From Candidatus Poribacteria bacterium (GTDB taxonomy: Bacteria > Poribacteria > WGA-4E > JAJDTR01), in NCBI GenBank assembly GCA_965222225.1, contig CBDCTK010000002.1, positions 1,344,001 through 1,408,000 of the forward strand: 64,000 bases of DNA, read 5' to 3'. Positions 1 to 64,000 of the stretch are shown piece by piece. Each line of letters starts with the position of its first letter. The stretch's first letter is position 1. A program made the translations under genes and the position numbers. The notes under the pieces were generated by a model. That model ran no database searches. It worked only from the letters and a program-made list of their open reading frames with translations, and had not been told where the DNA came from.

Positions 1-382
1 TTAGTGCGCTCGCGATGTGCCTCATGCCGCAATTTTAGACTAGCACTACCGATTTCGTCAATGCGAATTTGAAATGGTTGGCAGGAACATTAGATCCGCG
101 TAGAGATTTTCTTGGCACGAGACACATTAAACCTCTTCTGTTAGCGATAATCTTTGTACAGGGTTGAATGTCTAAGGTTCGAATCTTGCGCGTTGGACAC
201 TTTATGCGCGCTGTAGTAAATCTCAACGCTGATAGCCAGATCCAAATGTTCGTGAGATGTTCTAATTTTAATGTAGACATCACGGTGTCTAATGGAGTAT
301 CATGGGAGCTTAGAAATAGATGATAAATTCCCTAGACCTATAATCTTGGAACGAAGGCAAGACGTACCGAACAAGAACAACT

Positions 383-1489
383 ATGGAGCACAAACCTACC
401 ATAACTCGACTACCTAGATTACTTTTGATAGGCATAGCCTTAATCACTCTCGCAACGGCTGAACTGTTCGTTGGAAAACTATTTGCGAAGACAACCAAAG
501 CCAGTCCGTCCAGTCAGAATCTCCTACCTTCGCAGTCCGAATATAAGGCTCTCCTTGAGCGTTTCTATGACGCGGTTTTCAACCTCCCGAATCTAATCGA
601 AGCCCGAAATCTTGTAGGTACTGACTACATCGATCACAACCCCATAAATCCCAAATCGGTATCTGGAATTGATGGGCTAAAATACACCTCGAAACTGTTT
701 CGAACCGGTTTCCCGGACATTAACATTCGCGTCGAAGATTTGATCATTGGTCGGAATAGAATAGTAGCTCGTATCAGAATACGGGGAACGCATCAGGGCG
801 AATTCATGGGAATCAAGCCTACCGGCAAGCAGATTGACATTGCGGCAATTGAAATTTACAGAATCGTTGGCGAGAAAATCAGTGAACGATGGGGAAATTT
901 GGATGGTATCGCGCTCCTTCAGCAATTGGACGTGGTTCAAATACAGAACGCGCCAGACGACGCCCTATCCGGGGATGGCGAAGAACTTGCCGAAGAGGAA
1001 CAGCAAAGCAAGGTCATTGAAAACCGGAATTTGACAGCCCTGAACGATTGGGAGCAACTTAAAGCCGCTTTCATGCACGAGATTGGACGTGTGCGCATTG
1101 TGGCGCTCCTGTCGCCAAACTGACCGCTATGTCGTCGGGGGGTCTCCGAAATTAAGAGAATCCTTAACAATTCTTCAGACGACTATCCGGCTGTCTATGT
1201 TGTCTGGCAACCCGTCCTTCGCAGTGACAACCGCGAGGCTGCAGAAAGACGTGCGGATGAGTTTGCCGACGATAGGATTCGTCACTTCTGGGACAAAGAG
1301 CGATTCACCGGAGAATTGTGGAAGCCCGTCCTTGGCGCGCGGGATATTCCCTGGGACGTTTATTTCTTGTATAACCCAGATGCCCAATGGGAGGACGTTC
1401 CCACGCCTCCAGATTTTTGGATGCGTCGAATGACCGAAGGAAAAATCCCGCGATTTTTGACAAAAGTAAGGGAAATCATAGGCAAATAA
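383..1489 (+). CDS. Putative selenoprotein: N-terminal signal/TM segment + SnoaL-like ester cyclase domain + C-terminal thioredoxin-fold domain with U-x-x-C motif (Sec at TGA 1121-1123); 368 aa if read through
   Basis: SnoaL motifs (GFPDINIRVEDLI, GTHQGEFMGIKPTGK, KISERW). The track ORF ends at TGA after RIVALLSPN, but the same frame continues PLCRRGVSEI...VYVVWQPVL...HFWD...WDVYFLY...PPDFWM to TAA at 1487-1489. Confidence 0.8.
1135..1149 (+). promoter_or_regulatory. Bacterial SECIS-like hairpin
   Basis: TCGGGG-GGT-CTCCGA stem-loop starts 11 nt after the TGA and has GGUC at its apex, as in the E. coli fdhF SECIS. Confidence 0.6.
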
Positions 1490-1653
1490 ATCCTCAGATA
1501 CTGTCGCTTTTGTCTTCAATCCCTGTCTAGCCGCGTATTCATCTGCATTCCTCTTTCACTCCATTGGTAGCAGGGCAAGTCATTACATGTCAGATCTTTC
1601 TTGTTCCCCCATTCTTCCAACCTTCTGCCCTTCCAACATTCCTTCCCTCCCGG

Positions 1654-2481
1654 CTAACCGAGAATTCTGAAAATTAATACCGCCAAGCCCAACGCAAAAC
1701 AGTAATACGAGAATCCTGAGATTTTTCCCCGATCGAGCACTGCAAGTAGGACGCGCAATGCAATATAGCCGACCAAGAATGATGTCAATGTGCCAACTAC
1801 GACAACCATCGGGTTAACTGAGATGCTCGCCACGTCCTTGAGTTTAAGCAAAACTGCGCCAAGGATTGCAGGAATGGAGAGAAGGAATGAAAATCGTCCT
1901 GCCTGTTTCGGAGAAATGCCTAAGAGTAGCGCCAAAGAGATTGTAGCGCCTGACCTTGAAATCCCGGGTGTGATGGCTAACGCCTGAGCTATTCCAATAA
2001 GCGGCGAATGCCAGAACCGCACGGGGCAATCCCCCTGGACTGTGCTCCGCCTGAGTCGCGGTAATTGTAGGATAACGCCTGTAGTTATCAACATTACCGC
2101 GACAATCGTCGGCTTGATGAAGAGCGCCTCAAGCTGCTGCTTAAAAGCAAGTGCGATTATTCCGGTGGGAACAGAGCCGAGTAGGATATACCAGATTAGC
2201 TTAAGGTCGGTCGATCCATTGATGGCGGAGATTGGCCGCCGGTAAAATCGAGGATTCGCGAGAGCCGAAAAGCTTGCTCCGGCAAGTTCCTGGATGGATT
2301 GTTTATACGCGATGACAACCGCACCGAGGGTGCCAAGATGTAGCATCACATCGAAAAATACTTGTGGCTCTTTCAAACCCAAAAAATGTTGCATCAACGC
2401 CAGATGCCCGGAACTACTCACCGGCAAGAATTCTGTTATCCCTTGTATAATGCCGAGTACAACTGCTTCAAGAATGGTCAT
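1654..2481 (-). CDS. uppP: Undecaprenyl-diphosphate phosphatase (BacA/UppP)
   Basis: GIIQGITEFLPVSSSGH and PGISRSGAT motifs; multi-pass hydrophobic. Confidence 0.95.
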   Translation of the reverse strand: MTILEAVVLGIIQGITEFLPVSSSGHLALMQHFLGLKEPQVFFDVMLHLGTLGAVVIAYKQSIQELAGASFSALANPRFYRRPISAINGSTDLKLIWYILLGSVPTGIIALAFKQQLEALFIKPTIVAVMLITTGVILQLPRLRRSTVQGDCPVRFWHSPLIGIAQALAITPGISRSGATISLALLLGISPKQAGRFSFLLSIPAILGAVLLKLKDVASISVNPMVVVVGTLTSFLVGYIALRVLLAVLDRGKISGFSYYCFALGLAVLIFRILG

Positions 2482-2509
2482 ATTGTTAGTTTATCGCACT
2501 GCGCTGGCC

Positions 2510-2603
2510 GAAACTGAGTTTTTTCGGTGTATCAACACAAGCTAGACAATACCCCGTCTTTATCTGCTAATTGCCCGTGACACGGGGACCAATACTCGGT
2601 TTC
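2510..2603. repeat. MITE-like element with terminal inverted repeats GAAACYGAGTTTT
   Basis: GAAACTGAGTTTT ... AATACTCGGTTTC, 94 bp; similar 95-bp element at 12645-12739. Confidence 0.45.
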
Positions 2604-2622
2604 ACCGGTACAAATTGATACC

Positions 2623-2672
2623 AAAAAAAACGCCCCGCGTAAACTGTTAATTGCTAGTTCAAGCGGGGCGTT
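2623..2672 (-). terminator. Rho-independent terminator
   Basis: AACGCCCCGC/GCGGGGCGTT stem followed by a T-run on the minus strand, just downstream of the 2697-5105 gene. Confidence 0.8.
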
Positions 2673-2696
2673 GGAGTTACGGGAAATTTACTTCGC

Positions 2697-5105
2697 TTAC
2701 TTAGAAATCAACATTTTGCGCGTAGCAGCAAAATCGTTGGTTTTCAGAGTATAGTAGTAGACACCTGATGCGACATGCTCGCCAGCACCGTTGCGCCCAT
2801 CCCAATACGCGGCGTTGGAGCGTGTCATGTAGAAGCCAGCCGGTTTCATTCCCAGATCGAGTGTACGTACAAGCTGACCGGACGCACTATAAATCTGAAT
2901 GGAAGCGAAACTAGACTCGCTGAGTTGGAACGGCATCCACGTCTCGGGATTGAACGGATTGGGGAAGTTTTGTGCCAGTCGCGTTTGCTCTGGATGCACA
3001 TCACCAACCACTAGTGACAGACGCAGGTAAGCCTGCCTGATGTCCGCAATATCAACCGTGTGCGTGAACGGACCTGATACGATATTTCCGCTGCCATCAA
3101 GCACCGTGATTTCCAGCTGATCGCCAGCCTCTATGACACTATTCCGATTGAGATCTGCCCAGACAGCAGCGGAGCGTGTCTTGCTCGTTGAGATTGGCTC
3201 GGTTGCAACTGCACCGGTGCGCAGGTTCTTGGCTACCAAAGTGTAGTTCGTTTGTGGATCGGCATTTTGCAAACTACCACTTACAACAAATGCCCACGCA
3301 TCCCTGAAGGGGTTGATACCCGGCGCTGCGGCGACTTGCTGGTTGTCCCACGCGGTTCCTGTGAAGGCAACGGAACCGCCATCGGGTGTGTTGACGATGT
3401 AGCCTTTGCCGCCTTCGATAGCAAACCCATCACCGCCTTCACCTGTCGTGAAGCCGACAAATTTCTGACTCGCCGCGTCAAGTTTAATGACGACGGTAGC
3501 GCCTACTGCCTCTGCAAACGTTTGGGCTGTGAACGGCGCTTCCGGCATCAGCGGCAGAGAAATCATGTTCAGCCCTTCATCAAGCATCATGGCGAAGGTC
3601 GCCATCTCTTCCTCGGGCGGGGCAACATACGGTGCGACGCTCAATCGAGCAACCGGCTCCATCCAGCCGAATTCCATGCCAACATCAGCGTTACCCGTGA
3701 TACCCGGGTGTGCCATGATAACGCCACCTTCGACAGCTTGCTCACTCCCGCCGAACGGAGGACCAGGAACATGCGTGGCAAGTTCGTTATTCTCTTCCGT
3801 GCCAGCATCATACGTCATGATGTCCATGGTAAAGGTGCGCGGCGCTCCAGCTTCGTCAAAAAGCGAGAGGCTATTACCAGCAACAAGCGCATCATTCGTT
3901 TGGACTAGCATAGAAGCAAACGAAAGCAGCCATCCATCCATGCCTCCATCAATCATTACACTAGTAGATGCGCCTGGAAGCAACACACCTTCAGCAGACT
4001 GAACATCTTTGACCCCTTCTGTGCCCATAGCGAGGGCGGAAAGCGGTGCATTATCGCCCATTTCGGCGATATCACGCAATTCCTCGGAGGCAGCCGTACC
4101 AGCTTCAACAAAACTTACACTGCTGGTATGGGTGATGAACAGTGCTGGGGAGAAAATCTGTCCGCTTTCCGTGGGAGTGCCGACAGTGAGGTTTTCGAGC
4201 GTTACCGTAAAGGTCTGGTCGGCTTCAATTGGTGGGGCTGCGGCAGATTCTTCGGTGGGCATTTCGTCAATCAGCGTTTCATCGACTGGTGTCTCATCGA
4301 CTGGTGTCTCATCGACTGGTGTCTCATCGACTGGTGTCTCATCGACTGGTGTCTCATCGACTGGTGTCTCATCGACTGGTGTCTCATCGACTGGTGTCTC
4401 GTCAACCGGTGTTTCATCGACTAGAGTCTCATCAACTGGTGTTTCGTCAACCGGCGTTTCATCGACTGGAGTCTCGTCAACCGGTGTTTCATCGACTAGA
4501 GTCTCATCAACCGGTGTTTCGTCGACTAGAGTCTCATCAACTGGTGTTTCGTCAACCGGTGCTGCTGGAGCGGAGACCATGCCGTCTGTTGTTGTTACGG
4601 CTAGAAGTGTCTGTAAAGAAGCGTCAGCAGGATCCGGAATTTGCACCTTCGCGATTTGCAGCGATGAATCTTTAGCCTCAACTACTTCGAATGTTATGGT
4701 TACCAGCGTACCCATATCTCCACCCTCTCCGGCGAGAGAAAGTGATGCCATACGGATGGTAGCAAGGCCGGTGTCGGGATTCGTCTCGATTTCATCGGCA
4801 TTTGGCGGAACAGGAAATGCGCCGGGTAGATAATCGCTGAATTCCACTCCAACATACGAAAGCGCAGTTGGATCAAATAGCACATCAAACTGATAAGCTT
4901 TGATACCCGCGGCGGCGCTAATGTTGACATCAACAGTAAGTTGTTCGCCCGCCGCTGGGGATTCAATTGCTGCCGGATCGATTGAAAGAACCGCTTCACC
5001 GTACGTTGTGCCCTGAAGAGCAAACAACATCATAAAAACGGTGACAAAAGAGAATAACGACCCTCGGTTAACTATCTGGCTCTTCATCAAAAATACACCT
5101 TTCAT
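2697..5105 (-). CDS. Secreted modular protein: cohesin domain, acidic VDETP tandem linker, spondin_N-like domain, FlgD-Ig/T9SS-type C-terminal domain
   Basis: Signal peptide; YQFDVLFDPTALSY...GTLVTITFEV (cohesin); FSPALFITH...SMLVQTNDA...YDAGTEEN (spondin_N); NFPNPFNPETW...YWDGRN...ASGVYYY. Confidence 0.8.
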   Translation of the reverse strand: MKGVFLMKSQIVNRGSLFSFVTVFMMLFALQGTTYGEAVLSIDPAAIESPAAGEQLTVDVNISAAAGIKAYQFDVLFDPTALSYVGVEFSDYLPGAFPVPPNADEIETNPDTGLATIRMASLSLAGEGGDMGTLVTITFEVVEAKDSSLQIAKVQIPDPADASLQTLLAVTTTDGMVSAPAAPVDETPVDETLVDETPVDETLVDETPVDETPVDETPVDETPVDETLVDETPVDETPVDETPVDETPVDETPVDETPVDETPVDETPVDETPVDETLIDEMPTEESAAAPPIEADQTFTVTLENLTVGTPTESGQIFSPALFITHTSSVSFVEAGTAASEELRDIAEMGDNAPLSALAMGTEGVKDVQSAEGVLLPGASTSVMIDGGMDGWLLSFASMLVQTNDALVAGNSLSLFDEAGAPRTFTMDIMTYDAGTEENNELATHVPGPPFGGSEQAVEGGVIMAHPGITGNADVGMEFGWMEPVARLSVAPYVAPPEEEMATFAMMLDEGLNMISLPLMPEAPFTAQTFAEAVGATVVIKLDAASQKFVGFTTGEGGDGFAIEGGKGYIVNTPDGGSVAFTGTAWDNQQVAAAPGINPFRDAWAFVVSGSLQNADPQTNYTLVAKNLRTGAVATEPISTSKTRSAAVWADLNRNSVIEAGDQLEITVLDGSGNIVSGPFTHTVDIADIRQAYLRLSLVVGDVHPEQTRLAQNFPNPFNPETWMPFQLSESSFASIQIYSASGQLVRTLDLGMKPAGFYMTRSNAAYWDGRNGAGEHVASGVYYYTLKTNDFAATRKMLISK
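4257..4556 (-). repeat. Coding 15-bp tandem repeat, 19 x VDET[P/L] plus one degenerate IDEMP
   Basis: Unit GTCGATGAGACACCA; contiguous and in frame. Confidence 0.95.
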
Positions 5106-5527
5106 AATATGTTTGTCATATGTTTGTCATTTCAAGAAATGCGGTAGTGAAAATATCAATTCAAGAAATGGCAGTGGATTTCCAAAACGTGTTACGAGAT
5201 CAGCACATAACACGACGATCTTCTATTGTACCCAAAATCTATTGTGGGATGCCTAAATATAAAGATATGACATTATAACTCATGTGAACAACCTTTATCA
5301 ATAGGTTTTTTTGACCAATTGATTGAAATCTGTGGATTACTTTAGCGACGCCGCCAATCACGGGCGTTCCATTTCACGCGGAGAATAAAATTTGTCGCGG
5401 ACTTGATAGTCTTGGACAGACTTCTCTCTATAAACGGTCCCTGGACTTTATCTGTTTTCGCGTTTTAGGCATCGTTTCGTCCCACTCTTCCGTCCTCCAT
5501 GCTTCCAATCTTCCACTTTGAAACCAA

Positions 5528-5556
5528 TTGCACTTTTTCGATATGAATGCTACAAT
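5528..5556 (+). promoter_or_regulatory. Sigma70-type promoter upstream of rsmI
   Basis: TTGCAC-17 nt-TACAAT. Confidence 0.55.
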
Positions 5557-5606
5557 ACATAATGTCTTGCTAACAATGCTTCCCATTGTTCTCTCATTCG
5601 CCCTCA

Positions 5607-6317
5607 ATGAAAATGCCAGTAACCGCTGCCGACAATCAAGAAATTGGTGTGCTATACATTGTGAGCACCCCAATCGGCAATTTGGAAGATATTACCCTGC
5701 GCGCAATTCGAATTCTCAATGAAGTGGCCCTGATCGCCGCAGAGGATACCCGTCGCACACGCCAGTTACTCAACCACTATGATATCCACACGCCGCTTAC
5801 AAGCTACTTTGATGGAAACCAGGAGCGCAAAGGTGAAAAACTACTCGCGCGATTAAAGGCGGGGCAATCGATTGCCTTGGTCTCGGAAGCCGGGACACCA
5901 ACGATTTCCGACCCAGGACACAGGCTCGTCGTTCAATGCATTGATGCGAAAATTCAAATCACGCCCATTCCGGGGGCAACCGCATGCATTACGGCGGCTT
6001 CAGTAGCTGGACTGCCGTTAAACGCTTTTGTCTTTGAAGGCTTCCTCTCCCCAAAGTCCGGGAAACGAATGAGACAATTCACTGAAGTGCGCGAAGAAAA
6101 ACGGACGCTCATCTTCTACGAATCTCCCCACCGGCTCATGTTCTTCCTCCAGGATGCTATAAAAATTCTAGGGGATCGTCACATCGTCGTTGCACGCGAA
6201 TTGACAAAAAAGTTCGAAGAGATTTTCCGGGGTCTTGTAAGCGAGGCAATACGGAAATTCCAAGCTTCACCTCCGCGCGGAGAGTTTACCATCCTAATTG
6301 AGGGCAATAGGAATTGA
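5607..6317 (+). CDS. rsmI: 16S rRNA (cytidine1402-2'-O)-methyltransferase
   Basis: LYIVSTPIGNLEDITLRA, AEDTR, SEAGTPTISDPG, FYESPHR, RELTKKFEE. ATG at 5607 or 5613 preferred over the TTG at 5586. Confidence 0.95.
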   Translation: MKMPVTAADNQEIGVLYIVSTPIGNLEDITLRAIRILNEVALIAAEDTRRTRQLLNHYDIHTPLTSYFDGNQERKGEKLLARLKAGQSIALVSEAGTPTISDPGHRLVVQCIDAKIQITPIPGATACITAASVAGLPLNAFVFEGFLSPKSGKRMRQFTEVREEKRTLIFYESPHRLMFFLQDAIKILGDRHIVVARELTKKFEEIFRGLVSEAIRKFQASPPRGEFTILIEGNRN

Positions 6318-6398
6318 CTTGGTAAGAAACGGTACAGATAGAAAAACCGGACGTAAAAACAAACTCAACCCCCCACATACTGGAGAGAAAAACAGCTT

Positions 6399-8036
6399 TT
6401 GCAATCCCCACACGGTATTAGATCCGAAGCGTTTCGGGCACCAGTAATGGCAAAGAACGGCATGGTTACATCGGCGCATCCGATCGCCTCGCAAGCAGGA
6501 ATCCAAGCCATGATGGCAGGCGGAAATGCAGTCGATGGAGCAATCGCGACTGCGGCTGCCCTTGGCGTCGTTGACCCGGCGAATTCTGGAACGGGCGGCG
6601 ACGGATTTATCATGGTCTACTGGGCCGAATCTGACTCGGTGACATGTGTCAATGCAACAGGGCCAGCGCCCTACGCAGCCACCCGCGAAGTGTATCTCAA
6701 AGATGGTGGGATTCCCATGAGAGGCATTCGGAGCGTTTCCTTGCCCGGAATTGTCGATGGTTGGCTGATAGCGCACGGCCGTTACGGTGCATTGAAACTC
6801 GATCAGGTTTTCGATCCGGCAATTTCGCTCTGCGAAAACGGCTTTCCCGTTGGCGAGAATCTCGCGGCTGGACTCAGAGGCGTAACACCACTCTTTAATG
6901 AGAACCCATATTCGCGAGCCGCGTTCACCAATAACGGCAACCCCATCGGCATAGGGCAGATGCTGTACAACAAAAATCTCGCTAACACGTTAAGAAAAAT
7001 CGCTGCCGAAGGACGTGAATCTTTCTATGAAGGCGCAATCGCACGCGAAATTGTAAAGTTTAGCGAGGCATGCGATGGGCTTTTTACAGAGAAGGATTTC
7101 GCTGACTATCACGGACATTGGGACGATCCCATCCATATTAATTATCGCGGCTACGAAGTTTACGAAATGCCTCCTAATTCTAGCGGACACATCCTTCTCC
7201 AAGAGCTAAACATTGTCGAGTTGTTCGATCTCGTATCGTTGGGACATAACACAACGGAATGCGTTCATCTGATGGTCGAAGCGAAGAAACTCGGTTTTGC
7301 GGACCGGGAAAAATTCATGGCGGACCCGAACTGGGTTGACGTTCCGATTGAGGGACTGCTGTCGAAAGAATACGCTGCCGCACAGGCGAAACGCATCGAC
7401 CCCCACCGAGCAGCCGTGGATGTGCCTGCTGGCGGGCCGGAACTGTTTGGAGATACAACCTGCTTCTGTGTCGCGGATCGCTGGGGCAATGTCGTTTCTA
7501 TGCTACAGAGCATCCAGATGGGATTTGGCTCCGGCTTAATCGCCGGCGATACTGGGGTTTTGCTTAACGATCGCATGACCTATTGGCACTTAGAGGAAGA
7601 CCATCCAAACTGCCTCATGCCGGGGAAACGCGTCCGTCACACGATGAACCCTGTCATTGTAACTCAAAGTAACAAAGCGTTTCTCGCGTGTGGCACACCG
7701 GGAGCGGATACACAAGTACAAACCAACCTCCAACTCATTACCAACATTATCGACTTTGGGATGAATGCTCAAGAAGCTGTGGAAGCGCCTCGCTGGCGCA
7801 GTCTGCAAAACCCGATGGAGTCGACAGTGCCGCACACCTGCTCAAATAACCTACAGTTGGAAAATCGATTTCCTGAAGAGGTACGTGAAGGCCTCAAGCG
7901 AAAAGGGCATGAACTTGAGGTTTTGGGTGACTGGCACGGTCCCGGTAACGCACAAGTCATTATCCGTCATCCCGAATCGGGTGCGCTCATCGGAGGATCA
8001 GATCCACGAGTGAACGGGTACGCCATCGGCTGGTGA
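6399..8036 (+). CDS. ggt: Gamma-glutamyltransferase family protein
   Basis: GGNAVDGAIA, GTGGDGF, DTT autoprocessing site, PGKRVRHTMNP, GTPGADTQ, GGSDPR. Confidence 0.9.
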   Translation: MQSPHGIRSEAFRAPVMAKNGMVTSAHPIASQAGIQAMMAGGNAVDGAIATAAALGVVDPANSGTGGDGFIMVYWAESDSVTCVNATGPAPYAATREVYLKDGGIPMRGIRSVSLPGIVDGWLIAHGRYGALKLDQVFDPAISLCENGFPVGENLAAGLRGVTPLFNENPYSRAAFTNNGNPIGIGQMLYNKNLANTLRKIAAEGRESFYEGAIAREIVKFSEACDGLFTEKDFADYHGHWDDPIHINYRGYEVYEMPPNSSGHILLQELNIVELFDLVSLGHNTTECVHLMVEAKKLGFADREKFMADPNWVDVPIEGLLSKEYAAAQAKRIDPHRAAVDVPAGGPELFGDTTCFCVADRWGNVVSMLQSIQMGFGSGLIAGDTGVLLNDRMTYWHLEEDHPNCLMPGKRVRHTMNPVIVTQSNKAFLACGTPGADTQVQTNLQLITNIIDFGMNAQEAVEAPRWRSLQNPMESTVPHTCSNNLQLENRFPEEVREGLKRKGHELEVLGDWHGPGNAQVIIRHPESGALIGGSDPRVNGYAIGW

Positions 8037-8070
8037 GGTAATGGCACACCTCATCAAACAAGCGGACCAC

Positions 8071-8970
8071 TCACTTGGCAATGCGGAATCCAAGCACAAA
8101 CTCCGCATAGTCTTTGCTGAAGAAATCAAAACTGATGCAAGTACTGTGGTCGTGGTTGTAGTACCAGGCGCCGCCGCAGACCACTCGGAAATCCGGGGCA
8201 TCGTCATCATACGGCGTGCTCGTCCATTCCCACACATTTCCGAGCATGTCGTAACAGCCGAAAGGACTGGTGCCATCGGGAAATGCGCCCACGGGTGTTG
8301 TATCTCCGGCACGGAGTTCTGCTGTATTGCAGCGCGGTTTGTCAACCTCATATCCCCATGGGAACAAACGGTCATCATCCCCGCGCACTGCACGCTGCCA
8401 CTCCTCAAAGCAAGGCAAACGACCTCCTGCCCAACTCGCGTAATTCTCCGCGTCTTCGGCATTGACCCATGTGACCGGGTGATCCCCCCGTCTCTCCGGG
8501 TATGTGCTTGCTTCCCATCCCTTCGGTGTGCGATACCCGGTCTCCTGAACGAATCGATGATATTGAGCGTTCGTTACCGGATATCGCCCTATCTGGAATT
8601 CATCCACCTGAACCGGTTCCAAATCTACACCGACTAACACTTCGCCAGCTGGAACATCTACCATGCTGTGCAATATTCGCAAAGCGGCTTTGCGGATTCC
8701 CACATCCTCATGGTCGAGTGCATATCCCAATGGCGATGACACTGATTCAACGGGTGGGGTCAGCGCTCTTGGCGTATGCTCCCAATTCAGTTCTTCTCTC
8801 AGTAGGAGGCGGGCAATTTCTGCCAGAGATTCGTCGAAATGCCAGGTCCAGTATTGATTCAAAAGTTGCTGTAGGGAGTTCGGGTCGCTGCGTTGCGCAA
8901 GATTCACTCGCTTTTCCTGTCGATTATCCCATTCCTGCCCATCCAGCTTCTTCAGTTTGATTACCTGCAT
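8071..8970 (-). CDS. FGE-sulfatase (SUMF1/EgtB/PvdO) domain protein with helical N-terminal extension
   Basis: YPVTNAQY, HPVTWV, RLPCFEEW, DMLGNVWEW, LGFR. Confidence 0.85.
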   Translation of the reverse strand: MQVIKLKKLDGQEWDNRQEKRVNLAQRSDPNSLQQLLNQYWTWHFDESLAEIARLLLREELNWEHTPRALTPPVESVSSPLGYALDHEDVGIRKAALRILHSMVDVPAGEVLVGVDLEPVQVDEFQIGRYPVTNAQYHRFVQETGYRTPKGWEASTYPERRGDHPVTWVNAEDAENYASWAGGRLPCFEEWQRAVRGDDDRLFPWGYEVDKPRCNTAELRAGDTTPVGAFPDGTSPFGCYDMLGNVWEWTSTPYDDDAPDFRVVCGGAWYYNHDHSTCISFDFFSKDYAEFVLGFRIAK

Positions 8971-9029
8971 CCGTCAAACCTAGGACATCTCCGCGAGCAA
9001 CGCGACGCTTGAGACGTGAAACAGCCATT

Positions 9030-9050
9030 GTAGGGTGGGCACCGCCCACC
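9030..9050 (+). repeat. GTAG-type REP element
   Basis: GTAG + GGTGGGC-ACC-GCCCACC hairpin; near-identical copies at 12966 and 16151. Confidence 0.75.
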
Positions 9051-9129
9051 ATCTTCTTTCAATCTTCCATTCCCCTGACCGGTTTTGCTTCCGCATAATG
9101 CCAGATACGTGAAATTCAAGAATAGCCGA

Positions 9130-9531
9130 TTAATCTACCGGCAATCCCACCGACGCGTGAATCTGAACAAACCTCCAGCGCTCGTCCTCCTTCTCTAGCA
9201 CCCCCGTCATGCGCATCGCTAATTCCTCGCGAACCCCACACCACTTGAGGCGCCAGCGCTGTCGCGTATAAAACCATGCGACGCTATCGCGCTCCTGCAC
9301 ATCAAGACTTTCAAAGCTAATGGAGAAATCCTCCGCGCTTGCCGCATGATGGCGATAGTATTCAAGCGCGTTCTCTCCGCCCTCAATCACCTCATTCACA
9401 TCTGTCCCGATTTTCACGAAGGATTCCGCGGCAGACATCATTCCCGTCAGACGTTCGACATCCCCTGACACTAGGGCATCAAAGTATTCCGTGACGGTAC
9501 GATACGCGTCGGTGAGTTTCGTAGAGGGCAT
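9130..9531 (-). CDS. NTF2-like/SnoaL-like domain protein
   Basis: YFDALVSGD, IGTD, RMTGVLEK...WRFVQIHAS. Confidence 0.8.
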   Translation of the reverse strand: MPSTKLTDAYRTVTEYFDALVSGDVERLTGMMSAAESFVKIGTDVNEVIEGGENALEYYRHHAASAEDFSISFESLDVQERDSVAWFYTRQRWRLKWCGVREELAMRMTGVLEKEDERWRFVQIHASVGLPVD

Positions 9532-9682
9532 AATGTCTTGACGAGGGGTAAAACTACAAAGAGGATGCCTTTACGCGTGTCTTCAATTCTGAGGCATTGG
9601 AGCAGATGGGGTGCAGAAGAAGGGAAGGCAGGCACTAGCGCACCCTGCGATTTTGCCATTCCCTTTGCTGATAGTCGAGAGG

Positions 9683-10288
9683 TTAGCATTCAACCTCATA
9701 GATTCCGTTGAGCGCATCCCACAGCACAACACTCATCGTCTCGCAAGCGCCCAGCGCCTCTTCCTGTTCTTCCGACGACAGCAATTCAATCCGATCCAGC
9801 AGTTTTTCGCTCTCATGCTGGTTGTGCGAGTGGATTTCAAAGTAAGGTTCCACGGTTTGAGGCAGGTTGTAGAAGGATTTTAAGCCTTCAAGTTTCGACT
9901 GGGCGGTGGCGGGTTGTTGGGATTCAAAGGCGTAAAGCGCTCCAAGCGCTGTGGTCGGGGTGGAAAAAAGACGCCGCGCCGTCTCGACTAATTTCCTGAC
10001 CTGCGCGATGCATGCTTGCCCGGCCTCGGTACCCAAGCCTTGGGCAAAATCGTTCCACAGTTCTAGGTGTTCCCTTTCCTCTTGAGCGATTTCGTAATCC
10101 GCCAGCGTCTCCCATCCACTTGGCATAAGAGAAATGAGTGCACCATATTCGCCGGCGTAGGTGCGCAGCGCTTCCTGAGATAATGTCCCATCACTCCACG
10201 CCTGATAAAAAGGATTTTCGAGCAAATTCCAATTTGAGATTGTCTCGTCTAGTCGATGCTTAATGTTCATGTTTGAACTCTTCTCCAT
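9683..10288 (-). CDS. CADD/PqqC/TenA-like heme-oxygenase-fold dimetal enzyme
   Basis: LLENPFYQAWSDGTL, EEREHLELW, ALYAFESQQP, SKLEGL, YFEIH resemble Chlamydia CADD. Confidence 0.8.
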   Translation of the reverse strand: MEKSSNMNIKHRLDETISNWNLLENPFYQAWSDGTLSQEALRTYAGEYGALISLMPSGWETLADYEIAQEEREHLELWNDFAQGLGTEAGQACIAQVRKLVETARRLFSTPTTALGALYAFESQQPATAQSKLEGLKSFYNLPQTVEPYFEIHSHNQHESEKLLDRIELLSSEEQEEALGACETMSVVLWDALNGIYEVEC

Positions 10289-10313
10289 TTACGAATTTAT
10301 GACGCTGTTCACA

Positions 10314-10342
10314 ATTATAGCACACGGCGTCTTTGCAGTCAA
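10314..10342 (-). promoter_or_regulatory. Sigma70-type promoter for the CADD-like gene
   Basis: Minus strand TTGACT-17 nt-TATAAT with an extended -10 TG. Confidence 0.7.
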
Positions 10343-10506
10343 GCGAACCGAATCGACCAATCTTCAATTGTTAAATCCTTGATTTTCTTTCTTTTCTTTG
10401 CACCGGCATTCTGCGATTGTTTTCTAACTTTAAGCCGTGTTTACCTGTGTCAATCCGTACCCATTCCTTCCACCCTTCCAATCTGCCATTCTTTAAACAC
10501 TCATAC

Positions 10507-10535
10507 TTGCTTAATTGAGCAAAACGTGTTATAAT
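10507..10535 (+). promoter_or_regulatory. Sigma70-type promoter for ferredoxin-yicC-gmk
   Basis: TTGCTT-17 nt-TATAAT with an extended -10 TG. Confidence 0.65.
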
Positions 10536-10604
10536 CAAAATGTCTTAATACCATCCCAAGTTAACCGGCTAACTTGTCAGACCAGAGACGGAAAGAAAAC
10601 CTAA

Positions 10605-11063
10605 ATGGCTTACTATATTACAGATGAGTGCATTGGATGCATGGCGTGCTTGACGAACTGCCCCGTTGATGCAATCACCGGCGATCGGAATAAATTGCAC
10701 ATCATCGATCCGGGCGTGTGTATTGATTGTAGCGCTTGTGGAATGGTCTGTCCTGTTGAAGCTATTCGAGACCAGCATGGAGAGGTCTGTAAATTCATAA
10801 GGCGCCCGACGCATAGACCCATTGCAGTCATTTACGAAGAACTCTGCTCAGGCTGTGATTTCTGTGTGCACATCTGCCCCTGGGATTGCCTCGAATTGAA
10901 AGATCCCGAGACAGGTGAACACGCCGAGAGTTTCTTCGGAATTTGCGAACTCGTCAAACCCAAGGATTGCGTCGGTTGCAAACTCTGCGAGGAAGTCTGC
11001 ATTAAGGACGCAATTCGGGTTGAATCACCCGTTCTAGTGGAGCTGGAAGAGGCTGCCGACTAG
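10605..11063 (+). CDS. Polyferredoxin with four 4Fe-4S binding motifs
   Basis: Four CxxCxxCxxxC motifs. Confidence 0.9.
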   Translation: MAYYITDECIGCMACLTNCPVDAITGDRNKLHIIDPGVCIDCSACGMVCPVEAIRDQHGEVCKFIRRPTHRPIAVIYEELCSGCDFCVHICPWDCLELKDPETGEHAESFFGICELVKPKDCVGCKLCEEVCIKDAIRVESPVLVELEEAAD

Positions 11064-11079
11064 AACTCAAGGATGATTC

Positions 11080-11964
11080 ATGATTAAAAGCATGACAGGG
11101 TATAGCCGGAAGGAGGCAAACACCACCTCCGGCACCTTGACAATCGAAGTAAAGACGTGGAACCACCGTCACTCCAATGTGTCCATCCGCATCCCGCCTC
11201 TTCTCTCGCAGTTTGAACATCCCATCCGCACCGCGGTAAGGAATCGCATCCACAGAGGACAAGCGCAGGTCAATATTGAACTTTCCGAGAACGACACGGA
11301 CTCGGGTTCCCACCTAAAGTTCAACCTCGCCTTGGCGAGACAATACTATCATGGGCTTGCCGAAATCCGAAATGAACTCCAGCTACATGATGAGATTTCG
11401 TTGGCGGTATTGGCGCAGCTTCCTGGCGTTTTCACCGTCGGTAAACCCACCATTGATGAACAATCGGCTTGGATCGAAGTCCAACCACTTCTAGAACAAA
11501 CGCTTGATGGACTGGATCAGATGAAACGCGCGGAAGGTCAAGTGATGTCTGAAGCGATTCTCGAACTCTTGAAATCAATTCAATCTTACCTTCGGAAACT
11601 TGACGGCGCACGTGAGAATCTGGTTGAAACAGCGAAGAGCAAATTAGAGACCCGTTTGAATGAACTCTTTGAGGGACGAATTGAGATTGACAAGAATCGC
11701 ATCGTGATGGAAGCCGGCGTAATTGCGTCACGCTCCGATGTTACGGAAGAGCTTGTGAGGCTCGACAGCCACTGTGCACAATTTGAGAATTACTTAGGTG
11801 CGAAAGATCCGGTCGGCAGGCAACTCGATTTTCTACTTCAAGAGATGAATCGCGAAGTCAACACTATCGCTTCGAAGTCCTCGTCAATGGCGCCCTCTTC
11901 CCTTTGTGTTTCTCTCAAGACCGAAATCGAAAAGATTCGGGAAATCGTTCAGAATGTCGAATGA
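11080..11964 (+). CDS. yicC: YicC/YloC family endoribonuclease
   Basis: MIKSMTGY, DVTEELVRLDSH, GRQLDFLLQEMNREVNTIASK, REIVQNVE. Confidence 0.92.
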   Translation: MIKSMTGYSRKEANTTSGTLTIEVKTWNHRHSNVSIRIPPLLSQFEHPIRTAVRNRIHRGQAQVNIELSENDTDSGSHLKFNLALARQYYHGLAEIRNELQLHDEISLAVLAQLPGVFTVGKPTIDEQSAWIEVQPLLEQTLDGLDQMKRAEGQVMSEAILELLKSIQSYLRKLDGARENLVETAKSKLETRLNELFEGRIEIDKNRIVMEAGVIASRSDVTEELVRLDSHCAQFENYLGAKDPVGRQLDFLLQEMNREVNTIASKSSSMAPSSLCVSLKTEIEKIREIVQNVE

Positions 11965-12595
11965 GCCGCACCCCCGCCAGGGTTCACTGATTGTCATTTC
12001 AGGCCCATCCGGCGCTGGCAAAACAAGTGTTATTGACGCGCTCCTCCAATCCGACTCAACATTGACATGTTCCGTTTCTGCGACGACGCGTCCCCCTAGA
12101 CCCAATGAGATTAACGGTGTCAACTATCATTTCCTATCACCTTCCGAATTTGAAACACGCCTCGGGAAAAGCGAGTTCGTCGAGTGGACTCGGTACGGTG
12201 AATACTGTTACGGCACACTAAAGTCGGAAATCGAGTCGCCTTTGACTGAGGGCAAAGATCTCGTCTTCGAGATTGATGTTAAGGGCGCTATGGCGCTCAA
12301 ATCGTGGAGTCCCAAGATTATATCCATTTTCATTTTGCCCCCCTCGTTTGCGATCCTGGAAAAGCGCCTTCGTCGGCGGCAAACCGAATCATGTCACGAA
12401 CTTCAGCAACGCTTGGCAATTGCAAAATCTGAGATTGCGTATGTAAAGGATTATGACTACTGCGTGATAAATTCTGATGACAAGATTGATCAAGCCGTGC
12501 AACAGATTCGGCACATTATCTCTGCGCAACGCTGCCGTATTAATGAATCGTTCTTAGCGTGGACATCTCAAGAATTCTCTCACCCGACCTCTTAG
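11954..12595 (+). CDS. gmk: Guanylate kinase
   Basis: SGPSGAGKT, SVSATTRPPRPNEINGVNYHF, EIDVKGA. ATG at 11954 overlaps the yicC end. Confidence 0.95.
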   Translation: MSNEPHPRQGSLIVISGPSGAGKTSVIDALLQSDSTLTCSVSATTRPPRPNEINGVNYHFLSPSEFETRLGKSEFVEWTRYGEYCYGTLKSEIESPLTEGKDLVFEIDVKGAMALKSWSPKIISIFILPPSFAILEKRLRRRQTESCHELQQRLAIAKSEIAYVKDYDYCVINSDDKIDQAVQQIRHIISAQRCRINESFLAWTSQEFSHPTS

Positions 12596-12613
12596 TGGTT
12601 CACTCTCTAAACC

Positions 12614-12760
12614 CAAGTTGCCACCTTTGTCCGACAGCGGTACGGAAACCGAGTTTTTTCCGTCGTGGAAATACGAGATTGACGAAAATCAGACCAATAT
12701 GCCTATAAACTAGCGAATGTGAATCAAAAACGCGGTTTCTCTGTTATAGGTAGTAACTTG
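12614..12760. repeat. Nested inverted-repeat (MITE-like) element
   Basis: Outer IR CAAGTTGCCACCT/AGGTAGTAACTTG; inner IR GAAACCGAGTTTTT/AAAAACGCGGTTTC. Confidence 0.5.
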
Positions 12761-12776
12761 CATTAAAAAGCAAAAC

Positions 12777-12818
12777 TTCGTCAAATTCCGTCAAGTTTCG
12801 TCAAGTTTCGTCAAGTTT
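12777..12818. repeat. 4 x 10-bp direct repeat (TTCGTCAAGT)
   Basis: ttcgtcaaat tccgtcaagt ttcgtcaagt ttcgtcaagt. Confidence 0.85.
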
Positions 12819-12965
12819 GTAGGGTGGAATCGACAATCTTCAAATGGCCTATTCCCCCTCTTACTGCTCATAAGTCTTTGGCTTTAAATGATGGGATCGG
12901 CAACCGTATATCACCGCTTTTCTCTATCTGCACGTGCTTTTGTAAGCCCCGGCGCGATAATTCAT

Positions 12966-12986
12966 GTAGGGTGGGCACTGCCCACC
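12966..12986 (+). repeat. GTAG-type REP element
   Basis: GTAGGGTGGGCACTGCCCACC. Confidence 0.75.
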
Positions 12987-13121
12987 AGCCTTTGGTTTTG
13001 ATAGATAGACATCGTTCACCGCACAAGAATTCGCACCAATAGAGCTCTTGTAGCGAGCTGCAGAGCGCGGCCACAGTTTATCGCCGCCCGCTAACTACCG
13101 CGAAAGTCAAGGAAAACACGT

Positions 13122-16070
13122 ATGGCACAAAACAACCGCACCCCCGAAGTCCAAGACTACCGACACGACGCCGCCACCCGAAGAAACAACCCTCCCGCCG
13201 GCATCGCCTCCCACGGGGGGCTCCGCGAAAAACCAAAGCGAGAATACGCCTACAACCCCCACCTGCCGCCTGTCCTCCGATTCAACGAGACCGGAGCAGC
13301 CGACCAACTCCCCGAACTCCTCGAAAAGGCGAAGAACGGACTTTCCGACGACGAAATCAAAATCCTCGCCGACGCATTGAAAGACCGCGCCCCCTGGCTC
13401 GAATGGGCAGGCAAACAGGAGGCGAAATCCTTCGCCGTCGATCCGGTGGCGCTGCATATCCACGAGCGCGTGAGCGCAAAAGCCATTATGCGAGCCGCGG
13501 GACGCCAAGATGTCCAACGCCACCTCTTCGCCGACCCGCAGCAGGCGTATCACGAGGCGGTGCAGTTCTACCAGCACGACGTGGATTGGTCTAACCGCCT
13601 CATCTTGGGCGATAGCCTCACCGTGATGAGTTCCCTCGCGCATCGCGAAGACCTCGCCGGCAAAGTGCAGATGATCTACATCGACCCGCCCTACGGCATC
13701 AAGTTTGCCTCAAACTTTCAGCCCACCGTGTTTCAGCGTGATGTGAAGGACAAGGAGAGCGACCTAACCCGCGAACCGGAACAGATTAAAGCCTACCGTG
13801 ACACCTGGACGCTGGGCGTGCATTCCTACCTCGCCTACTTGCGTGATCGTCTGATTGTCGCCAAGGAATTGCTGACTGATAGCGGGAGTATCTTTGTTCA
13901 GATTAGTGATGAGAATGTCCATCGCGTGCGGTGTTTGATGGATGAAGTGTTTGAGAGCGAGAATTTTGTCAGTATGATTAGCTACACAACAACCTCTGGT
14001 CTCGGAAATAAGAATCTGGAAACCACTGGTGATTATCTTATTTGGTACTGCAAAGACATTTCCCAAATAAAAACTCGTACGATTTGGCTGGAAAAAGAAT
14101 TAAAGCCCGATAAGGCCTATAGGAATCTTGAACTCAAACATGGAGCGCGCCGCTATATGTCAAACTCCGATATCGAAGGGCGAAGTGCCTTCCTTAGGAA
14201 GTGTCGTATATTCAGATACGACAACCTGCAAAGTCAAAGTGGAGGCGAGAGTGGACAGTTCCCTGTCGAATTCGAGGGGCGGACATTTAGGATTGCACGA
14301 GGTAGCTGGAAAACGAGCAAAACTGGCATGAGTATTCTTATTCAGAGTGGTAGGATTGACCGTTTTGGAAACACGTTGAGTTACATTCGATATATTGATG
14401 ATTTCCTATGCAAACGATTGACAAATATGTGGACGGATACGAGCATCTCAGGGTTTGCAAGCAATAAAAAATACGTTGTAGAAACTAGTCTAAAAGTCAT
14501 CCAGCGCTGCATTTTAATGACCACAGACCCCGGCGATCTTGTCCTCGATCCCACCTGCGGAAGCGGTACCACCGCTTACGTCGCAGAGAGTTGGGGCAGG
14601 CGCTGGATAACCATTGATACCAGCCGCGTCGCGATTGCCCTAGCGCGTCAACGCCTTCTGACAGGAACCTTCAACTACTACAAACTCAAAGATGATTCGG
14701 CAGGCGTTGTGGGCGGCTTCATCCATAGAAGTGCCGCGTATATCACGCTCAAGGGAATGGCTCAGAACATAGCGCTTGACCCCATCTTCACAAAGCATGA
14801 ACCGGTTCTTGAGGAGAAGTTGGAGGCGTTGAACCGTACCTTGGAGGCGGTAACACCTGAGATTCGCACCGCGCTGCACGCCAAACTCGTGGAAAAAGGG
14901 AAACGCGAAGGGAAGAAAGCCGTCACCGATGCCGACCGGCGGCGCTGGGAACTCTCGGGGAGCGCTTGGAAGGGGTGGGAGGTGCCGTTTGATACCGATC
15001 CCGATTGGCACCCAGAGTTGCAGCAAGCCTTAACCGATTACCGCGAGGCGTGGCGGGCAAAGATGGATGAAGTGAACGAATGCATCGCTGCCGCGTCCGA
15101 CATTGAGGAGCTGGTCGATCAGCCAGAGGTGGACAGAAAGAAACTGAGGGTGAGTGGCCCCTTCACCGTGGAGGCGGTGCAACCCGCCGAAGAATCGCTC
15201 CACGACGATTCACCGATTGGGGGTGAACCTGAAGACATGTCGGACACGTTCGAGTCCGAAGGCAGCGGTAGCGAATCGGCAAACGCCGAAGCCTATCTTG
15301 ACAGCATGATTCGTCTGCTCCGAAATGACGGCGTCCGTTTTCCCGATAACCGAACCATGGAATTCGATCGGCTTGACCCGATTGAAGCTGACGTTCTCCA
15401 TGCCGAAGGCGCTTGGAAAGACGACACCGAAGATCGACTTATTGCCGTAGTATTCGGGCCTCAACACGGTCCGGTGACGGCGATGCAGGTTGAGGAATGC
15501 CTGCCGATTGCATCTCGCCGCGGCTACGACGATCTAGTCTTTGCGGGTTTCGGTTTCGATGGCGCCGCCCAAGCCGCTATCGGCGACGATCCGAATCCCA
15601 GAGTCCGTATCCACATGGCGCACATCAACCCCGACGTGGCAATGGGCGGCTTGCTCAAAGAGACGCCAACCAGTCAGCTCTTCACCGTGTTCGGCGAGCC
15701 TCGTACAAAAGTTGAAATGTCGGAAGACGACGAGTACATCGTCACGATGGAGGGCGTCGATGTCTACAATCCCGTCGACAACATGGTGACCTCCGAAGGC
15801 AGCGACAGGGTGGCGGCGTGGTTCATTGATTCCGACTACGACGGCAGGACCTTCTGCATCACCCAAGCCTTTTTTCCCGACAAGAAAGCCTGGAGCAGAA
15901 TTGCCCGCGCCCTGAAGGGCGTCATCGATCCGGAGCGTTTTGAAAACTTCAGCGGTACCACTTCCTTGCCGTTTCCTGCGGGTGAACATCGACGCGTCGC
16001 CGTCAAGGTCATCGACCCGCGCGGAAATGAGGTCATGCGAGTACACAACCTCGGCGAGCAGGGATACTGA
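13122..16070 (+). CDS. mod: Type III-like restriction-modification methyltransferase (Mod, N6/N4 beta class)
   Basis: IYIDPPYG catalytic motif precedes the LDPTCGSGTT SAM-binding motif, with a variable TRD between them; C-terminal AVKVIDPRGNE. Confidence 0.9.
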   Translation: MAQNNRTPEVQDYRHDAATRRNNPPAGIASHGGLREKPKREYAYNPHLPPVLRFNETGAADQLPELLEKAKNGLSDDEIKILADALKDRAPWLEWAGKQEAKSFAVDPVALHIHERVSAKAIMRAAGRQDVQRHLFADPQQAYHEAVQFYQHDVDWSNRLILGDSLTVMSSLAHREDLAGKVQMIYIDPPYGIKFASNFQPTVFQRDVKDKESDLTREPEQIKAYRDTWTLGVHSYLAYLRDRLIVAKELLTDSGSIFVQISDENVHRVRCLMDEVFESENFVSMISYTTTSGLGNKNLETTGDYLIWYCKDISQIKTRTIWLEKELKPDKAYRNLELKHGARRYMSNSDIEGRSAFLRKCRIFRYDNLQSQSGGESGQFPVEFEGRTFRIARGSWKTSKTGMSILIQSGRIDRFGNTLSYIRYIDDFLCKRLTNMWTDTSISGFASNKKYVVETSLKVIQRCILMTTDPGDLVLDPTCGSGTTAYVAESWGRRWITIDTSRVAIALARQRLLTGTFNYYKLKDDSAGVVGGFIHRSAAYITLKGMAQNIALDPIFTKHEPVLEEKLEALNRTLEAVTPEIRTALHAKLVEKGKREGKKAVTDADRRRWELSGSAWKGWEVPFDTDPDWHPELQQALTDYREAWRAKMDEVNECIAAASDIEELVDQPEVDRKKLRVSGPFTVEAVQPAEESLHDDSPIGGEPEDMSDTFESEGSGSESANAEAYLDSMIRLLRNDGVRFPDNRTMEFDRLDPIEADVLHAEGAWKDDTEDRLIAVVFGPQHGPVTAMQVEECLPIASRRGYDDLVFAGFGFDGAAQAAIGDDPNPRVRIHMAHINPDVAMGGLLKETPTSQLFTVFGEPRTKVEMSEDDEYIVTMEGVDVYNPVDNMVTSEGSDRVAAWFIDSDYDGRTFCITQAFFPDKKAWSRIARALKGVIDPERFENFSGTTSLPFPAGEHRRVAVKVIDPRGNEVMRVHNLGEQGY

Positions 16071-16098
16071 GATCTCGTCTCGTAACTATCATTCACAC

Positions 16099-16127
16099 TT
16101 GCGCCGTAAGCCGGATTGTGATATACT
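16099..16127 (+). promoter_or_regulatory. Sigma70-type promoter downstream of mod
   Basis: TTGCGC-17 nt-TATACT with an extended -10 TG. Confidence 0.45.
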
Positions 16128-16150
16128 TAACGTGTGTAATGTGTCTAATT

Positions 16151-16171
16151 GTAGGGTGGGCACTGCCCACC
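16151..16171 (+). repeat. GTAG-type REP element
   Basis: GTAGGGTGGGCACTGCCCACC, identical to the 12966 copy. Confidence 0.75.
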
Positions 16172-16384
16172 ATCTCCGACTACTAACCGTACGTATCCCA
16201 TGGTTTCCTGATATTGATTAGGACTACGCAAACGTGAAACTCCTAGCCCACCGCTGGGCTCACGACGTGGCGATGCGTAAAGGTGTAACGATACTGTTGC
16301 GAATATTTTCCGTGAAAGACTTCTGGCGATGGACTGTTACACGAAGTTTACTGGGTTGCCTGTTACCCCAAAAAAATCCAATGT

Positions 16385-16424
16385 TTGTGACATTTTGTGA
16401 TATTTTGTGACAATTCGTGACATC
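16385..16424. repeat. 4 x 10-bp direct repeat (TTGTGACAWT)
   Basis: ttgtgacatt ttgtgatatt ttgtgacaat tcgtgacatc. Confidence 0.85.
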
Positions 16425-16864
16425 GCAAGAATCAAACACATTAAGACGGCGTAGATTGGGCTGTACGAACAACCTCCTCGTCCCAACCATTTTGTATGGA
16501 TAGATGCCAACCGTGTTTTTCATACCTACTTTCCCGTGCAATTCATACAGAACTTGCTAAGAAGCCGGTTATAGCGTGTATTTTCGCGCCTTTTTTCCCG
16601 TAAAAGTTTCCCAATTCTGCATATTACGTACGAAGAGTATGAAATGCTGTGATGATCCCGTAGAATGCAGCCACTTGTAGTTTTTCTCTTTTGCGTTCTA
16701 GCGGAGCAGAATGTGGTTCAGGCAAACCTGCAGGTCGTTTTTGTAGGGTGCGCACTGCAATCAAGCGAGTGGATAGCGAGTGCGATAGCCATCTTACCAG
16801 CCTTTGAAAGCGCCAGCGGGGCGATAGATAGCAATCTGCATTAAGATAGCCGAGGAAGCACAGG

Positions 16865-17080
16865 ATGGGTAAAAACCACGACATCTTTGACGGCTACACC
16901 GTCAACCTATTCCTTGATGAAGATGGCGATTATGTAGCGCCTTTCGTCGAACTCCCCAATATCTCGGCGTTCTCGGATACCCCGGCAGGTGTAGTGAAAG
17001 AATTTGTCTTGGCGTGGCAATGCTTTAAGGAGAGTCATCAGAAACACTATGAACCCATCCCACAAGCAGCGTTGGGTTAA
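16865..17080 (+). CDS. HicB-like antitoxin (short, possibly degenerate; no intact HicA seen)
   Basis: YTVNLFLDEDGDYVAPFVELPNISAFSDTP...EPIP resembles the HicB N-terminal fold. Confidence 0.65.
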   Translation: MGKNHDIFDGYTVNLFLDEDGDYVAPFVELPNISAFSDTPAGVVKEFVLAWQCFKESHQKHYEPIPQAALG

Positions 17081-17552
17081 GCGCCGGAATATTTAGTTTT
17101 CCAAAAAACTTTAATATGAAGTGTGACTTTTCACGCCTTAAATGATAAAATCATGCGATAGAGATTATCAAATTTCCACAAGTTAACATATGGAGGTCGA
17201 TATGGATATGGAGAATCAAGAGGTTTCGCCAATGGTTCGGGAACCGACCCGAACGCAAAGCGAGAATGTAGAGACTATTATTAGCCGTTTGAATAATCAC
17301 CGGATTATCATACCGGACTACCAACGCGATGCCGAGCAGTGGGATCCCCGAAAAGAATCGCTTTTTATCGAATCGTTATTGAATAATCTAACAATACCAG
17401 CCCTCTTTTTCCTAGAAAATCAGGATAGTTCAACGGAATTAGTAGCTTGTAGCTTTTAGACTGACGACAAACATAAAACTTGGTACCCTGTCGTAAATCT
17501 TTTCGTCACACGTAGATGTCCATAGTGACTATTCTTCTCGTAGGAGTTTGCT

Positions 17553-18407
17553 ATGGACATTTTGAATCTTATGAAAGAGTTTCCAAATCAAGAATCTTGT
17601 CTCAGATTTATAGAGGAAAAACGTTGGAAGGACGGTGTTTGCTGTATCCACTGTGGCAGTGAAAAAGTTGGACGCAAGAACAAAAACGACATTACTACTG
17701 GTTGGAATTGCTACGATTGTGAATCTAGCTTTTCGGCTACAGCAGGAACCATCTTCCATGGTACCAAGATACCTCTCCAGAAATGGTTTTTGGCTATCTC
17801 AATTCTTTCCAATGCCAAGAAAAGCATATCGAGTTGTCAGCTTGCTCGTGACTTGGACATGAATCAAAAGTCCGCTTGGTATATGGCAATGCGCCTCCGT
17901 GAGAAAATGAGTGATAGTGATGAATTGCTGAAAGGGATAGTTGAAGCGGACGAAACCTATGTCGGCGGCAAACCCAGAGCAAAATCTAAGAGAGGTAGAG
18001 GCACAAATAAATCTCCCGTCATCGGCGTAGTCGAGAGAGGCGGTCGGGTGGTTGCTAAATTCATGAAGGTTCTATCTGGTGAAAATATCAGAGAATTCAT
18101 CCTTAGCAATGTCTCACCCGATGAGTCTATTCTTATGACTGATGAATTTCGCTCTTACAATAGTCTGGACGAAGATATCGAAAGACATGTTATCCATCAC
18201 CAAGAGAGATATGTTTCTGAGGACGGCGTAACTCACACCAACACCATCGAGTCGTTTTGGGCTTGTGTCAAGAGGTCATTCTACGGAACGCATCATCACT
18301 ACAGCAAGAAGTGGCTGCCACTGTATATCATGGAGTCTTGCTGGAAATATAATCGCAGAAAAGATGATGAGATTTTCATAAGATTTTTTGATGAATGCTT
18401 CACCTGA
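17553..18407 (+). CDS. IS1595-family transposase
   Basis: Zn ribbon CIHC...CYDC; VEADETYVGG, TDEFRSY, HTNTIESFW. Confidence 0.95.
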   Translation: MDILNLMKEFPNQESCLRFIEEKRWKDGVCCIHCGSEKVGRKNKNDITTGWNCYDCESSFSATAGTIFHGTKIPLQKWFLAISILSNAKKSISSCQLARDLDMNQKSAWYMAMRLREKMSDSDELLKGIVEADETYVGGKPRAKSKRGRGTNKSPVIGVVERGGRVVAKFMKVLSGENIREFILSNVSPDESILMTDEFRSYNSLDEDIERHVIHHQERYVSEDGVTHTNTIESFWACVKRSFYGTHHHYSKKWLPLYIMESCWKYNRRKDDEIFIRFFDECFT

Positions 18408-18425
18408 GCCACATGAATTGTTTGG

Positions 18426-18548
18426 CTATCGGTATATTCTGTCAACGACAACATCATGGTGTGCTGAAAATCCCATAGTGTTGGAAATTAAAATCCCGCA
18501 GATAACCCGCAATGCTCCCGCGAGCATGTACAAACGCTTGGTCAACAT
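18426..18548 (-). CDS. Putative 40-aa IS passenger peptide (copy 1)
   Basis: GGAGG 6 nt before ATG; MLTKRLYMLAGALRVICGILISNTMGFSAHHDVVVDRIYR; present in all three copies. Confidence 0.45.
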   Translation of the reverse strand: MLTKRLYMLAGALRVICGILISNTMGFSAHHDVVVDRIYR

Positions 18549-19693
18549 GATATGCCTCCATTTCTCTCTTATAGAGATGTATTTTAGTGTGAATCAAGAT
18601 TCCGAACACTGTCTAAAGTTATTGTACATTAAGAAGAGAAAAGCAAGCAAATCGACCAAAAAGCAGTTAACTACTAAGTCCCTAGTTCAATTGAAGTGGT
18701 TGATGGTCAGCAGCGCCTAAATACAATTCTGAAATTTGTCAGCAACGAACTGACATTAGAGGGGGCCGATGACATTAACTATCTTTCGCAAAAGAATGTC
18801 TACTATAGTGGGAAAAAGTTTTCGCAGCTTCCTCCAAAATTTCAATCCGTCTTTAATGATTATCCACTCACGATTGTTTACTTGCCGCCCCGTCTCGATC
18901 TTGCTACAAGACTTGAAATATTTCGACGCATAAACGAAGGCGGCACTCCTCTAACCGCCCAAGATATTCGGCTTTCGTATTACAGCAAATCCAAATCTGT
19001 ATATTTCGTGCGCCTCGCCGGAATCTATGCAGACACGCCCCCAACAAATCGGATGATAACTGCCGCACGAAAAAAGGGCGTGGACAATCCGTGGAATCAA
19101 TACGCTAAACCGAAAATCTATTGGACCGACTGGTGGGAAGGAAAAGCCCAAGCAAAGGGACAGACTCCATCCGCAATGTTCCTCTGGTATCTCGTGTTCT
19201 CTCATCGAAACCAGTTGGATGATCTCGTTTCAACCAGAGGCACAATGCAGCATCTTTCAATGACATTTAATGGCTCAACAGAGCAAGCACTTGACACTTA
19301 TTGCGCACAATTGCAATTCACCGATACAGAGAATGGAGAGCCAATTTTTCCCACATGCGGGAATGGCTTAGAAGAAGGGTTCCAAAATTTTGTTAAATGG
19401 CTAGAAGTGATTCTCGCACGCGGGATGCCAGGGGTGAGCGTTGATAAATACAAGCAAATAGCCTTATTGATTGGGGCTGCCGTTGAGTTGAATCTTGATG
19501 CAAATGCGCTGAGTCATGATGCATGGGATGCAATAAGTGAATTTATACGCACCCCGCGGCGAGCAGGCGAAAGATGGCTTATCGAAAAAGGCGGGTATCC
19601 GGAACCGCGAGGACGTTGGAAGGGCACACGAGGTCAAAAAGCTCAATGTGACACTGCAAGGCTCCTTTTATTAAGGATTGTGGAAAACCATCC

Positions 19694-19966
19694 TTGAGCG
19701 CACTACCCCTAAATCTTCCCACATGTGACCCCAGCCTTCGTCATTTTCCAGTGGCGTGGAAGGAATCATATTTTCGCAGAAACTTCGACGAGAATCGTGG
19801 TGGTTATGTATGTCCGGACTGCAAGCAGGTGTTCTCCGGTCCAGCAGGCTTTCAGCACCTTGATGCCGATCACATTGTGCCTTATGCGAAAGGCGGGTTA
19901 ACCGAATGGGACAATCTTACACTGCGATGCAAACTGTGTAACGTGATAAAGAGTAGTAGGACGTAG
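19694..19966 (+). CDS. Stand-alone HNH endonuclease
   Basis: CPDC...ADHIVPYAKGGLTEWDNLTLRCKLCNVIK; TTG start overlaps the DUF262 TGA stop. Confidence 0.85.
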   Translation: MSALPLNLPTCDPSLRHFPVAWKESYFRRNFDENRGGYVCPDCKQVFSGPAGFQHLDADHIVPYAKGGLTEWDNLTLRCKLCNVIKSSRT

Positions 19967-20023
19967 AGAACTCACTCGGCCATCCCGTTATGTGACTGTT
20001 CTCCGTCAATTTCCTGCCCTACT

Positions 20024-20078
20024 TGGATTGACAAATCCACGCGGGTTTTCACTAGTGTGCCGTGGATTGGGCAATCCA
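20024..20078. promoter_or_regulatory. Tandem palindromic operator-like sites TGGATT-N4-AATCCA
   Basis: Copies at 20024-20039 (overlapping TTGACA) and 20063-20078; a third copy at 43610-43625. Confidence 0.55.
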
Positions 20079-20110
20079 CGGCGAGCAAGATGGCAAGAAG
20101 GGCTAGAAAA

Positions 20111-21313
20111 ATGAAGGTTTTCATGGCGTGCCTACTACTAGGGTTGTTATGCGGAATAACGCCCCCTCTGTTACCCGCACAGCAGGACCAAAGCCCACAA
20201 CATTCAGCACAGGGGGTAGAATCCCTCAAGAATCGTGTTCTAGGACTCGAAAAACAGCTTCAGATTGTGGAAAATGCTGAGAAAATGGAGTTGCAAGCGA
20301 AACTTGCTGAAGCAAATGCTAAGCTTCTCAATGCGGAGTTTAGCAAGTTCGAGCGCGAATTGAGGGATGCAAATAATGGATGGTTAATAAAATGGGGTAT
20401 ACTTGCCCTGACATTTCTAGGAGTAGTTGGAGCCGCTGTTCTAGCTTGGGGCAAATCTAGGACTAATCAATTAATTGCGGCTACAGTGGAAAAAAACCTC
20501 AACGGGTTTAAGGAGACCGTTAATCAAGTAAGCGAACTGCAAATTCAATTTGCGGGGGCCTTGAAAGAGTTAAGTGCACTGAAAAACAACCATAGGATAT
20601 TAGAAAAAGATTACACAGTGTTTATGTTGGACAGCTATTCTAGTTCGCCACTTCAAGACGAACATAGCCATCCTGAACAAGTCAAAGCACTACGTGAAGA
20701 AACTCTCTTCGAGATACTTACCGATGGAAAATATGACGATGTAAAACGCGATTTACGACTCAGATATACGGCTGTAGAAGTTTTAGTCGCGAGAGAATCT
20801 TCAAGAAAATCTCCTAAATTGGTTTTTCCTACATTGCAGCTTTTAAATTCGGCTTTAGACGCAGACTCAAGCATTGATTTGGAAACAGAGCGTTACTTGC
20901 CTAAAGTCACAAATTTGTTGGCACGCATGCACATGTCGCCAGCTCAGCAGGCGCTCGGTGATTTCCTCCACCATTTATTAACAGGAAATCCAAAACGGAA
21001 GGACTTATTCCTATCAGAAACTGTATCTTCACTTGCGGGAATTAGCGTGGAATTGAACATGTCAGACTCGACCTCTACATTAAAAACGGCAATACCCCAT
21101 TTGAAGAATCCCGATCAGAAAGTCATAACTGCATTGCTCCAGTTTTTTGACAGATTCAATGAACCAACAGGAATTGAAGATCTCCTAAAACATCACGGCA
21201 CAACTTTGGCATCTGACGTAGAGGAAGAATGCCTAGATTTATTGCAAAAACACAATCCTGAGTTTGTAAGAAACTGGCGATCAAGAGAAACAACGGACCA
21301 CACAGAATCATAA
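20111..21313 (+). CDS. Hypothetical membrane protein: signal peptide, coiled coil, TM helix, helical C-terminal region
   Basis: MKVFMACLLLGLLCG signal; heptad-rich segments; WGILALTFLGVVGAAVLAW TM; long ORF 8 nt upstream of res. Confidence 0.75.
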   Translation: MKVFMACLLLGLLCGITPPLLPAQQDQSPQHSAQGVESLKNRVLGLEKQLQIVENAEKMELQAKLAEANAKLLNAEFSKFERELRDANNGWLIKWGILALTFLGVVGAAVLAWGKSRTNQLIAATVEKNLNGFKETVNQVSELQIQFAGALKELSALKNNHRILEKDYTVFMLDSYSSSPLQDEHSHPEQVKALREETLFEILTDGKYDDVKRDLRLRYTAVEVLVARESSRKSPKLVFPTLQLLNSALDADSSIDLETERYLPKVTNLLARMHMSPAQQALGDFLHHLLTGNPKRKDLFLSETVSSLAGISVELNMSDSTSTLKTAIPHLKNPDQKVITALLQFFDRFNEPTGIEDLLKHHGTTLASDVEEECLDLLQKHNPEFVRNWRSRETTDHTES

Positions 21314-21321
21314 GACTCCCT

Positions 21322-24318
21322 ATGAACCACAACCAACTCGACATCCCAATCCAACCCGTTGAGCGCCCCATCCTGTGCAGCCCCTACGAAGAACCGAGCG
21401 CCCACTGGGTCTACGCCACCAAAACCGGTGAAGCCAGTCAGAATCCCGGACGGCGCGAAGCCGGTTACTGGTACAAAACTGAGCGCACGGGAACCGAGCA
21501 ACTTCAAATGCGTTTCGTTCAAGAAGAGGAGCGGGACGACCTGCCTCTGGTGAATGCGTTACGCGCCGATATCAAGAGGTGGCGTGAATCGAATTACCGG
21601 AACGCCACCAATGTGACGCGCGAACTGCTAAACCATTGGACGCGCGAGGATAAAGAACGGCGACTGTTTTTCTGCCAGCTTGAAGCCGTTGAGACGGTTA
21701 TCTGGCTCGCCGAAATTCGCCGCGCAGGCAAACGTACTGGTTTCAATCCCCAATTCACCGATGAAAATCTCAACGAGTTGGTTGACGCACCTGAATTAAC
21801 AGACCTCCCTGAGTTAATCCGTTACGGGTGCAAAATGGCGACCGGCAGCGGCAAGACGGTTGTGATGGCGATGTTGATTGCGTGGGCGTTCTGCAACCGC
21901 GGCAAAGTGCCCTCCGACGACCGCTTCCCGAAAGCCGCGCTGGTCGTCTGCCCCAACCTGACAATCAAAGAACGCCTTCAGGTGCTGCGCCCCGAATTGT
22001 CGGACAACTACTACGATGCGTTTGAACTTATCCCGACAAAACTCCGCCCGCTGCTCAACAGCGGGAAAGTGCTGGTAACCAACTGGCACCAATTCGCTCT
22101 GGAATCCCCACAGGCAGAGGGCGGCTCCACCTACTCCGTCGTGAACAAAGGCGAGGAGACGCCCGACGCTTTTGCGAAACGCGTGTTGGGCGAACTCCAT
22201 GAACGCGCGCCAATCATGGTGCTGAACGATGAGGGGCACCACGCATACCGACCCGCGCCTATCGATGAAAAAGAAAAACTTTCCCGCACCGAGAAGTCCG
22301 AACGCCAAGATGCCACTGTTTGGATTTCCGGCTTGGACCGGATGAACGCCGCCTGCGGTGTCCGTTTCTGCGTCGATCTCTCCGCCACGCCGTTCTACAT
22401 TCACGCCAGCGGGCACCCGGAGGGTACCCCCTTCCCTTGGCTCGTTAGCGATTTCGGATTGGTGGACGCCATCGAGAGCGGCATCACCAAGATTCCGCGA
22501 TTGCCCGTAAGCGACACCACCGGGCGCCCCGAGCCGAAATACTTCCGCCTGTGGCGCGCGGTTAACGACCAAATCCTGCCGGCAGATCGATTGCCGGGTA
22601 GAGCGAGGAAACCCAAACCGGAAGCCGTGTTTCGTGAAGCCCAGGATGCGCTAAACACCCTCGCCAGCCAGTGGGTAGAGCGCTTTGGCTACATCCAGCA
22701 GGCATCGGATGCTCAGGACAAAACGCCGCCGGTCATGATTATCGTCTGCGACAATACCAACATTGCGGAACTGTTTTTCCGAAAAATCTCCGGCGAAGAC
22801 GAGGTCGAGATTGTCGAAGAAAATGGGGGCAACCGAGGGCGCAGAAGACGAAATGGCACCAGGACAGTCTACGGACAGGGGACGGTGTTTCCCGACCTGC
22901 TATCCAACGAACAAGACCTGATGCGAACGCTGCGAATTGACAGCAAGATGTTGGCTGACGCGGAAAGCGAGGACCCGGGGAAGAACAGAGCTCAGGCGGC
23001 GGAAGACCTGCGCCAGATTGTCGCCACCATCGGCAAGCCCGGCAAGCCTGGCGAGCAGGTGCGATGCGTCGTGTCCGTGGCGATGTTGAACGAGGGTTGG
23101 GACGCCAACAACGTCACGCACATCCTCGGGCTGCGTGCCTTCACGAGCCAGCTCCTCTGCGAACAGGTGGTTGGCAGAGGTTTGCGGCGCATGAACTACA
23201 CTCCCGACCCCGAGACGGGATTGCTGACCGAGGAGTACGTTGATGTGTACGGCATCCCGTTTTCCGTGATTCCCTTCAAGGGACGCAAACCTGGAACGCT
23301 TGTGCCCGACTTGCCCAAGAATCATGTTCGCGCAATGCCGGAGCGGGAGCGCTTTGAGATACGCTTTCCCGTCGTTGAGGGCTACGCCTTCGCCCTAAGA
23401 AAGAACGAAATCAAGGCGGATATTAAAGCCATGGAACTGCTCTTCGTTGAACCTGAGCGAACGCCAATCGCCGTATTCGTCAAACCCGCCGTCGGCTACG
23501 ACACCGGCAATCCCTCCGCCTTGGGTCCCGGTCAATTCGAAGAGCAAAACCGCCAAGAATATTACAACACAACGCACATTCAAGCCATCAAGTTCGAGAT
23601 TGCGCGGCGAATAGTCCTAAATTTGGTCGGCGGGGGCGATTTCCAACCCGATAGTAGGAGCAATCCCAAGTTGCGGCTGCAATCTCGGCACCGTCTATTC
23701 CCCCAAGTGTACAGGCTGGTTGACGCTTACGTCGGAACAAAAGTCGACTTCCATGGGTGTAACCCGTGTGAGATTGGCCACGAGAAATATACCAATCGGA
23801 TAGTTGAGCGCCTGATGGCGGCTATCCAGCCAAACGAAGTGGAAGGAGAAACCCCGCTGCTGCCCATCCTGAATCGGTACAAACCCATCGGCACATCGGC
23901 GGAAGTCGACTTCATGACCACCCGCTCGTGCCACAGCACCGAGCGCAGCCAGATTAACCAAGTCGTTCTGGATACCGAGACGTGGGAGAGTTCAGCCTGC
24001 TTCCGGCTGGAGCGGTCTGATGTTGTAGATTACTATGTCCGCAACGACCATCTTGGCCTTGGCATTCCGTATGAGTACACCGACAACTCCCACAGCTACG
24101 AGCCCGATTTTGTCGTCCGACTCAAGAATGATGTCAGACTGATTTTGGAGATTAAAGGCTTCGAGACCGATCAGGAGCTTGCGAAATATGCAGGCGCGGA
24201 ACGATGGGTGTCCGCCGTCAACAACTGGAATGAACTTGGAAAATGGGAGTTCCATGTATGCCGCGACCCGCAGCTACTGGAGCGCGAGTTGGCCTACATC
24301 GTAAGATCAAGCGACTGA
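21322..24318 (+). CDS. res: Type III-like restriction endonuclease subunit (Res; DEAD/H helicase + PD-(D/E)xK nuclease)
   Basis: MATGSGKT, NDEGHH, LSATP, EGWD, EQVVGRGLRR, YEPDF...LEIKG. Confidence 0.9.
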   Translation: MNHNQLDIPIQPVERPILCSPYEEPSAHWVYATKTGEASQNPGRREAGYWYKTERTGTEQLQMRFVQEEERDDLPLVNALRADIKRWRESNYRNATNVTRELLNHWTREDKERRLFFCQLEAVETVIWLAEIRRAGKRTGFNPQFTDENLNELVDAPELTDLPELIRYGCKMATGSGKTVVMAMLIAWAFCNRGKVPSDDRFPKAALVVCPNLTIKERLQVLRPELSDNYYDAFELIPTKLRPLLNSGKVLVTNWHQFALESPQAEGGSTYSVVNKGEETPDAFAKRVLGELHERAPIMVLNDEGHHAYRPAPIDEKEKLSRTEKSERQDATVWISGLDRMNAACGVRFCVDLSATPFYIHASGHPEGTPFPWLVSDFGLVDAIESGITKIPRLPVSDTTGRPEPKYFRLWRAVNDQILPADRLPGRARKPKPEAVFREAQDALNTLASQWVERFGYIQQASDAQDKTPPVMIIVCDNTNIAELFFRKISGEDEVEIVEENGGNRGRRRRNGTRTVYGQGTVFPDLLSNEQDLMRTLRIDSKMLADAESEDPGKNRAQAAEDLRQIVATIGKPGKPGEQVRCVVSVAMLNEGWDANNVTHILGLRAFTSQLLCEQVVGRGLRRMNYTPDPETGLLTEEYVDVYGIPFSVIPFKGRKPGTLVPDLPKNHVRAMPERERFEIRFPVVEGYAFALRKNEIKADIKAMELLFVEPERTPIAVFVKPAVGYDTGNPSALGPGQFEEQNRQEYYNTTHIQAIKFEIARRIVLNLVGGGDFQPDSRSNPKLRLQSRHRLFPQVYRLVDAYVGTKVDFHGCNPCEIGHEKYTNRIVERLMAAIQPNEVEGETPLLPILNRYKPIGTSAEVDFMTTRSCHSTERSQINQVVLDTETWESSACFRLERSDVVDYYVRNDHLGLGIPYEYTDNSHSYEPDFVVRLKNDVRLILEIKGFETDQELAKYAGAERWVSAVNNWNELGKWEFHVCRDPQLLERELAYIVRSSD

Positions 24319-24481
24319 ATAAGGAGCGCGATAGAGATCCTAGCGCGATAAAACTCTTGCCAGCCGTTAAACCTTCGGATCGCTCGCCGCACATCAATGC
24401 ACCTGAAAGGCGACACGGCTTAAAACCTGCTCTTCCCGAGACAGCACGTAAATCCAAATCCCGGAGCGAGGCAATTCGTAA

Positions 24482-25687
24482 ATGGAATACGAAAATAAAA
24501 AGATAATCCTCGGTGTGACCGGCGGAATCGCCATTCACAAATCCCTCGACTTGGTGAGCCAATTGGTCAAGCAGGGCGTTTCGGTGCATGTAGTGATGAC
24601 AGAAAATGCGACGCGATTGGTTCAACCACTTCAATTCCAAGTCATATCGCGAAATCCGGTGTTGCTTGACCTTTTTGACGTAGGCGGCAAGTGGAAACCC
24701 CCGCATATCGACCTTGCTGAACGTGCGGACCTCCTGGCAATTGTGCCCGCGACGGCAAACTTCATCGGTAAAATGGCAAACGGCATTGCCGATGACGCAC
24801 TAACCACCGTCGCAATCTCAGCTCACTGCCCTGTCTTGATTGCACCAGCAATGGAAGAGCACATGTACCACAACCCGTATGTTAAGACGAACATCAAGAA
24901 ACTGAAATCGCACGGCGTCGAAATTGTAGACCCTCTCCACGGCGATCTTGCCTCCGGTCACCAAGGGATAGGACGATTGAATACTATTGACTGCATACTC
25001 AGTCGAGTGACTCATTTATTGACCGGGCGGCAAGATTTACAGGGAAAAAAGGTGGTGGTTACCGCCGGCCCAACGCGAGAATATATTGACCCTACCCGTT
25101 TCATTAGCAACCCATCCAGCGGGAAGATGGGATACGCCATCGCCGAAGTAGCCCAACGGCGCGGCGCGGATGTCACCCTCATCAGCGGTCCGGCGACAGT
25201 TTCGCCTCCTACCGGGGTCGAACTTTGTTTCGTTGAAACGGCGAGCGAGATGCAAGACGCGGTTCTTAAAGTGTACGATAATGTGAACATCGCCGTGATG
25301 GCAGCGGCTGTTTCGGATTACCGCCCGTTGAGATACTCAGCAAACAAAATTAAGAAAACTGCCGACACGCTGACCCTGCCCCTCGAAAGGAATCCTGATA
25401 TTGCCGAGATGCTTGGACAGCGCAAGAAAGAACAAATTTTAGTTTGTTTCGCTGCCGAGACGAACAATCTCTTGCAAAACGCCCAATCGAAGTTAATCAA
25501 CAAGAACTGTGATCTGATGGTAGCGAACGACATTCTAGCGAAAGGCGCAGGATTTGAAGAAGATACCAACATCGTAACGTTATTGGACAACTCAGACAAA
25601 CAGGAACAATTGCCCCTTCTATCCAAGAGAGGAGTTGCGGACATTATTTTGGATCGGGTCGTTGCGATGCTCGGAAAACGGGATTAA
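24482..25687 (+). CDS. coaBC: Phosphopantothenoylcysteine decarboxylase/ligase
   Basis: LGVTGGIA, PATANFIGK, TAGPTREYIDPTRFISNPSSGKMG, AAAVSDY, FAAET. Confidence 0.95.
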   Translation: MEYENKKIILGVTGGIAIHKSLDLVSQLVKQGVSVHVVMTENATRLVQPLQFQVISRNPVLLDLFDVGGKWKPPHIDLAERADLLAIVPATANFIGKMANGIADDALTTVAISAHCPVLIAPAMEEHMYHNPYVKTNIKKLKSHGVEIVDPLHGDLASGHQGIGRLNTIDCILSRVTHLLTGRQDLQGKKVVVTAGPTREYIDPTRFISNPSSGKMGYAIAEVAQRRGADVTLISGPATVSPPTGVELCFVETASEMQDAVLKVYDNVNIAVMAAAVSDYRPLRYSANKIKKTADTLTLPLERNPDIAEMLGQRKKEQILVCFAAETNNLLQNAQSKLINKNCDLMVANDILAKGAGFEEDTNIVTLLDNSDKQEQLPLLSKRGVADIILDRVVAMLGKRD

Positions 25688-25889
25688 CCAAAAGCTATAG
25701 AAGTATGGAAGAGTGGAAGATGTTAAGATTAAACGAGTGAAGGATGTGATTATCAAATCGTCGATAATCGCTACAAACCTAAAGACATCCAGCCAACAGA
25801 TTATGTATTTCAATAATAGGCGATTGATAAAAAAGTCGAACGCAATTAGGGGAGTTTTACTATCTCAGGCTCAAATCCTCTTCGCACGA

Positions 25890-26738
25890 ATGCTTCATCG
25901 CTTCCTAATTTTCGTGGCGTTCCTCGGTTCTTTCGGCTGCGGAGTGGATTCTCGGTCGGATCTGGAGCAGCCCAAGACGCGGGGTTCCCGGGACACAGTC
26001 GTGCAATTTCCACCGAGTGAGGCGGAGATGGTGTTGATTCCGGCAGGACTATTTGAGATGGGTAGCCATGATGGCGCACCTGATGAACAACCGGTGCACA
26101 CCGTTCGCCTCGCTGGATTCTACATCGACAAATACGAAGTTACCGTCGGGCAATACCGGCAGTTCGTTTGCGCAACGGGTGCGGCATTTCCTGATTGGGC
26201 AGAGGTGGCACGCTATGCTGAAACTGATCGTCACCCCATGGTCAATGTCAGTTGGTACGATGCTATTGCTTACGCCAAATGGGCGGGAAAAACCCTCCCC
26301 ACGGAAGCACAATGGGAATATGCGGCACGCGGCGGATTCGAAATGAAGGCTTATCCTTGGGGAGATGAGGCGCTCAACGTAAAAAAGGCAAATTATGAAA
26401 AGTCTGGCGTCGGAAAAACGGTTCCGGTCGGTTCATATCCTGCCAACGGCTACGGATTGCACGATATGGTGGGCAACGTGTGGGAGTGGTGCATTGATGA
26501 GTACATCACGGATTTCTATACTACGAACTCCAACAAGAATCCAATCGCAGGACCACCAATATCTCTTTTGGATGATAGCTTTCGAGAAGTCATCACACGT
26601 CGTGTAGTTCGTGGCGGCGGTTGGGATGCCGCCTCGCGTAGACTTCGCGTTGCATATCGCGATGGAAACGGACCAAGAGGCAAGGTCGATAGCGTCGGTT
26701 TTCGTTGTGTCCGCTCAACAAGGTCGGCAGTCAATTAA
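25890..26738 (+). CDS. FGE-sulfatase domain lipoprotein
   Basis: Lipobox-like SFGC after the ATG at 25890; FEMGS, LPTEAQWEYAARGG, DMVGNVWEW, VGFRC. Confidence 0.85.
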   Translation: MLHRFLIFVAFLGSFGCGVDSRSDLEQPKTRGSRDTVVQFPPSEAEMVLIPAGLFEMGSHDGAPDEQPVHTVRLAGFYIDKYEVTVGQYRQFVCATGAAFPDWAEVARYAETDRHPMVNVSWYDAIAYAKWAGKTLPTEAQWEYAARGGFEMKAYPWGDEALNVKKANYEKSGVGKTVPVGSYPANGYGLHDMVGNVWEWCIDEYITDFYTTNSNKNPIAGPPISLLDDSFREVITRRVVRGGGWDAASRRLRVAYRDGNGPRGKVDSVGFRCVRSTRSAVN

Positions 26739-26773
26739 AAAACCCCGACGAATTACAGAAATTCATCGGGGTC
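26737..26773 (-). terminator. Rho-independent terminator between convergent genes
   Basis: ACCCCGA...TCGGGGT stem with a T-run on the minus strand. Confidence 0.65.
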
Positions 26774-26895
26774 AATAAATGTAGTTGATTCAAGCAACCT
26801 CAACCACACGGGTTGAGGCAATATTCAAAATGTTAGCGGCTCCCATGGGCTTTGTCGCCAGCCGCTTTACATTTGGAATACTTCGTGCCGCACAG

Positions 26896-27519
26896 TCAGT
26901 CGTAGCAAAACTGTTTGTCTAAGTCTTTCGCAAAAAAGAAGTCACCGCCATGTCCACAGTAGTGGATTTCCGTGTCGGAACCGGGCAGCGGCGCATAGAG
27001 ATAAAAAGCGGGCTTCAGTTTTGCGTTAATATCGCTGCCAGAAGGCGCCGCGGGTTTTGCTAAAACTTCAATGCCCTCCTTGGTAACCTTCAGGGATGAT
27101 GTCTTCTCGGCTGTAAAGCCGATAATTTCATAAGTCCCGAAATTCCCACCTTTGAATTGGTCGGGAACACTGATTGTGAATTTCCCTCTTCTCTTCCCGC
27201 CAGTATCGTTTCTCAGCCACCCCACTGGACCGATATATTCCGATCTCTGATTGACGGTGTCGTGTACCCACGCAAAAATAGATCGACGTCCTTCAGGCAT
27301 CTTTAACCCGATATAGCTACCTCTGAATTCGTTCTTTTCGGGGTCGTATATGATGGTTCCCTTCGGCCCTACATCGTTCTTGAAATCATAGCCGTCGATG
27401 AGTAAACTGCCGTACATTGGCTGAACTTTTGATTCTCCGTCCGCTTGGTTATAGATGCCAAATGCGGAAATGAAGATGGCAGTAATACACGTCAGTGTTA
27501 ATACAATCTTCCGTTTCAC
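26896..27519 (-). CDS. Hypothetical secreted protein
   Basis: AAGGAG RBS before GTG; signal peptide; upstream TTGGCA-17-TATAAT (27602-27630). Confidence 0.75.
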   Translation of the reverse strand: MKRKIVLTLTCITAIFISAFGIYNQADGESKVQPMYGSLLIDGYDFKNDVGPKGTIIYDPEKNEFRGSYIGLKMPEGRRSIFAWVHDTVNQRSEYIGPVGWLRNDTGGKRRGKFTISVPDQFKGGNFGTYEIIGFTAEKTSSLKVTKEGIEVLAKPAAPSGSDINAKLKPAFYLYAPLPGSDTEIHYCGHGGDFFFAKDLDKQFCYD

Positions 27520-27726
27520 AGAAAACTCCTTTCAAATTGTTGTATTTGAACGACCTGAGAGGTGCTAGCGCAATTCCCTCCTTGACTCAGTCATTGAACG
27601 TATTATATCATGAAGATACACTTGTGCCAACTCAAAAATTGCCAAAGTCGGAATGTGACACCGCCTAATCGTGTCAGAAGCTAATCCTTAATACTGAACC
27701 TGCTTAGAAGAGGAGACGAATTCGTA

Positions 27727-28809
27727 ATGTCTACAGCAACAAGCACAATCCTCGGCCTCGTGTTTCTAGGTCTCGGAAATGCCTCCGTTTTCTTGATGTA
27801 TAAACTGTGGGGATATCCATTTGATCATGAAACCCGCACAAGTTCCGCACCTCCATCACTCATATTTATACATCGTATGATTGGCTACGCTTACGCAATA
27901 CTCTATGTGTTCATGATGTGGCACATGGTGCCCCGCTTGTGGAACTATCAAATTGAACTGCCACCGCGCACGGTTGCTCATTTAATGCTAGGCATCACGA
28001 TTGGTGTGCTGCTTCTTGTCAAAATTTCTATCCTTCGCTTCTTCAGGCACTTTGAGGAAGCCATGCCGTATCTCGGAACCGCGCTTTTATTGTGTACTTA
28101 TCTCCTGATCGGCCTCTCTGCTCCCTTCAGTCTACGGGAAAAGGCACTCCAAACCAGTGCGAAAGTCTTTAGCGAAGCCGGGATGCAAAGGACGCGTACG
28201 CTTCTGAATAACGCTGGCTTACCGCCTGAGGCGCCGCTTGACCAACTCGCGTCCAAACGAAAACTTCGCGAAGGTCGGAAAACTCTTCTGAATAAATGTG
28301 TTCAGTGCCACGACCTGCGCACAATCTTGGTGCGTCCGCGCACCCCATCAAATTGGGTACGGTTAGTTAATCGAATGACGATAAAACCGGTGATTGGAGA
28401 ACCAATCGGGGAGAAGGAATCATGGGCAGTATCGGCATACTTGATTGCGATTACGCATGATTTGCAAATCTCTGTGAAGGAACAGAGGAAACAGGAGATT
28501 CAGACGGACATGGCGCAGGTGGCATTTCAGGCGGCCTCAATTTCGTCTCCCGATGCCATACAAGACCCTGACAGCGTGGTTATCCAAGATCCGGACGACG
28601 AGAGTTATGACTCGGCAGAGGCAAAGCTACTCTTTGAGGATACATGCTCCCAATGCCACCCCGTCGCGGATCTTGACAACGCACCCCCGACCACGGAGGC
28701 GGAAACCGGGGAACTGATATCGCGGATGATTGAAAATGGCCTCTTTATTCTGGAGGAGGATATCGAGATTATTGCCCGCTACCTCAACGAAACCTACGTA
28801 AATCAGTGA
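27727..28809 (+). CDS. Membrane-bound diheme cytochrome c (about four N-terminal TM helices with His residues)
   Basis: Hydrophobic N-terminus (HRMIGY, AHLMLG); CVQCH and CSQCH, each followed by R-M motifs. Confidence 0.8.
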   Translation: MSTATSTILGLVFLGLGNASVFLMYKLWGYPFDHETRTSSAPPSLIFIHRMIGYAYAILYVFMMWHMVPRLWNYQIELPPRTVAHLMLGITIGVLLLVKISILRFFRHFEEAMPYLGTALLLCTYLLIGLSAPFSLREKALQTSAKVFSEAGMQRTRTLLNNAGLPPEAPLDQLASKRKLREGRKTLLNKCVQCHDLRTILVRPRTPSNWVRLVNRMTIKPVIGEPIGEKESWAVSAYLIAITHDLQISVKEQRKQEIQTDMAQVAFQAASISSPDAIQDPDSVVIQDPDDESYDSAEAKLLFEDTCSQCHPVADLDNAPPTTEAETGELISRMIENGLFILEEDIEIIARYLNETYVNQ

Positions 28810-28987
28810 ATCACGACTCCGCACTTTGGATTCTGGCAACTGAAAGCGGAATCTTCTTGCTCAATCTGAAACTCCACCTCGTGTCAAACACCACCGAAGC
28901 CAGACTTGTTACTGAATTTGGCAATGCATCGGGAACAACACTGCCACGTTTTGGGAAAGTTTTCTCCGCGCCAACCTACCGTTTGCC

Positions 28988-29860
28988 ATGACTCCATATC
29001 AGAAGGTTCACGAATACCTGAGACGTACTGGAAGGCGCCCCAAAAAGCGCCTCAGCCAAAATTTCCTAATTAATCCAAACGCTCTGCCGGTAATCTTAGA
29101 AGCTATACAGATAGAGGATGCCGACCTTGTCCTTGAAATTGGCGCAGGACTCGGATTTCTTACCAAGGCATTGGGAGACAAAGCAAAAACGGTGGTGAGT
29201 GTTGAGGTTGATGCCGATTTATGCACAGAGTTACAACGCGAGTTTATCGACTATCCTCAGATTCGTCTTGTTCAGGCGGATATTCTCAAGTTGAACCTCT
29301 TCCCGATTCTCAGTGGTATCCCTCGCCTCAACGCCAAAGTTGTTGGAAACCTTCCGTATCATATTACCACGCCAATTCTCTGGAAGTTACTGGGACACTA
29401 CAAATTAATCGGCAGTTGTGTGCTAATGATGCAGGCAGAGGTCGCCCAACGCATAGTTGCATTGCCGGGCAGAAAAGATTACGGTGCCCTTTCCGTCGCA
29501 GTTTCTTACTACGCTAGATCCGAGATACTTCGGTCATTCTCATCAAATCAGTTTTACCCCGTCCCCGGCGTGGATTCCGCATTGGTCAGACTAAGAATTG
29601 AAGAAACACCAAGGGTCGAAGTCGGGAACGAAGCACTGTTTTTCCGTCTTCTGCGTGCTGCATTCCAATATCGGCGCAAGACGTTACGGAATGCGATGCT
29701 GATAGGTGGGTTGCCAGTACCGGACAAAGTGCTTGATGAAATCTTCGAAGAACTCGGCATGGACGCACGTCGCCGCGGCGAGACATTAGACATTCGGGAG
29801 TTTGCATCTCTTGCAAACTCTATGGGCCACAGAATTGATAGAACACTAATGCCGCACTGA
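28988..29860 (+). CDS. rsmA: 16S rRNA dimethyladenosine transferase
   Basis: KKRLSQNFL, LEIGAGLGFLT, VGNLPYHITTPI, AFQYRRKTLRN. Confidence 0.95.
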   Translation: MTPYQKVHEYLRRTGRRPKKRLSQNFLINPNALPVILEAIQIEDADLVLEIGAGLGFLTKALGDKAKTVVSVEVDADLCTELQREFIDYPQIRLVQADILKLNLFPILSGIPRLNAKVVGNLPYHITTPILWKLLGHYKLIGSCVLMMQAEVAQRIVALPGRKDYGALSVAVSYYARSEILRSFSSNQFYPVPGVDSALVRLRIEETPRVEVGNEALFFRLLRAAFQYRRKTLRNAMLIGGLPVPDKVLDEIFEELGMDARRRGETLDIREFASLANSMGHRIDRTLMPH

Positions 29861-30056
29861 ACTAAATCCACGGGCATCTTCGCAAAAAGAGTTGACCAAC
29901 CCAACCCCCATTATGTAGAATAGGGCACGCGGTATGCTAGATGGTACGACTTTTGACAGAAGCGCCTTCTTTAAGTGTAAGAGAGATAACGGTTCGATTA
30001 TGACAATCCTCAGAACAACGTCGATTTGAAGAACCGCTCAGATATAGGAAAATCTC

Positions 30057-30705
30057 ATGCTCAATTCCGATGAAGTTCAACAGTTTGAAAGAGATAGATT
30101 TTTTGTCAATCGGCGTCTGCTTGATGGGGAGTTGTTAAATCGTATGCGTGATGCATTCGATCAGCTAGATGGCTACCACAATCTGCTCGATCGAGATATG
30201 AATTTTTTGGGGCTTGCCGCAATGCCGACACTATTGGATCCAATAACCGCACCCGCACCTGCTGCAGTTCGATGGTGTTAATCGAACTCCTGGTAGTGGA
30301 GACCAGCGGTGGCATTCGGATTTCAAGTTTCGCTGTAATAAACCCTTGATGCTCAATGTCGGCATTTACCTTGATGAGTTAATCATGGACAACGGGCCGA
30401 TTTGGATCGCACCCGGACCCGACGTAGATGGTATCCCGCTCAATCTTCCCGAAGGTTCGGCGGTCATTTTTGATTGTACCCTCGCCCACAAAGGCGGCGG
30501 CAATAGATTGGACAGTCCGCGCAGAGCAATTTTCCCAATCTACGGATATTACGGGATGAAGCGCTTTGAAACATGGATGCCCATGCGACACTTCAGCGAT
30601 TTCCTGATGCGTCGCCTGAGATGCAGCAACTTCTCGGGATTCAGCTCCATTCCCCAAGCGACTACAGTGGGCACTACGAAACGCGTATTATGCGAAAGAA
30701 CTTAA
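30057..30705 (+). pseudogene. Degraded phytanoyl-CoA dioxygenase (PhyH) family gene
   Basis: N-terminus MLNSDEVQQFERD; frameshift near 30250 into ...QRWHSDF...GIYLDEL..DNGP...HKGGGN..DSPRRAI; apparent internal deletion. Confidence 0.7.
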
Positions 30706-30814
30706 GCGGCGAGTGGGAATAAGTGAACCGGATTACGAATCTTGGAGTTCAAAGGTTTTGGCACAGATGGGCACGGATATCAGATACGCATTTTGTGACG
30801 AGGAGTTTGTGTGA

Positions 30815-32830
30815 ATGAAGAAAGTGTGCATGATCCTGCTTACCCTGTTGTGCTCAAGTATTCTCCTCAGCGTCAATTCGGCCTTTGCAGTGAGTTTCTT
30901 GAAACTCGAACGTGAATTTTCCGGCAAGGGCTCAACAGAGGGAACTTTTAGTGCGAATATTCACGTCGCGTTTAACGCCGAAGGACAGATTTATGTGAGT
31001 GATGCCGACAACCGATTGATACAAAAACTTTCACCTAGCGGTGAATTCCTCATGCAGATTCCCGAGGAACCGCAAGCGGTAGACAATAAGTTGAAGAAGC
31101 CGGGTGACATCGCGATTGATGGAAATGGAAATATCTATGTAGCAGAGACCGCCGCACATCACATTGCTGAAACTGACGACCCAAAGATATATATGTTTGC
31201 GCCGTGTGTCCACAAATTCGACCCGAGTGGAGAATTAATTCACACCTATTTTGTCGATCCGGTCAATGTGCGTCCAAAGCAGGTATTGGTCGCCAGCTTA
31301 ATCGTCGACGAAGAAGGGAAAACGGCGTTTGGCATCAAGCCAGAAGGGCACAATCGAGCACTTCTCATTGCCGTGAATAGTCAGAACCAACTCTTTGTGC
31401 TTGATGCGAAAAGAGGACGAGTTTATAAGTTTAACGCTGCCGGGGAAAAATTGCATGTCTTCGGGCGATACGGCGCGGGAAATGGTGAATTTGATCGTAA
31501 CGCTTCCGACATTGCCGTTGACATACTTGATAACGTATTGATTGCAGATACCGGCAACCATCGCGTGGTCAAGTTCGATTCGGAGGGGCAGTTCATCCTG
31601 AATTTCGGCGTGAAGGGGCGCAACGACGGTCAATTCACGAAGCCCATCGCAATTGCTCCCTTGGTAACGGGCGAAATTCTCGTCAAGGATTCCAGCCAAT
31701 TCAAGCGACATTTGGGTGAATTGCCAAGCGGCGGCGTTTTGAGTCTTATTCCACCAATCGCCGCAGGAATACAAGATACGGTCATTCATTCTGGGAGATC
31801 TCGCTCCGCGCTACTCGGTCAAGGTGTCACGGAACAGTCCAATTTCGATGCCTTGAATCGCCGCATCCGTCTACTGGAAGAGGCAGAGTATAGACGCTAT
31901 TATACCGAATATTTTGACGATAACGAAGGAGGGGATAAGGACGAAAACAAGAAAGAAGAAGATGAGGATTTGAAAGCGGCAACGATTCGAGCCACCATTT
32001 ATCACAACGTGATTATGCGCGTACAGAGATTTGATGGCAACGGAAATTATCTCGGGCGAACAATATATCAAATCGATAAGCAGAATGAAAAAAATCAGGA
32101 CATCGACTTTCTTGCACTGGATATACTTGGAAATATCTACCTGCGAGATGGTAGCGATTTCGTCATTCGTCAATATTCGGTGGAAGGGTTTAGCCTAAAA
32201 CCATCTCAGATGGACGGGCTATACAACGCACAGGCATCCAATGTTGATAATAGGTTTTCGGAGGACTATGAAGATATTGACCCGAATGCTGATATCCAAG
32301 ACGATATTACACAATTGGAGTTGAGCAACGCTTTTCTCTGGAATTACAATCTATCAGAGCGTTGGAGTTTGATGTTCGCCGACACGCTTTCCTACAGTGA
32401 ACTAGACGAGCGATACATCACGCCGCCAAAAGCGGAAGATAGCTATGACCTTCAGACAAAGTCGCTGACGAATACTCTCGCAGCCAACCTTAAGTTTATT
32501 ACCGATCCAAACCCATATCGCTATAAAGAATTGAATATCTACCTGGAACGAATTGATGGAACGTCAAATCTCGATCAAGCAGCAATTTTCCAAGAGGTCA
32601 ACAAACAACGTCAGGACAGCGAAGGTGATGCCAGCGCTGTCTCGGTAGGATTGAATTGGGACATACTGTCTAGAGCAAATCTCTGGATGGAATATGCAAA
32701 CTTTAACCCCGCGGATACTAGCCGTAATTTCGTTCGCCGCTATTTCGATGTGTCGGGAGATCTCTACCAAGTATTTGGAAGTCGTAATGAAATGAAGAAG
32801 CTTGCCGGTGAGTTGACTATCAAATTTTGA
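30815..32830 (+). CDS. Secreted NHL-repeat protein with probable C-terminal beta-barrel
   Basis: Repeated PGDIAIDGNGNIYVA / IADTGNHRVVKFD / GRNDGQFTKP; amphipathic strands ending in terminal Phe. Confidence 0.8.
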   Translation: MKKVCMILLTLLCSSILLSVNSAFAVSFLKLEREFSGKGSTEGTFSANIHVAFNAEGQIYVSDADNRLIQKLSPSGEFLMQIPEEPQAVDNKLKKPGDIAIDGNGNIYVAETAAHHIAETDDPKIYMFAPCVHKFDPSGELIHTYFVDPVNVRPKQVLVASLIVDEEGKTAFGIKPEGHNRALLIAVNSQNQLFVLDAKRGRVYKFNAAGEKLHVFGRYGAGNGEFDRNASDIAVDILDNVLIADTGNHRVVKFDSEGQFILNFGVKGRNDGQFTKPIAIAPLVTGEILVKDSSQFKRHLGELPSGGVLSLIPPIAAGIQDTVIHSGRSRSALLGQGVTEQSNFDALNRRIRLLEEAEYRRYYTEYFDDNEGGDKDENKKEEDEDLKAATIRATIYHNVIMRVQRFDGNGNYLGRTIYQIDKQNEKNQDIDFLALDILGNIYLRDGSDFVIRQYSVEGFSLKPSQMDGLYNAQASNVDNRFSEDYEDIDPNADIQDDITQLELSNAFLWNYNLSERWSLMFADTLSYSELDERYITPPKAEDSYDLQTKSLTNTLAANLKFITDPNPYRYKELNIYLERIDGTSNLDQAAIFQEVNKQRQDSEGDASAVSVGLNWDILSRANLWMEYANFNPADTSRNFVRRYFDVSGDLYQVFGSRNEMKKLAGELTIKF

Positions 32831-32933
32831 GTCCGACCCAAATCAACGTGTCTCGCAACCCAATTCAAAGTCTGAATTCAGTTGCTAGCAGTCACGATGG
32901 CAAGACCAACAAAATACCCTACCCGCACCTGAA

Positions 32934-33803
32934 ATGGTTACGGAAAGGACGATGGATAATACGGTACATAAGGATTATCAATATATCGCTGTGGAGCCGA
33001 TTTCAGGTGCCCTCGGCGCGGAAATAAGGGGCCCCAATCTTTCGAAGCCACTAAAACCTGAGGTAACTGCAGAGATTCGTGGCGCACTCCTCAATCATCT
33101 CGTAATCTTCTTCCCGAACCAAGAACTCACTCCCCAAGAGCAACTTACCTTCGCCCAGCACTTTGGATCACCAATAGAATACCCGCAATTGAAAGGTTTA
33201 TCAGAGTGTCCGTTGGTCACGGCTGTAACCAAATTGGAGCATGAGCGTGCAAATTTTGGTGGAGTTTGGCATTCGGACACCACGTACTTGGAATACCCGC
33301 CCGCCGCAAGTATGCTTTATGCGGTTGAGATTCCACCCTACGGTGGTGACACGCTGTTCGCTAATCAGTACCTTGCCTACGAAACCCTTTCGGACGGTCT
33401 CAAAGAAACACTTGATGGTCTTGTCGCAGTAAATGTTTCCACGAAACCTGAGGTGTCTAAGACACGGGAGCACCGCTTGCGTGAAGCAGGCGACAAGTTG
33501 AAGGCGCTTGTAGGTAGGCATCCGGTTGTACGTACACACCCGGAGACCGGTCGGAAAGCCCTATATGTCAATAATGCGCACACACTAAAATTTGAAGGAT
33601 GGACCGAAGGGGAGAGTCTACCTATGCTAAACTATCTCTTCAACCACCAAGTGAAGCCAGAATTTACCTGTCGTTTTCGCTGGAGCGAAGGCTGCCTTGC
33701 CTTCTGGGACAACCGTTGCACCCAACATAATCCGGTCAACGACTATCAAGGTCATCGCAGGGTGATGCATCGTGTCACATTGACGGGAGATAAACCCTGT
33801 TGA
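32934..33803 (+). CDS. TauD/TfdA family Fe(II)/2OG dioxygenase
   Basis: WHSDTT, GGDTLFA, HPVVRTHPETGRKALYVN, WDNRCTQH, RVMHR. Confidence 0.92.
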   Translation: MVTERTMDNTVHKDYQYIAVEPISGALGAEIRGPNLSKPLKPEVTAEIRGALLNHLVIFFPNQELTPQEQLTFAQHFGSPIEYPQLKGLSECPLVTAVTKLEHERANFGGVWHSDTTYLEYPPAASMLYAVEIPPYGGDTLFANQYLAYETLSDGLKETLDGLVAVNVSTKPEVSKTREHRLREAGDKLKALVGRHPVVRTHPETGRKALYVNNAHTLKFEGWTEGESLPMLNYLFNHQVKPEFTCRFRWSEGCLAFWDNRCTQHNPVNDYQGHRRVMHRVTLTGDKPC

Positions 33804-34269
33804 GCCACAGATCCGGAAATTGAAAGAGGAATAGGTTTCTCCTCAGTCTAGATTGAGAAATTCGGAATGCCTGTTGGTTCAGGTGTAACGTTTCCTAATT
33901 CCCCATCAACACACTGTGCCCACCACCTTGACTTCCAGTATACGCTTAGCTCAGTACCACATTGTCGGTCATGGCTATGGCTTTGGTGTGGTAGAGTTGT
34001 TCCTTCGCCAACAACTCTTTTGTCTCAGGCGATAAGCGGTCCATTACGCTGGCTGGCAGATTGATGTCCCCGTCACTCACGTAAGCCAACAGATACTGAG
34101 TGGAGTATCGCAGGATTAGGAAGCGACGCATACGGTCCTTTGCCTTCCATCTAAATCCAAGCCTTGACCGATGAGGCCGTTAATCTGCAGGAACAGTACG
34201 GCGTGAAACCATCTCGTTGACTAATACACTTTTTTCAGAAACTCGGTGTCTATCAAGTAGGAGCCAAAA

Positions 34270-35895
34270 ATGGCGAGATTAGCCTTAGGACTAGACTCTA
34301 GTACGCAGAGCCTGTCATCAATTATCGTAGACATTGATGCCGCTGAGAAGCTTTTCGAACATTCACTAGATTATCGAAAGGATAATAGGATAAACGACTT
34401 TGGAATTGGACTTGACTACATTATCCCACCACGCGTAGAGGGTGAGGCAGACCAGCCTCCTGAGATAATTTTTGCATCCTTGGATGCCATGTTTGATGAT
34501 TTCCAAACTGCAGGAGTCGCTGTCGAGGAAATTGTCCTTATTAACAACTCTGGTCAGCAACATGGGCATGTGTATTTGAACAATCGGGCTGAAAGCCGCT
34601 TTGCGCAGCTAAGGGAAGGAGGCCGTGGAGAATTATCCCTCGTAAGACTACTTAGCGGGAGTTTCTCGTACCTAACAGCGCCTATCTGGATGACATCCAA
34701 TACCGTAAATCAGGCAGACTGCGTGCGTGAAGGCGTTGGGGGAAAGGACAAGATGATTCGCCTTTCCGGCTCGGACGCGCCGTTACGGTTCACGGGAGCA
34801 GTTATGAGACGGGTCGCCGAACAGTTTCCTGACGCTTATCGGGCAACGGAAAACATCCAATTGATAAGCAGCCTTATTCCTTCGATTCTGACGGGGAGTT
34901 CCAAAGCGCCTATTGATTACGGCAACGCCTGCGGCATGTCCCTCATGGACTATCAAAAGAGGAATTGGGCACCTGAGTTGCTTAAGGCAACATCTGAGGG
35001 ATTACCGGGCGGCGACGAAGCGCTGGCAAGGAAATTACCCGACTTGGTACCTCCTGACACAGTGGTAGGAAATATTGGAGCGTATTTTGTAGAAAAATAC
35101 GGATTTTGTCCGGAATGCAAGGTGATTGCTGGTTCCGGAGATAATCCTCAAGCGAAAACGCTGATGGCAGGAGACCTACTCAGTTTGGGAACTAGCTTCG
35201 TCAACATGGTGTCGACTGATGGCGACGTGCACGATATGAATGGAATGGCAAATGCGATGTACGATGGCGTCGGAAGACCGTTTATGTTTGGCTGTAGGAC
35301 GAATGGCGCGATGGTGTGGGACCAGGTTAGGGCGCTTTACGGCTTGGGAAAAGGGGATTACGAGCTGGGAGAAGCGGCTTTGAACAAGGTCACACCCGGA
35401 TCCTCCATGACCTTCTGGCAGCCAAAACACGAGTCGTTTCCTCCTTCTGGTAGCTTCGACCTAATCCGAGTTGGCTCCCATGCGGATATGCGGTTGGGAT
35501 TAGACTATTCTGGAGTCATTGAGACAAGTTTGGCTGCAGTGTACGTGCATTCGGAACGATTTACTAGAACAGGCAATGTACCCCTGTACGTCACCGGCGG
35601 TGCGACAGACAGCCCAGAAATTATGAGGCGTGTTGCAGCCATCTGGAATCGTGAGATTATTCCAATTGAAAAGGGGGGACCAGCTTTGGGAGCCGCAGTC
35701 GCGGGAGTACAGACATACTACAATTCTCGAAATGAACCGTTTGCCCTTGAGGATTTTAGCCAATCAATCTTAAGAAGAAGGGCGCCAATCACACCACGAC
35801 CGGAGGATGTTGCGATATACCATCCGCCCGGCAAATACCTTGGACAGTTTAGAGTGGAGGAAGCCAAGATTGTTGCCGAACATCCAATCAGCTAG
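34270..35895 (+). CDS. FGGY-family carbohydrate kinase, xylulokinase-like (XYLB/Xks1-type motifs)
   Basis: LGLDSSTQS, SGQQHG, RFTG, GDNP, SLGTS, VTGGA. Confidence 0.8.
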   Translation: MARLALGLDSSTQSLSSIIVDIDAAEKLFEHSLDYRKDNRINDFGIGLDYIIPPRVEGEADQPPEIIFASLDAMFDDFQTAGVAVEEIVLINNSGQQHGHVYLNNRAESRFAQLREGGRGELSLVRLLSGSFSYLTAPIWMTSNTVNQADCVREGVGGKDKMIRLSGSDAPLRFTGAVMRRVAEQFPDAYRATENIQLISSLIPSILTGSSKAPIDYGNACGMSLMDYQKRNWAPELLKATSEGLPGGDEALARKLPDLVPPDTVVGNIGAYFVEKYGFCPECKVIAGSGDNPQAKTLMAGDLLSLGTSFVNMVSTDGDVHDMNGMANAMYDGVGRPFMFGCRTNGAMVWDQVRALYGLGKGDYELGEAALNKVTPGSSMTFWQPKHESFPPSGSFDLIRVGSHADMRLGLDYSGVIETSLAAVYVHSERFTRTGNVPLYVTGGATDSPEIMRRVAAIWNREIIPIEKGGPALGAAVAGVQTYYNSRNEPFALEDFSQSILRRRAPITPRPEDVAIYHPPGKYLGQFRVEEAKIVAEHPIS

Positions 35896-36120
35896 GTTCC
35901 TGCGAAGAGTAAAGTTTAAAGAGTTCTCTCAGTCGCAGCGTCGGTCAACAGCCATGTAAAGAGACCAAGGGAGTCAATAAACTCGGTTCTTCCCCTAATT
36001 TCCGCAACCTGACAGTTAGTGCTTGCCGGACTGGTAAATAATCAACTGCCCGATGTTGGCAAAATAGTCGCGATTTTCGCTCTATTCGCATCTACGGAAT
36101 CGTCCTACTTGATTATGTAT

Positions 36121-36149
36121 TTGACAGATTCTCGCTAACCTGATAATGT
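36121..36149 (+). promoter_or_regulatory. Sigma70-type promoter, probably native to the 37562 cytochrome gene
   Basis: TTGACA-17 nt-TAATGT; TTTGACA...TGTCAAA inverted repeat spans it. Confidence 0.5.
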
Positions 36150-36261
36150 TTATAAGTGTCAAACAGTCTACAGGAATTCCTACGTTCTATGCGGAAGATT
36201 TATAGTCTGCGTTTCTGATGTCAGAATCGTTCGTCGGAACCGCCTCAAGGATTTAGTCAAA

Positions 36262-37510
36262 CGGAATTAGTAGCTTGTAGCTTTTAGACTGACGACAAAC
36301 ATAAAACTTGGTACCCTGTCGTAAATCTTTTCGTCACACGTAGATGTCCATAGTGACTATTCTTCTCGTAGGAGTTTGCTATGGACATTTTGAATCTTAT
36401 GAAAGAGTTTCCAAATCAAGAATCTTGTCTCAGATTTATAGAGGAAAAACGTTGGAAGGACGGTGTTTGCTGTATCCACTGTGGCAGTGAAAAAGTTGGA
36501 CGCAAGAACAAAAACGACATTACTACTGGTTGGAATTGCTACGATTGTGAATCTAGCTTTTCGGCTACAGCAGGAACCATCTTCCATGGTACCAAGATAC
36601 CTCTCCAGAAATGGTTTTTGGCTATCTCAATTCTTTCCAATGCCAAGAAAAGCATATCGAGTTGTCAGCTTGCTCGTGACTTGGACATGAATCAAAAGTC
36701 CGCTTGGTATATGGCAATGCGCCTCCGTGAGAAAATGAGTGATAGTGATGAATTGCTGAAAGGGATAGTTGAAGCGGACGAAACCTATGTCGGCGGCAAA
36801 CCCAGAGCAAAATCTAAGAGAGGTAGAGGCACAAATAAATCTCCCGTCATCGGCGTAGTCGAGAGAGGCGGTCGGGTGGTTGCTAAATTCATGAAGGTTC
36901 TATCTGGTGAAAATATCAGAGAATTCATCCTTAGCAATGTCTCACCCGATGAGTCTATTCTTATGACTGATGAATTTCGCTCTTACAATAGTCTGGACGA
37001 AGATATCGAAAGACATGTTATCCATCACCAAGAGAGATATGTTTCTGAGGACGGCGTAACTCACACCAACACCATCGAGTCGTTTTGGGCTTGTGTCAAG
37101 AGGTCATTCTACGGAACGCATCATCACTACAGCAAGAAGTGGCTGCCACTGTATATCATGGAGTCTTGCTGGAAATATAATCGCAGAAAAGATGATGAGA
37201 TTTTCATAAGATTTTTTGATGAATGCTTCACCTGAGCCACATGAATTGTTTGGCTATCGGTATATTCTGTCAACGACAACATCATGGTGTGCTGAAAATC
37301 CCATAGTGTTGGAAATTAAAATCCCGCAGATAACCCGCAATGCTCCCGCGAGCATGTACAAACGCTTGGTCAACATGATATGCCTCCATTTCTCTCTTAT
37401 AGAGATGTATTTTAGTGTGAATCAAGATTCCGAACACTGTCTAAAATGATTGTACATTAAGAAGAGAAAAGCAAGCAAATCGACCAAAAAGCAGTTAACT
37501 ACTAAGTCCC
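36262..37510 (+). mobile_element. IS1595-family insertion sequence, copy 2 (1249 bp)
   Basis: Same termini as copy 1; TSD TAGTCAAA at 36254-36261 and 37511-37518. Confidence 0.95.
36381..37235 (+). CDS. IS1595-family transposase
   Basis: Protein identical to copy 1. Confidence 0.95.
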   Translation: MDILNLMKEFPNQESCLRFIEEKRWKDGVCCIHCGSEKVGRKNKNDITTGWNCYDCESSFSATAGTIFHGTKIPLQKWFLAISILSNAKKSISSCQLARDLDMNQKSAWYMAMRLREKMSDSDELLKGIVEADETYVGGKPRAKSKRGRGTNKSPVIGVVERGGRVVAKFMKVLSGENIREFILSNVSPDESILMTDEFRSYNSLDEDIERHVIHHQERYVSEDGVTHTNTIESFWACVKRSFYGTHHHYSKKWLPLYIMESCWKYNRRKDDEIFIRFFDECFT

Positions 37511-37561
37511 TAGTCAAATACTAATATTATTTGTTTTCACACCTATTGAAAGGAGAGTTTT

Positions 37562-38341
37562 GTGCACACTACCAGCTTTCGACTAGGTTCGACCTTGATA
37601 GTTTCATGCCTCATTTTTCTGTTCGCTCTGCTAGCTCATGCTGAAATATCTAAACAAGTTCAGCTTGGTCGTGAACTGTTTTACGATCCGTCTTTCGGAG
37701 GCACGCTCGATCCCAAAAAGATTAGTGGACTTGCTTGTGCAAATTGCCACGCAGATTTCGACGAAGATGCCAATCCCGATGGCAAAATTCGGGCAGGTCA
37801 CAGTATCATCGGTGTGCCCCACCGCGGCGAAGCAAAAGGCGGGATGATTAAAGCTGACACATTCAGACGTGCAGCCGGTGGTGGCGGGTTCTGCTATCAG
37901 CATTTTTTACAGCGTGTGCCAGCCGACAAAGTCAATCCTATTGCTATCCCGGAGGAGCAAGCGGAAGCGTTGATGGCTTACTTTGAACATGTGTCCGGCG
38001 AGAACAAGGGCCCACAGTTTGAACTCCAAAAACTCGACAAGGAAGCAGCGCACGCAGCGGCAGAACAAATCGTTGCGATGAAGGGAGATGCGAAAAAGGG
38101 GTGGAAGTTGTATAGCCGAGCCTGTAATGATTGTCACCCAACCGCGCGGAAAGCTGGAATTGGATCGCAGTTAATCCGTCGCAAGCCACCTTCAAACGTG
38201 CCAAAGACGTTACACAAATATGCAGCCAAGATTCGCGGTGGGGGATTCATCATGCCATTTTACTCGGAAGATCGGCTGTCTAATCAGGATATTGCCGATA
38301 TTATTTCGTTTCTTAACCAAGAAATGACCGCCGGTAGATAA
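37562..38341 (+). CDS. Periplasmic diheme cytochrome c with TsdA/SoxA-like layout
   Basis: AAGGAG RBS, signal peptide, CANCH, lone Cys (GFCYQH), ALMAYF, GDAKKGWKLY..CNDCH, IMPF. Confidence 0.8.
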   Translation: MHTTSFRLGSTLIVSCLIFLFALLAHAEISKQVQLGRELFYDPSFGGTLDPKKISGLACANCHADFDEDANPDGKIRAGHSIIGVPHRGEAKGGMIKADTFRRAAGGGGFCYQHFLQRVPADKVNPIAIPEEQAEALMAYFEHVSGENKGPQFELQKLDKEAAHAAAEQIVAMKGDAKKGWKLYSRACNDCHPTARKAGIGSQLIRRKPPSNVPKTLHKYAAKIRGGGFIMPFYSEDRLSNQDIADIISFLNQEMTAGR

Positions 38342-38367
38342 CATCGGTTTTCACAAAGAATCGAGCT

Positions 38368-39027
38368 TCATTGCTTGGTTAATTTGATTCCTTGAATCTC
38401 TTCCAAAGCGGAAAGTTCGTGGAAAAACGGTTCCCAGCCTTCAGAGTCTTTAAACTTAATATGATACCTGAGTTCAATCCCGCCCGTTTTCGACGTTTCT
38501 TGATGGATGAGTCGCTCGTGATTGAGATATCTGTTGAAAATGGAGCGAAAAGTTGGTTCAGAAGCGGAGGCAAGCGGCGCTTTGAAGGTAAGTTGAAATG
38601 TTTCACGATAGGGATGCCTGCCGTGCCACCAATGAAGTAGGATGATGATCCCGCCAATCAGAAACGTTCCGAGAATGGCTATGGGCGGATCGCTTGCACC
38701 GACTGCCATCCCCGTTGCCAAAGCGAAAAAAACGAAGGCAATATCTCGAGAATCTTGCACCACGGTGCGAAACCGAATAATCGACAGTGCACCCACAAGG
38801 CTAAATGCGCGCGCCACGCTGTCACCGATAACAACCATCACAACCGATATTAACATACAGAGGATGATAAGCGTATCCGTGAAGGACCGCTCGGCAATCC
38901 CCATGTGCGTCCAATGATAAACAACGGAAATCACAATGCCGAGCGCAAAAGCGAGCAACAACTTGAGGGCAATGGATCCAACTGTCGCTACGGAGTACGG
39001 CACCAGGAATTCGTTCAAAAAATCCAT
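38368..39027 (-). CDS. DUF4956 family membrane protein
   Basis: ARAFSLVGALSIIRFRT...DIAFVFFALATGMAVG. Confidence 0.85.
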   Translation of the reverse strand: MDFLNEFLVPYSVATVGSIALKLLLAFALGIVISVVYHWTHMGIAERSFTDTLIILCMLISVVMVVIGDSVARAFSLVGALSIIRFRTVVQDSRDIAFVFFALATGMAVGASDPPIAILGTFLIGGIIILLHWWHGRHPYRETFQLTFKAPLASASEPTFRSIFNRYLNHERLIHQETSKTGGIELRYHIKFKDSEGWEPFFHELSALEEIQGIKLTKQ

Positions 39028-39075
39028 AACTTGCTAAGCCAACAGACTTCTTGTACTATGTGAAAGGATCGCTCT

Positions 39076-39945
39076 TCAGTGCAGATGTTTAGCTGACATG
39101 CGCTTGAGAAACGCTAAACCCTCCGTTGCCAAGATCTCGGCGCTCGGAGCGATATTCCGCCAGATTGCAGTCGCCGCAGCAATTTCCTTCACAGCAGGTG
39201 TGAACGACTCAATTACCAGCCATCGATTGTAGTCGATTCTTGCGAGCGCGTTGAATACCCCTTCCCAATCAACTAATCCAGTGCCCGGAGTTCCTCGATC
39301 ATTCTCGCATGTGTGGAGATGATGCAACAGATTCCCAGTATCGGCAATTGCCTGCGTTAGGTTTTTCTCCTCAATATTCATGTGAAACGTGTCCAGATGA
39401 ATCTTGAAGAATGGACTGTTGACGGCAGTTGCTAGTTTTATAGCGTCGGTGGTAATGTTGAGGAAGTACGTCTCAAAACGGTTCAGAGGCTCAACTGCGA
39501 CGGTCACGCCACGCTGTCCTGCGAATTCTGCGACTTCGCCGAGAATGTCAACACACCAATCCCACTCCTGCTGGTTCCTACCACGCCCAACCAAGGCGCC
39601 GACAGCACTGTACACTGGACCAACAAGCGTGTCGCCACCCAACTCTGCGAGGACCTCTATTGAACGCTTCAGGTAATCCCTCCCGTTCTCGCGAATCGTA
39701 ACATCCTCATGAATTGGATTGCGATCCTGTATCATGATGGCACATCCTATTGGGTGTAGATTAGTGTCTCTTAACGCCGCCTTCGTGAGCGGTATATCAA
39801 CAGTTGCGTGGTCGAAGATTGGAATTTCGACACCGTCGAAACCCATCTCCGCGACTTTTGGAATTAAGTCAACGGTTTCGCGGTCAAATTTGTCCGCCCA
39901 CAGCAGCAGGTTGACCCCATACTTTGGCATAACCTTATCTCCCAA
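39076..39945 (-). CDS. Sugar isomerase/epimerase, D-psicose/D-tagatose 3-epimerase family
   Basis: GFDGVEIP, VEPLNRFET, LDTFHMNIEE, CENDRGTPG, IESF. Confidence 0.85.
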   Translation of the reverse strand: MGDKVMPKYGVNLLLWADKFDRETVDLIPKVAEMGFDGVEIPIFDHATVDIPLTKAALRDTNLHPIGCAIMIQDRNPIHEDVTIRENGRDYLKRSIEVLAELGGDTLVGPVYSAVGALVGRGRNQQEWDWCVDILGEVAEFAGQRGVTVAVEPLNRFETYFLNITTDAIKLATAVNSPFFKIHLDTFHMNIEEKNLTQAIADTGNLLHHLHTCENDRGTPGTGLVDWEGVFNALARIDYNRWLVIESFTPAVKEIAAATAIWRNIAPSAEILATEGLAFLKRMSAKHLH

Positions 39946-40044
39946 TTCACGCTATTTGCGTGTGAATTTCAGGTTTGTTCCGACCAAGTCCAAACTTCCG
40001 ACTGCCGTATCAGAAGGTGGTTGTTCTCATGATTCCTTTTGTTA

Positions 40045-41970
40045 TTAACGCCGATGAAAGCGACGTTCCAACTCATTCTTGCTCATTTCGATAGTAATCG
40101 GCCTAGAGTGCGGGCAGTTGAATGGCAATTTCGCCTGTGACAACTCCTTTATCAGGTTCACCATTTCCTCCATGGTCAACGGATCCCCGGCTTTGACGGC
40201 AGATTTACAGGCAAGCGTAATCAATGCTCGATCCTGAATCTCAAGCATCTCAATTGAGGGCTGCCCGATGGCCGCAATTTTGTCTAGGAGATCCGTAACG
40301 GTATTGACTACAAGGCGCATAGGAAGCGGTGCGGGTATAGAGCGCAGGAGAATGGTGTTTCCTCCAAAAGGCTCCACATCGAATCCCATCGTTCTGAAGA
40401 GGTCTTCGTGTGCGTTAAAGGTGTTCAACTGCTGCGAGTCCATTTCCATCGTCACCGGAAGCAACAATCCCTGTACCGGTATACCGTCGGTTTTCAACTG
40501 CTCAATGAACCGTTCGTAGAGCACCCGCTCTGCCGCCACATGTTGATCTATGATAAACACCTTGTCTTGACTTTCCGCAACAATGTAGGTGTTGAAGAGA
40601 TTGGTTTTTAACTCTACCTTCTCGAAATCAAACAATTCAAGGGTTACGCCTTCTGGAACTGCCCGATGCGGAGGTTGAACAACACTTGGAATCGGTTGAT
40701 GCTGTGTTTTTAATTCATCATTTGATGTTTCGATCTTCTCTTTCTCGACCAAATCGATCCGAGGTATTGTCGGTACAGGTTCAGTTGGTTGAGTGGATTC
40801 TCCAGTTCCTACTCCTTTAGCAAGCGCTGCAAAATCGTTACTAGGCGAAGAATCTATTGTTTCTTCTGTTCCCACCACGTTCACTTGCGACGACTCAGTA
40901 ATTGCTCGTGCTCCGTCTGAGATTTCTCCATTTTCCTCCGCAGCCATGTCTCGTCCATCAGTTTCTATTCTTGGAATATATTTATGCCTGTAGACACCAC
41001 TGTGAATCACCCGCACCACGCCTCCGTACATTCCCTGCTCATTCCGAAACCGCACCTCAATTTTAGCGGGATGGACATTGACATCAACCTCCTCAGAATC
41101 CATTGTCAGAAAAAGGAAGACAACAGCGTATCGATCTTTGGGAACCAATGAGCGCATCGCTTCTGCAAGCGCAGCTCCGAGTATTTTGCTGCGGATTGGA
41201 CGTCGATTCAGAAAGAAAAGTTGATAGTTTCGATTTGATTTCGTCAACTCAGGTTTGCCGATGAAACAGTGGAGGTGAAGTCTTGCGAGATCAGCGTCAA
41301 ATTCAATTAAATTCTCGGCAAATTCTTTTCCATACAACAAACGAATTCGCTCAATATGTGAATCGCAAGAGCGCACATCAATTGTTGAGCGTCCATTGTG
41401 AGAAAGGGAAAATTGAACCTTCGGATGAGCAAGCGCAGCCCACGTGATTTGGTTGGTGATATGGTTAAATTCTGTTGTTCCACTTTTAAGAAATTTTTGG
41501 CGCGCCGGAACATTGTAGAAAAGGTTGTTAATCGTTATGTGGGTGCCCGGTGAACAGCCGCTCTCTTGCACAGATCGCACCACGCCGCCTTCAACAGTTA
41601 CTTTGGTGCCCTCAAGCGCTTCTGCAGTTCGGGTCAAAAGCTCAAATTGTGATACAGAAGCAATACTCGGCAACGCCTCACCGCGAAAACCGAACGTCTG
41701 GATTCGCTGGAGATCCTCGATGCAATGAACCTTGCTCGTTGCATGGCGCTCTAATGCAATCAAAGCGTCCTCGCGAGTCATCCCGGTCCCGTTGTCCGAA
41801 ACACGAAGCAGCCTCTTACCTCCGGCGCGGACTTCAACTCCAACACTCGTACTCTGCGCATCAACTGCATTCTCGATTAATTCTTTAATCGCAGAGGCTG
41901 GACGTTCAACAACCTCCCCGGCAGCAATCTTGTTCGAGACATCGGGCGGTAGGATTTTAATCTTCGCCAT
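40045..41970 (-). CDS. mutL: DNA mismatch repair endonuclease MutL
   Basis: IAAGEVVERPAS, GFRGEAL, VDVNVHPAK, DQHVAAER, ACK, CPHSRP. Start taken at ATG 41970. Confidence 0.95.
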   Translation of the reverse strand: MAKIKILPPDVSNKIAAGEVVERPASAIKELIENAVDAQSTSVGVEVRAGGKRLLRVSDNGTGMTREDALIALERHATSKVHCIEDLQRIQTFGFRGEALPSIASVSQFELLTRTAEALEGTKVTVEGGVVRSVQESGCSPGTHITINNLFYNVPARQKFLKSGTTEFNHITNQITWAALAHPKVQFSLSHNGRSTIDVRSCDSHIERIRLLYGKEFAENLIEFDADLARLHLHCFIGKPELTKSNRNYQLFFLNRRPIRSKILGAALAEAMRSLVPKDRYAVVFLFLTMDSEEVDVNVHPAKIEVRFRNEQGMYGGVVRVIHSGVYRHKYIPRIETDGRDMAAEENGEISDGARAITESSQVNVVGTEETIDSSPSNDFAALAKGVGTGESTQPTEPVPTIPRIDLVEKEKIETSNDELKTQHQPIPSVVQPPHRAVPEGVTLELFDFEKVELKTNLFNTYIVAESQDKVFIIDQHVAAERVLYERFIEQLKTDGIPVQGLLLPVTMEMDSQQLNTFNAHEDLFRTMGFDVEPFGGNTILLRSIPAPLPMRLVVNTVTDLLDKIAAIGQPSIEMLEIQDRALITLACKSAVKAGDPLTMEEMVNLIKELSQAKLPFNCPHSRPITIEMSKNELERRFHRR

Positions 41971-42180
41971 AACCAGCCCCTGCAGAATGGTGGTTAAGTA
42001 TAGAAGTAACCGATTGTACTGTCCGTCGGAAATCTTGACAACGAATCGCAATCACAGGCATTGCAGTCATTATGTACCCGTATTCCTCAAACTTCCCACA
42101 TTAGTATAGCAATTCAACTGCGAATTAGCCTTCCACGTACGAGTAAAACCATGAGGACATTCGCAGACATCTGAGAAAGT

Positions 42181-43180
42181 CTAATCATCCACAGTATAAA
42201 GATTACAGTGGCAGGCGCGCATATCGGTGAAGATAGGCACGGATAGATAGGCTTCACGACAATGTACCATTACTTCAGGGCATCGGGGATGAAAATGACA
42301 GCTTGTCGGTGGGTTTATCGGAGATGACACATCACCTTCAGGGCGAATTCTCTCAACTCCTGATTCCGGGTCTACCTTCGGTAGCGCCGACAGCAACGTA
42401 CGTGTGTATGGATATCGCGGGTCATCGAAAATTTCTTCTATCCTGTCGCGTTCAATGGTTCTACCAAGGTAATCACTGCTACTTCATCAATAAGTTATTG
42501 ACAACGACAGATAGTGCGTGATGACGGATAGCCCAAATACAACCCCGCCTGAAGTACCTGAAAAAGATTCAGAATCTGTGCCTAAATTGTGACATCAAGA
42601 GAGATTATTGGCTCATTAGTGATCAGTAACCCAGGACGGCATGATAGCGCCATTGCAATCCTCACGCGCTATCCCATCCCACCCGAAAGCTGACGCGGAT
42701 GCTCATAAAAACGCTGTGCAGGTTCCGGAACTCCAACCAAATCTAACATCTTGATGGTAGCGTTTTGGCTGCTCTTGCACGGGTTCCTTAGTGCTGTTCG
42801 AACGCTTCCACAATCTGGTTTCCCACAGTGAAGACTAGATCAAGACTCGTCATCGGATCTTGGAAAACTATTGCAATCTCAACACCCTGAATCTTCCGCT
42901 TGCCGACTTTCGAAAGGCTAGTTATTTCTTGCTTCAGACAATAAATCCTGCGCTCTGCAATAAACCCTGACGGTTGCGGTACGAGTTGGATGCTTGATAG
43001 AGTGGTAACGCTCTTGCCACAGCCAGATTCCCCAACGAGCGCAAAAATTTCGTTGTTCCTGATTTCGAACGGCACACCATCTACGACGCGGGCGAGTCCT
43101 TCAACGGTTTGGAAGAATATTTTCAGATTCTCAACACCCAGTAAGGTATCGTTTAACGGAAGCTCTCGCGGTCGGCTATC
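42181..43180 (-). pseudogene. Degraded oligopeptide ABC transporter ATP-binding gene (OppD/OppF-like)
   Basis: ALVGESGCGKS, FQDPMTSL, HPRQLSGGM and SPINPPTSCHFHPRC fragments separated by stops and frameshifts. Confidence 0.8.
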
Positions 43181-43241
43181 GGATCTACGCAGCATGGCTA
43201 CTCTAACATAGGAGTTGCAGTGTGTCAACTGCAAAAACCGT

Positions 43242-43366
43242 GTAGGGAACGGGTTCTGTGCCGTCCCATGTTATACAAGATAATAACGGCTGTCCCGACT
43301 GCAGGATGTACAATCTTCAATCTATGTGCCCGCTACAAGAAGGCGAACACAGTGGTTCACCCCTAC
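43242..43366. repeat. Inverted pair of GTAG-type REPs (REPIN-like)
   Basis: GTAGGGAACGGGTTCTGTGCCGTCCC ... GGCGAACACAGTGGTTCACCCCTAC. Confidence 0.55.
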
Positions 43367-43486
43367 AGAATAAGGACGTTCTTGTATCCTAGGGAATAGC
43401 GCGGGGACGTGGTTTCGAAGCGAGAGTTCCGTAACACAACCAATGGATTTTAGATGCGATTGCCTTGGAACAGGAATTCGGATGGC

Positions 43487-43515
43487 TTGACACCGTGCGA
43501 TAAACAATCTATAAT
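43487..43515 (+). promoter_or_regulatory. Consensus sigma70 promoter
   Basis: TTGACA-17 nt-TATAAT. Confidence 0.75.
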
Positions 43516-43651
43516 GGTTGTAGTCTCAAAATAGGATTCAAAGATATAGAAAGTGCGTCGCCGAATTGGTAATTACAGCACGGTGCTTCTTGATTTAGCA
43601 GGCAACTTATGGATTACATAATCCAGCATTGAGATAGGAGGTACCAACCAA

Positions 43652-44359
43652 ATGAAACCCGTGCTTGTGAATTGGATTATTGGCATTCTACTGCTCGTTT
43701 CTTGCCCCTGCCAATTTGTTCAGTCTGGAACGTGGCGCGACGATTTCGAAGACAAGATAACCACCGAATGGACAATTTACAATCTAGACCGTCGAGTTGA
43801 AAAGTGGTGGATTGACAACGGAGAAGCTGTGGGGGAGATTTTTCACCCGGGATACATGAGTTTATGGTTGACGGGAGAGCTGAATTGGCGCGATTATTCA
43901 GTTTCGTGCCGAGTAAAGCTAGTAGAGGAAAAAAACCATCCCGCGACTGTTGGTCTCACCCTCCACGACAGAGGGGAAGAAGACAGTCGCTATCTATTCT
44001 TTGTTGAGGTCACGCTCGGCGTCGTCCGAATCATCATAACTACACCGGACGGTTGGTTCGTACGTACTTTTCCGTTTGAAACGGAGATAGATACGTGGTA
44101 TCAACTGAAGGCTACGATTAGCGGTGAGTTCTGGGAGTTTCAGGTTGACGATCAGGTTTTTGTTGGACGAGATTTAAATCCGCTAGAAGGCGGGCAAGCC
44201 GGGCTGGTGGTTTCCGATGCGCGCGCCCGATTTGATGACGTCGAGATTAGTGGACCAAATATCAAGAACGGTGGGCCCGGGCAGCCACGCCCAGTTGATG
44301 AAAAGCAGAAATTACCAACAGTGTGGGCAAGAATCAGATCTGACGCAAGGGGTAATTGA
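43652..44359 (+). CDS. Secreted beta-sandwich (DUF1080/LamG-like) protein with C-terminal V..K.KL.T.W..I motif
   Basis: Signal peptide; WRDDFED, WRDYSVS, TWYQLK, GQAGL...FDDVEI; AGGAGG RBS. Confidence 0.7.
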   Translation: MKPVLVNWIIGILLLVSCPCQFVQSGTWRDDFEDKITTEWTIYNLDRRVEKWWIDNGEAVGEIFHPGYMSLWLTGELNWRDYSVSCRVKLVEEKNHPATVGLTLHDRGEEDSRYLFFVEVTLGVVRIIITTPDGWFVRTFPFETEIDTWYQLKATISGEFWEFQVDDQVFVGRDLNPLEGGQAGLVVSDARARFDDVEISGPNIKNGGPGQPRPVDEKQKLPTVWARIRSDARGN

Positions 44360-44432
44360 TTGAATGGCCGAAGGGCGGTTGTCGAGTTCTTTGCGCCTTT
44401 TCAAGGACTATCTTTCGCTAGACTCAATACAA

Positions 44433-46040
44433 TCAGCCTATCAACTGATTCACCAAATATTGTGGATTAAGTTTTTCCCCCGTTGCATCAACGAGCAACT
44501 CATTCCAATGAACATTGCTGCCCGGTTTAAAGACCTTCTCACGTAAGTATTCACCGACTCGCTTCTCGTTGACATATCCCGTCTCTGTGACTCCGGCACC
44601 GTTCAAGACATGGTAGTCAATGGTATGCTGGAATTGTGAAGCAACTATCTCCCCCAAGAGATAATTGTGATAGTAGACCGGCGCCGTCGCAATATGAATC
44701 TTTGCTGCCCAGTCAGGTTCGTCCCTGCCATCGGGTCGCGTCAGAAATTGAAAGTGCTCGACTAAATCCCACCACAGTGAATTTAAATCCTGATCCGGAT
44801 TGCGGTAGAACTCACGTTCAAAGCAAATCATTACCATCGTCCACCGAACAAAGATGAGCATCCGCAAACGAAATGTTTCCTTCATTTCAGCCGAAATAAT
44901 TTGCTTCAGGTCGAGGGGAAGACTAATCATACGATCCAACCACTCCACGTTATGAGCCAAACGCCCCATAAGCATCGCGGTTGCTTCCGTCGTGATTAAG
45001 TGTGCGGGGGTACGCAGCGTGAATGGTAGGGAAGGGTCCAACTGTTTATCATAAACAGCGTGTCCGTACTCGTGTAGCATTGTTTCCATCCACTTCGCAG
45101 TCGATCTTACGTTCGCAAGCACGCGTACATCCCCTTTTCGATCAATGTGTATGCAGAAAGCATGCTGATTCTTGCCGGGACGCTCGTAGTGATCGCTCTT
45201 TTCAACAAGGTCGTCAATGGACAAATTGATGCCTCGGAAGAAATCTTTTGCAAGGCCAACAACGTCCAACTCGGCGAACAGTTCGTCAAGATTGACCTCA
45301 CTAATATTGGGTGCTTCCTGAAAGAAAACATCCGCATAATGCCAAGGGCGAAGTGCCTCTACATCAACACCAAAGCGCCTCGCGAGGTTGTCGTCTAGTT
45401 TCGACTTCATCTCCGAAAATGGATCGTTTGTTAAGTCTTCCATTTGGCTGATTGTTTCGGCGAGAAATGTGGGGTCGATCTCATGAATTGTCAGCGACAT
45501 CTGATAGTAATCGTCAAACCCGACTGTGCGTGCTGCTTGGTTACGTAGGTGAGCTAGGTCGATTAGATTCTTTGCAACTTTACCTCCAATCTGCTTGCTC
45601 CCTTCCCATACAATTTGTCTCTTTGTGCGATCGATTTCTGACTTCAATACATCGCGGATAGCGTTGTCATTCATCTCTACTCCCTCTACCACAGCGCGAT
45701 GTCTAGTAAAGACTTGCTCAATCGCGGTCTGCCGTCTGACAAGCTCTTTGATTGCCTCGGGAGACAGTTGTTCCGATGTAAATTCCAAGAGCAGCAAGTG
45801 CAATTGGCGTGACAATTGGGTAGATATGTTCTGACTCGTCGCTTGGAATGTCTTCAACTGCTCAAATCGGTCGCGATCAGCGAAGATAAGACGATATTGT
45901 GTTTCTAGTTTTGAAACTCTTTGAACAGCTTCATCCGACCCTGTTAGGCTAGCCTCCCAATATGCTTCTGCCAGTTGTCTGGCAAGAGGCTCAATTATTG
46001 CCGTGAGATTCTTAATGAACAGTTCTAATTGTGATTCCAT
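44433..46040 (-). CDS. M3/M2-type zinc metallopeptidase
   Basis: HEYGH, TEATA, KIHI, YYHNY; AAGGAG RBS. Confidence 0.85.
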   Translation of the reverse strand: MESQLELFIKNLTAIIEPLARQLAEAYWEASLTGSDEAVQRVSKLETQYRLIFADRDRFEQLKTFQATSQNISTQLSRQLHLLLLEFTSEQLSPEAIKELVRRQTAIEQVFTRHRAVVEGVEMNDNAIRDVLKSEIDRTKRQIVWEGSKQIGGKVAKNLIDLAHLRNQAARTVGFDDYYQMSLTIHEIDPTFLAETISQMEDLTNDPFSEMKSKLDDNLARRFGVDVEALRPWHYADVFFQEAPNISEVNLDELFAELDVVGLAKDFFRGINLSIDDLVEKSDHYERPGKNQHAFCIHIDRKGDVRVLANVRSTAKWMETMLHEYGHAVYDKQLDPSLPFTLRTPAHLITTEATAMLMGRLAHNVEWLDRMISLPLDLKQIISAEMKETFRLRMLIFVRWTMVMICFEREFYRNPDQDLNSLWWDLVEHFQFLTRPDGRDEPDWAAKIHIATAPVYYHNYLLGEIVASQFQHTIDYHVLNGAGVTETGYVNEKRVGEYLREKVFKPGSNVHWNELLVDATGEKLNPQYLVNQLIG

Positions 46041-46113
46041 GGAACACTCCTTCGATTTTAGTCAGGAATACGGTTTTGCTCCGAAACTATTTACCGTTCA
46101 TCAAGCTGGCGCG

Positions 46114-46159
46114 AAAAAAGCGCTCAAAAGGATTGGGATGACCTACCCTAAGAGCGCTT
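46114..46159 (-). terminator. Probable terminator
   Basis: AAGCGCTC/GAGCGCTT stem followed by a T-run on the minus strand. Confidence 0.5.
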
Positions 46160-46398
46160 CAATAATTTTGAAAATATAATATGGTATACCAGTCAACTGA
46201 TGGTTCGCACTGATTGACACACCCAAAGTTACTATGGAGATTGGAAAATAGAGTTGGAAAGACGGAAGAATAGGCGATACTTTCCGAGACTATTTACAAA
46301 CCTCGCAAGGTACACAACTTGTTACACGCTGCGAACCGGCGGGGTTGCGCTAGAGCGCCAGCATGAATTGAACTATCATAATCGCAACTTCATATAGC

Positions 46399-48138
46399 TC
46401 AGCATGCACCGCACTTCTTACAAACGGTTGTGTCACATGGGCTGGTCATGAATCCGCTGACCTGTTTTTTGAATTCGTGGCTAAGATATCCAGGCTTTAC
46501 ATTCAAGTCAAGGTGATCCCAAGGATGGATTTCAGTGAGTGAGCGTGGTCGAAGCGCGTAGAAATCAGGATCGAGCCGATGTTTCTTAAACGCCTGCTTC
46601 CATTGCATGCCCCGCGAAAGATCTAGAATGACTTTCCCGAGCCGCCGATCTCCGCGAGCAAAAACACCTTCTTGATATGCCAAACGGGCACTTGCAGACG
46701 ATACCTTTAAACCTCCAATGCTGTTGATTTCCCGCTTCAGAAAATCTAGCTTACGAGCTATAGTCTTCTGATCCTCCATCGCCACCCACTGAAACGGTGT
46801 ATGGGGTTTGGGAACCATCGGAGATATAGTGAAACTAATTCGTCCCATACGCCCCGTTTTCTTGGCATAAGGGAGAAGAATCGAGCGCATCTCCCTTGCC
46901 ATATTGGCGATTGCCTCTACGTCGGCGGCGGTTTCGTACGGAACGCCAATGAGAAAGTACAGGCGCAAATTGAGAATTTCACGCTTTAAGGCTTCTTCAA
47001 AGACATGATAGAGTCGTTCACGCGGAATCGCCTTGTTTACGACCCTTTGTAAGTTTTCGGTCGCCACCTCTGGCGCAATGGTAATGGTTCCTTGTTCACT
47101 TTCGGCAAGTGCATCAAGCAAGGGAGGGCGCACAGTTTCCGCCCTCAACGAGGCACACGAGATTCGGAACCCTTTCTCTACAAGGCCAGAGGCAATCTCA
47201 TCAATTTGAGGATGATCCGAGATTGAAGCACCAACTAAGCCAATTCTATCTGTAATACCACGAGCGAACTCAGCTAGCTTTAATGTGTTTTCGACGGAAC
47301 GGTGTCGAGGCCATCGGCGAGCATAATCAGCAACACAGAAGCGGCATTGTCGTCCACAACCGCGTACGATTTCAATCAGATGAGCGTTGGAAAATTCGGT
47401 GTTAGGGGTATGAATCTGAGTGCAAGTTTCAACATCATCAAGATTCGCGACAGCGCTAGCGACGATCTTTTCGGGTGCGTTAACTCCTGCTCTCGTGCGT
47501 TCAATCGTACCATCATCCCGATAATCAACTTGGTAGAGATTGGGAACGTAGAAGCCCGGGATTGTTACAAGGGAACGCAGCAAATCTGCTTTACGGGCGC
47601 CAGTCTCACTCCATCCGTTAATGGAATCCATCAAGTTGTGGATTGTGATTTCCCCCTCCCCGACGAAACATATATCAACAAAATCGGTTATGGGTTCCGG
47701 ATTGTACGAGATATTGATACCTCCCGCGATAATCAACGGATCTCTATCACTCCGGTCCGCAGCTAAAGGTGGAATATGTGCCAACTCCAATGCTAGTGGA
47801 ATATTGACATAATCCGATTCAAACGAAACAGAGAATCCGATTAGATTGAATTGATTGAGCGGGGTTTGAGTTTCAAACGAGAAGAGCGGGCTCCGGTTAT
47901 CACGGAGTTGCCTTTGTATCTGGGGATGTGGTAAGAAAGCACGTTCACAGGAAGTATCCTCGCGCCTGTTGAGCGTGGAATAGATGACTTGGACCCCAAG
48001 ACTTGACATCCCGAGTTCATAGGCGCCCGGGTAGACCAGCACAGAACGGATTCCTTTCCGGAAATTATGGCGGGGGCGTTGCTCCTGGGCCAACAGTTCC
48101 GCGTACGTTTGGCGGAGATTCGATTTCATTTTGCCCAC
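46399..48138 (-). CDS. B12-binding/radical SAM protein (TIGR03960-like)
   Basis: YELGMSSLG, CERAFLP, RGCGRQCRFC, PKPHTPFQW, C-terminal CKKCGAC. Confidence 0.85.
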   Translation of the reverse strand: MGKMKSNLRQTYAELLAQEQRPRHNFRKGIRSVLVYPGAYELGMSSLGVQVIYSTLNRREDTSCERAFLPHPQIQRQLRDNRSPLFSFETQTPLNQFNLIGFSVSFESDYVNIPLALELAHIPPLAADRSDRDPLIIAGGINISYNPEPITDFVDICFVGEGEITIHNLMDSINGWSETGARKADLLRSLVTIPGFYVPNLYQVDYRDDGTIERTRAGVNAPEKIVASAVANLDDVETCTQIHTPNTEFSNAHLIEIVRGCGRQCRFCVADYARRWPRHRSVENTLKLAEFARGITDRIGLVGASISDHPQIDEIASGLVEKGFRISCASLRAETVRPPLLDALAESEQGTITIAPEVATENLQRVVNKAIPRERLYHVFEEALKREILNLRLYFLIGVPYETAADVEAIANMAREMRSILLPYAKKTGRMGRISFTISPMVPKPHTPFQWVAMEDQKTIARKLDFLKREINSIGGLKVSSASARLAYQEGVFARGDRRLGKVILDLSRGMQWKQAFKKHRLDPDFYALRPRSLTEIHPWDHLDLNVKPGYLSHEFKKQVSGFMTSPCDTTVCKKCGAC

Positions 48139-48141
48139 TAT

Positions 48142-49368
48142 CTACTTTTTGTCCTTGGAATTCCGGACCCGGAGAAACGCCGGAATATCTAATACTTCGT
48201 CTGGATTTTCGTCTAGGTCACGTCGTGGAAAGTCTTTTGATTGCGGCGGTTCAGTATTGGGACGTGAAGTAGACTCCGTAAAAGAACCTGATTGTTGCCT
48301 TGATGGTTGAAAATTTTGACGACTAGGACGATTGCCGGGTGAGGCGGACGAATATTCACGATGAAAGATGTCGTCAATGGGACTTGTCGCACTACTCCCT
48401 GGTGATTCATGATAATTGTTGAAACCGGTCGCAATTACAGTAACACGCAACATTTCTTGAAGTTCCTCATTGTATGCGAGTCCAAAAATTACCTGCTCTG
48501 TTTCAGAGGCGTCTTTAATTACCGCCATTGCCTCCTCCAACTCTTGCATTGTCATGTCGGGAGGACCAATGATATTTACAATGATTCCGGTGGCTCCCTT
48601 AATAGAACCCTCCTCTAGCAATGGAGAAGAAATAGCTTCTTGTGCTGCGAGTTCTGCGCGATTATCGCCCGACGCTGTCCCAATGCCCATAAGTGCACCG
48701 CCCGCGTTGGACATAATCGTCTTTACATCAGCGAAGTCAAGATTGATTTCTCCAGGGACTGTGATAAGATCGGAGATGCTCTGAACCCCATGATGTAGAA
48801 TTTGATCGCCCATTCGAAATGCCATGCGTATAGGCAGCTTTCGATCGACAACGTCAATCAGACGTTGATTGGGAATAACGATTACGGAATCGGCATTCTC
48901 GCGAAGGTTTTCCAAGCCCCGTTCAGCTTGCTCCGCGCGTCGCCTACCTTCAAAATCAAAAGGTCGTGTCACAACGGCGATTGTCAAGGCTGCGCTTTCT
49001 TTGGCAAGTGCGGCGATAATTGGAGCCGCGCCTGTACCGGTACCGCCCCCCATTCCCGCCGTGACGAAAACCATATCCGATCCCTCAACGACACCTTGGA
49101 GTCGTTCTCTATCCTCTTCGGCAGCCTTTTTGCCAATCTCTGGATCCGCCCCGGCGCCCAGCCCGCCTGTCATATTCTGACCAATTGGAATTCTCGTGGC
49201 ATTTGGGCACGCCTGAAGCGCTTGATGATCCGTATTGACCACATAAAACTCAACACCTGCCATGGCTTGCTCAATCATGCGTTTGACAGCATTACTTCCA
49301 CCACCGCCGACTCCTATGACTTTGATCTTTGCAAGCGCTTCAAAGTCCTCCTGTTCAAATTCAATCAT
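48142..49368 (-). CDS. ftsZ: Cell division protein FtsZ
   Basis: GVGGGGSNAV, GMGGGTGTG, INLDFADV, C-terminal LDIPAFLR. Confidence 0.98.
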   Translation of the reverse strand: MIEFEQEDFEALAKIKVIGVGGGGSNAVKRMIEQAMAGVEFYVVNTDHQALQACPNATRIPIGQNMTGGLGAGADPEIGKKAAEEDRERLQGVVEGSDMVFVTAGMGGGTGTGAAPIIAALAKESAALTIAVVTRPFDFEGRRRAEQAERGLENLRENADSVIVIPNQRLIDVVDRKLPIRMAFRMGDQILHHGVQSISDLITVPGEINLDFADVKTIMSNAGGALMGIGTASGDNRAELAAQEAISSPLLEEGSIKGATGIIVNIIGPPDMTMQELEEAMAVIKDASETEQVIFGLAYNEELQEMLRVTVIATGFNNYHESPGSSATSPIDDIFHREYSSASPGNRPSRQNFQPSRQQSGSFTESTSRPNTEPPQSKDFPRRDLDENPDEVLDIPAFLRVRNSKDKK

Positions 49369-49418
49369 AATTAGCTTCAGTTACTGGTTAAGCAACTCAG
49401 TAACCTAATTTCCTCCTT
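49369..49418 (-). promoter_or_regulatory. ftsZ leader: Shine-Dalgarno separated from ATG by a long hairpin
   Basis: AAGGAGG-A-AATTAG-GTTACTG-A-GTT-GCTT-AAC-CAGTAAC-TGAAG-CTAATT-ATG. Confidence 0.6.
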
Positions 49419-49472
49419 CACGTTAGGACACAAGCTAATAAAGAGTTTTTCATCTTGCATCGCCCATGGCAG

Positions 49473-49501
49473 ATTATAATGCACATTGCAACCTAAGTCA
49501 A
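49473..49501 (-). promoter_or_regulatory. Dedicated sigma70 promoter for ftsZ
   Basis: Minus strand TTGACT-17 nt-TATAAT. Confidence 0.75.
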
Positions 49502-49778
49502 CGATTTTTTTCGGAAATGGCGGTCTAGCTCTGGTTTTAACACGTTTTTGCTATATTCTGTAATATTCCTTAGGCTTTCCCCGTTAGATGCCTAATTTGA
49601 AAGAAGGCGTCAAAGCCATTTTCCATCATCTGAGGTTAAAACCATCCAATTTTGACCGAACTTTTCCCACGAGCCCCGCCCAAAGACGGACTTGGAATAT
49701 TCGATGAAGTACGAGGTTACACCATGCAGTCAAATCTTGAGGCCGGCGACACCGTGGCAAGTGGCAAATGTTGTAGAT

Positions 49779-51020
49779 TTAGAAATAATCTCGAAACCAA
49801 TCTTGCATGCGTTTGAGCACTTGCTCAAATAGGTTGTTCCCCTTGATAAATGTCCGTTGCGGCTTCTTATGGCGTAGCATTGCTCCATAAAGGACAAGAC
49901 CAACACCCGTTGCGTAGATTGGGCTATGAACGCGGTCCGTTAAGCCTTTTAATGGTGTAGGATAGCCGACTCGCACCGGGAAGGGAAATCTTTTTTCAGA
50001 CAGTTCAATAAGACCGTCCAACAGGGACGTTCCGCCAGTTAGCACGACGCCTCCTGGGGTAACCAGTTTGCTCCTAGAAATCTCGTTTCCAATCAGGGTC
50101 AAAACCTCTTCCATTCTGCACTGAATGATTTCGACAAGATCTCGTCTTTGATGAAAACGTGGTCGACGTGCACCGCCTACTATCGAAATTTGAATAGTAT
50201 CATTCAAATCCACCAAATCCATTGAGGCGCACCCCTTGTGGAGTTTAAGTCGGTCTGCCTCCTGTGGTGTTATTCTCAATACTTGGGCGATGTCACTCGT
50301 CACATGGTCGCCACCAGTCGAAAGCACAGCAGTATGATGGAGTGCATCCTCCTTATAGATAACAACATCTGTGGTGCCACCCCCCATATCAGCAAGTACA
50401 ACGCCTACCTCGCGTTCATCGTGGGTCAATACGGATTCAGCAGAGGCAATCGGTTCCAAGACAATGTTTTCCACTGAGAGTCCTGCTTTGAAGACGCTGT
50501 TGAGAAGATTCTGAGCCGCGGCGACAGCACCCGTGACAATATGGACATAAACCTCAAGACGAACCCCTGACATCCCGATTGGATCCTTGATGCCATCCTG
50601 ATTGTCAACAGCATAACCCTGCGGAATAATGTGTAAGACTTCACGCTCAACCGGAATCGAAACGGCTTGGGCAGCTCGAATGGCCCTGTCGACATCTGCC
50701 TGGGTGATTTCGTGTCCTTCGCCAGCTACTGCAACTACCCCAGGCGAAGTTTGACCGCTAATGTGCCCTCCGGCAATTCCGACGTAGGCAGATCCAATCT
50801 CCACACCCGCCATTAACTCTGCGGCCTCAACCGCCTGACGAATTGCGGCAGTAGTGAGATCGATGTCGACGACAACACCTTTTCGTAATCCATTAGAAGG
50901 TGCGGTTCCCACACCAATTATTTCTATCTTTTCAGGATCTCCCTGCCATGTGTTACCAATAATAACAGCAATCTTGCTAGTACCAATGTCCAATCCGACA
51001 ACAATATCCTCTCTAGGCAT
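49779..51020 (-). CDS. ftsA: Cell division protein FtsA
   Basis: GLDIGTSK, GMSGVRLE, DMGGGTTD, VLTGG, YATGVGL. Confidence 0.97.
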   Translation of the reverse strand: MPREDIVVGLDIGTSKIAVIIGNTWQGDPEKIEIIGVGTAPSNGLRKGVVVDIDLTTAAIRQAVEAAELMAGVEIGSAYVGIAGGHISGQTSPGVVAVAGEGHEITQADVDRAIRAAQAVSIPVEREVLHIIPQGYAVDNQDGIKDPIGMSGVRLEVYVHIVTGAVAAAQNLLNSVFKAGLSVENIVLEPIASAESVLTHDEREVGVVLADMGGGTTDVVIYKEDALHHTAVLSTGGDHVTSDIAQVLRITPQEADRLKLHKGCASMDLVDLNDTIQISIVGGARRPRFHQRRDLVEIIQCRMEEVLTLIGNEISRSKLVTPGGVVLTGGTSLLDGLIELSEKRFPFPVRVGYPTPLKGLTDRVHSPIYATGVGLVLYGAMLRHKKPQRTFIKGNNLFEQVLKRMQDWFRDYF

Positions 51021-52260
51021 TCATACTCCTCCTCTCCACAGATAGTGTCACTAATCCGGAGAGTCGAAAATTCTCAACCGGTCTGCATATAACATTCGTG
51101 TCACTACTGGAGAACCATTTGCTGGTTTGATATAGAAAATAGTATGCTGAATTAATCGAATCGGACGCCTTTCATTCCGTACGCACCCATGGCGTTGCTA
51201 GAAAGATGGCATCAGCAACATCATCAAATATCGCGTTCAGTCGTCGACCACAGCCCGTTCAACCTCGGTTCCTCTTGGTCAGCACAGACTCAACCTCAAC
51301 TATTGGTGCCCCTTGTACATCGGTAACGGTTGCGGCATGAATTCAGATTGGGCTTGTATATTTTAGCGCATATTTTACCCGGGCGACTATAAGAAAGCAC
51401 ACGCGATCATTGATACGGCAAATCAAACGCAAAGATTCTATTAACATCATAGTATATCAGATATTTCGCTGTGTGTACAGTAGTAATTCACTATTGTCAG
51501 AGCAAGTCTTTTTGATTTTAGAGATGTAGAAATGAGACAGCCAAATCGAAGGAGAGATTTCCTTCAAAATAATCAAATTCCCGAATTTACCCATTTCTTT
51601 TTGCACTAGTCTCTAAAAACGCCGCCAGCACGAGAGATGTTTGACAGCTCAAAATCTTTGCACCCCAAAGCCTAAGCACGAGATTAACCGAACGAATAGT
51701 GAGCGGAATTTTCTATCGTGTTTGCTATCCGCTCAGTTAATCGATTGAAATTTCTCTGCATCCTCAAATCCCTGATTTTTCGCTTTTCCGTCTTTTTATT
51801 GCAGATCTAGTTAAGAGCGACGCAGAAACGTCCCACACCCCAAAATCAGATGCGATTGTCCGTCACAATTTGTAACAGCAATCACTCTACAATATGCTAA
51901 CCGTGTATAGGCATTTCCCACGGCAGACGCGACTGGTGAATTTTTCTTACGTGTGTGATTGGAGCTTGAAGTGCAGATTGAGGGATTGACGGCTTTTCTC
52001 GGCACTTTAGAATCGGAAAGAAGCGGCACGACGGAAACTCGTGAAAGCTCTCCAACAGTACTTTGAGCTTATAAGAAATAAGATGCGGTGGCGCGTCATG
52101 ATAACAACGCTCAGCTCATACAAGACAAACGCTTTCTGGAAATAAAAGACCGAGAAGATACATACAATCAGCGTTTTACGCTTCGCAAAAGCCTATGCAT
52201 CGCGTGAGCATATTTGAGGTTTACTGCGAAGTCCGCTAATGGACAGCCCATGTTGCGTAC

Positions 52261-53664
52261 TTATTGTCTCTCGAGGCTACCTCCACACGCATCTTCGCAG
52301 TCTCCTTGAAGTCTTTTTGATAGGTCCCGACCAACTTGCCAGATGTCTCCCGCCCCGACAGTAATTACAATATCATTGGGCAGTATCTCGGATATTAGTT
52401 CGTCCACTATCCGATCCTTGTCAGGAACATAAGTTACGTGTTGATGCCCACGCGCTTTAATAGCAGTCGCCAAATTCTCACCTGTAACACCTTCAATGGG
52501 TGTCTCACCCGCGCCGTATATTGAGGTGACAATTAATACATCCGTATTGTAAAAGGATTTCGAGAATTCACCGGCAAGGTGCCTCACTCGTTGGTAGCGG
52601 TGCGGCTGGAAAACCGCAACGATGCGACGACTATAGCTTTCGCGCACAGCACTGAATACTGCTCTGAGTTTAGCGGGATTGTGCGCATAATCATCGACAA
52701 TAATGATGTCTTGGACTTCTCCGACAATCTCGAATCGGCGATGAATCCCCTGAAATGACTCTAACGCAACTCGGATATGACTGAACGGAATGTCTAACTC
52801 GATTCCAACACCTATTGCCGCAAGTGAGTTGGAGATATTATGACGCCCGGGCATCTTGAGATGTATCTCACCCAATACCTCTCCTGTGAATTGCACCTGA
52901 TACCGAGAGGTAGGGCCCTTCACTCGGATTTCCTCTGCCATCAGGTCGGCGCGAGTGTCGATGCCGTAAGTTATGTAGCGTTTCTCAACTTGGGGGAGCA
53001 GTTGTCGTATGTTTTCTTGGTCCACACATAGCACCGCAACGCCAAAAAAAGGCACTTTGTTGATGAACTCCAAAAACGTCTTGCCGATTTCCTCAATATT
53101 GTTGTAATAATCGAGGTGATCAGCATCAACTGAAGTAACAACGGCGACTGTCGGAAAAAAATTTTCAATGGATCCGTAGGCTTCATCAGCTTCAACAACC
53201 ATGACTTCGCCGTGTCCAATTCGAGCATGACTTCCGAGGCTAACCAACTTACCACCGACGACAACAGTCGGATCTAGGTCGTCCAAAACGGCGGCGATCA
53301 TAGCGGTTGTTGTGGTTTTCCCGTGTGTTCCACTGACTGCAACGCTGAATTTCATTCTCATGATTTCTGCCAGCATCTCAGCGCCACGGATAACTGGAAT
53401 CTTTCGTGCCTGAGCGGCGAGAATTTCAGGGTTCTCGGAAGGAATCGCCGGAGATACGACGACAACATCCGCATCCGGGACGTGTCGGGCTTGATGACCA
53501 TAGTAAACAGAAGCACCGAGCTCGATTAGATGTTCAGTGATTTCAGTGCGACTCATGTCTGATCCGGACACATGAAAGCCGAGACTAAGCAGGATCTCAC
53601 TAATTCCGCTTAGCCCCGCACCGCCGATTCCAACGATGTGAACGTGACGTGTCTTTCCGAACAT
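52261..53664 (-). CDS. murC: UDP-N-acetylmuramate-L-alanine ligase
   Basis: GIGGAGLSG, GTHGKTTTT, EADE, DDYAHNP, FQPHRY. Confidence 0.96.
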   Translation of the reverse strand: MFGKTRHVHIVGIGGAGLSGISEILLSLGFHVSGSDMSRTEITEHLIELGASVYYGHQARHVPDADVVVVSPAIPSENPEILAAQARKIPVIRGAEMLAEIMRMKFSVAVSGTHGKTTTTAMIAAVLDDLDPTVVVGGKLVSLGSHARIGHGEVMVVEADEAYGSIENFFPTVAVVTSVDADHLDYYNNIEEIGKTFLEFINKVPFFGVAVLCVDQENIRQLLPQVEKRYITYGIDTRADLMAEEIRVKGPTSRYQVQFTGEVLGEIHLKMPGRHNISNSLAAIGVGIELDIPFSHIRVALESFQGIHRRFEIVGEVQDIIIVDDYAHNPAKLRAVFSAVRESYSRRIVAVFQPHRYQRVRHLAGEFSKSFYNTDVLIVTSIYGAGETPIEGVTGENLATAIKARGHQHVTYVPDKDRIVDELISEILPNDIVITVGAGDIWQVGRDLSKRLQGDCEDACGGSLERQ

Positions 53665-53717
53665 AGGTTTGACCTACTATTACTAATGTGTTTTGCAATC
53701 CATGCTATTTTTCGCCT

Positions 53718-54821
53718 TTAGCCCTTTTTCGCTAAAGACAAGATTGATTTTGCAATTTCTTCGCTTGCATGCGGGTTGCCAAATTTGCGGCTAGCATCCG
53801 ACATTTGCTGTTGTTTTTTGGGATTTTCAGTAATCCTAGTGATTTGCTCGGCCAGTAGCCGTCCTGTTAAGGTTTGTTGATTTAGAACCACCCCCGCCCC
53901 GCTATCAGACACCACTTGTGCGTTTAGCTCCTGATTATTTCCTGGGGTAGAAGGCAAGGGGATAAAAATTGCGGGAAGTCCACATGCTGTAATCTCGGAG
54001 ATAGTCATCCCGCCCGCCCGACAAACCATCAAATCCGTAACGCTGTATACTTCGCCGATTAAATCAAAATAAGGCTGAACAAGGTGCTTCAATGGTGAAC
54101 CAACATAATGCTCGCGCACTTGTTGATAGTCTTTTTTTCCTGTTTGATGAATGAGTTGTAGGTGCCGATGGTAAGGTGCCAATTCGGGCAACATGTTGAT
54201 TACAGTTTGATTGATTGCATGGGCTCCTTGACTGCCACCCATAAAGAATATCGTTTTCCGGTTTGGATCGAGACCTAATCTTTCGTAGGTTGCCAAAGAA
54301 CGGGCAAACGAGGCGATCTGCGGGCGAATTGGATTTCCGGTGATTTTCACGATTTCTGCCGGAAATCCTTTAGCGGCTGAATGAAATGCTAGATAAGCGA
54401 TTTTTGCCCAACGTGCCAAGAGGCGATTCGTCAATCCTGCAGACGCATTCTGCTCCTGAATAGCAGTTGATATACCGAGCCTTGAAGCTGCAAAGAGTAC
54501 GGGCCCTGACACATATCCCCCCGTTCCAACAACAACGCTCGGTTTCAGTTTGCTAAGAAACTGCAAGGATTGAGCGAATCCGCGGCATGCCTTTCCAAGA
54601 ACCGGGAGCCATTTCCATGTTAGTCTTCTCGGAAAACCGGCTACAGAAATTGGCAAAAAACGGAAACCATGTTGGGGTATAATTGTTGACTCGAGACGAT
54701 CTGTGCCGCCGATGAAGCAAATCTTGATTTCCGGATCAAGCTTCACAATGGCTTGAGCAAGTCCGACTGCTGGATAGATGTGACCACCTGTTCCACCACC
54801 CGAAATCACAATTAGCGGCAC
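53718..54821 (-). CDS. murG: MurG glycosyltransferase
   Basis: GGGTGGHIYP, GGYVS, EQN, GNPIR, GGSQGA. Confidence 0.96.
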   Translation of the reverse strand: MPLIVISGGGTGGHIYPAVGLAQAIVKLDPEIKICFIGGTDRLESTIIPQHGFRFLPISVAGFPRRLTWKWLPVLGKACRGFAQSLQFLSKLKPSVVVGTGGYVSGPVLFAASRLGISTAIQEQNASAGLTNRLLARWAKIAYLAFHSAAKGFPAEIVKITGNPIRPQIASFARSLATYERLGLDPNRKTIFFMGGSQGAHAINQTVINMLPELAPYHRHLQLIHQTGKKDYQQVREHYVGSPLKHLVQPYFDLIGEVYSVTDLMVCRAGGMTISEITACGLPAIFIPLPSTPGNNQELNAQVVSDSGAGVVLNQQTLTGRLLAEQITRITENPKKQQQMSDASRKFGNPHASEEIAKSILSLAKKG

Positions 54822-54865
54822 GACTTCTCCTTTCGTTTACGTGCTGGCGGGTCTACTTGGGAGGG

Positions 54866-56056
54866 CTAGGAAAGTGGAGAGATGTGCCGTATTTCTATTC
54901 TCATGTTCACTTTGCGCGATATATTTAGCAGGATTCCGATGCTAACCATGCTGACTAGTAGGGACGAACCGCCATAACTAATGAAGGGTAAGGTGATACC
55001 CTTAGTGGGCAGGACGCCAGCCACGACTCCGATATTTACCAAGGCCTGCAAAGCAATCAGCGTTATAATCCCGATTGCAAGTAACCCGGCGAATCGATCC
55101 TTGACGCGCCGAGCTATGTAAATGCCACGCCAGATGAGTAGCATAAAGAGGAGGATTACAACGATACTTCCAAGGAATCCCAATTCTTCGCCGATGATGG
55201 CAAAGATAAAATCCGTGTGAGGATAAGGGAGGTAGAACAATTTATAGATGCTGTCGCCAACCCCGGACCCGAGAACACCACCAAGAGCGAGCGAATTCAG
55301 GGAAAGGGAAACTTGATAACTCCCGGAATAAGGCGACCTCAGAGATTGAATGTAATCTTGGAAGCGTTGTAATTTATAGGGGTCTAGAAGTATTGCAACG
55401 TAGAAGAGCAGGAGCGCGAAGAAGCCAAGGAAAATAATCGGCCAGATGCGCGCGCCTCCGACGAACAATAGAATGAGAACAACGCTACATAATAATACTG
55501 CGGAACCAAAGTCGGGTTGTTTAAACAAGAGGAGAAAAGCAACTGTGAGAATCAGGAGGCCGGGAAGCATTCCACCCACAAAAGTATGAATTCTATTACG
55601 CTTTTGTTGGAGAAATTGGCAAATGTAGATTATCAGACCCAGTTTTGCCACCTCTACCGGCTGGAATTGTGCCCCGCCAATTCGTAACCATCGAGAGAAC
55701 TCACCGCCCGTTACAGAACGCACGCTATAGCCGAGCGGTGAAAAAACCAGCAGCATACCAATCAGGCTGAGGATAAGTATCTTCTTGGCGTGTCGTTCGT
55801 AGTATTGGTATGGAAAGCGTGAAGCACACATCATGCCAATGAATCCCAACACGCTAGCAATCAACTGAACCTTAAGGTAACGAAAGCTGTCCTCATGATA
55901 AAGTTCGAATGCCAACATACTGCTCGAACTATAGACCATTAGGATTCCAATGGCAACTAAACACAACGTCAGAAATAGGAGAACGTGATCGATACCCTTA
56001 TCAGTCTTATTGATGGCATCAACTGGGGAATTGATCCACTGAATCCATCGTTTCAA
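54866..56056 (-). CDS. ftsW: SEDS peptidoglycan polymerase FtsW
   Basis: FQPVEVAK, QPDFGS, HTDFIFAIIGEELG, LPFISYGGSS. Confidence 0.95.
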   Translation of the reverse strand: MKRWIQWINSPVDAINKTDKGIDHVLLFLTLCLVAIGILMVYSSSSMLAFELYHEDSFRYLKVQLIASVLGFIGMMCASRFPYQYYERHAKKILILSLIGMLLVFSPLGYSVRSVTGGEFSRWLRIGGAQFQPVEVAKLGLIIYICQFLQQKRNRIHTFVGGMLPGLLILTVAFLLLFKQPDFGSAVLLCSVVLILLFVGGARIWPIIFLGFFALLLFYVAILLDPYKLQRFQDYIQSLRSPYSGSYQVSLSLNSLALGGVLGSGVGDSIYKLFYLPYPHTDFIFAIIGEELGFLGSIVVILLFMLLIWRGIYIARRVKDRFAGLLAIGIITLIALQALVNIGVVAGVLPTKGITLPFISYGGSSLLVSMVSIGILLNISRKVNMRIEIRHISPLS

Positions 56057-57470
56057 GTCTTATTACGGCCTCCCGAAAGGCACATCCACGTGCTTTATAA
56101 TCATCAAACATGTCAAAGCTAGCATTCGCCGGAGATAAAAGGATAACGTCCCCCGGGACGGCATGTGAGTATGCTACCTCAACAGCGTGCTCCATTGTCA
56201 TCGCATCCCACGTAACGACGTGAGGTTCTAGGGCGTTTCGGATTCTTCCAGTATGCTTGCCCAGCAGAATCAATGCCTTGACCTTAGACTTGACCAGGTC
56301 TATCAACGGAGTATAGTCATTTCCTTTATCATATCCTCCCATGATTAATAGGAGCGGGTCGGGTATTGATTCAATTGCGGCTCTGACCGCATCAACATTT
56401 GTAGCCTTAGAATCATTGACAATTTTCACACCGCGTACTGTGCTAACTGGTTCCAATGCGTGCTCAAGGGCATTATGTTCTTTAGGACGGAATCGACAAA
56501 TCGCAGACCTTATCTGCTCGTATGATACATCAAGAATTCGTGCCACAGCAGTCGTGGCGAGCACATTGCGGACGTTATGCCGGCCAACCATAGGAATATC
56601 TGCTATATCACAAATCCGATGATATTCACCATTCTGCCTCGTAAGTATCTCTGTTTCGCTTCCCATCACCACTAAATTTTTATCGTACATACCTGTCTTA
56701 TCGCACCCGTTCATTCTCCAATTCTCCACATTCTCCGTAAAATAGATTGGTCTTGCTGCAGTTTCGTTGGCGAAACCCATGACGACAGGATCGTCTGCAT
56801 TCAACACAATACAATCCGTGGGGGTTTGATTCGCGCAGACCTTGAGTTTTGCATCACGATAGGCCTCCATTGTTCTGTGGCGGTCAAGATGATCTCGGGT
56901 AAGATTCAGTACAATACTTAGCATTGGCCGGAATGATGTGGTTGTTTCAAGTTGGAAACTACTTGCCTCCAACACCACTATATCTTCCACGGTTAGCCTT
57001 TGGACGTTACTTGATAATGGAATCCCAATGTTACCTGAGACGCAGACGTGTCGAAATTTCCCGCTTCGTTTAAGGACCTCGGCCGTCAGGAGAGTTGTTG
57101 TTGATTTTCCCTTTGTTCCCGTAATAGCCACGATTGGAGCACGGCAGATACTTGCCGCGATCTCGAGCTCCCCTATAATCGGGATGCCCAAGGACCGTGC
57201 TGTCCTTAGAACCGGTATATTCAGTGGCACACCGGGAGAAACGGCAACAAAGTCTACACTCTCGATACACTGATTCTCATGTCCCCCAAGAAAGAAATCG
57301 ATCGCTCGACCTCTCAATTCATCAATTTCAGATTGGAGTTCATCTGCCGGTTTTGGATCCGTCACCTGCACGCTAGCGCCCAGATCATCTAGTAGTTTAG
57401 CAACAGCAACGCCGCTGCGATGAATGCCAAACACAGTGACCTTCTGTCCCTTGAAGTGCGCAGGATTCAT
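56019..57470 (-). CDS. murD: UDP-MurNAc-L-Ala-D-Glu ligase
   Basis: SPGVP, ITGTKGKSTT, SSFQLE, DHLDRH, NDSKATN. Confidence 0.96.
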   Translation of the reverse strand: MNPAHFKGQKVTVFGIHRSGVAVAKLLDDLGASVQVTDPKPADELQSEIDELRGRAIDFFLGGHENQCIESVDFVAVSPGVPLNIPVLRTARSLGIPIIGELEIAASICRAPIVAITGTKGKSTTTLLTAEVLKRSGKFRHVCVSGNIGIPLSSNVQRLTVEDIVVLEASSFQLETTTSFRPMLSIVLNLTRDHLDRHRTMEAYRDAKLKVCANQTPTDCIVLNADDPVVMGFANETAARPIYFTENVENWRMNGCDKTGMYDKNLVVMGSETEILTRQNGEYHRICDIADIPMVGRHNVRNVLATTAVARILDVSYEQIRSAICRFRPKEHNALEHALEPVSTVRGVKIVNDSKATNVDAVRAAIESIPDPLLLIMGGYDKGNDYTPLIDLVKSKVKALILLGKHTGRIRNALEPHVVTWDAMTMEHAVEVAYSHAVPGDVILLSPANASFDMFDDYKARGCAFREAVIRLETMDSVDQFPS

Positions 57471-57514
57471 GTATAATCCTCATCTCCTGACAATGATGCC
57501 ACTACAGTATCTAC

Positions 57515-58618
57515 TCATCTCAACTTGAGCGTACTCAACGCCATTAACATCAATAGTAACGCAACGATCCAAAATCGAATGACAACTTTTGACTCTTCCC
57601 AGCCACCTAACAGGAAATGGTAATGCAGCGGTGACATTCTGAAAATGCGCTTCTTATAAGTCCGAAACGACCAAACTTGAAGGATTACTGAAAGAGCTTC
57701 TGCCACGAAAATCCCACCAACAATTACAAGCAAGAATTCTTCTCTGATCAATATTGATACCGTCCCAAGCGCCGCGCCAAGGGATAGAGAACCGGTGTCA
57801 CCCATGAAAACTCGGGCAGGATGACAGTTGTACCACAAGAATCCTAAACCCGCGCCAATTAATGCGGCACAAAAGACGGTTGCTGCTTCTCCAACAACCG
57901 GTAAGTGAACGATATTCAGATATCCCGCCAGTTGTTGATGGCTAGTCAAATAACCCAGAATGCCAAACGTCGCCGCAACAAACAGTGTGCAGCCGATTGC
58001 TAAACCATCCATGCCATCCGTGAGGTTTACGGCGTTGGAGGTGCCAACAATGACTATGGTAGCAAATGGGATAAACCAAATCCCCAGATCGGGATGAAGG
58101 TCTTTGAAAAACGGAATAATGATTGACGTATGTGATGTCAAACCGTCTTTCGGAATTGGTCCCCAACGGTAAACAACACAAGCAATTGCAAATGCACCGA
58201 GTGTTTGCAGGATAATCTTGTGCCAACCGCGCAGTCCCAATGACCGTTGATTCGTAATTTTCTTGTAGTCATCCAAAAATCCGAGAGCGCCAAACCACAG
58301 CAGGCTAAAAATGAGAAGAAATATGTACGGCTGATCTAGTCGCGCCCAAAGAAAAATTGAGATTAATACTGACGAAATAATCAGTATGCCCCCCATCGTG
58401 GGCGTACCAGCCTTGGTTTGATGACTTTCGGGGATTTCGTCTCTAATTTGTTCTCCAATGCGTAGTCGTTTCAAGCGCTCAATGACCAACGGTCCAAAAA
58501 GCAAGGAGATTAACAGCGCTGTTACGGTAGCATAAATGGAGCGAAAACTGATGTAACGAAAGACATTGAACGGGGAATAGACATCAGCGAGTTGTTCAAA
58601 AAATAGGTAGTAAAACAT
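57515..58618 (-). CDS. mraY: Phospho-N-acetylmuramoyl-pentapeptide transferase
   Basis: KAGTPTMGG, GFLDDY, NAVNLTDGMDGL, FMGDTGS. True start MFYYLFF has its ATG inside the IS TSD. Confidence 0.95.
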   Translation of the reverse strand: MFYYLFFEQLADVYSPFNVFRYISFRSIYATVTALLISLLFGPLVIERLKRLRIGEQIRDEIPESHQTKAGTPTMGGILIISSVLISIFLWARLDQPYIFLLIFSLLWFGALGFLDDYKKITNQRSLGLRGWHKIILQTLGAFAIACVVYRWGPIPKDGLTSHTSIIIPFFKDLHPDLGIWFIPFATIVIVGTSNAVNLTDGMDGLAIGCTLFVAATFGILGYLTSHQQLAGYLNIVHLPVVGEAATVFCAALIGAGLGFLWYNCHPARVFMGDTGSLSLGAALGTVSILIREEFLLVIVGGIFVAEALSVILQVWSFRTYKKRIFRMSPLHYHFLLGGWEESKVVIRFWIVALLLMLMALSTLKLR

Positions 58619-58620
58619 AT

Positions 58621-59869
58621 GGGACTTAGTAGTTAACTGCTTTTTGGTCGATTTGCTTGCTTTTCTCTTCTTAATGTACAATCATTTTAGACAGTGTTCG
58701 GAATCTTGATTCACACTAAAATACATCTCTATAAGAGAGAAATGGAGGCATATCATGTTGACCAAGCGTTTGTACATGCTCGCGGGAGCATTGCGGGTTA
58801 TCTGCGGGATTTTAATTTCCAACACTATGGGATTTTCAGCACACCATGATGTTGTCGTTGACAGAATATACCGATAGCCAAACAATTCATGTGGCTCAGG
58901 TGAAGCATTCATCAAAAAATCTTATGAAAATCTCATCATCTTTTCTGCGATTATATTTCCAGCAAGACTCCATGATATACAGTGGCAGCCACTTCTTGCT
59001 GTAGTGATGATGCGTTCCGTAGAATGACCTCTTGACACAAGCCCAAAACGACTCGATGGTGTTGGTGTGAGTTACGCCGTCCTCAGAAACATATCTCTCT
59101 TGGTGATGGATAACATGTCTTTCGATATCTTCGTCCAGACTATTGTAAGAGCGAAATTCATCAGTCATAAGAATAGACTCATCGGGTGAGACATTGCTAA
59201 GGATGAATTCTCTGATATTTTCACCAGATAGAACCTTCATGAATTTAGCAACCACCCGACCGCCTCTCTCGACTACGCCGATGACGGGAGATTTATTTGT
59301 GCCTCTACCTCTCTTAGATTTTGCTCTGGGTTTGCCGCCGACATAGGTTTCGTCCGCTTCAACTATCCCTTTCAGCAATTCATCACTATCACTCATTTTC
59401 TCACGGAGGCGCATTGCCATATACCAAGCGGACTTTTGATTCATGTCCAAGTCACGAGCAAGCTGACAACTCGATATGCTTTTCTTGGCATTGGAAAGAA
59501 TTGAGATAGCCAAAAACCATTTCTGGAGAGGTATCTTGGTACCATGGAAGATGGTTCCTGCTGTAGCCGAAAAGCTAGATTCACAATCGTAGCAATTCCA
59601 ACCAGTAGTAATGTCGTTTTTGTTCTTGCGTCCAACTTTTTCACTGCCACAGTGGATACAGCAAACACCGTCCTTCCAACGTTTTTCCTCTATAAATCTG
59701 AGACAAGATTCTTGATTTGGAAACTCTTTCATAAGATTCAAAATGTCCATAGCAAACTCCTACGAGAAGAATAGTCACTATGGACATCTACGTGTGACGA
59801 AAAGATTTACGACAGGGTACCAAGTTTTATGTTTGTCGTCAGTCTAAAAGCTACAAGCTACTAATTCCG
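58621..59869 (-). mobile_element. IS1595-family insertion sequence, copy 3 (1249 bp)
   Basis: Reverse-complement copy; TSD AAACATAT at 58613-58620 and 59870-59877. Confidence 0.95.
58896..59750 (-). CDS. IS1595-family transposase
   Basis: Protein identical to copies 1 and 2. Confidence 0.95.
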   Translation of the reverse strand: MDILNLMKEFPNQESCLRFIEEKRWKDGVCCIHCGSEKVGRKNKNDITTGWNCYDCESSFSATAGTIFHGTKIPLQKWFLAISILSNAKKSISSCQLARDLDMNQKSAWYMAMRLREKMSDSDELLKGIVEADETYVGGKPRAKSKRGRGTNKSPVIGVVERGGRVVAKFMKVLSGENIREFILSNVSPDESILMTDEFRSYNSLDEDIERHVIHHQERYVSEDGVTHTNTIESFWACVKRSFYGTHHHYSKKWLPLYIMESCWKYNRRKDDEIFIRFFDECFT

Positions 59870-59888
59870 AAACATATAATGAATCTAA

Positions 59889-61274
59889 TTACGAACCACG
59901 AGCGGGGTGACAATTGATGCGGTATTCATCGACAATCTGCTCTAACTTCATACCGCGCGATCCTTTAATCAAAACTAAGTCGCCGGCTTGAGAAAATTCT
60001 CGCAACTGTCTTGCAGCTGCCTCTGGTGTGTCACAGGCGAATGTTGTTTCTACACGACCGACCGCGCCGCGAATGATATCTAGACTACGCGTCCCAACGG
60101 AGATTAACACATCAATATTCGCGGGCAGATTCATTCCAGCCTTGAAGTGTAGTTTTTTGGATTCCTGACCGAGTTCAAGCATGTCACCAAGTACAGCAAT
60201 TCGCCTGCCAGAAGTGCGCGTTCTGCTGAGAAACTCTAGCGCATGCTTGAGCGAATCCGGGTTTGAATTGTAAGCATCGTTGATGATATACAAACCATTG
60301 CACTCGATTGGCTGCATGCGCATATTTGCAGGCTGGTAGTTTTCGAGTCCGTCGCGAATCTCGGCGCTTGTCAACCCGGCCCAAACTCCTATGGACGCCG
60401 CGGCGAGCGCATTTGAAACATTATGTACGCCGAGACATGGGAGGTTCACTCTAGTCGCGGTTCCACCATTGATTCGCAACGTGAAGGAGGGTTTTCCAAG
60501 GGATTGGATTTCTATTTCATGTGCCGAAATATCCGCATCACTGCCGCATCCAAACGTGGTAATCTTACCACATACTCTTCGAGCCAGACGCGGTGTCATC
60601 GGATCGTCGGCGTTCAACACGGCCCACTCAACCTGCTCCACTAGAGAACCTTTTTCTTTGGCAACCCCCTCAAGAGAACCGAGCAATTCCAGATGACTAT
60701 GTCCAATATTTGTTATGACGCCTACCATTGGCTTGACTATCTGCGACAGTCGCCCAATCTCTCCAGGTTGGTTCGTCCCAATCTCTAATACCGCCAACTG
60801 ACTGTTATCATCCAATTCCAGCAGTCGCGATGGAATGCCAATTTGGTTGTTATAATTTTTCTCGGATTGAAATACGGAAAACTGTCGGGATAATACCGAT
60901 GCGGTCATATCCTTCGTTGTTGTTTTGCCGTTACTGCCCGTGATAGCGACGATTGGAAGATCGAACTTGCTACGGTGAAAAGCGGCGATGTCCCCCAACG
61001 CAATCAGCGAATCCTCGACCTCAATTACAATCGGGAAGTCGGTTTCGATCCGTTTGGACACGACCACACCACTAGCTCCCCCTTGGCGTGCGGCATCTAT
61101 GAAGTCATGTCCATCATATTTTTCGCCAACCAACGCGACGAATAGGTCATCGGCACTGATTGCCCGCGAGTCTGTCGAAATCTGTGTTATGACTGCATTG
61201 GGAGTACCACGGATGAGTTTGCCCCGTGTTGCCCGTAGGATTTCAGAGACTGCAAGGTTCATGTTATATGTCAA
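59889..61274 (-). CDS. murF: UDP-MurNAc-tripeptide D-Ala-D-Ala ligase
   Basis: ITGSNGKTTTK, NYNNQIG, NDAYNSNP, LGDMLELG, KGSRG. Confidence 0.96.
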   Translation of the reverse strand: MTYNMNLAVSEILRATRGKLIRGTPNAVITQISTDSRAISADDLFVALVGEKYDGHDFIDAARQGGASGVVVSKRIETDFPIVIEVEDSLIALGDIAAFHRSKFDLPIVAITGSNGKTTTKDMTASVLSRQFSVFQSEKNYNNQIGIPSRLLELDDNSQLAVLEIGTNQPGEIGRLSQIVKPMVGVITNIGHSHLELLGSLEGVAKEKGSLVEQVEWAVLNADDPMTPRLARRVCGKITTFGCGSDADISAHEIEIQSLGKPSFTLRINGGTATRVNLPCLGVHNVSNALAAASIGVWAGLTSAEIRDGLENYQPANMRMQPIECNGLYIINDAYNSNPDSLKHALEFLSRTRTSGRRIAVLGDMLELGQESKKLHFKAGMNLPANIDVLISVGTRSLDIIRGAVGRVETTFACDTPEAAARQLREFSQAGDLVLIKGSRGMKLEQIVDEYRINCHPARGS

Positions 61275-62731
61275 CCGTAACGCTCAAGATATTCCGCAGC
61301 AACTTCTCGATCATCAAAGTGAATCGTCCGGTCACCGAGAATCTGGTAATCTTCATGCCCCTTACCCGCAATGGCGACAAAATCTCCGGGTTTCGCCAGC
61401 TCAATTGCGCGACTAATTGACTCCCTGCGATCTGGAATAAGATCGTAACTTGAACCATCCGGCAAACCCGCAAGAATATCACTGAGAATTCGATCTCGGT
61501 CCTCCGTACGAGGATTATCTGAAGTAATCACGCTGTGATCAGCGATAGTGGCAGATATCCTTCCCATCTTTGGGCGCTTGCCACGATCTCGATCTCCGCC
61601 ACAGCCAAAGACACAAATTAAGCGTCCGTTGGCGATCCGGCGCGCGGCAGTTAGAAGGTTCTCAAGTCCATCGGGAGTATGGGCATAATCGACGACGACA
61701 GCGAAATCTTGCCCTCGGTCGACTAATTCAAAGCGGCCCGGTACGACTGTGCTCTCAAGCCCCTCCTTTATTTCATCTATTGAGCAGCCGTGATGCTGGG
61801 CAATACCGACTGCAGCAAGAGCATTGTAAAGGTTGTAATCCCCCATGAGACGCAATCTCGCCCTAATATTTCCTAGGGGGGTAATCGCACTGAAAGCCAG
61901 TCCCTTGAGCGTAGATTCAATATCTTGAGCAGTTAGATCCGCACACTTGTCAAGCCCATAGGTTTGGACTACTGCATCTGTGACTTGGCGAAACTGATTT
62001 GAAGCTGGATCATCAGCGTTAAGAATCGCAAGTCCATTTTCTCGTTGAATCTGCTGAAACAACATGGCTTTAGCGTTCAGATATTCGTCCATGGATTCAT
62101 GGTAGTCGAGATGGTCTTGTGTCAAATTGGTGAAAACCGCAGTTATAAACTTGAGGCCCGCAAGTCGATGCTGCGCTAATCCCTGAGAGGAAGTTTCCAT
62201 AATAACATACCGTAGACCTGCAGAAACGAATTGACTAAATAGACCGTGAAGAGTCAGAGAATCGGGGGTTGTTGTAGCAGCTGACACCACTACGTTACCG
62301 TAGCGATGGCCCACGGTGCCCATAATCGCCGATTTTAACCCAGCTGCTTCGAAAATCGAGTGAATGAGGTAGGCAGTTGATGTCTTACCGTTCGTACCGG
62401 TAATGCCTATTAATTTAAGGCGATTTGCAGGATTGCCATACCAGTTGGCGGCAACCAAGGAAAGCGCGACTCGTCCATTCGCGGTCTGAATGTAGGTAGG
62501 GCCTCTTGGAAGATTTTTTGGCGGTGGATGTTCTCCAACAATTGCACTTGCTCCATTTTGTACCGCTTGGCAAATAAATTCATGCCCGTCGAACGTCACA
62601 CCTTCGTAACAGATAAAAACGTAACCCGGTTCCACTTTTCGGTGATCGCTCACAATGCCCGAAATCTCTCTATCACAATCTCCAACTGTTGAGATTATGT
62701 CCACATGCTGAAGCAGGTGCTGAAGATTCAA
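61271..62731 (-). CDS. murE: UDP-MurNAc-dipeptide meso-DAP ligase
   Basis: TGTNGKTS, DYAHTPD, FGCGGDRD, DNPR (meso-DAP specificity motif), AGKGHE. Confidence 0.96.
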   Translation of the reverse strand: MNLQHLLQHVDIISTVGDCDREISGIVSDHRKVEPGYVFICYEGVTFDGHEFICQAVQNGASAIVGEHPPPKNLPRGPTYIQTANGRVALSLVAANWYGNPANRLKLIGITGTNGKTSTAYLIHSIFEAAGLKSAIMGTVGHRYGNVVVSAATTTPDSLTLHGLFSQFVSAGLRYVIMETSSQGLAQHRLAGLKFITAVFTNLTQDHLDYHESMDEYLNAKAMLFQQIQRENGLAILNADDPASNQFRQVTDAVVQTYGLDKCADLTAQDIESTLKGLAFSAITPLGNIRARLRLMGDYNLYNALAAVGIAQHHGCSIDEIKEGLESTVVPGRFELVDRGQDFAVVVDYAHTPDGLENLLTAARRIANGRLICVFGCGGDRDRGKRPKMGRISATIADHSVITSDNPRTEDRDRILSDILAGLPDGSSYDLIPDRRESISRAIELAKPGDFVAIAGKGHEDYQILGDRTIHFDDREVAAEYLERYG

Positions 62732-62749
62732 AGTCGCTTTCCTTATAGG

Positions 62750-64000
62750 TCACCGTCCAGCTAGAGCCGGCTGGGCAAATACATCCGTTTGATTCAGATA
62801 CGCAATGGTTTCACTTGCAATCCTCTTAAAAATGGGAGCTGTTACACGGCTGCTCAAAGGACCGCCGGCCGGTTCGTCAACAACCACGATTATCGATACA
62901 TCTGGGTCGTCCGCAGGCAAGAATCCTATGAAACTCGTAACCACCTTGTCCTTGACATATCCTTTCCCTCTCTCCGCCTTCTGCGCAGTGCCAGTTTTCC
63001 CTGCCACACGATAACCATCAACACGCCCATTCCGCCCAGACCCGCCTTCAGTAACTCCGACGAGCATCTCCGCCATCTGTGTAGCTGTTTCAGGTGAGAT
63101 GACGCGATGAATTTGCCTTGTAGCTCTTTGCTCAATCAGTTTCCCATCTGCCCCACGAATTTCTTTTGTTATATACGGCTGTAGTAACATACCATTCGTG
63201 GCGATAGCATTGACTGCATTCAACATCTGAATCGGGGTAACCGAAATCCCTTGTCCGAAAGGTACAGAGGCAGCGGAAAAATCATCCCAGTGGTCAAATC
63301 CACGAAGTTTGCCTACTTGCTCATGAGGGAGATCGATCCCTGTTTTTTCACCAAACCCAAATTGATGGGTATAGGTCTCAAACTGCTCCTTGGTGAGCCG
63401 GTTCGCAATTTTTAGAATTCCGATATTGCTAGATTTTCGAAGAATTTCACCGAGTTTGAGCCACCCATTTGGTTTGACATCGTGAATTCTATGGCCATTG
63501 GGAAGGCGATATACCCCTTGTTCGCAATATTCCAAGGATTCAGGAGTAGCCAGTTTTTCCTCCAACGCAGCTGCTGCAGGAACAATCTTGAATACAGAAC
63601 CGGGTTCATACTGCATCCAGATGGCGTGATTGCGTTTAGCGGCTTCCTGGCTTGTAGCGTATGCATTCAGGTTATAGGTCGGATAATTTGCCATTGCTAG
63701 AATTTCCCCGGTCTTCGAATGCATAACGATTGCAGCACCTCTCTTTGCCCTCCATTTTTTGCATCCAGCGATTAATTCCCGTTCCGCAATGAATTGAATA
63801 TTGTCGTCGATAGTCAAAATGATGTCATTCCCATTTGCCGACATGGTTTCATAGACCACTTGAGGGCTAATGGGGCGCTTCTTTCCGTCGGTAGGAATAC
63901 CTAGACTTTCAGATGATTCTGAAGTTTCATCCCTTGAAACGGTGGCGGTACCGAGCAAATGTGAATTGTATAAATGCTCGATCCCGTCGACTCCTTCGTT
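62750..64000 (-). CDS. ftsI: Class B penicillin-binding protein (5' end outside the window)
   Basis: EPGSVFK (SxxK), KSSN, GKTGTAQK; frame open to the window edge. Confidence 0.9.
   Translation of the reverse strand, partial: NEGVDGIEHLYNSHLLGTATVSRDETSESSESLGIPTDGKKRPISPQVVYETMSANGNDIILTIDDNIQFIAERELIAGCKKWRAKRGAAIVMHSKTGEILAMANYPTYNLNAYATSQEAAKRNHAIWMQYEPGSVFKIVPAAAALEEKLATPESLEYCEQGVYRLPNGHRIHDVKPNGWLKLGEILRKSSNIGILKIANRLTKEQFETYTHQFGFGEKTGIDLPHEQVGKLRGFDHWDDFSAASVPFGQGISVTPIQMLNAVNAIATNGMLLQPYITKEIRGADGKLIEQRATRQIHRVISPETATQMAEMLVGVTEGGSGRNGRVDGYRVAGKTGTAQKAERGKGYVKDKVVTSFIGFLPADDPDVSIIVVVDEPAGGPLSSRVTAPIFKRIASETIAYLNQTDVFAQPALAGR

What the first reader, a model, noticed from the sequence alone, without database searches (positions are those of the whole stretch)
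383..1489. Hidden selenoprotein: exported SnoaL-like cyclase fused to a U-x-x-C thioredoxin-fold domain
Seen: the 246-aa ORF stops at TGA 1121-1123 in the context RIVALLSPN-*-PLC, and the frame stays open for 121 more codons (VYVVWQP, HFWD, WDVYFLY, PPDFW) to TAA 1489. I see no separate start for this tail, and the strand that precedes a redox motif lies upstream of the TGA. A hairpin with GGUC at its apex begins 11 nt after the TGA. Established: UxxC after a beta-strand is typical of thioredoxin-fold selenoproteins, and the E. coli fdhF SECIS has this spacing and apex. Inference: a 368-aa Sec protein with a signal/TM segment, a SnoaL-like ligand pocket, an acidic linker and a Sec redox domain. 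I do not know this fusion from the literature. It could couple binding of a hydrophobic or halogenated small molecule to Sec chemistry, and incomplete readthrough would give two proteoforms. Standard gene callers would miss it.
Basis: partly seen in the sequence, partly recalled or inferred. Interest (0 to 1): 0.85.

Follow-up and report, generated by a model that had tools for sequence, protein, structure and literature searches.

The report
Hidden selenoprotein in sponge symbiont
A gene of a sponge-symbiont bacterium (Poribacteria) that databases cut short at a TGA codon really encodes a longer exported protein with selenocysteine in a thioredoxin-like active site, joined to a SnoaL-type pocket domain.

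Summary
The 246-aa ORF (383-1123) ends at TGA 1121-1123 and the frame runs on to TAA 1489.

- **Orthologues:** the same in-frame TGA, in SP[NG]-U-P[LK]-C, is kept in all 33 Poribacteria genomes that carry the gene, down to about 38% identity.
- **Selection on the tail:** it is as strong as on the SnoaL domain (dN/dS about 0.14).
- **Hairpin:** a 6-bp hairpin 11 nt after the TGA is frozen at synonymous sites.
- **Sec machinery:** the genome has selA, selB, tRNA-Sec and a Sec-containing selD.
- **Tail family:** the tail belongs to a large, unnamed, TlpA-like thioredoxin-fold family with no Pfam or NCBIfam model.
- **Representative hits:** of the 150 best, 110 carry CxxC at this position.
- **Metagenome loci:** of 77 readable loci, 54 have TGA and 23 have Cys codons. 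The hairpin is intact in 53 of 54 TGA forms and in 0 of 23 Cys forms.
- **Relatives' context:** they sit in MerR/CopZ operons or are fused to MerT/MerP, which points to envelope redox or soft-metal chemistry.
- **SnoaL fusion:** it was seen only in Poribacteria and only as the Sec form. Public records call the truncated piece "ester cyclase".

Function remains inferred. Novelty: new variant of a known kind.

The parts
274..303 (+). Promoter-like site (TAGACA, 18 nt, TATCAT) about 80 nt upstream of the start codon. Consensus match only.
   Evidence: 10 of 12 matches. The region has 8 such sites against 2.2 expected, so this is weak evidence.
383..1489 (+). Full selenoprotein coding sequence, 368 residues, with Sec at residue 247. 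Stop TAA 1487-1489.
   Evidence: full-length orthologues with exactly one in-frame TGA in 32 genomes, plus one copy split between two frames. dN/dS after the TGA is 0.14-0.15.
416..460 (+). N-terminal hydrophobic helix (residues 12-26) after a basic N-terminus, followed by A-T-A. Inferred to be a signal peptide or membrane anchor.
   Evidence: helix 12-26, low pLDDT; Kyte-Doolittle maximum 2.18 over 15 residues. No signal-peptide predictor was run.
551..928 (+). SnoaL-like (NTF2-fold) domain, residues 57-182.
   Evidence: PF07366, 111 bits, E 4.5e-32. Foldseek hits TsrD, AclR, IdmH and SnoaL, target-normalised TM up to 0.88. AclR E 7.5e-13.
938..1024 (+). Acidic, disordered linker, residues 186-214.
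   Evidence: pLDDT below 50; dN/dS 0.51 in the window's genus.
1028..1486 (+). TlpA-like thioredoxin-fold domain (residues 216-368) of an unnamed family.
   Evidence: pLDDT 93, pTM 0.89. Foldseek hits to membrane-anchored thioredoxins, ResA, CcmG, DsbE/F, GPx7/8 and SCO1; 1692 representative hits at E <= 0.001. No Pfam or NCBIfam match.
1121..1123 (+). UGA codon read as selenocysteine (U247), first position of the U-P-L-C motif just before helix 1.
   Evidence: TGA in 18 of 18, 27 of 27 and 33 of 33 orthologues; these sets overlap. It aligns with Cys in 110 of 150 representative hits.
1130..1132 (+). Codon of Cys250, the resolving partner of the UxxC motif.
   Evidence: Invariant in alignments A1, A2 and A4.
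1135..1149 (+). SECIS-type hairpin: 6 bp (UCGGGG/CUCCGA), loop GGU, starting 11 nt after the UGA.
   Evidence: frozen at synonymous sites; intact in 53 of 54 Sec forms and 0 of 23 Cys forms of the wider family; one compensatory C-G to U-A pair. selD of the same genome has the same layout.

Best explanation
The gene at 383-1489 is one gene for a 368-residue selenoprotein of a Candidatus Poribacteria genome.

Shown or strongly supported:
- UGA 1121-1123 is decoded as selenocysteine. The organism has SelA, SelB, tRNA-Sec and SelD, and a small hairpin lies 11 nt after the UGA.
- The product has an N-terminal hydrophobic export or anchor segment, a SnoaL (NTF2-fold) domain, a disordered linker and a TlpA-like thioredoxin-fold domain.
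- The active-site motif of that last domain is U247-P-L-C250, at the start of helix 1.
- The C-terminal domain belongs to a large, unnamed family of mostly signal-peptide or lipoprotein-type proteins. Family members carry either CxxC or UxxC.

Inferred (about 50%): the protein works outside the cytoplasm. The selenolate attacks a disulfide or a soft electrophile and Cys250 resolves the adduct as a selenenylsulfide. A DsbD-type membrane reductase restores the reduced form.

Inferred, weaker (about 25%): the fused SnoaL pocket holds the small hydrophobic substrate or recruits the target.

The family's ties to MerR, CopZ, MerT and MerP suggest that the chemistry serves soft-metal (Hg/Cu) stress or keeps metal-binding thiols reduced.
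For: **Recoding**
- TGA sits at the same column in 18 of 18 full-length orthologues at 38-81% identity to the window protein over the full length.
- It is kept in all 33 genomes that carry the gene among the 176 searched in the phylum.
- It is kept in 27 of 27 GTDB loci, 26 of them titled Poribacteria. These sets overlap.
- The true stop codon varies among them: TAA, TAG and TGA.
- dN/dS after the TGA is 0.140 and 0.153 in the two genera, against 0.151 and 0.125 for the SnoaL domain.
- There is no in-frame start before TTG 1316.

**Sec machinery**
- tRNA-Sec scores 76 bits and has anticodon TCA.
- SelA and the SelB wing domain lie next to it.
- selD carries its own in-frame TGA.

**SECIS**
- Four of the 5 single-codon columns lie over the hairpin (P 5.8e-5).
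- selD of the same genome has UGA, then 11 nt, then a 6-bp stem with a 3-nt G-rich loop.
- In metagenome relatives, 53 of 54 TGA forms keep 7 of 7 pairs, and 0 of 23 Cys forms do.
- Pair 16-28 is C-G in 50 distinct rows and U-A in 5, and is never unpaired.
- The hairpin fits three of the four bSECIS constraints quoted in the passages of PMC13188914 found.

**Cys/Sec pair**
- 110 of the 150 best representative hits are CxxC, and 31 are proteins that start just after the U column.
- Of 77 readable metagenome loci, 54 have TGA and 23 have TGC or TGT.

**Fold**
- The C-domain model has pLDDT 93. The strand 16-21, U25, helix 26-41 arrangement is the thioredoxin active-site geometry.
- The best PDB matches are extracytoplasmic TlpA/ResA/CcmG-type reductases.

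**Export**
- The window protein has an N-terminal hydrophobic segment, as do 76 of 100 Cys-form relatives.
- A DsbD_TM gene is present in the genome.

**Metal link**
- Among the 150 best hits, 15 match MerTP_fusion, 14 match HMA and 5 match MerT.
- A MerR-family regulator and a CopZ_Nterm_CC gene lie directly upstream in 46 of 80 metagenome loci each.

**Transcription**
- Contigs of four RNA-library runs from two studies bridge 1121-1123 with no change listed there.
Against: - No selenium incorporation, protein product or activity has been measured.
- The hairpin is short and its energy is ordinary: -6.6 kcal/mol, z +0.30. This misses the <= -7.5 kcal/mol criterion of the bSECIS model quoted, unless flanking pairs are counted (-8.1 kcal/mol for 40 nt).
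- No Rfam family matches.
- Within Poribacteria the hairpin is nearly invariant (one loop change), so it offers no covariation. The compensatory pair in the wider family sits in one subgroup (5 distinct rows) and may be a single event.
- RNA-library contigs can contain DNA and cannot show translation.
- On function, no neighbour is conserved between the two Poribacteria families, and none is a metal or redox gene.
- The position where thioredoxin-fold enzymes usually have a cis-proline is Pro only in the window's genus and its sister genus. It is Ala in the other genus and in most of the family. This is unusual for a disulfide reductase (recalled knowledge).
- The full-length model does not fix the relative position of the two domains (pTM 0.45).
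Confidence: 0.85

Rival explanations
1. The Sec-Cys pair is mainly a soft-metal (Hg(II), Cu(I) or similar) binding or hand-over site, comparable to MerP, CopZ or SCO, and not a catalytic disulfide reductase. On this reading the Poribacteria fusion is a periplasmic metal or organometal trap. This rival concerns function only; it accepts the selenoprotein reading.
For: - Relatives are fused to MerT and HMA/MerP-type domains: MerTP_fusion in 15, HMA in 14 and MerT in 5 of the 150 best hits.
- 46 of 80 metagenome loci have a heavy-metal-type MerR regulator directly upstream, and 46 have a CopZ_Nterm_CC metallochaperone gene.
- SCO1 and ScoI are among the structural matches.
- The usual cis-proline position is Ala in most of the family.
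- Several predicted metal-handling selenoproteins are listed in Table 1 of PMC13188914.
Against: - The best structural matches are reductases: 4evm, ResA, CcmG, DsbE/F.
- The motif is UxxC, not the CxxxC-plus-His of SCO (recalled).
- No metal gene lies next to the Poribacteria gene.
- In TlpA-type systems a reductase serves metal sites without binding metal itself (recalled), so a metal context does not separate the two roles.
Confidence: 0.3
2. The TGA is an ordinary stop. On this reading the real product is a 246-aa 'ester cyclase', as in public annotation, and the tail is either a relic of a nonsense mutation or a separate small gene.
For: Public gene calls end at the TGA: 32 of 34 hits. 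The hairpin is not exceptional by energy.
Against: - The TGA is kept in all 33 gene-bearing genomes across 5 genera, while the true stop varies.
- The tail has dN/dS 0.14-0.15 and 43 invariant residues.
- There is no start before codon 64 of the tail.
- The beta strand that precedes the active site lies upstream of the TGA.
- Cys aligns with the TGA in homologues.
Confidence: 0.03
3. The UGA is read through, but not as Sec. Possible routes are near-cognate Cys or Trp insertion, or a variant genetic code.
For: Four of the 150 representative hits show Trp at the column: WxxC in 2 and WxxS in 2. Low-selenium conditions can favour misreading of UGA (recalled).
Against: - The genome has complete Sec machinery.
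- SelA, the SelB region and other long ORFs have no internal stops under table 11.
- The hairpin is kept only in TGA forms: 53 of 54 against 0 of 23.
- The aligned residue in most homologues is Cys.
Confidence: 0.04

Closest known systems
Extracytoplasmic TlpA/ResA/CcmG/DsbE/Etrx-type thiol-disulfide reductases
   Same: - Thioredoxin fold with an N-terminal extension and an inserted helix-strand.
- Active-site xxC motif at the start of helix 1.
- Membrane-anchored or exported.
- Foldseek E 2e-5 to 1e-3, query-normalised TM 0.55-0.67.
- An atlas search with a Cys-form relative lists TlpA/AhpC-TSA clusters next after unnamed ones.
   Different: - No Pfam or NCBIfam model of these families matches, even at E <= 1.
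- Sec replaces the first Cys.
- The usual cis-Pro position is Ala in most of the family.
- The family has its own motifs: LSPxU/CPxC, VWxP, WD, AWDVYxLY and PxFWMHQL.
Known UxxC thioredoxin-fold selenoproteins of bacteria (Trx, Grx, Prx-like thiol:disulfide oxidoreductase, thiol:disulfide interchange protein, DsbA-like form 1, redoxin family, thiol-disulfide isomerase-like; Table 1 of PMC13188914)
   Same: UxxC after a beta strand, Cys-containing homologues, and a SECIS directly after the UGA. Most are exported or predicted to be redox proteins.
   Different: - The domain identifiers given for those families that could be tested (PF00085, PF00462, PF00578, PF13098, PF01323, PF08534 and the NF models) do not match this protein.
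- None of the 119 listed families or subfamilies has a SnoaL domain: 0 occurrences of 'SnoaL', 'cyclase' or 'NTF2' in the main text.
- cd02966 could not be tested.
SnoaL-family NTF2-fold proteins (SnoaL, AknH, AclR, SnoaL2, IdmH, TsrD; 'ester cyclase' in NCBI naming)
   Same: PF07366 at 111 bits. Shares the GTHxGxFxGxxPTGK and ERW motifs with AclR and IdmH in the printed alignments. Target-normalised TM up to 0.88.
   Different: - It is preceded by an export segment and followed by a Sec redox domain.
- It is not in a polyketide cluster.
- It is the only PF07366 gene in this genome.
- Catalytic residues were not examined.
Mercury and copper handling proteins with Cys or Sec pairs (MerP/HMA, MerT/CopZ fusion-like selenoprotein NF045683, UxxU metal-binding selenoprotein NF041115, SCO1)
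   Same: Relatives of the tail domain are fused to such domains or encoded beside them. SCO1 is a structural match.
   Different: The tail domain itself does not match these models. The Poribacteria gene has no such neighbours.
E. coli fdhF-type bacterial SECIS (recalled) and the bSECIS consensus model (passages of PMC13188914 found)
   Same: The hairpin starts 11 nt after the UGA. The apical loop is small, with G then G/U in its first positions. There are 17 nt from the UGA to the loop.
   Different: It is only 6 bp and -6.6 kcal/mol, with no lower stem seen in Poribacteria. No Rfam SECIS family matches.

Membership tests
Bacterial selenoprotein gene (Sec-UGA recoding) | In-frame UGA conserved among orthologues, with a conserved coding frame downstream | tested here: met
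   18 of 18, 27 of 27 and 33 of 33 orthologues (overlapping sets) keep the TGA. dN/dS of the tail is 0.14-0.15.
Bacterial selenoprotein gene (Sec-UGA recoding) | Cys-containing homologues align with the UGA (Cys/Sec pair) | tested here: met
   110 of 150 representative hits are CxxC. Of 77 metagenome loci, 23 have TGC/TGT and 54 have TGA.
Bacterial selenoprotein gene (Sec-UGA recoding) | bSECIS geometry: apical loop of 3-9 nt, upper stem of 4-16 bp, G in the first two loop positions, 16-37 nt from the UGA to the loop (criteria quoted) | tested here: met
   Loop GGU (3 nt), stem 6 bp, 17 nt from the UGA to the loop. The hairpin is kept in 53 of 54 Sec forms and 0 of 23 Cys forms.
Bacterial selenoprotein gene (Sec-UGA recoding) | bSECIS minimum free energy <= -7.5 kcal/mol | tested here: inconclusive
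   The hairpin alone has -6.6 kcal/mol; the 40-nt MFE is -8.1 kcal/mol when a second mini-stem is included.
Bacterial selenoprotein gene (Sec-UGA recoding) | selA, selB, selC and selD present in the genome | tested here: met
Bacterial selenoprotein gene (Sec-UGA recoding) | Selenium in the protein | not testable with these tools
   Needs 75Se labelling or mass spectrometry.
SnoaL (PF07366) | Profile match above the curated cut-off, and an NTF2-like fold | tested here: met
   111 bits against a cut-off of 28.4. Foldseek E 2.3e-10 to TsrD, with SnoaL and AclR also among the matches.
SnoaL (PF07366) | Catalytic acid/base residues of the polyketide cyclases | not tested
   No residue-level comparison with SnoaL or AknH was made.
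TlpA-like / redoxin / DsbA thioredoxin-fold families (PF08534, PF00578, PF13098, PF01323, PF00085) | Profile match | tested here: not met
   No Pfam family matches the tail at E <= 1. Among 150 relatives only Thioredoxin_3 appears, in 3. That model covers another part of the chain in the one case printed (P0005). A second thioredoxin-type domain lies beyond the shared one in four other relatives (NF049942).
TlpA-like / redoxin / DsbA thioredoxin-fold families | Thioredoxin fold with the xxC motif at the N-terminus of helix 1 | tested here: met
   A PDB profile search gives DsbA-like 3gyk at E 0.0022 across the motif.
TlpA-like / redoxin / DsbA thioredoxin-fold families | Conserved cis-proline before the strand next to the active site (recalled feature) | tested here: inconclusive
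   Pro in the window's genus and its sister genus, Ala in the other genus and in the family consensus. Structural equivalence of the position is inferred, not aligned.
TlpA family as defined by CDD cd02966 | CDD model match | not testable with these tools
   No CDD library is on hand.
Curated selenoprotein families of NCBIfam (for example NF049942 DF, NF045500 GOS_C, NF040730 SaoT, NF047660 HUIPC, NF045683 MerT/CopZ) | Profile match | tested here: not met
   No NCBIfam match for the tail at E <= 1. None at E <= 0.01 for the ten Cys forms or for the Sec-form tails P0007, P0013, P0029 and P0047. NF049942 marks a separate domain beyond the shared one in 4 relatives examined.

The most novel reading that the evidence does not exclude
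The Poribacteria fusion is a new kind of periplasmic selenoenzyme. Its SnoaL pocket captures a hydrophobic sponge-derived or organometal(loid) compound, for example a halogenated metabolite or an organomercurial. It presents that compound to the Sec247-Cys250 centre for reductive detoxification. In parallel, the single-domain LSPxUPxC proteins of soil Acidobacteriota form an unrecognised, widespread selenoprotein family wired to MerR/CopZ metal-stress operons.
Probability: 0.15. Interest if true: 0.85.

Novelty: new variant of a known kind. Interest (0 to 1): 0.62.

Why it matters
- **Annotation.** It corrects a systematic annotation error. A gene conserved across five Poribacteria genera is recorded as a truncated 'ester cyclase' plus an orphan fragment.
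- **A candidate new family.** It exposes a thioredoxin-fold family with both Cys and Sec forms that has no Pfam or NCBIfam model. No named relative turned up in my searches, and the family is not recognisable in the 119-family inventory of PMC13188914. In one metagenome scan Sec forms outnumber Cys forms (54 to 23), though that query was made mostly of Sec-form tails.
- **A clean SECIS case.** The small hairpin is present in the Sec forms and lost in the Cys forms, which is useful for training selenoprotein finders.
- **Testable biology.** The MerR/CopZ/MerT-MerP context gives a testable link between selenocysteine and soft-metal stress in the cell envelope. The SnoaL fusion is a domain combination not found in the papers searched.

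Tried and rejected
**Searches that gave nothing**
- Rfam gave nothing at gathering score over the whole window. Across 1080-1240 at E <= 10 there were only two chance-level hits.

**Folding energy**
- Folding energy did not set the hairpin apart from shuffles.
- The third sequence folded used wrong coordinates and is not the hairpin. I disregard it.

**Handling errors, corrected**
- In one search seven loci were read on the wrong strand. One search corrected this.

**Gene neighbourhood in Poribacteria**
- Synteny holds within the window's family: UppP/BacA, a cohesin/FlgD_ig protein and two VOC genes.
- It does not hold between the two Poribacteria families.
- The neighbours in the other family are a sulfatase, a type ISP restriction enzyme, a spermine-synthase-like protein, PCMT and an M3 peptidase. 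They say nothing about function.

**The DF family question**
- I suspected that NCBIfam 'DF family (seleno)protein' NF049942 might be this family.
- It is a separate small thioredoxin-type domain that lies C-terminal to the shared domain in 4 relatives examined. It does not match the window protein.

**Structure**
- The full-length AlphaFold model (pTM 0.45) does not fix the domain arrangement, so I drew nothing from it about a shared active site.

**RNA evidence**
- In read laying, depth figures and uncovered parts (200-350) are not used as evidence. Contigs cannot show transcript ends or expression level.

**Limits of the evidence**
- Supplementary files of papers are closed. Table S2 of BSepDB (PMC13326102) and the representative accessions of PMC13188914 could list this family under a generic name, and I could not check.
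- Literature searches, by call: 30 ('SnoaL' + 'selenoprotein': 0 papers), 33, 68 ('Poribacteria' + 'selenocysteine': 3 papers, listing only), 69 (1 unrelated paper), 96, 97 (0 papers).
- Of PMC13188914 I read parts 1 and 2 of section 7 and the passages found. Of PMC13326102 I read only the passages.
Full report
**What is in the sequence**

The + strand ORF 383..1123 (246 aa) ends at TGA 1121-1123. Read through, it continues in frame for 121 codons to TAA 1487-1489 and gives 368 residues with the context RIVALLSPN-U-PLCRRG. The next in-frame start after the TGA is TTG 1316. The first 64 tail codons therefore cannot be made from a start of their own.

Eleven nucleotides after the TGA lies a hairpin: arms 1135-1140 and 1144-1149, with loop GGU at 1141-1143. 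Its energy (-6.6 kcal/mol) is ordinary for this composition. The z-score is +0.30, and 118 of 200 shuffles fold as well. For a 71-nt window z is -0.05.

**Is the UGA recoded?**

The window lies in a 5.70-Mb genome (G000, 94.87% complete). That genome has the following:
- a tRNA-Sec (76 bits; ARAGORN anticodon TCA);
- SelA (E 3.2e-157);
- a SelB wing domain directly beside them;
- a selD that itself carries one in-frame TGA.

A search of 40 relatives plus G000 found 18 full-length matches, each with exactly one TGA inside, at 38-81% identity to the window protein over the full length. After the strands were corrected, U is at the same column in 18 of 18. The motif is SPN-U-PLC in the window's genus and its sister genus, and SPG-U-PKC in a genus of another family. 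The real stop differs among them: TAA, TAG and TGA.

Across the 176 genomes searched in the phylum, 33 carry the gene:
- 32 are full length with one TGA;
- 1 is split between two frames, with the TGA in the tail piece.

A further 13 genomes match only in the SnoaL part. No Cys form of the fusion appeared. A scan of GTDB contigs returned 27 loci, 26 of them titled Candidatus or uncultured Poribacteria. All 27 have the TGA. These three sets overlap and are not independent.

Nei-Gojobori dN/dS after the TGA is 0.140 (45 pairs) and 0.153 (21 pairs) in the two genera. For the SnoaL domain it is 0.151 and 0.125. The tail is therefore translated and under the same constraint as the upstream part.

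**The hairpin as a SECIS**

Among 58 amino-acid-invariant, degenerate columns of the 18 orthologues, only five use a single codon. Four of those are R251 CGT, R252 CGG, G253 GGG and S255 TCC, all over the hairpin. The hypergeometric P is 5.8e-5.

selD of the same genome has the same layout: UGA, 11 nt, a 6-bp stem and a 3-nt G-rich loop.

The strongest test came from the wider family. I scanned metagenome contigs with an alignment of 11 search hits, nine of them Sec-form tails and two full-length Cys forms (A5). This gave 80 loci, 77 of them readable at the critical column. Of these, 54 have TGA, 13 have TGC and 10 have TGT.
- In the TGA forms, 53 of 54 keep all 7 pairs of the hairpin. This is the same 6 bp as in the window plus one more G-C pair.
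- In the Cys forms, none of 23 does. The counts of kept pairs are 6 in one locus, 5 in eleven, 4 in three, 3 in six and 2 in two.

On an alignment of 61 Sec-form segments (55 distinct rows), 95.6% of cells pair, against 27-71% when the partner is slid. Pair 16-28 is C-G in 50 rows and U-A in 5, and is never unpaired. No shuffle of 500 reaches the covariation score. That compensatory change sits in one subgroup (CRWGFSN) and may be a single event.

I compared the hairpin with the bSECIS model quoted in PMC13188914 (passages).
- It meets the loop length, the stem length, the G at the start of the loop and the 16-37 nt spacing (17 nt here).
- It is borderline on the -7.5 kcal/mol criterion.
- No Rfam family matches.

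**RNA evidence**

Contigs from four RNA-library runs of two studies bridge 1121-1123 with no other letter listed there. RNA libraries can hold DNA, and contigs say nothing about translation.

In the same runs, separate contigs match the window only at 1120-1152. Beyond that stretch they run on as sequence that resembles the other genus's orthologue (my reading of the loose ends). This shows how far the SECIS stretch is conserved at the nucleotide level.

**The protein**

- **SnoaL domain.** Pfam finds SnoaL (PF07366) at residues 57-182, with E 4.5e-32. The nearest solved relatives are AclR, IdmH, TsrD and SnoaL2/SnoaL. This is the only PF07366 gene in the genome.
- **N-terminus and linker.** The full-length model has a helix at residues 12-26 within a low-confidence N-terminus and a disordered linker at 186-214. 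The N-terminus is basic, then hydrophobic, then A-T-A. I read this as a signal peptide or anchor. No predictor was run.
- **Tail domain.** The tail has no Pfam or NCBIfam match even at E <= 1. Modelled with 65 sequences it folds confidently (pLDDT 93, pTM 0.89), with U at the end of strand 1 and the start of helix 1.
- **Structural matches.** The best PDB matches are a membrane-anchored thioredoxin of S. pneumoniae (4evm, E 2.1e-5), SPOA0173, GPx8, DsbF, CcmG, DsbE, ResA, Etrx1/2, DipZ-C and SCO1, with query-normalised TM 0.55-0.67. By sequence, the only PDB hint is DsbA-like 3gyk (E 0.0022).

**The family behind the tail**

A profile of the tail domain was searched against 1.84 billion representatives. 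It finds 1692 proteins at E <= 0.001 and 779 at E <= 1e-10. The 150 best break down as follows:
- 110 have CxxC at the U column;
- 31 are short proteins that begin just after it, at profile positions 27-50, which is the signature of Sec forms cut by gene callers;
- 1 is another fragment;
- 8 have other residues (DxxS 3, WxxS 2, WxxC 2, SxxS 1).

None of the 150 has a SnoaL domain. HMA occurs in 14 and MerT in 5. MerTP_fusion matches 15, and the small 'DF family (seleno)protein' domain NF049942 matches 7. In the four of those examined, it lies C-terminal to the shared domain.

Of 100 full-coverage relatives with an N-terminal extension of at least 25 residues, 76 have a hydrophobic segment there.

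Named relatives are 'hypothetical protein' of Acidobacteriota, Pyrinomonadaceae and Blastocatellia, and twice 'protein-disulfide isomerase'. None carries a Pfam domain, and none is named a selenoprotein. An atlas search with the Cys-form hit P0002 gave unnamed clusters first, then TlpA/AhpC-TSA clusters at 0.88.

In the 80 metagenome loci, which were not de-duplicated, I clustered the neighbouring ORFs.
- 46 loci have a MerR-family regulator directly upstream on the same strand. It scores best on the MerR, ZntR and CueR models but below their cut-offs.
- 46 loci have a CopZ_Nterm_CC 'putative iron-sulfur cluster-binding metallochaperone' gene upstream (126 bits against a cut-off of 100).
- 23 loci have a VOC/glyoxalase gene downstream.

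These families were assigned from two representatives each, one for the VOC gene.

**How public records treat the gene**

A search with the read-through protein found 34 relatives. Of these, 32 are proteins of 242-273 aa that cover 67% of the query, which is the part before the TGA. The two that carry a name are 'ester cyclase [Candidatus Poribacteria bacterium]'. No full-length form was returned, though only the 8000 candidates sharing most words were scored. The tails appear as 11 unnamed fragments of 91-131 aa.

**Mechanism**

- **Shown or strongly supported:** SelB-type recoding of UGA 1121-1123 through the adjacent hairpin, and a two-domain product with a UxxC thioredoxin-fold centre.
- **Inferred:**
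  - An extracytoplasmic location. This rests on the hydrophobic N-terminus, the signal-bearing relatives and the TlpA-type fold.
  - A selenolate/thiol redox cycle re-reduced by DsbD. A DsbD_TM gene exists in the genome.
  - A role tied to soft-metal stress, judged from the relatives' context.
- **Open:** whether the centre reduces disulfides or binds metal. The position of the usual cis-proline is Ala in most of the family, and SCO1 is among the structural matches. The role of the SnoaL pocket is also open. The neighbours in Poribacteria do not help.

**Comparison and novelty**

Trx-fold UxxC selenoproteins are a well-known kind, and most of the 119 families or subfamilies in Table 1 of PMC13188914 are of this general type. 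This one differs in two ways.
- Its domain family matches none of the testable identifiers in that table.
- It is fused to SnoaL. That review and the BSepDB paper do not mention SnoaL in their main text, and no searched paper pairs 'SnoaL' with 'selenoprotein'.

I could not see supplements or test cd02966, so the family may be known under a generic name. I rate it a new variant of a known kind, with interest 0.62.

Noticed in passing
G000:C2:2933348-2934274 (-), locus L011: selD of this genome is itself a selenoprotein gene, with an in-frame TGA in the context ECAG-U-ASK. A hairpin starts 11 nt after the UGA and has a longer lower stem (-20.8 kcal/mol over 70 nt).
   Followed up: partly
G000:C2:1590469-1593758 (+), loci L001, L009, L010: selA, selB and tRNA-Sec lie together in one cluster about 245 kb downstream of the window's start.
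   Followed up: partly
Metagenome loci L070-L149 (for example L072:1378-2285): Single-domain relatives of the tail (Sec or Cys forms, about 200 aa, with signal or lipobox-like N-termini) sit directly after a heavy-metal-type MerR regulator and a CopZ_Nterm_CC metallochaperone gene in 46 of 80 loci each. A VOC/glyoxalase gene follows in 23 loci. Two VOC genes also lie just upstream of the window gene, on the opposite strand.
   Followed up: partly
Proteins P0017, P0039, P0040, P0043, P0051, P0076, P0099 (search hits): Relatives of the tail domain occur fused to MerT, to HMA/MerP-like domains and to the small 'DF family (seleno)protein' domain NF049942. Some proteins carry two or three copies of the tail-type domain (P0005, P0008, P0009).
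   Followed up: partly
G000:C2 at 3818855 (+), 512176 (-), 1448624 (-), 1558597 (-), 3007471 (-): A crude genome-wide scan looked for TGA codons with open frames on both sides, a Cys three residues away and a hairpin 9-13 nt downstream. It listed further candidates with thioredoxin-like contexts (W-U-PLC, W-U-PFC, W-U-GKC, G-U-PAC, CGA-U). They could be more unannotated selenoproteins. Most of the 83 listed are probably chance.
   Followed up: no
G000:C2, eight places (for example 948383, 1054412, 1697479, 3935788): The same scan hit an identical TGA context (FWCGV-U-IVQDD, with a 9-bp hairpin) at eight places in the genome. This looks like a repeated mobile element rather than a selenoprotein.
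   Followed up: no
window 2697-5105 (-): An 802-aa protein has a cohesin domain, a long run of PVDET-type repeats, a Spondin_N domain and a C-terminal FlgD_ig domain. It is conserved downstream of the selenoprotein gene within the window's family.
   Followed up: partly
window 1120-1152, runs X15-X18: In four RNA-library runs, separate contigs with much higher depth figures (147-741) match the window only over the 33 nt of the TGA plus hairpin. They then continue as sequence resembling the other genus's orthologue.
   Followed up: partly
G059:C1:942998-943999 (-): In one genome the orthologue is split between two overlapping frames: SnoaL part 8-194 and tail part 209-368 with the TGA. This could be a frameshift or an assembly error.
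   Followed up: no
L025 / L050 (sister genus): This orthologue ends at a TGA stop and has GGC instead of GGU in the hairpin loop (Val to Ala). The loop U is therefore not invariant.
   Followed up: no
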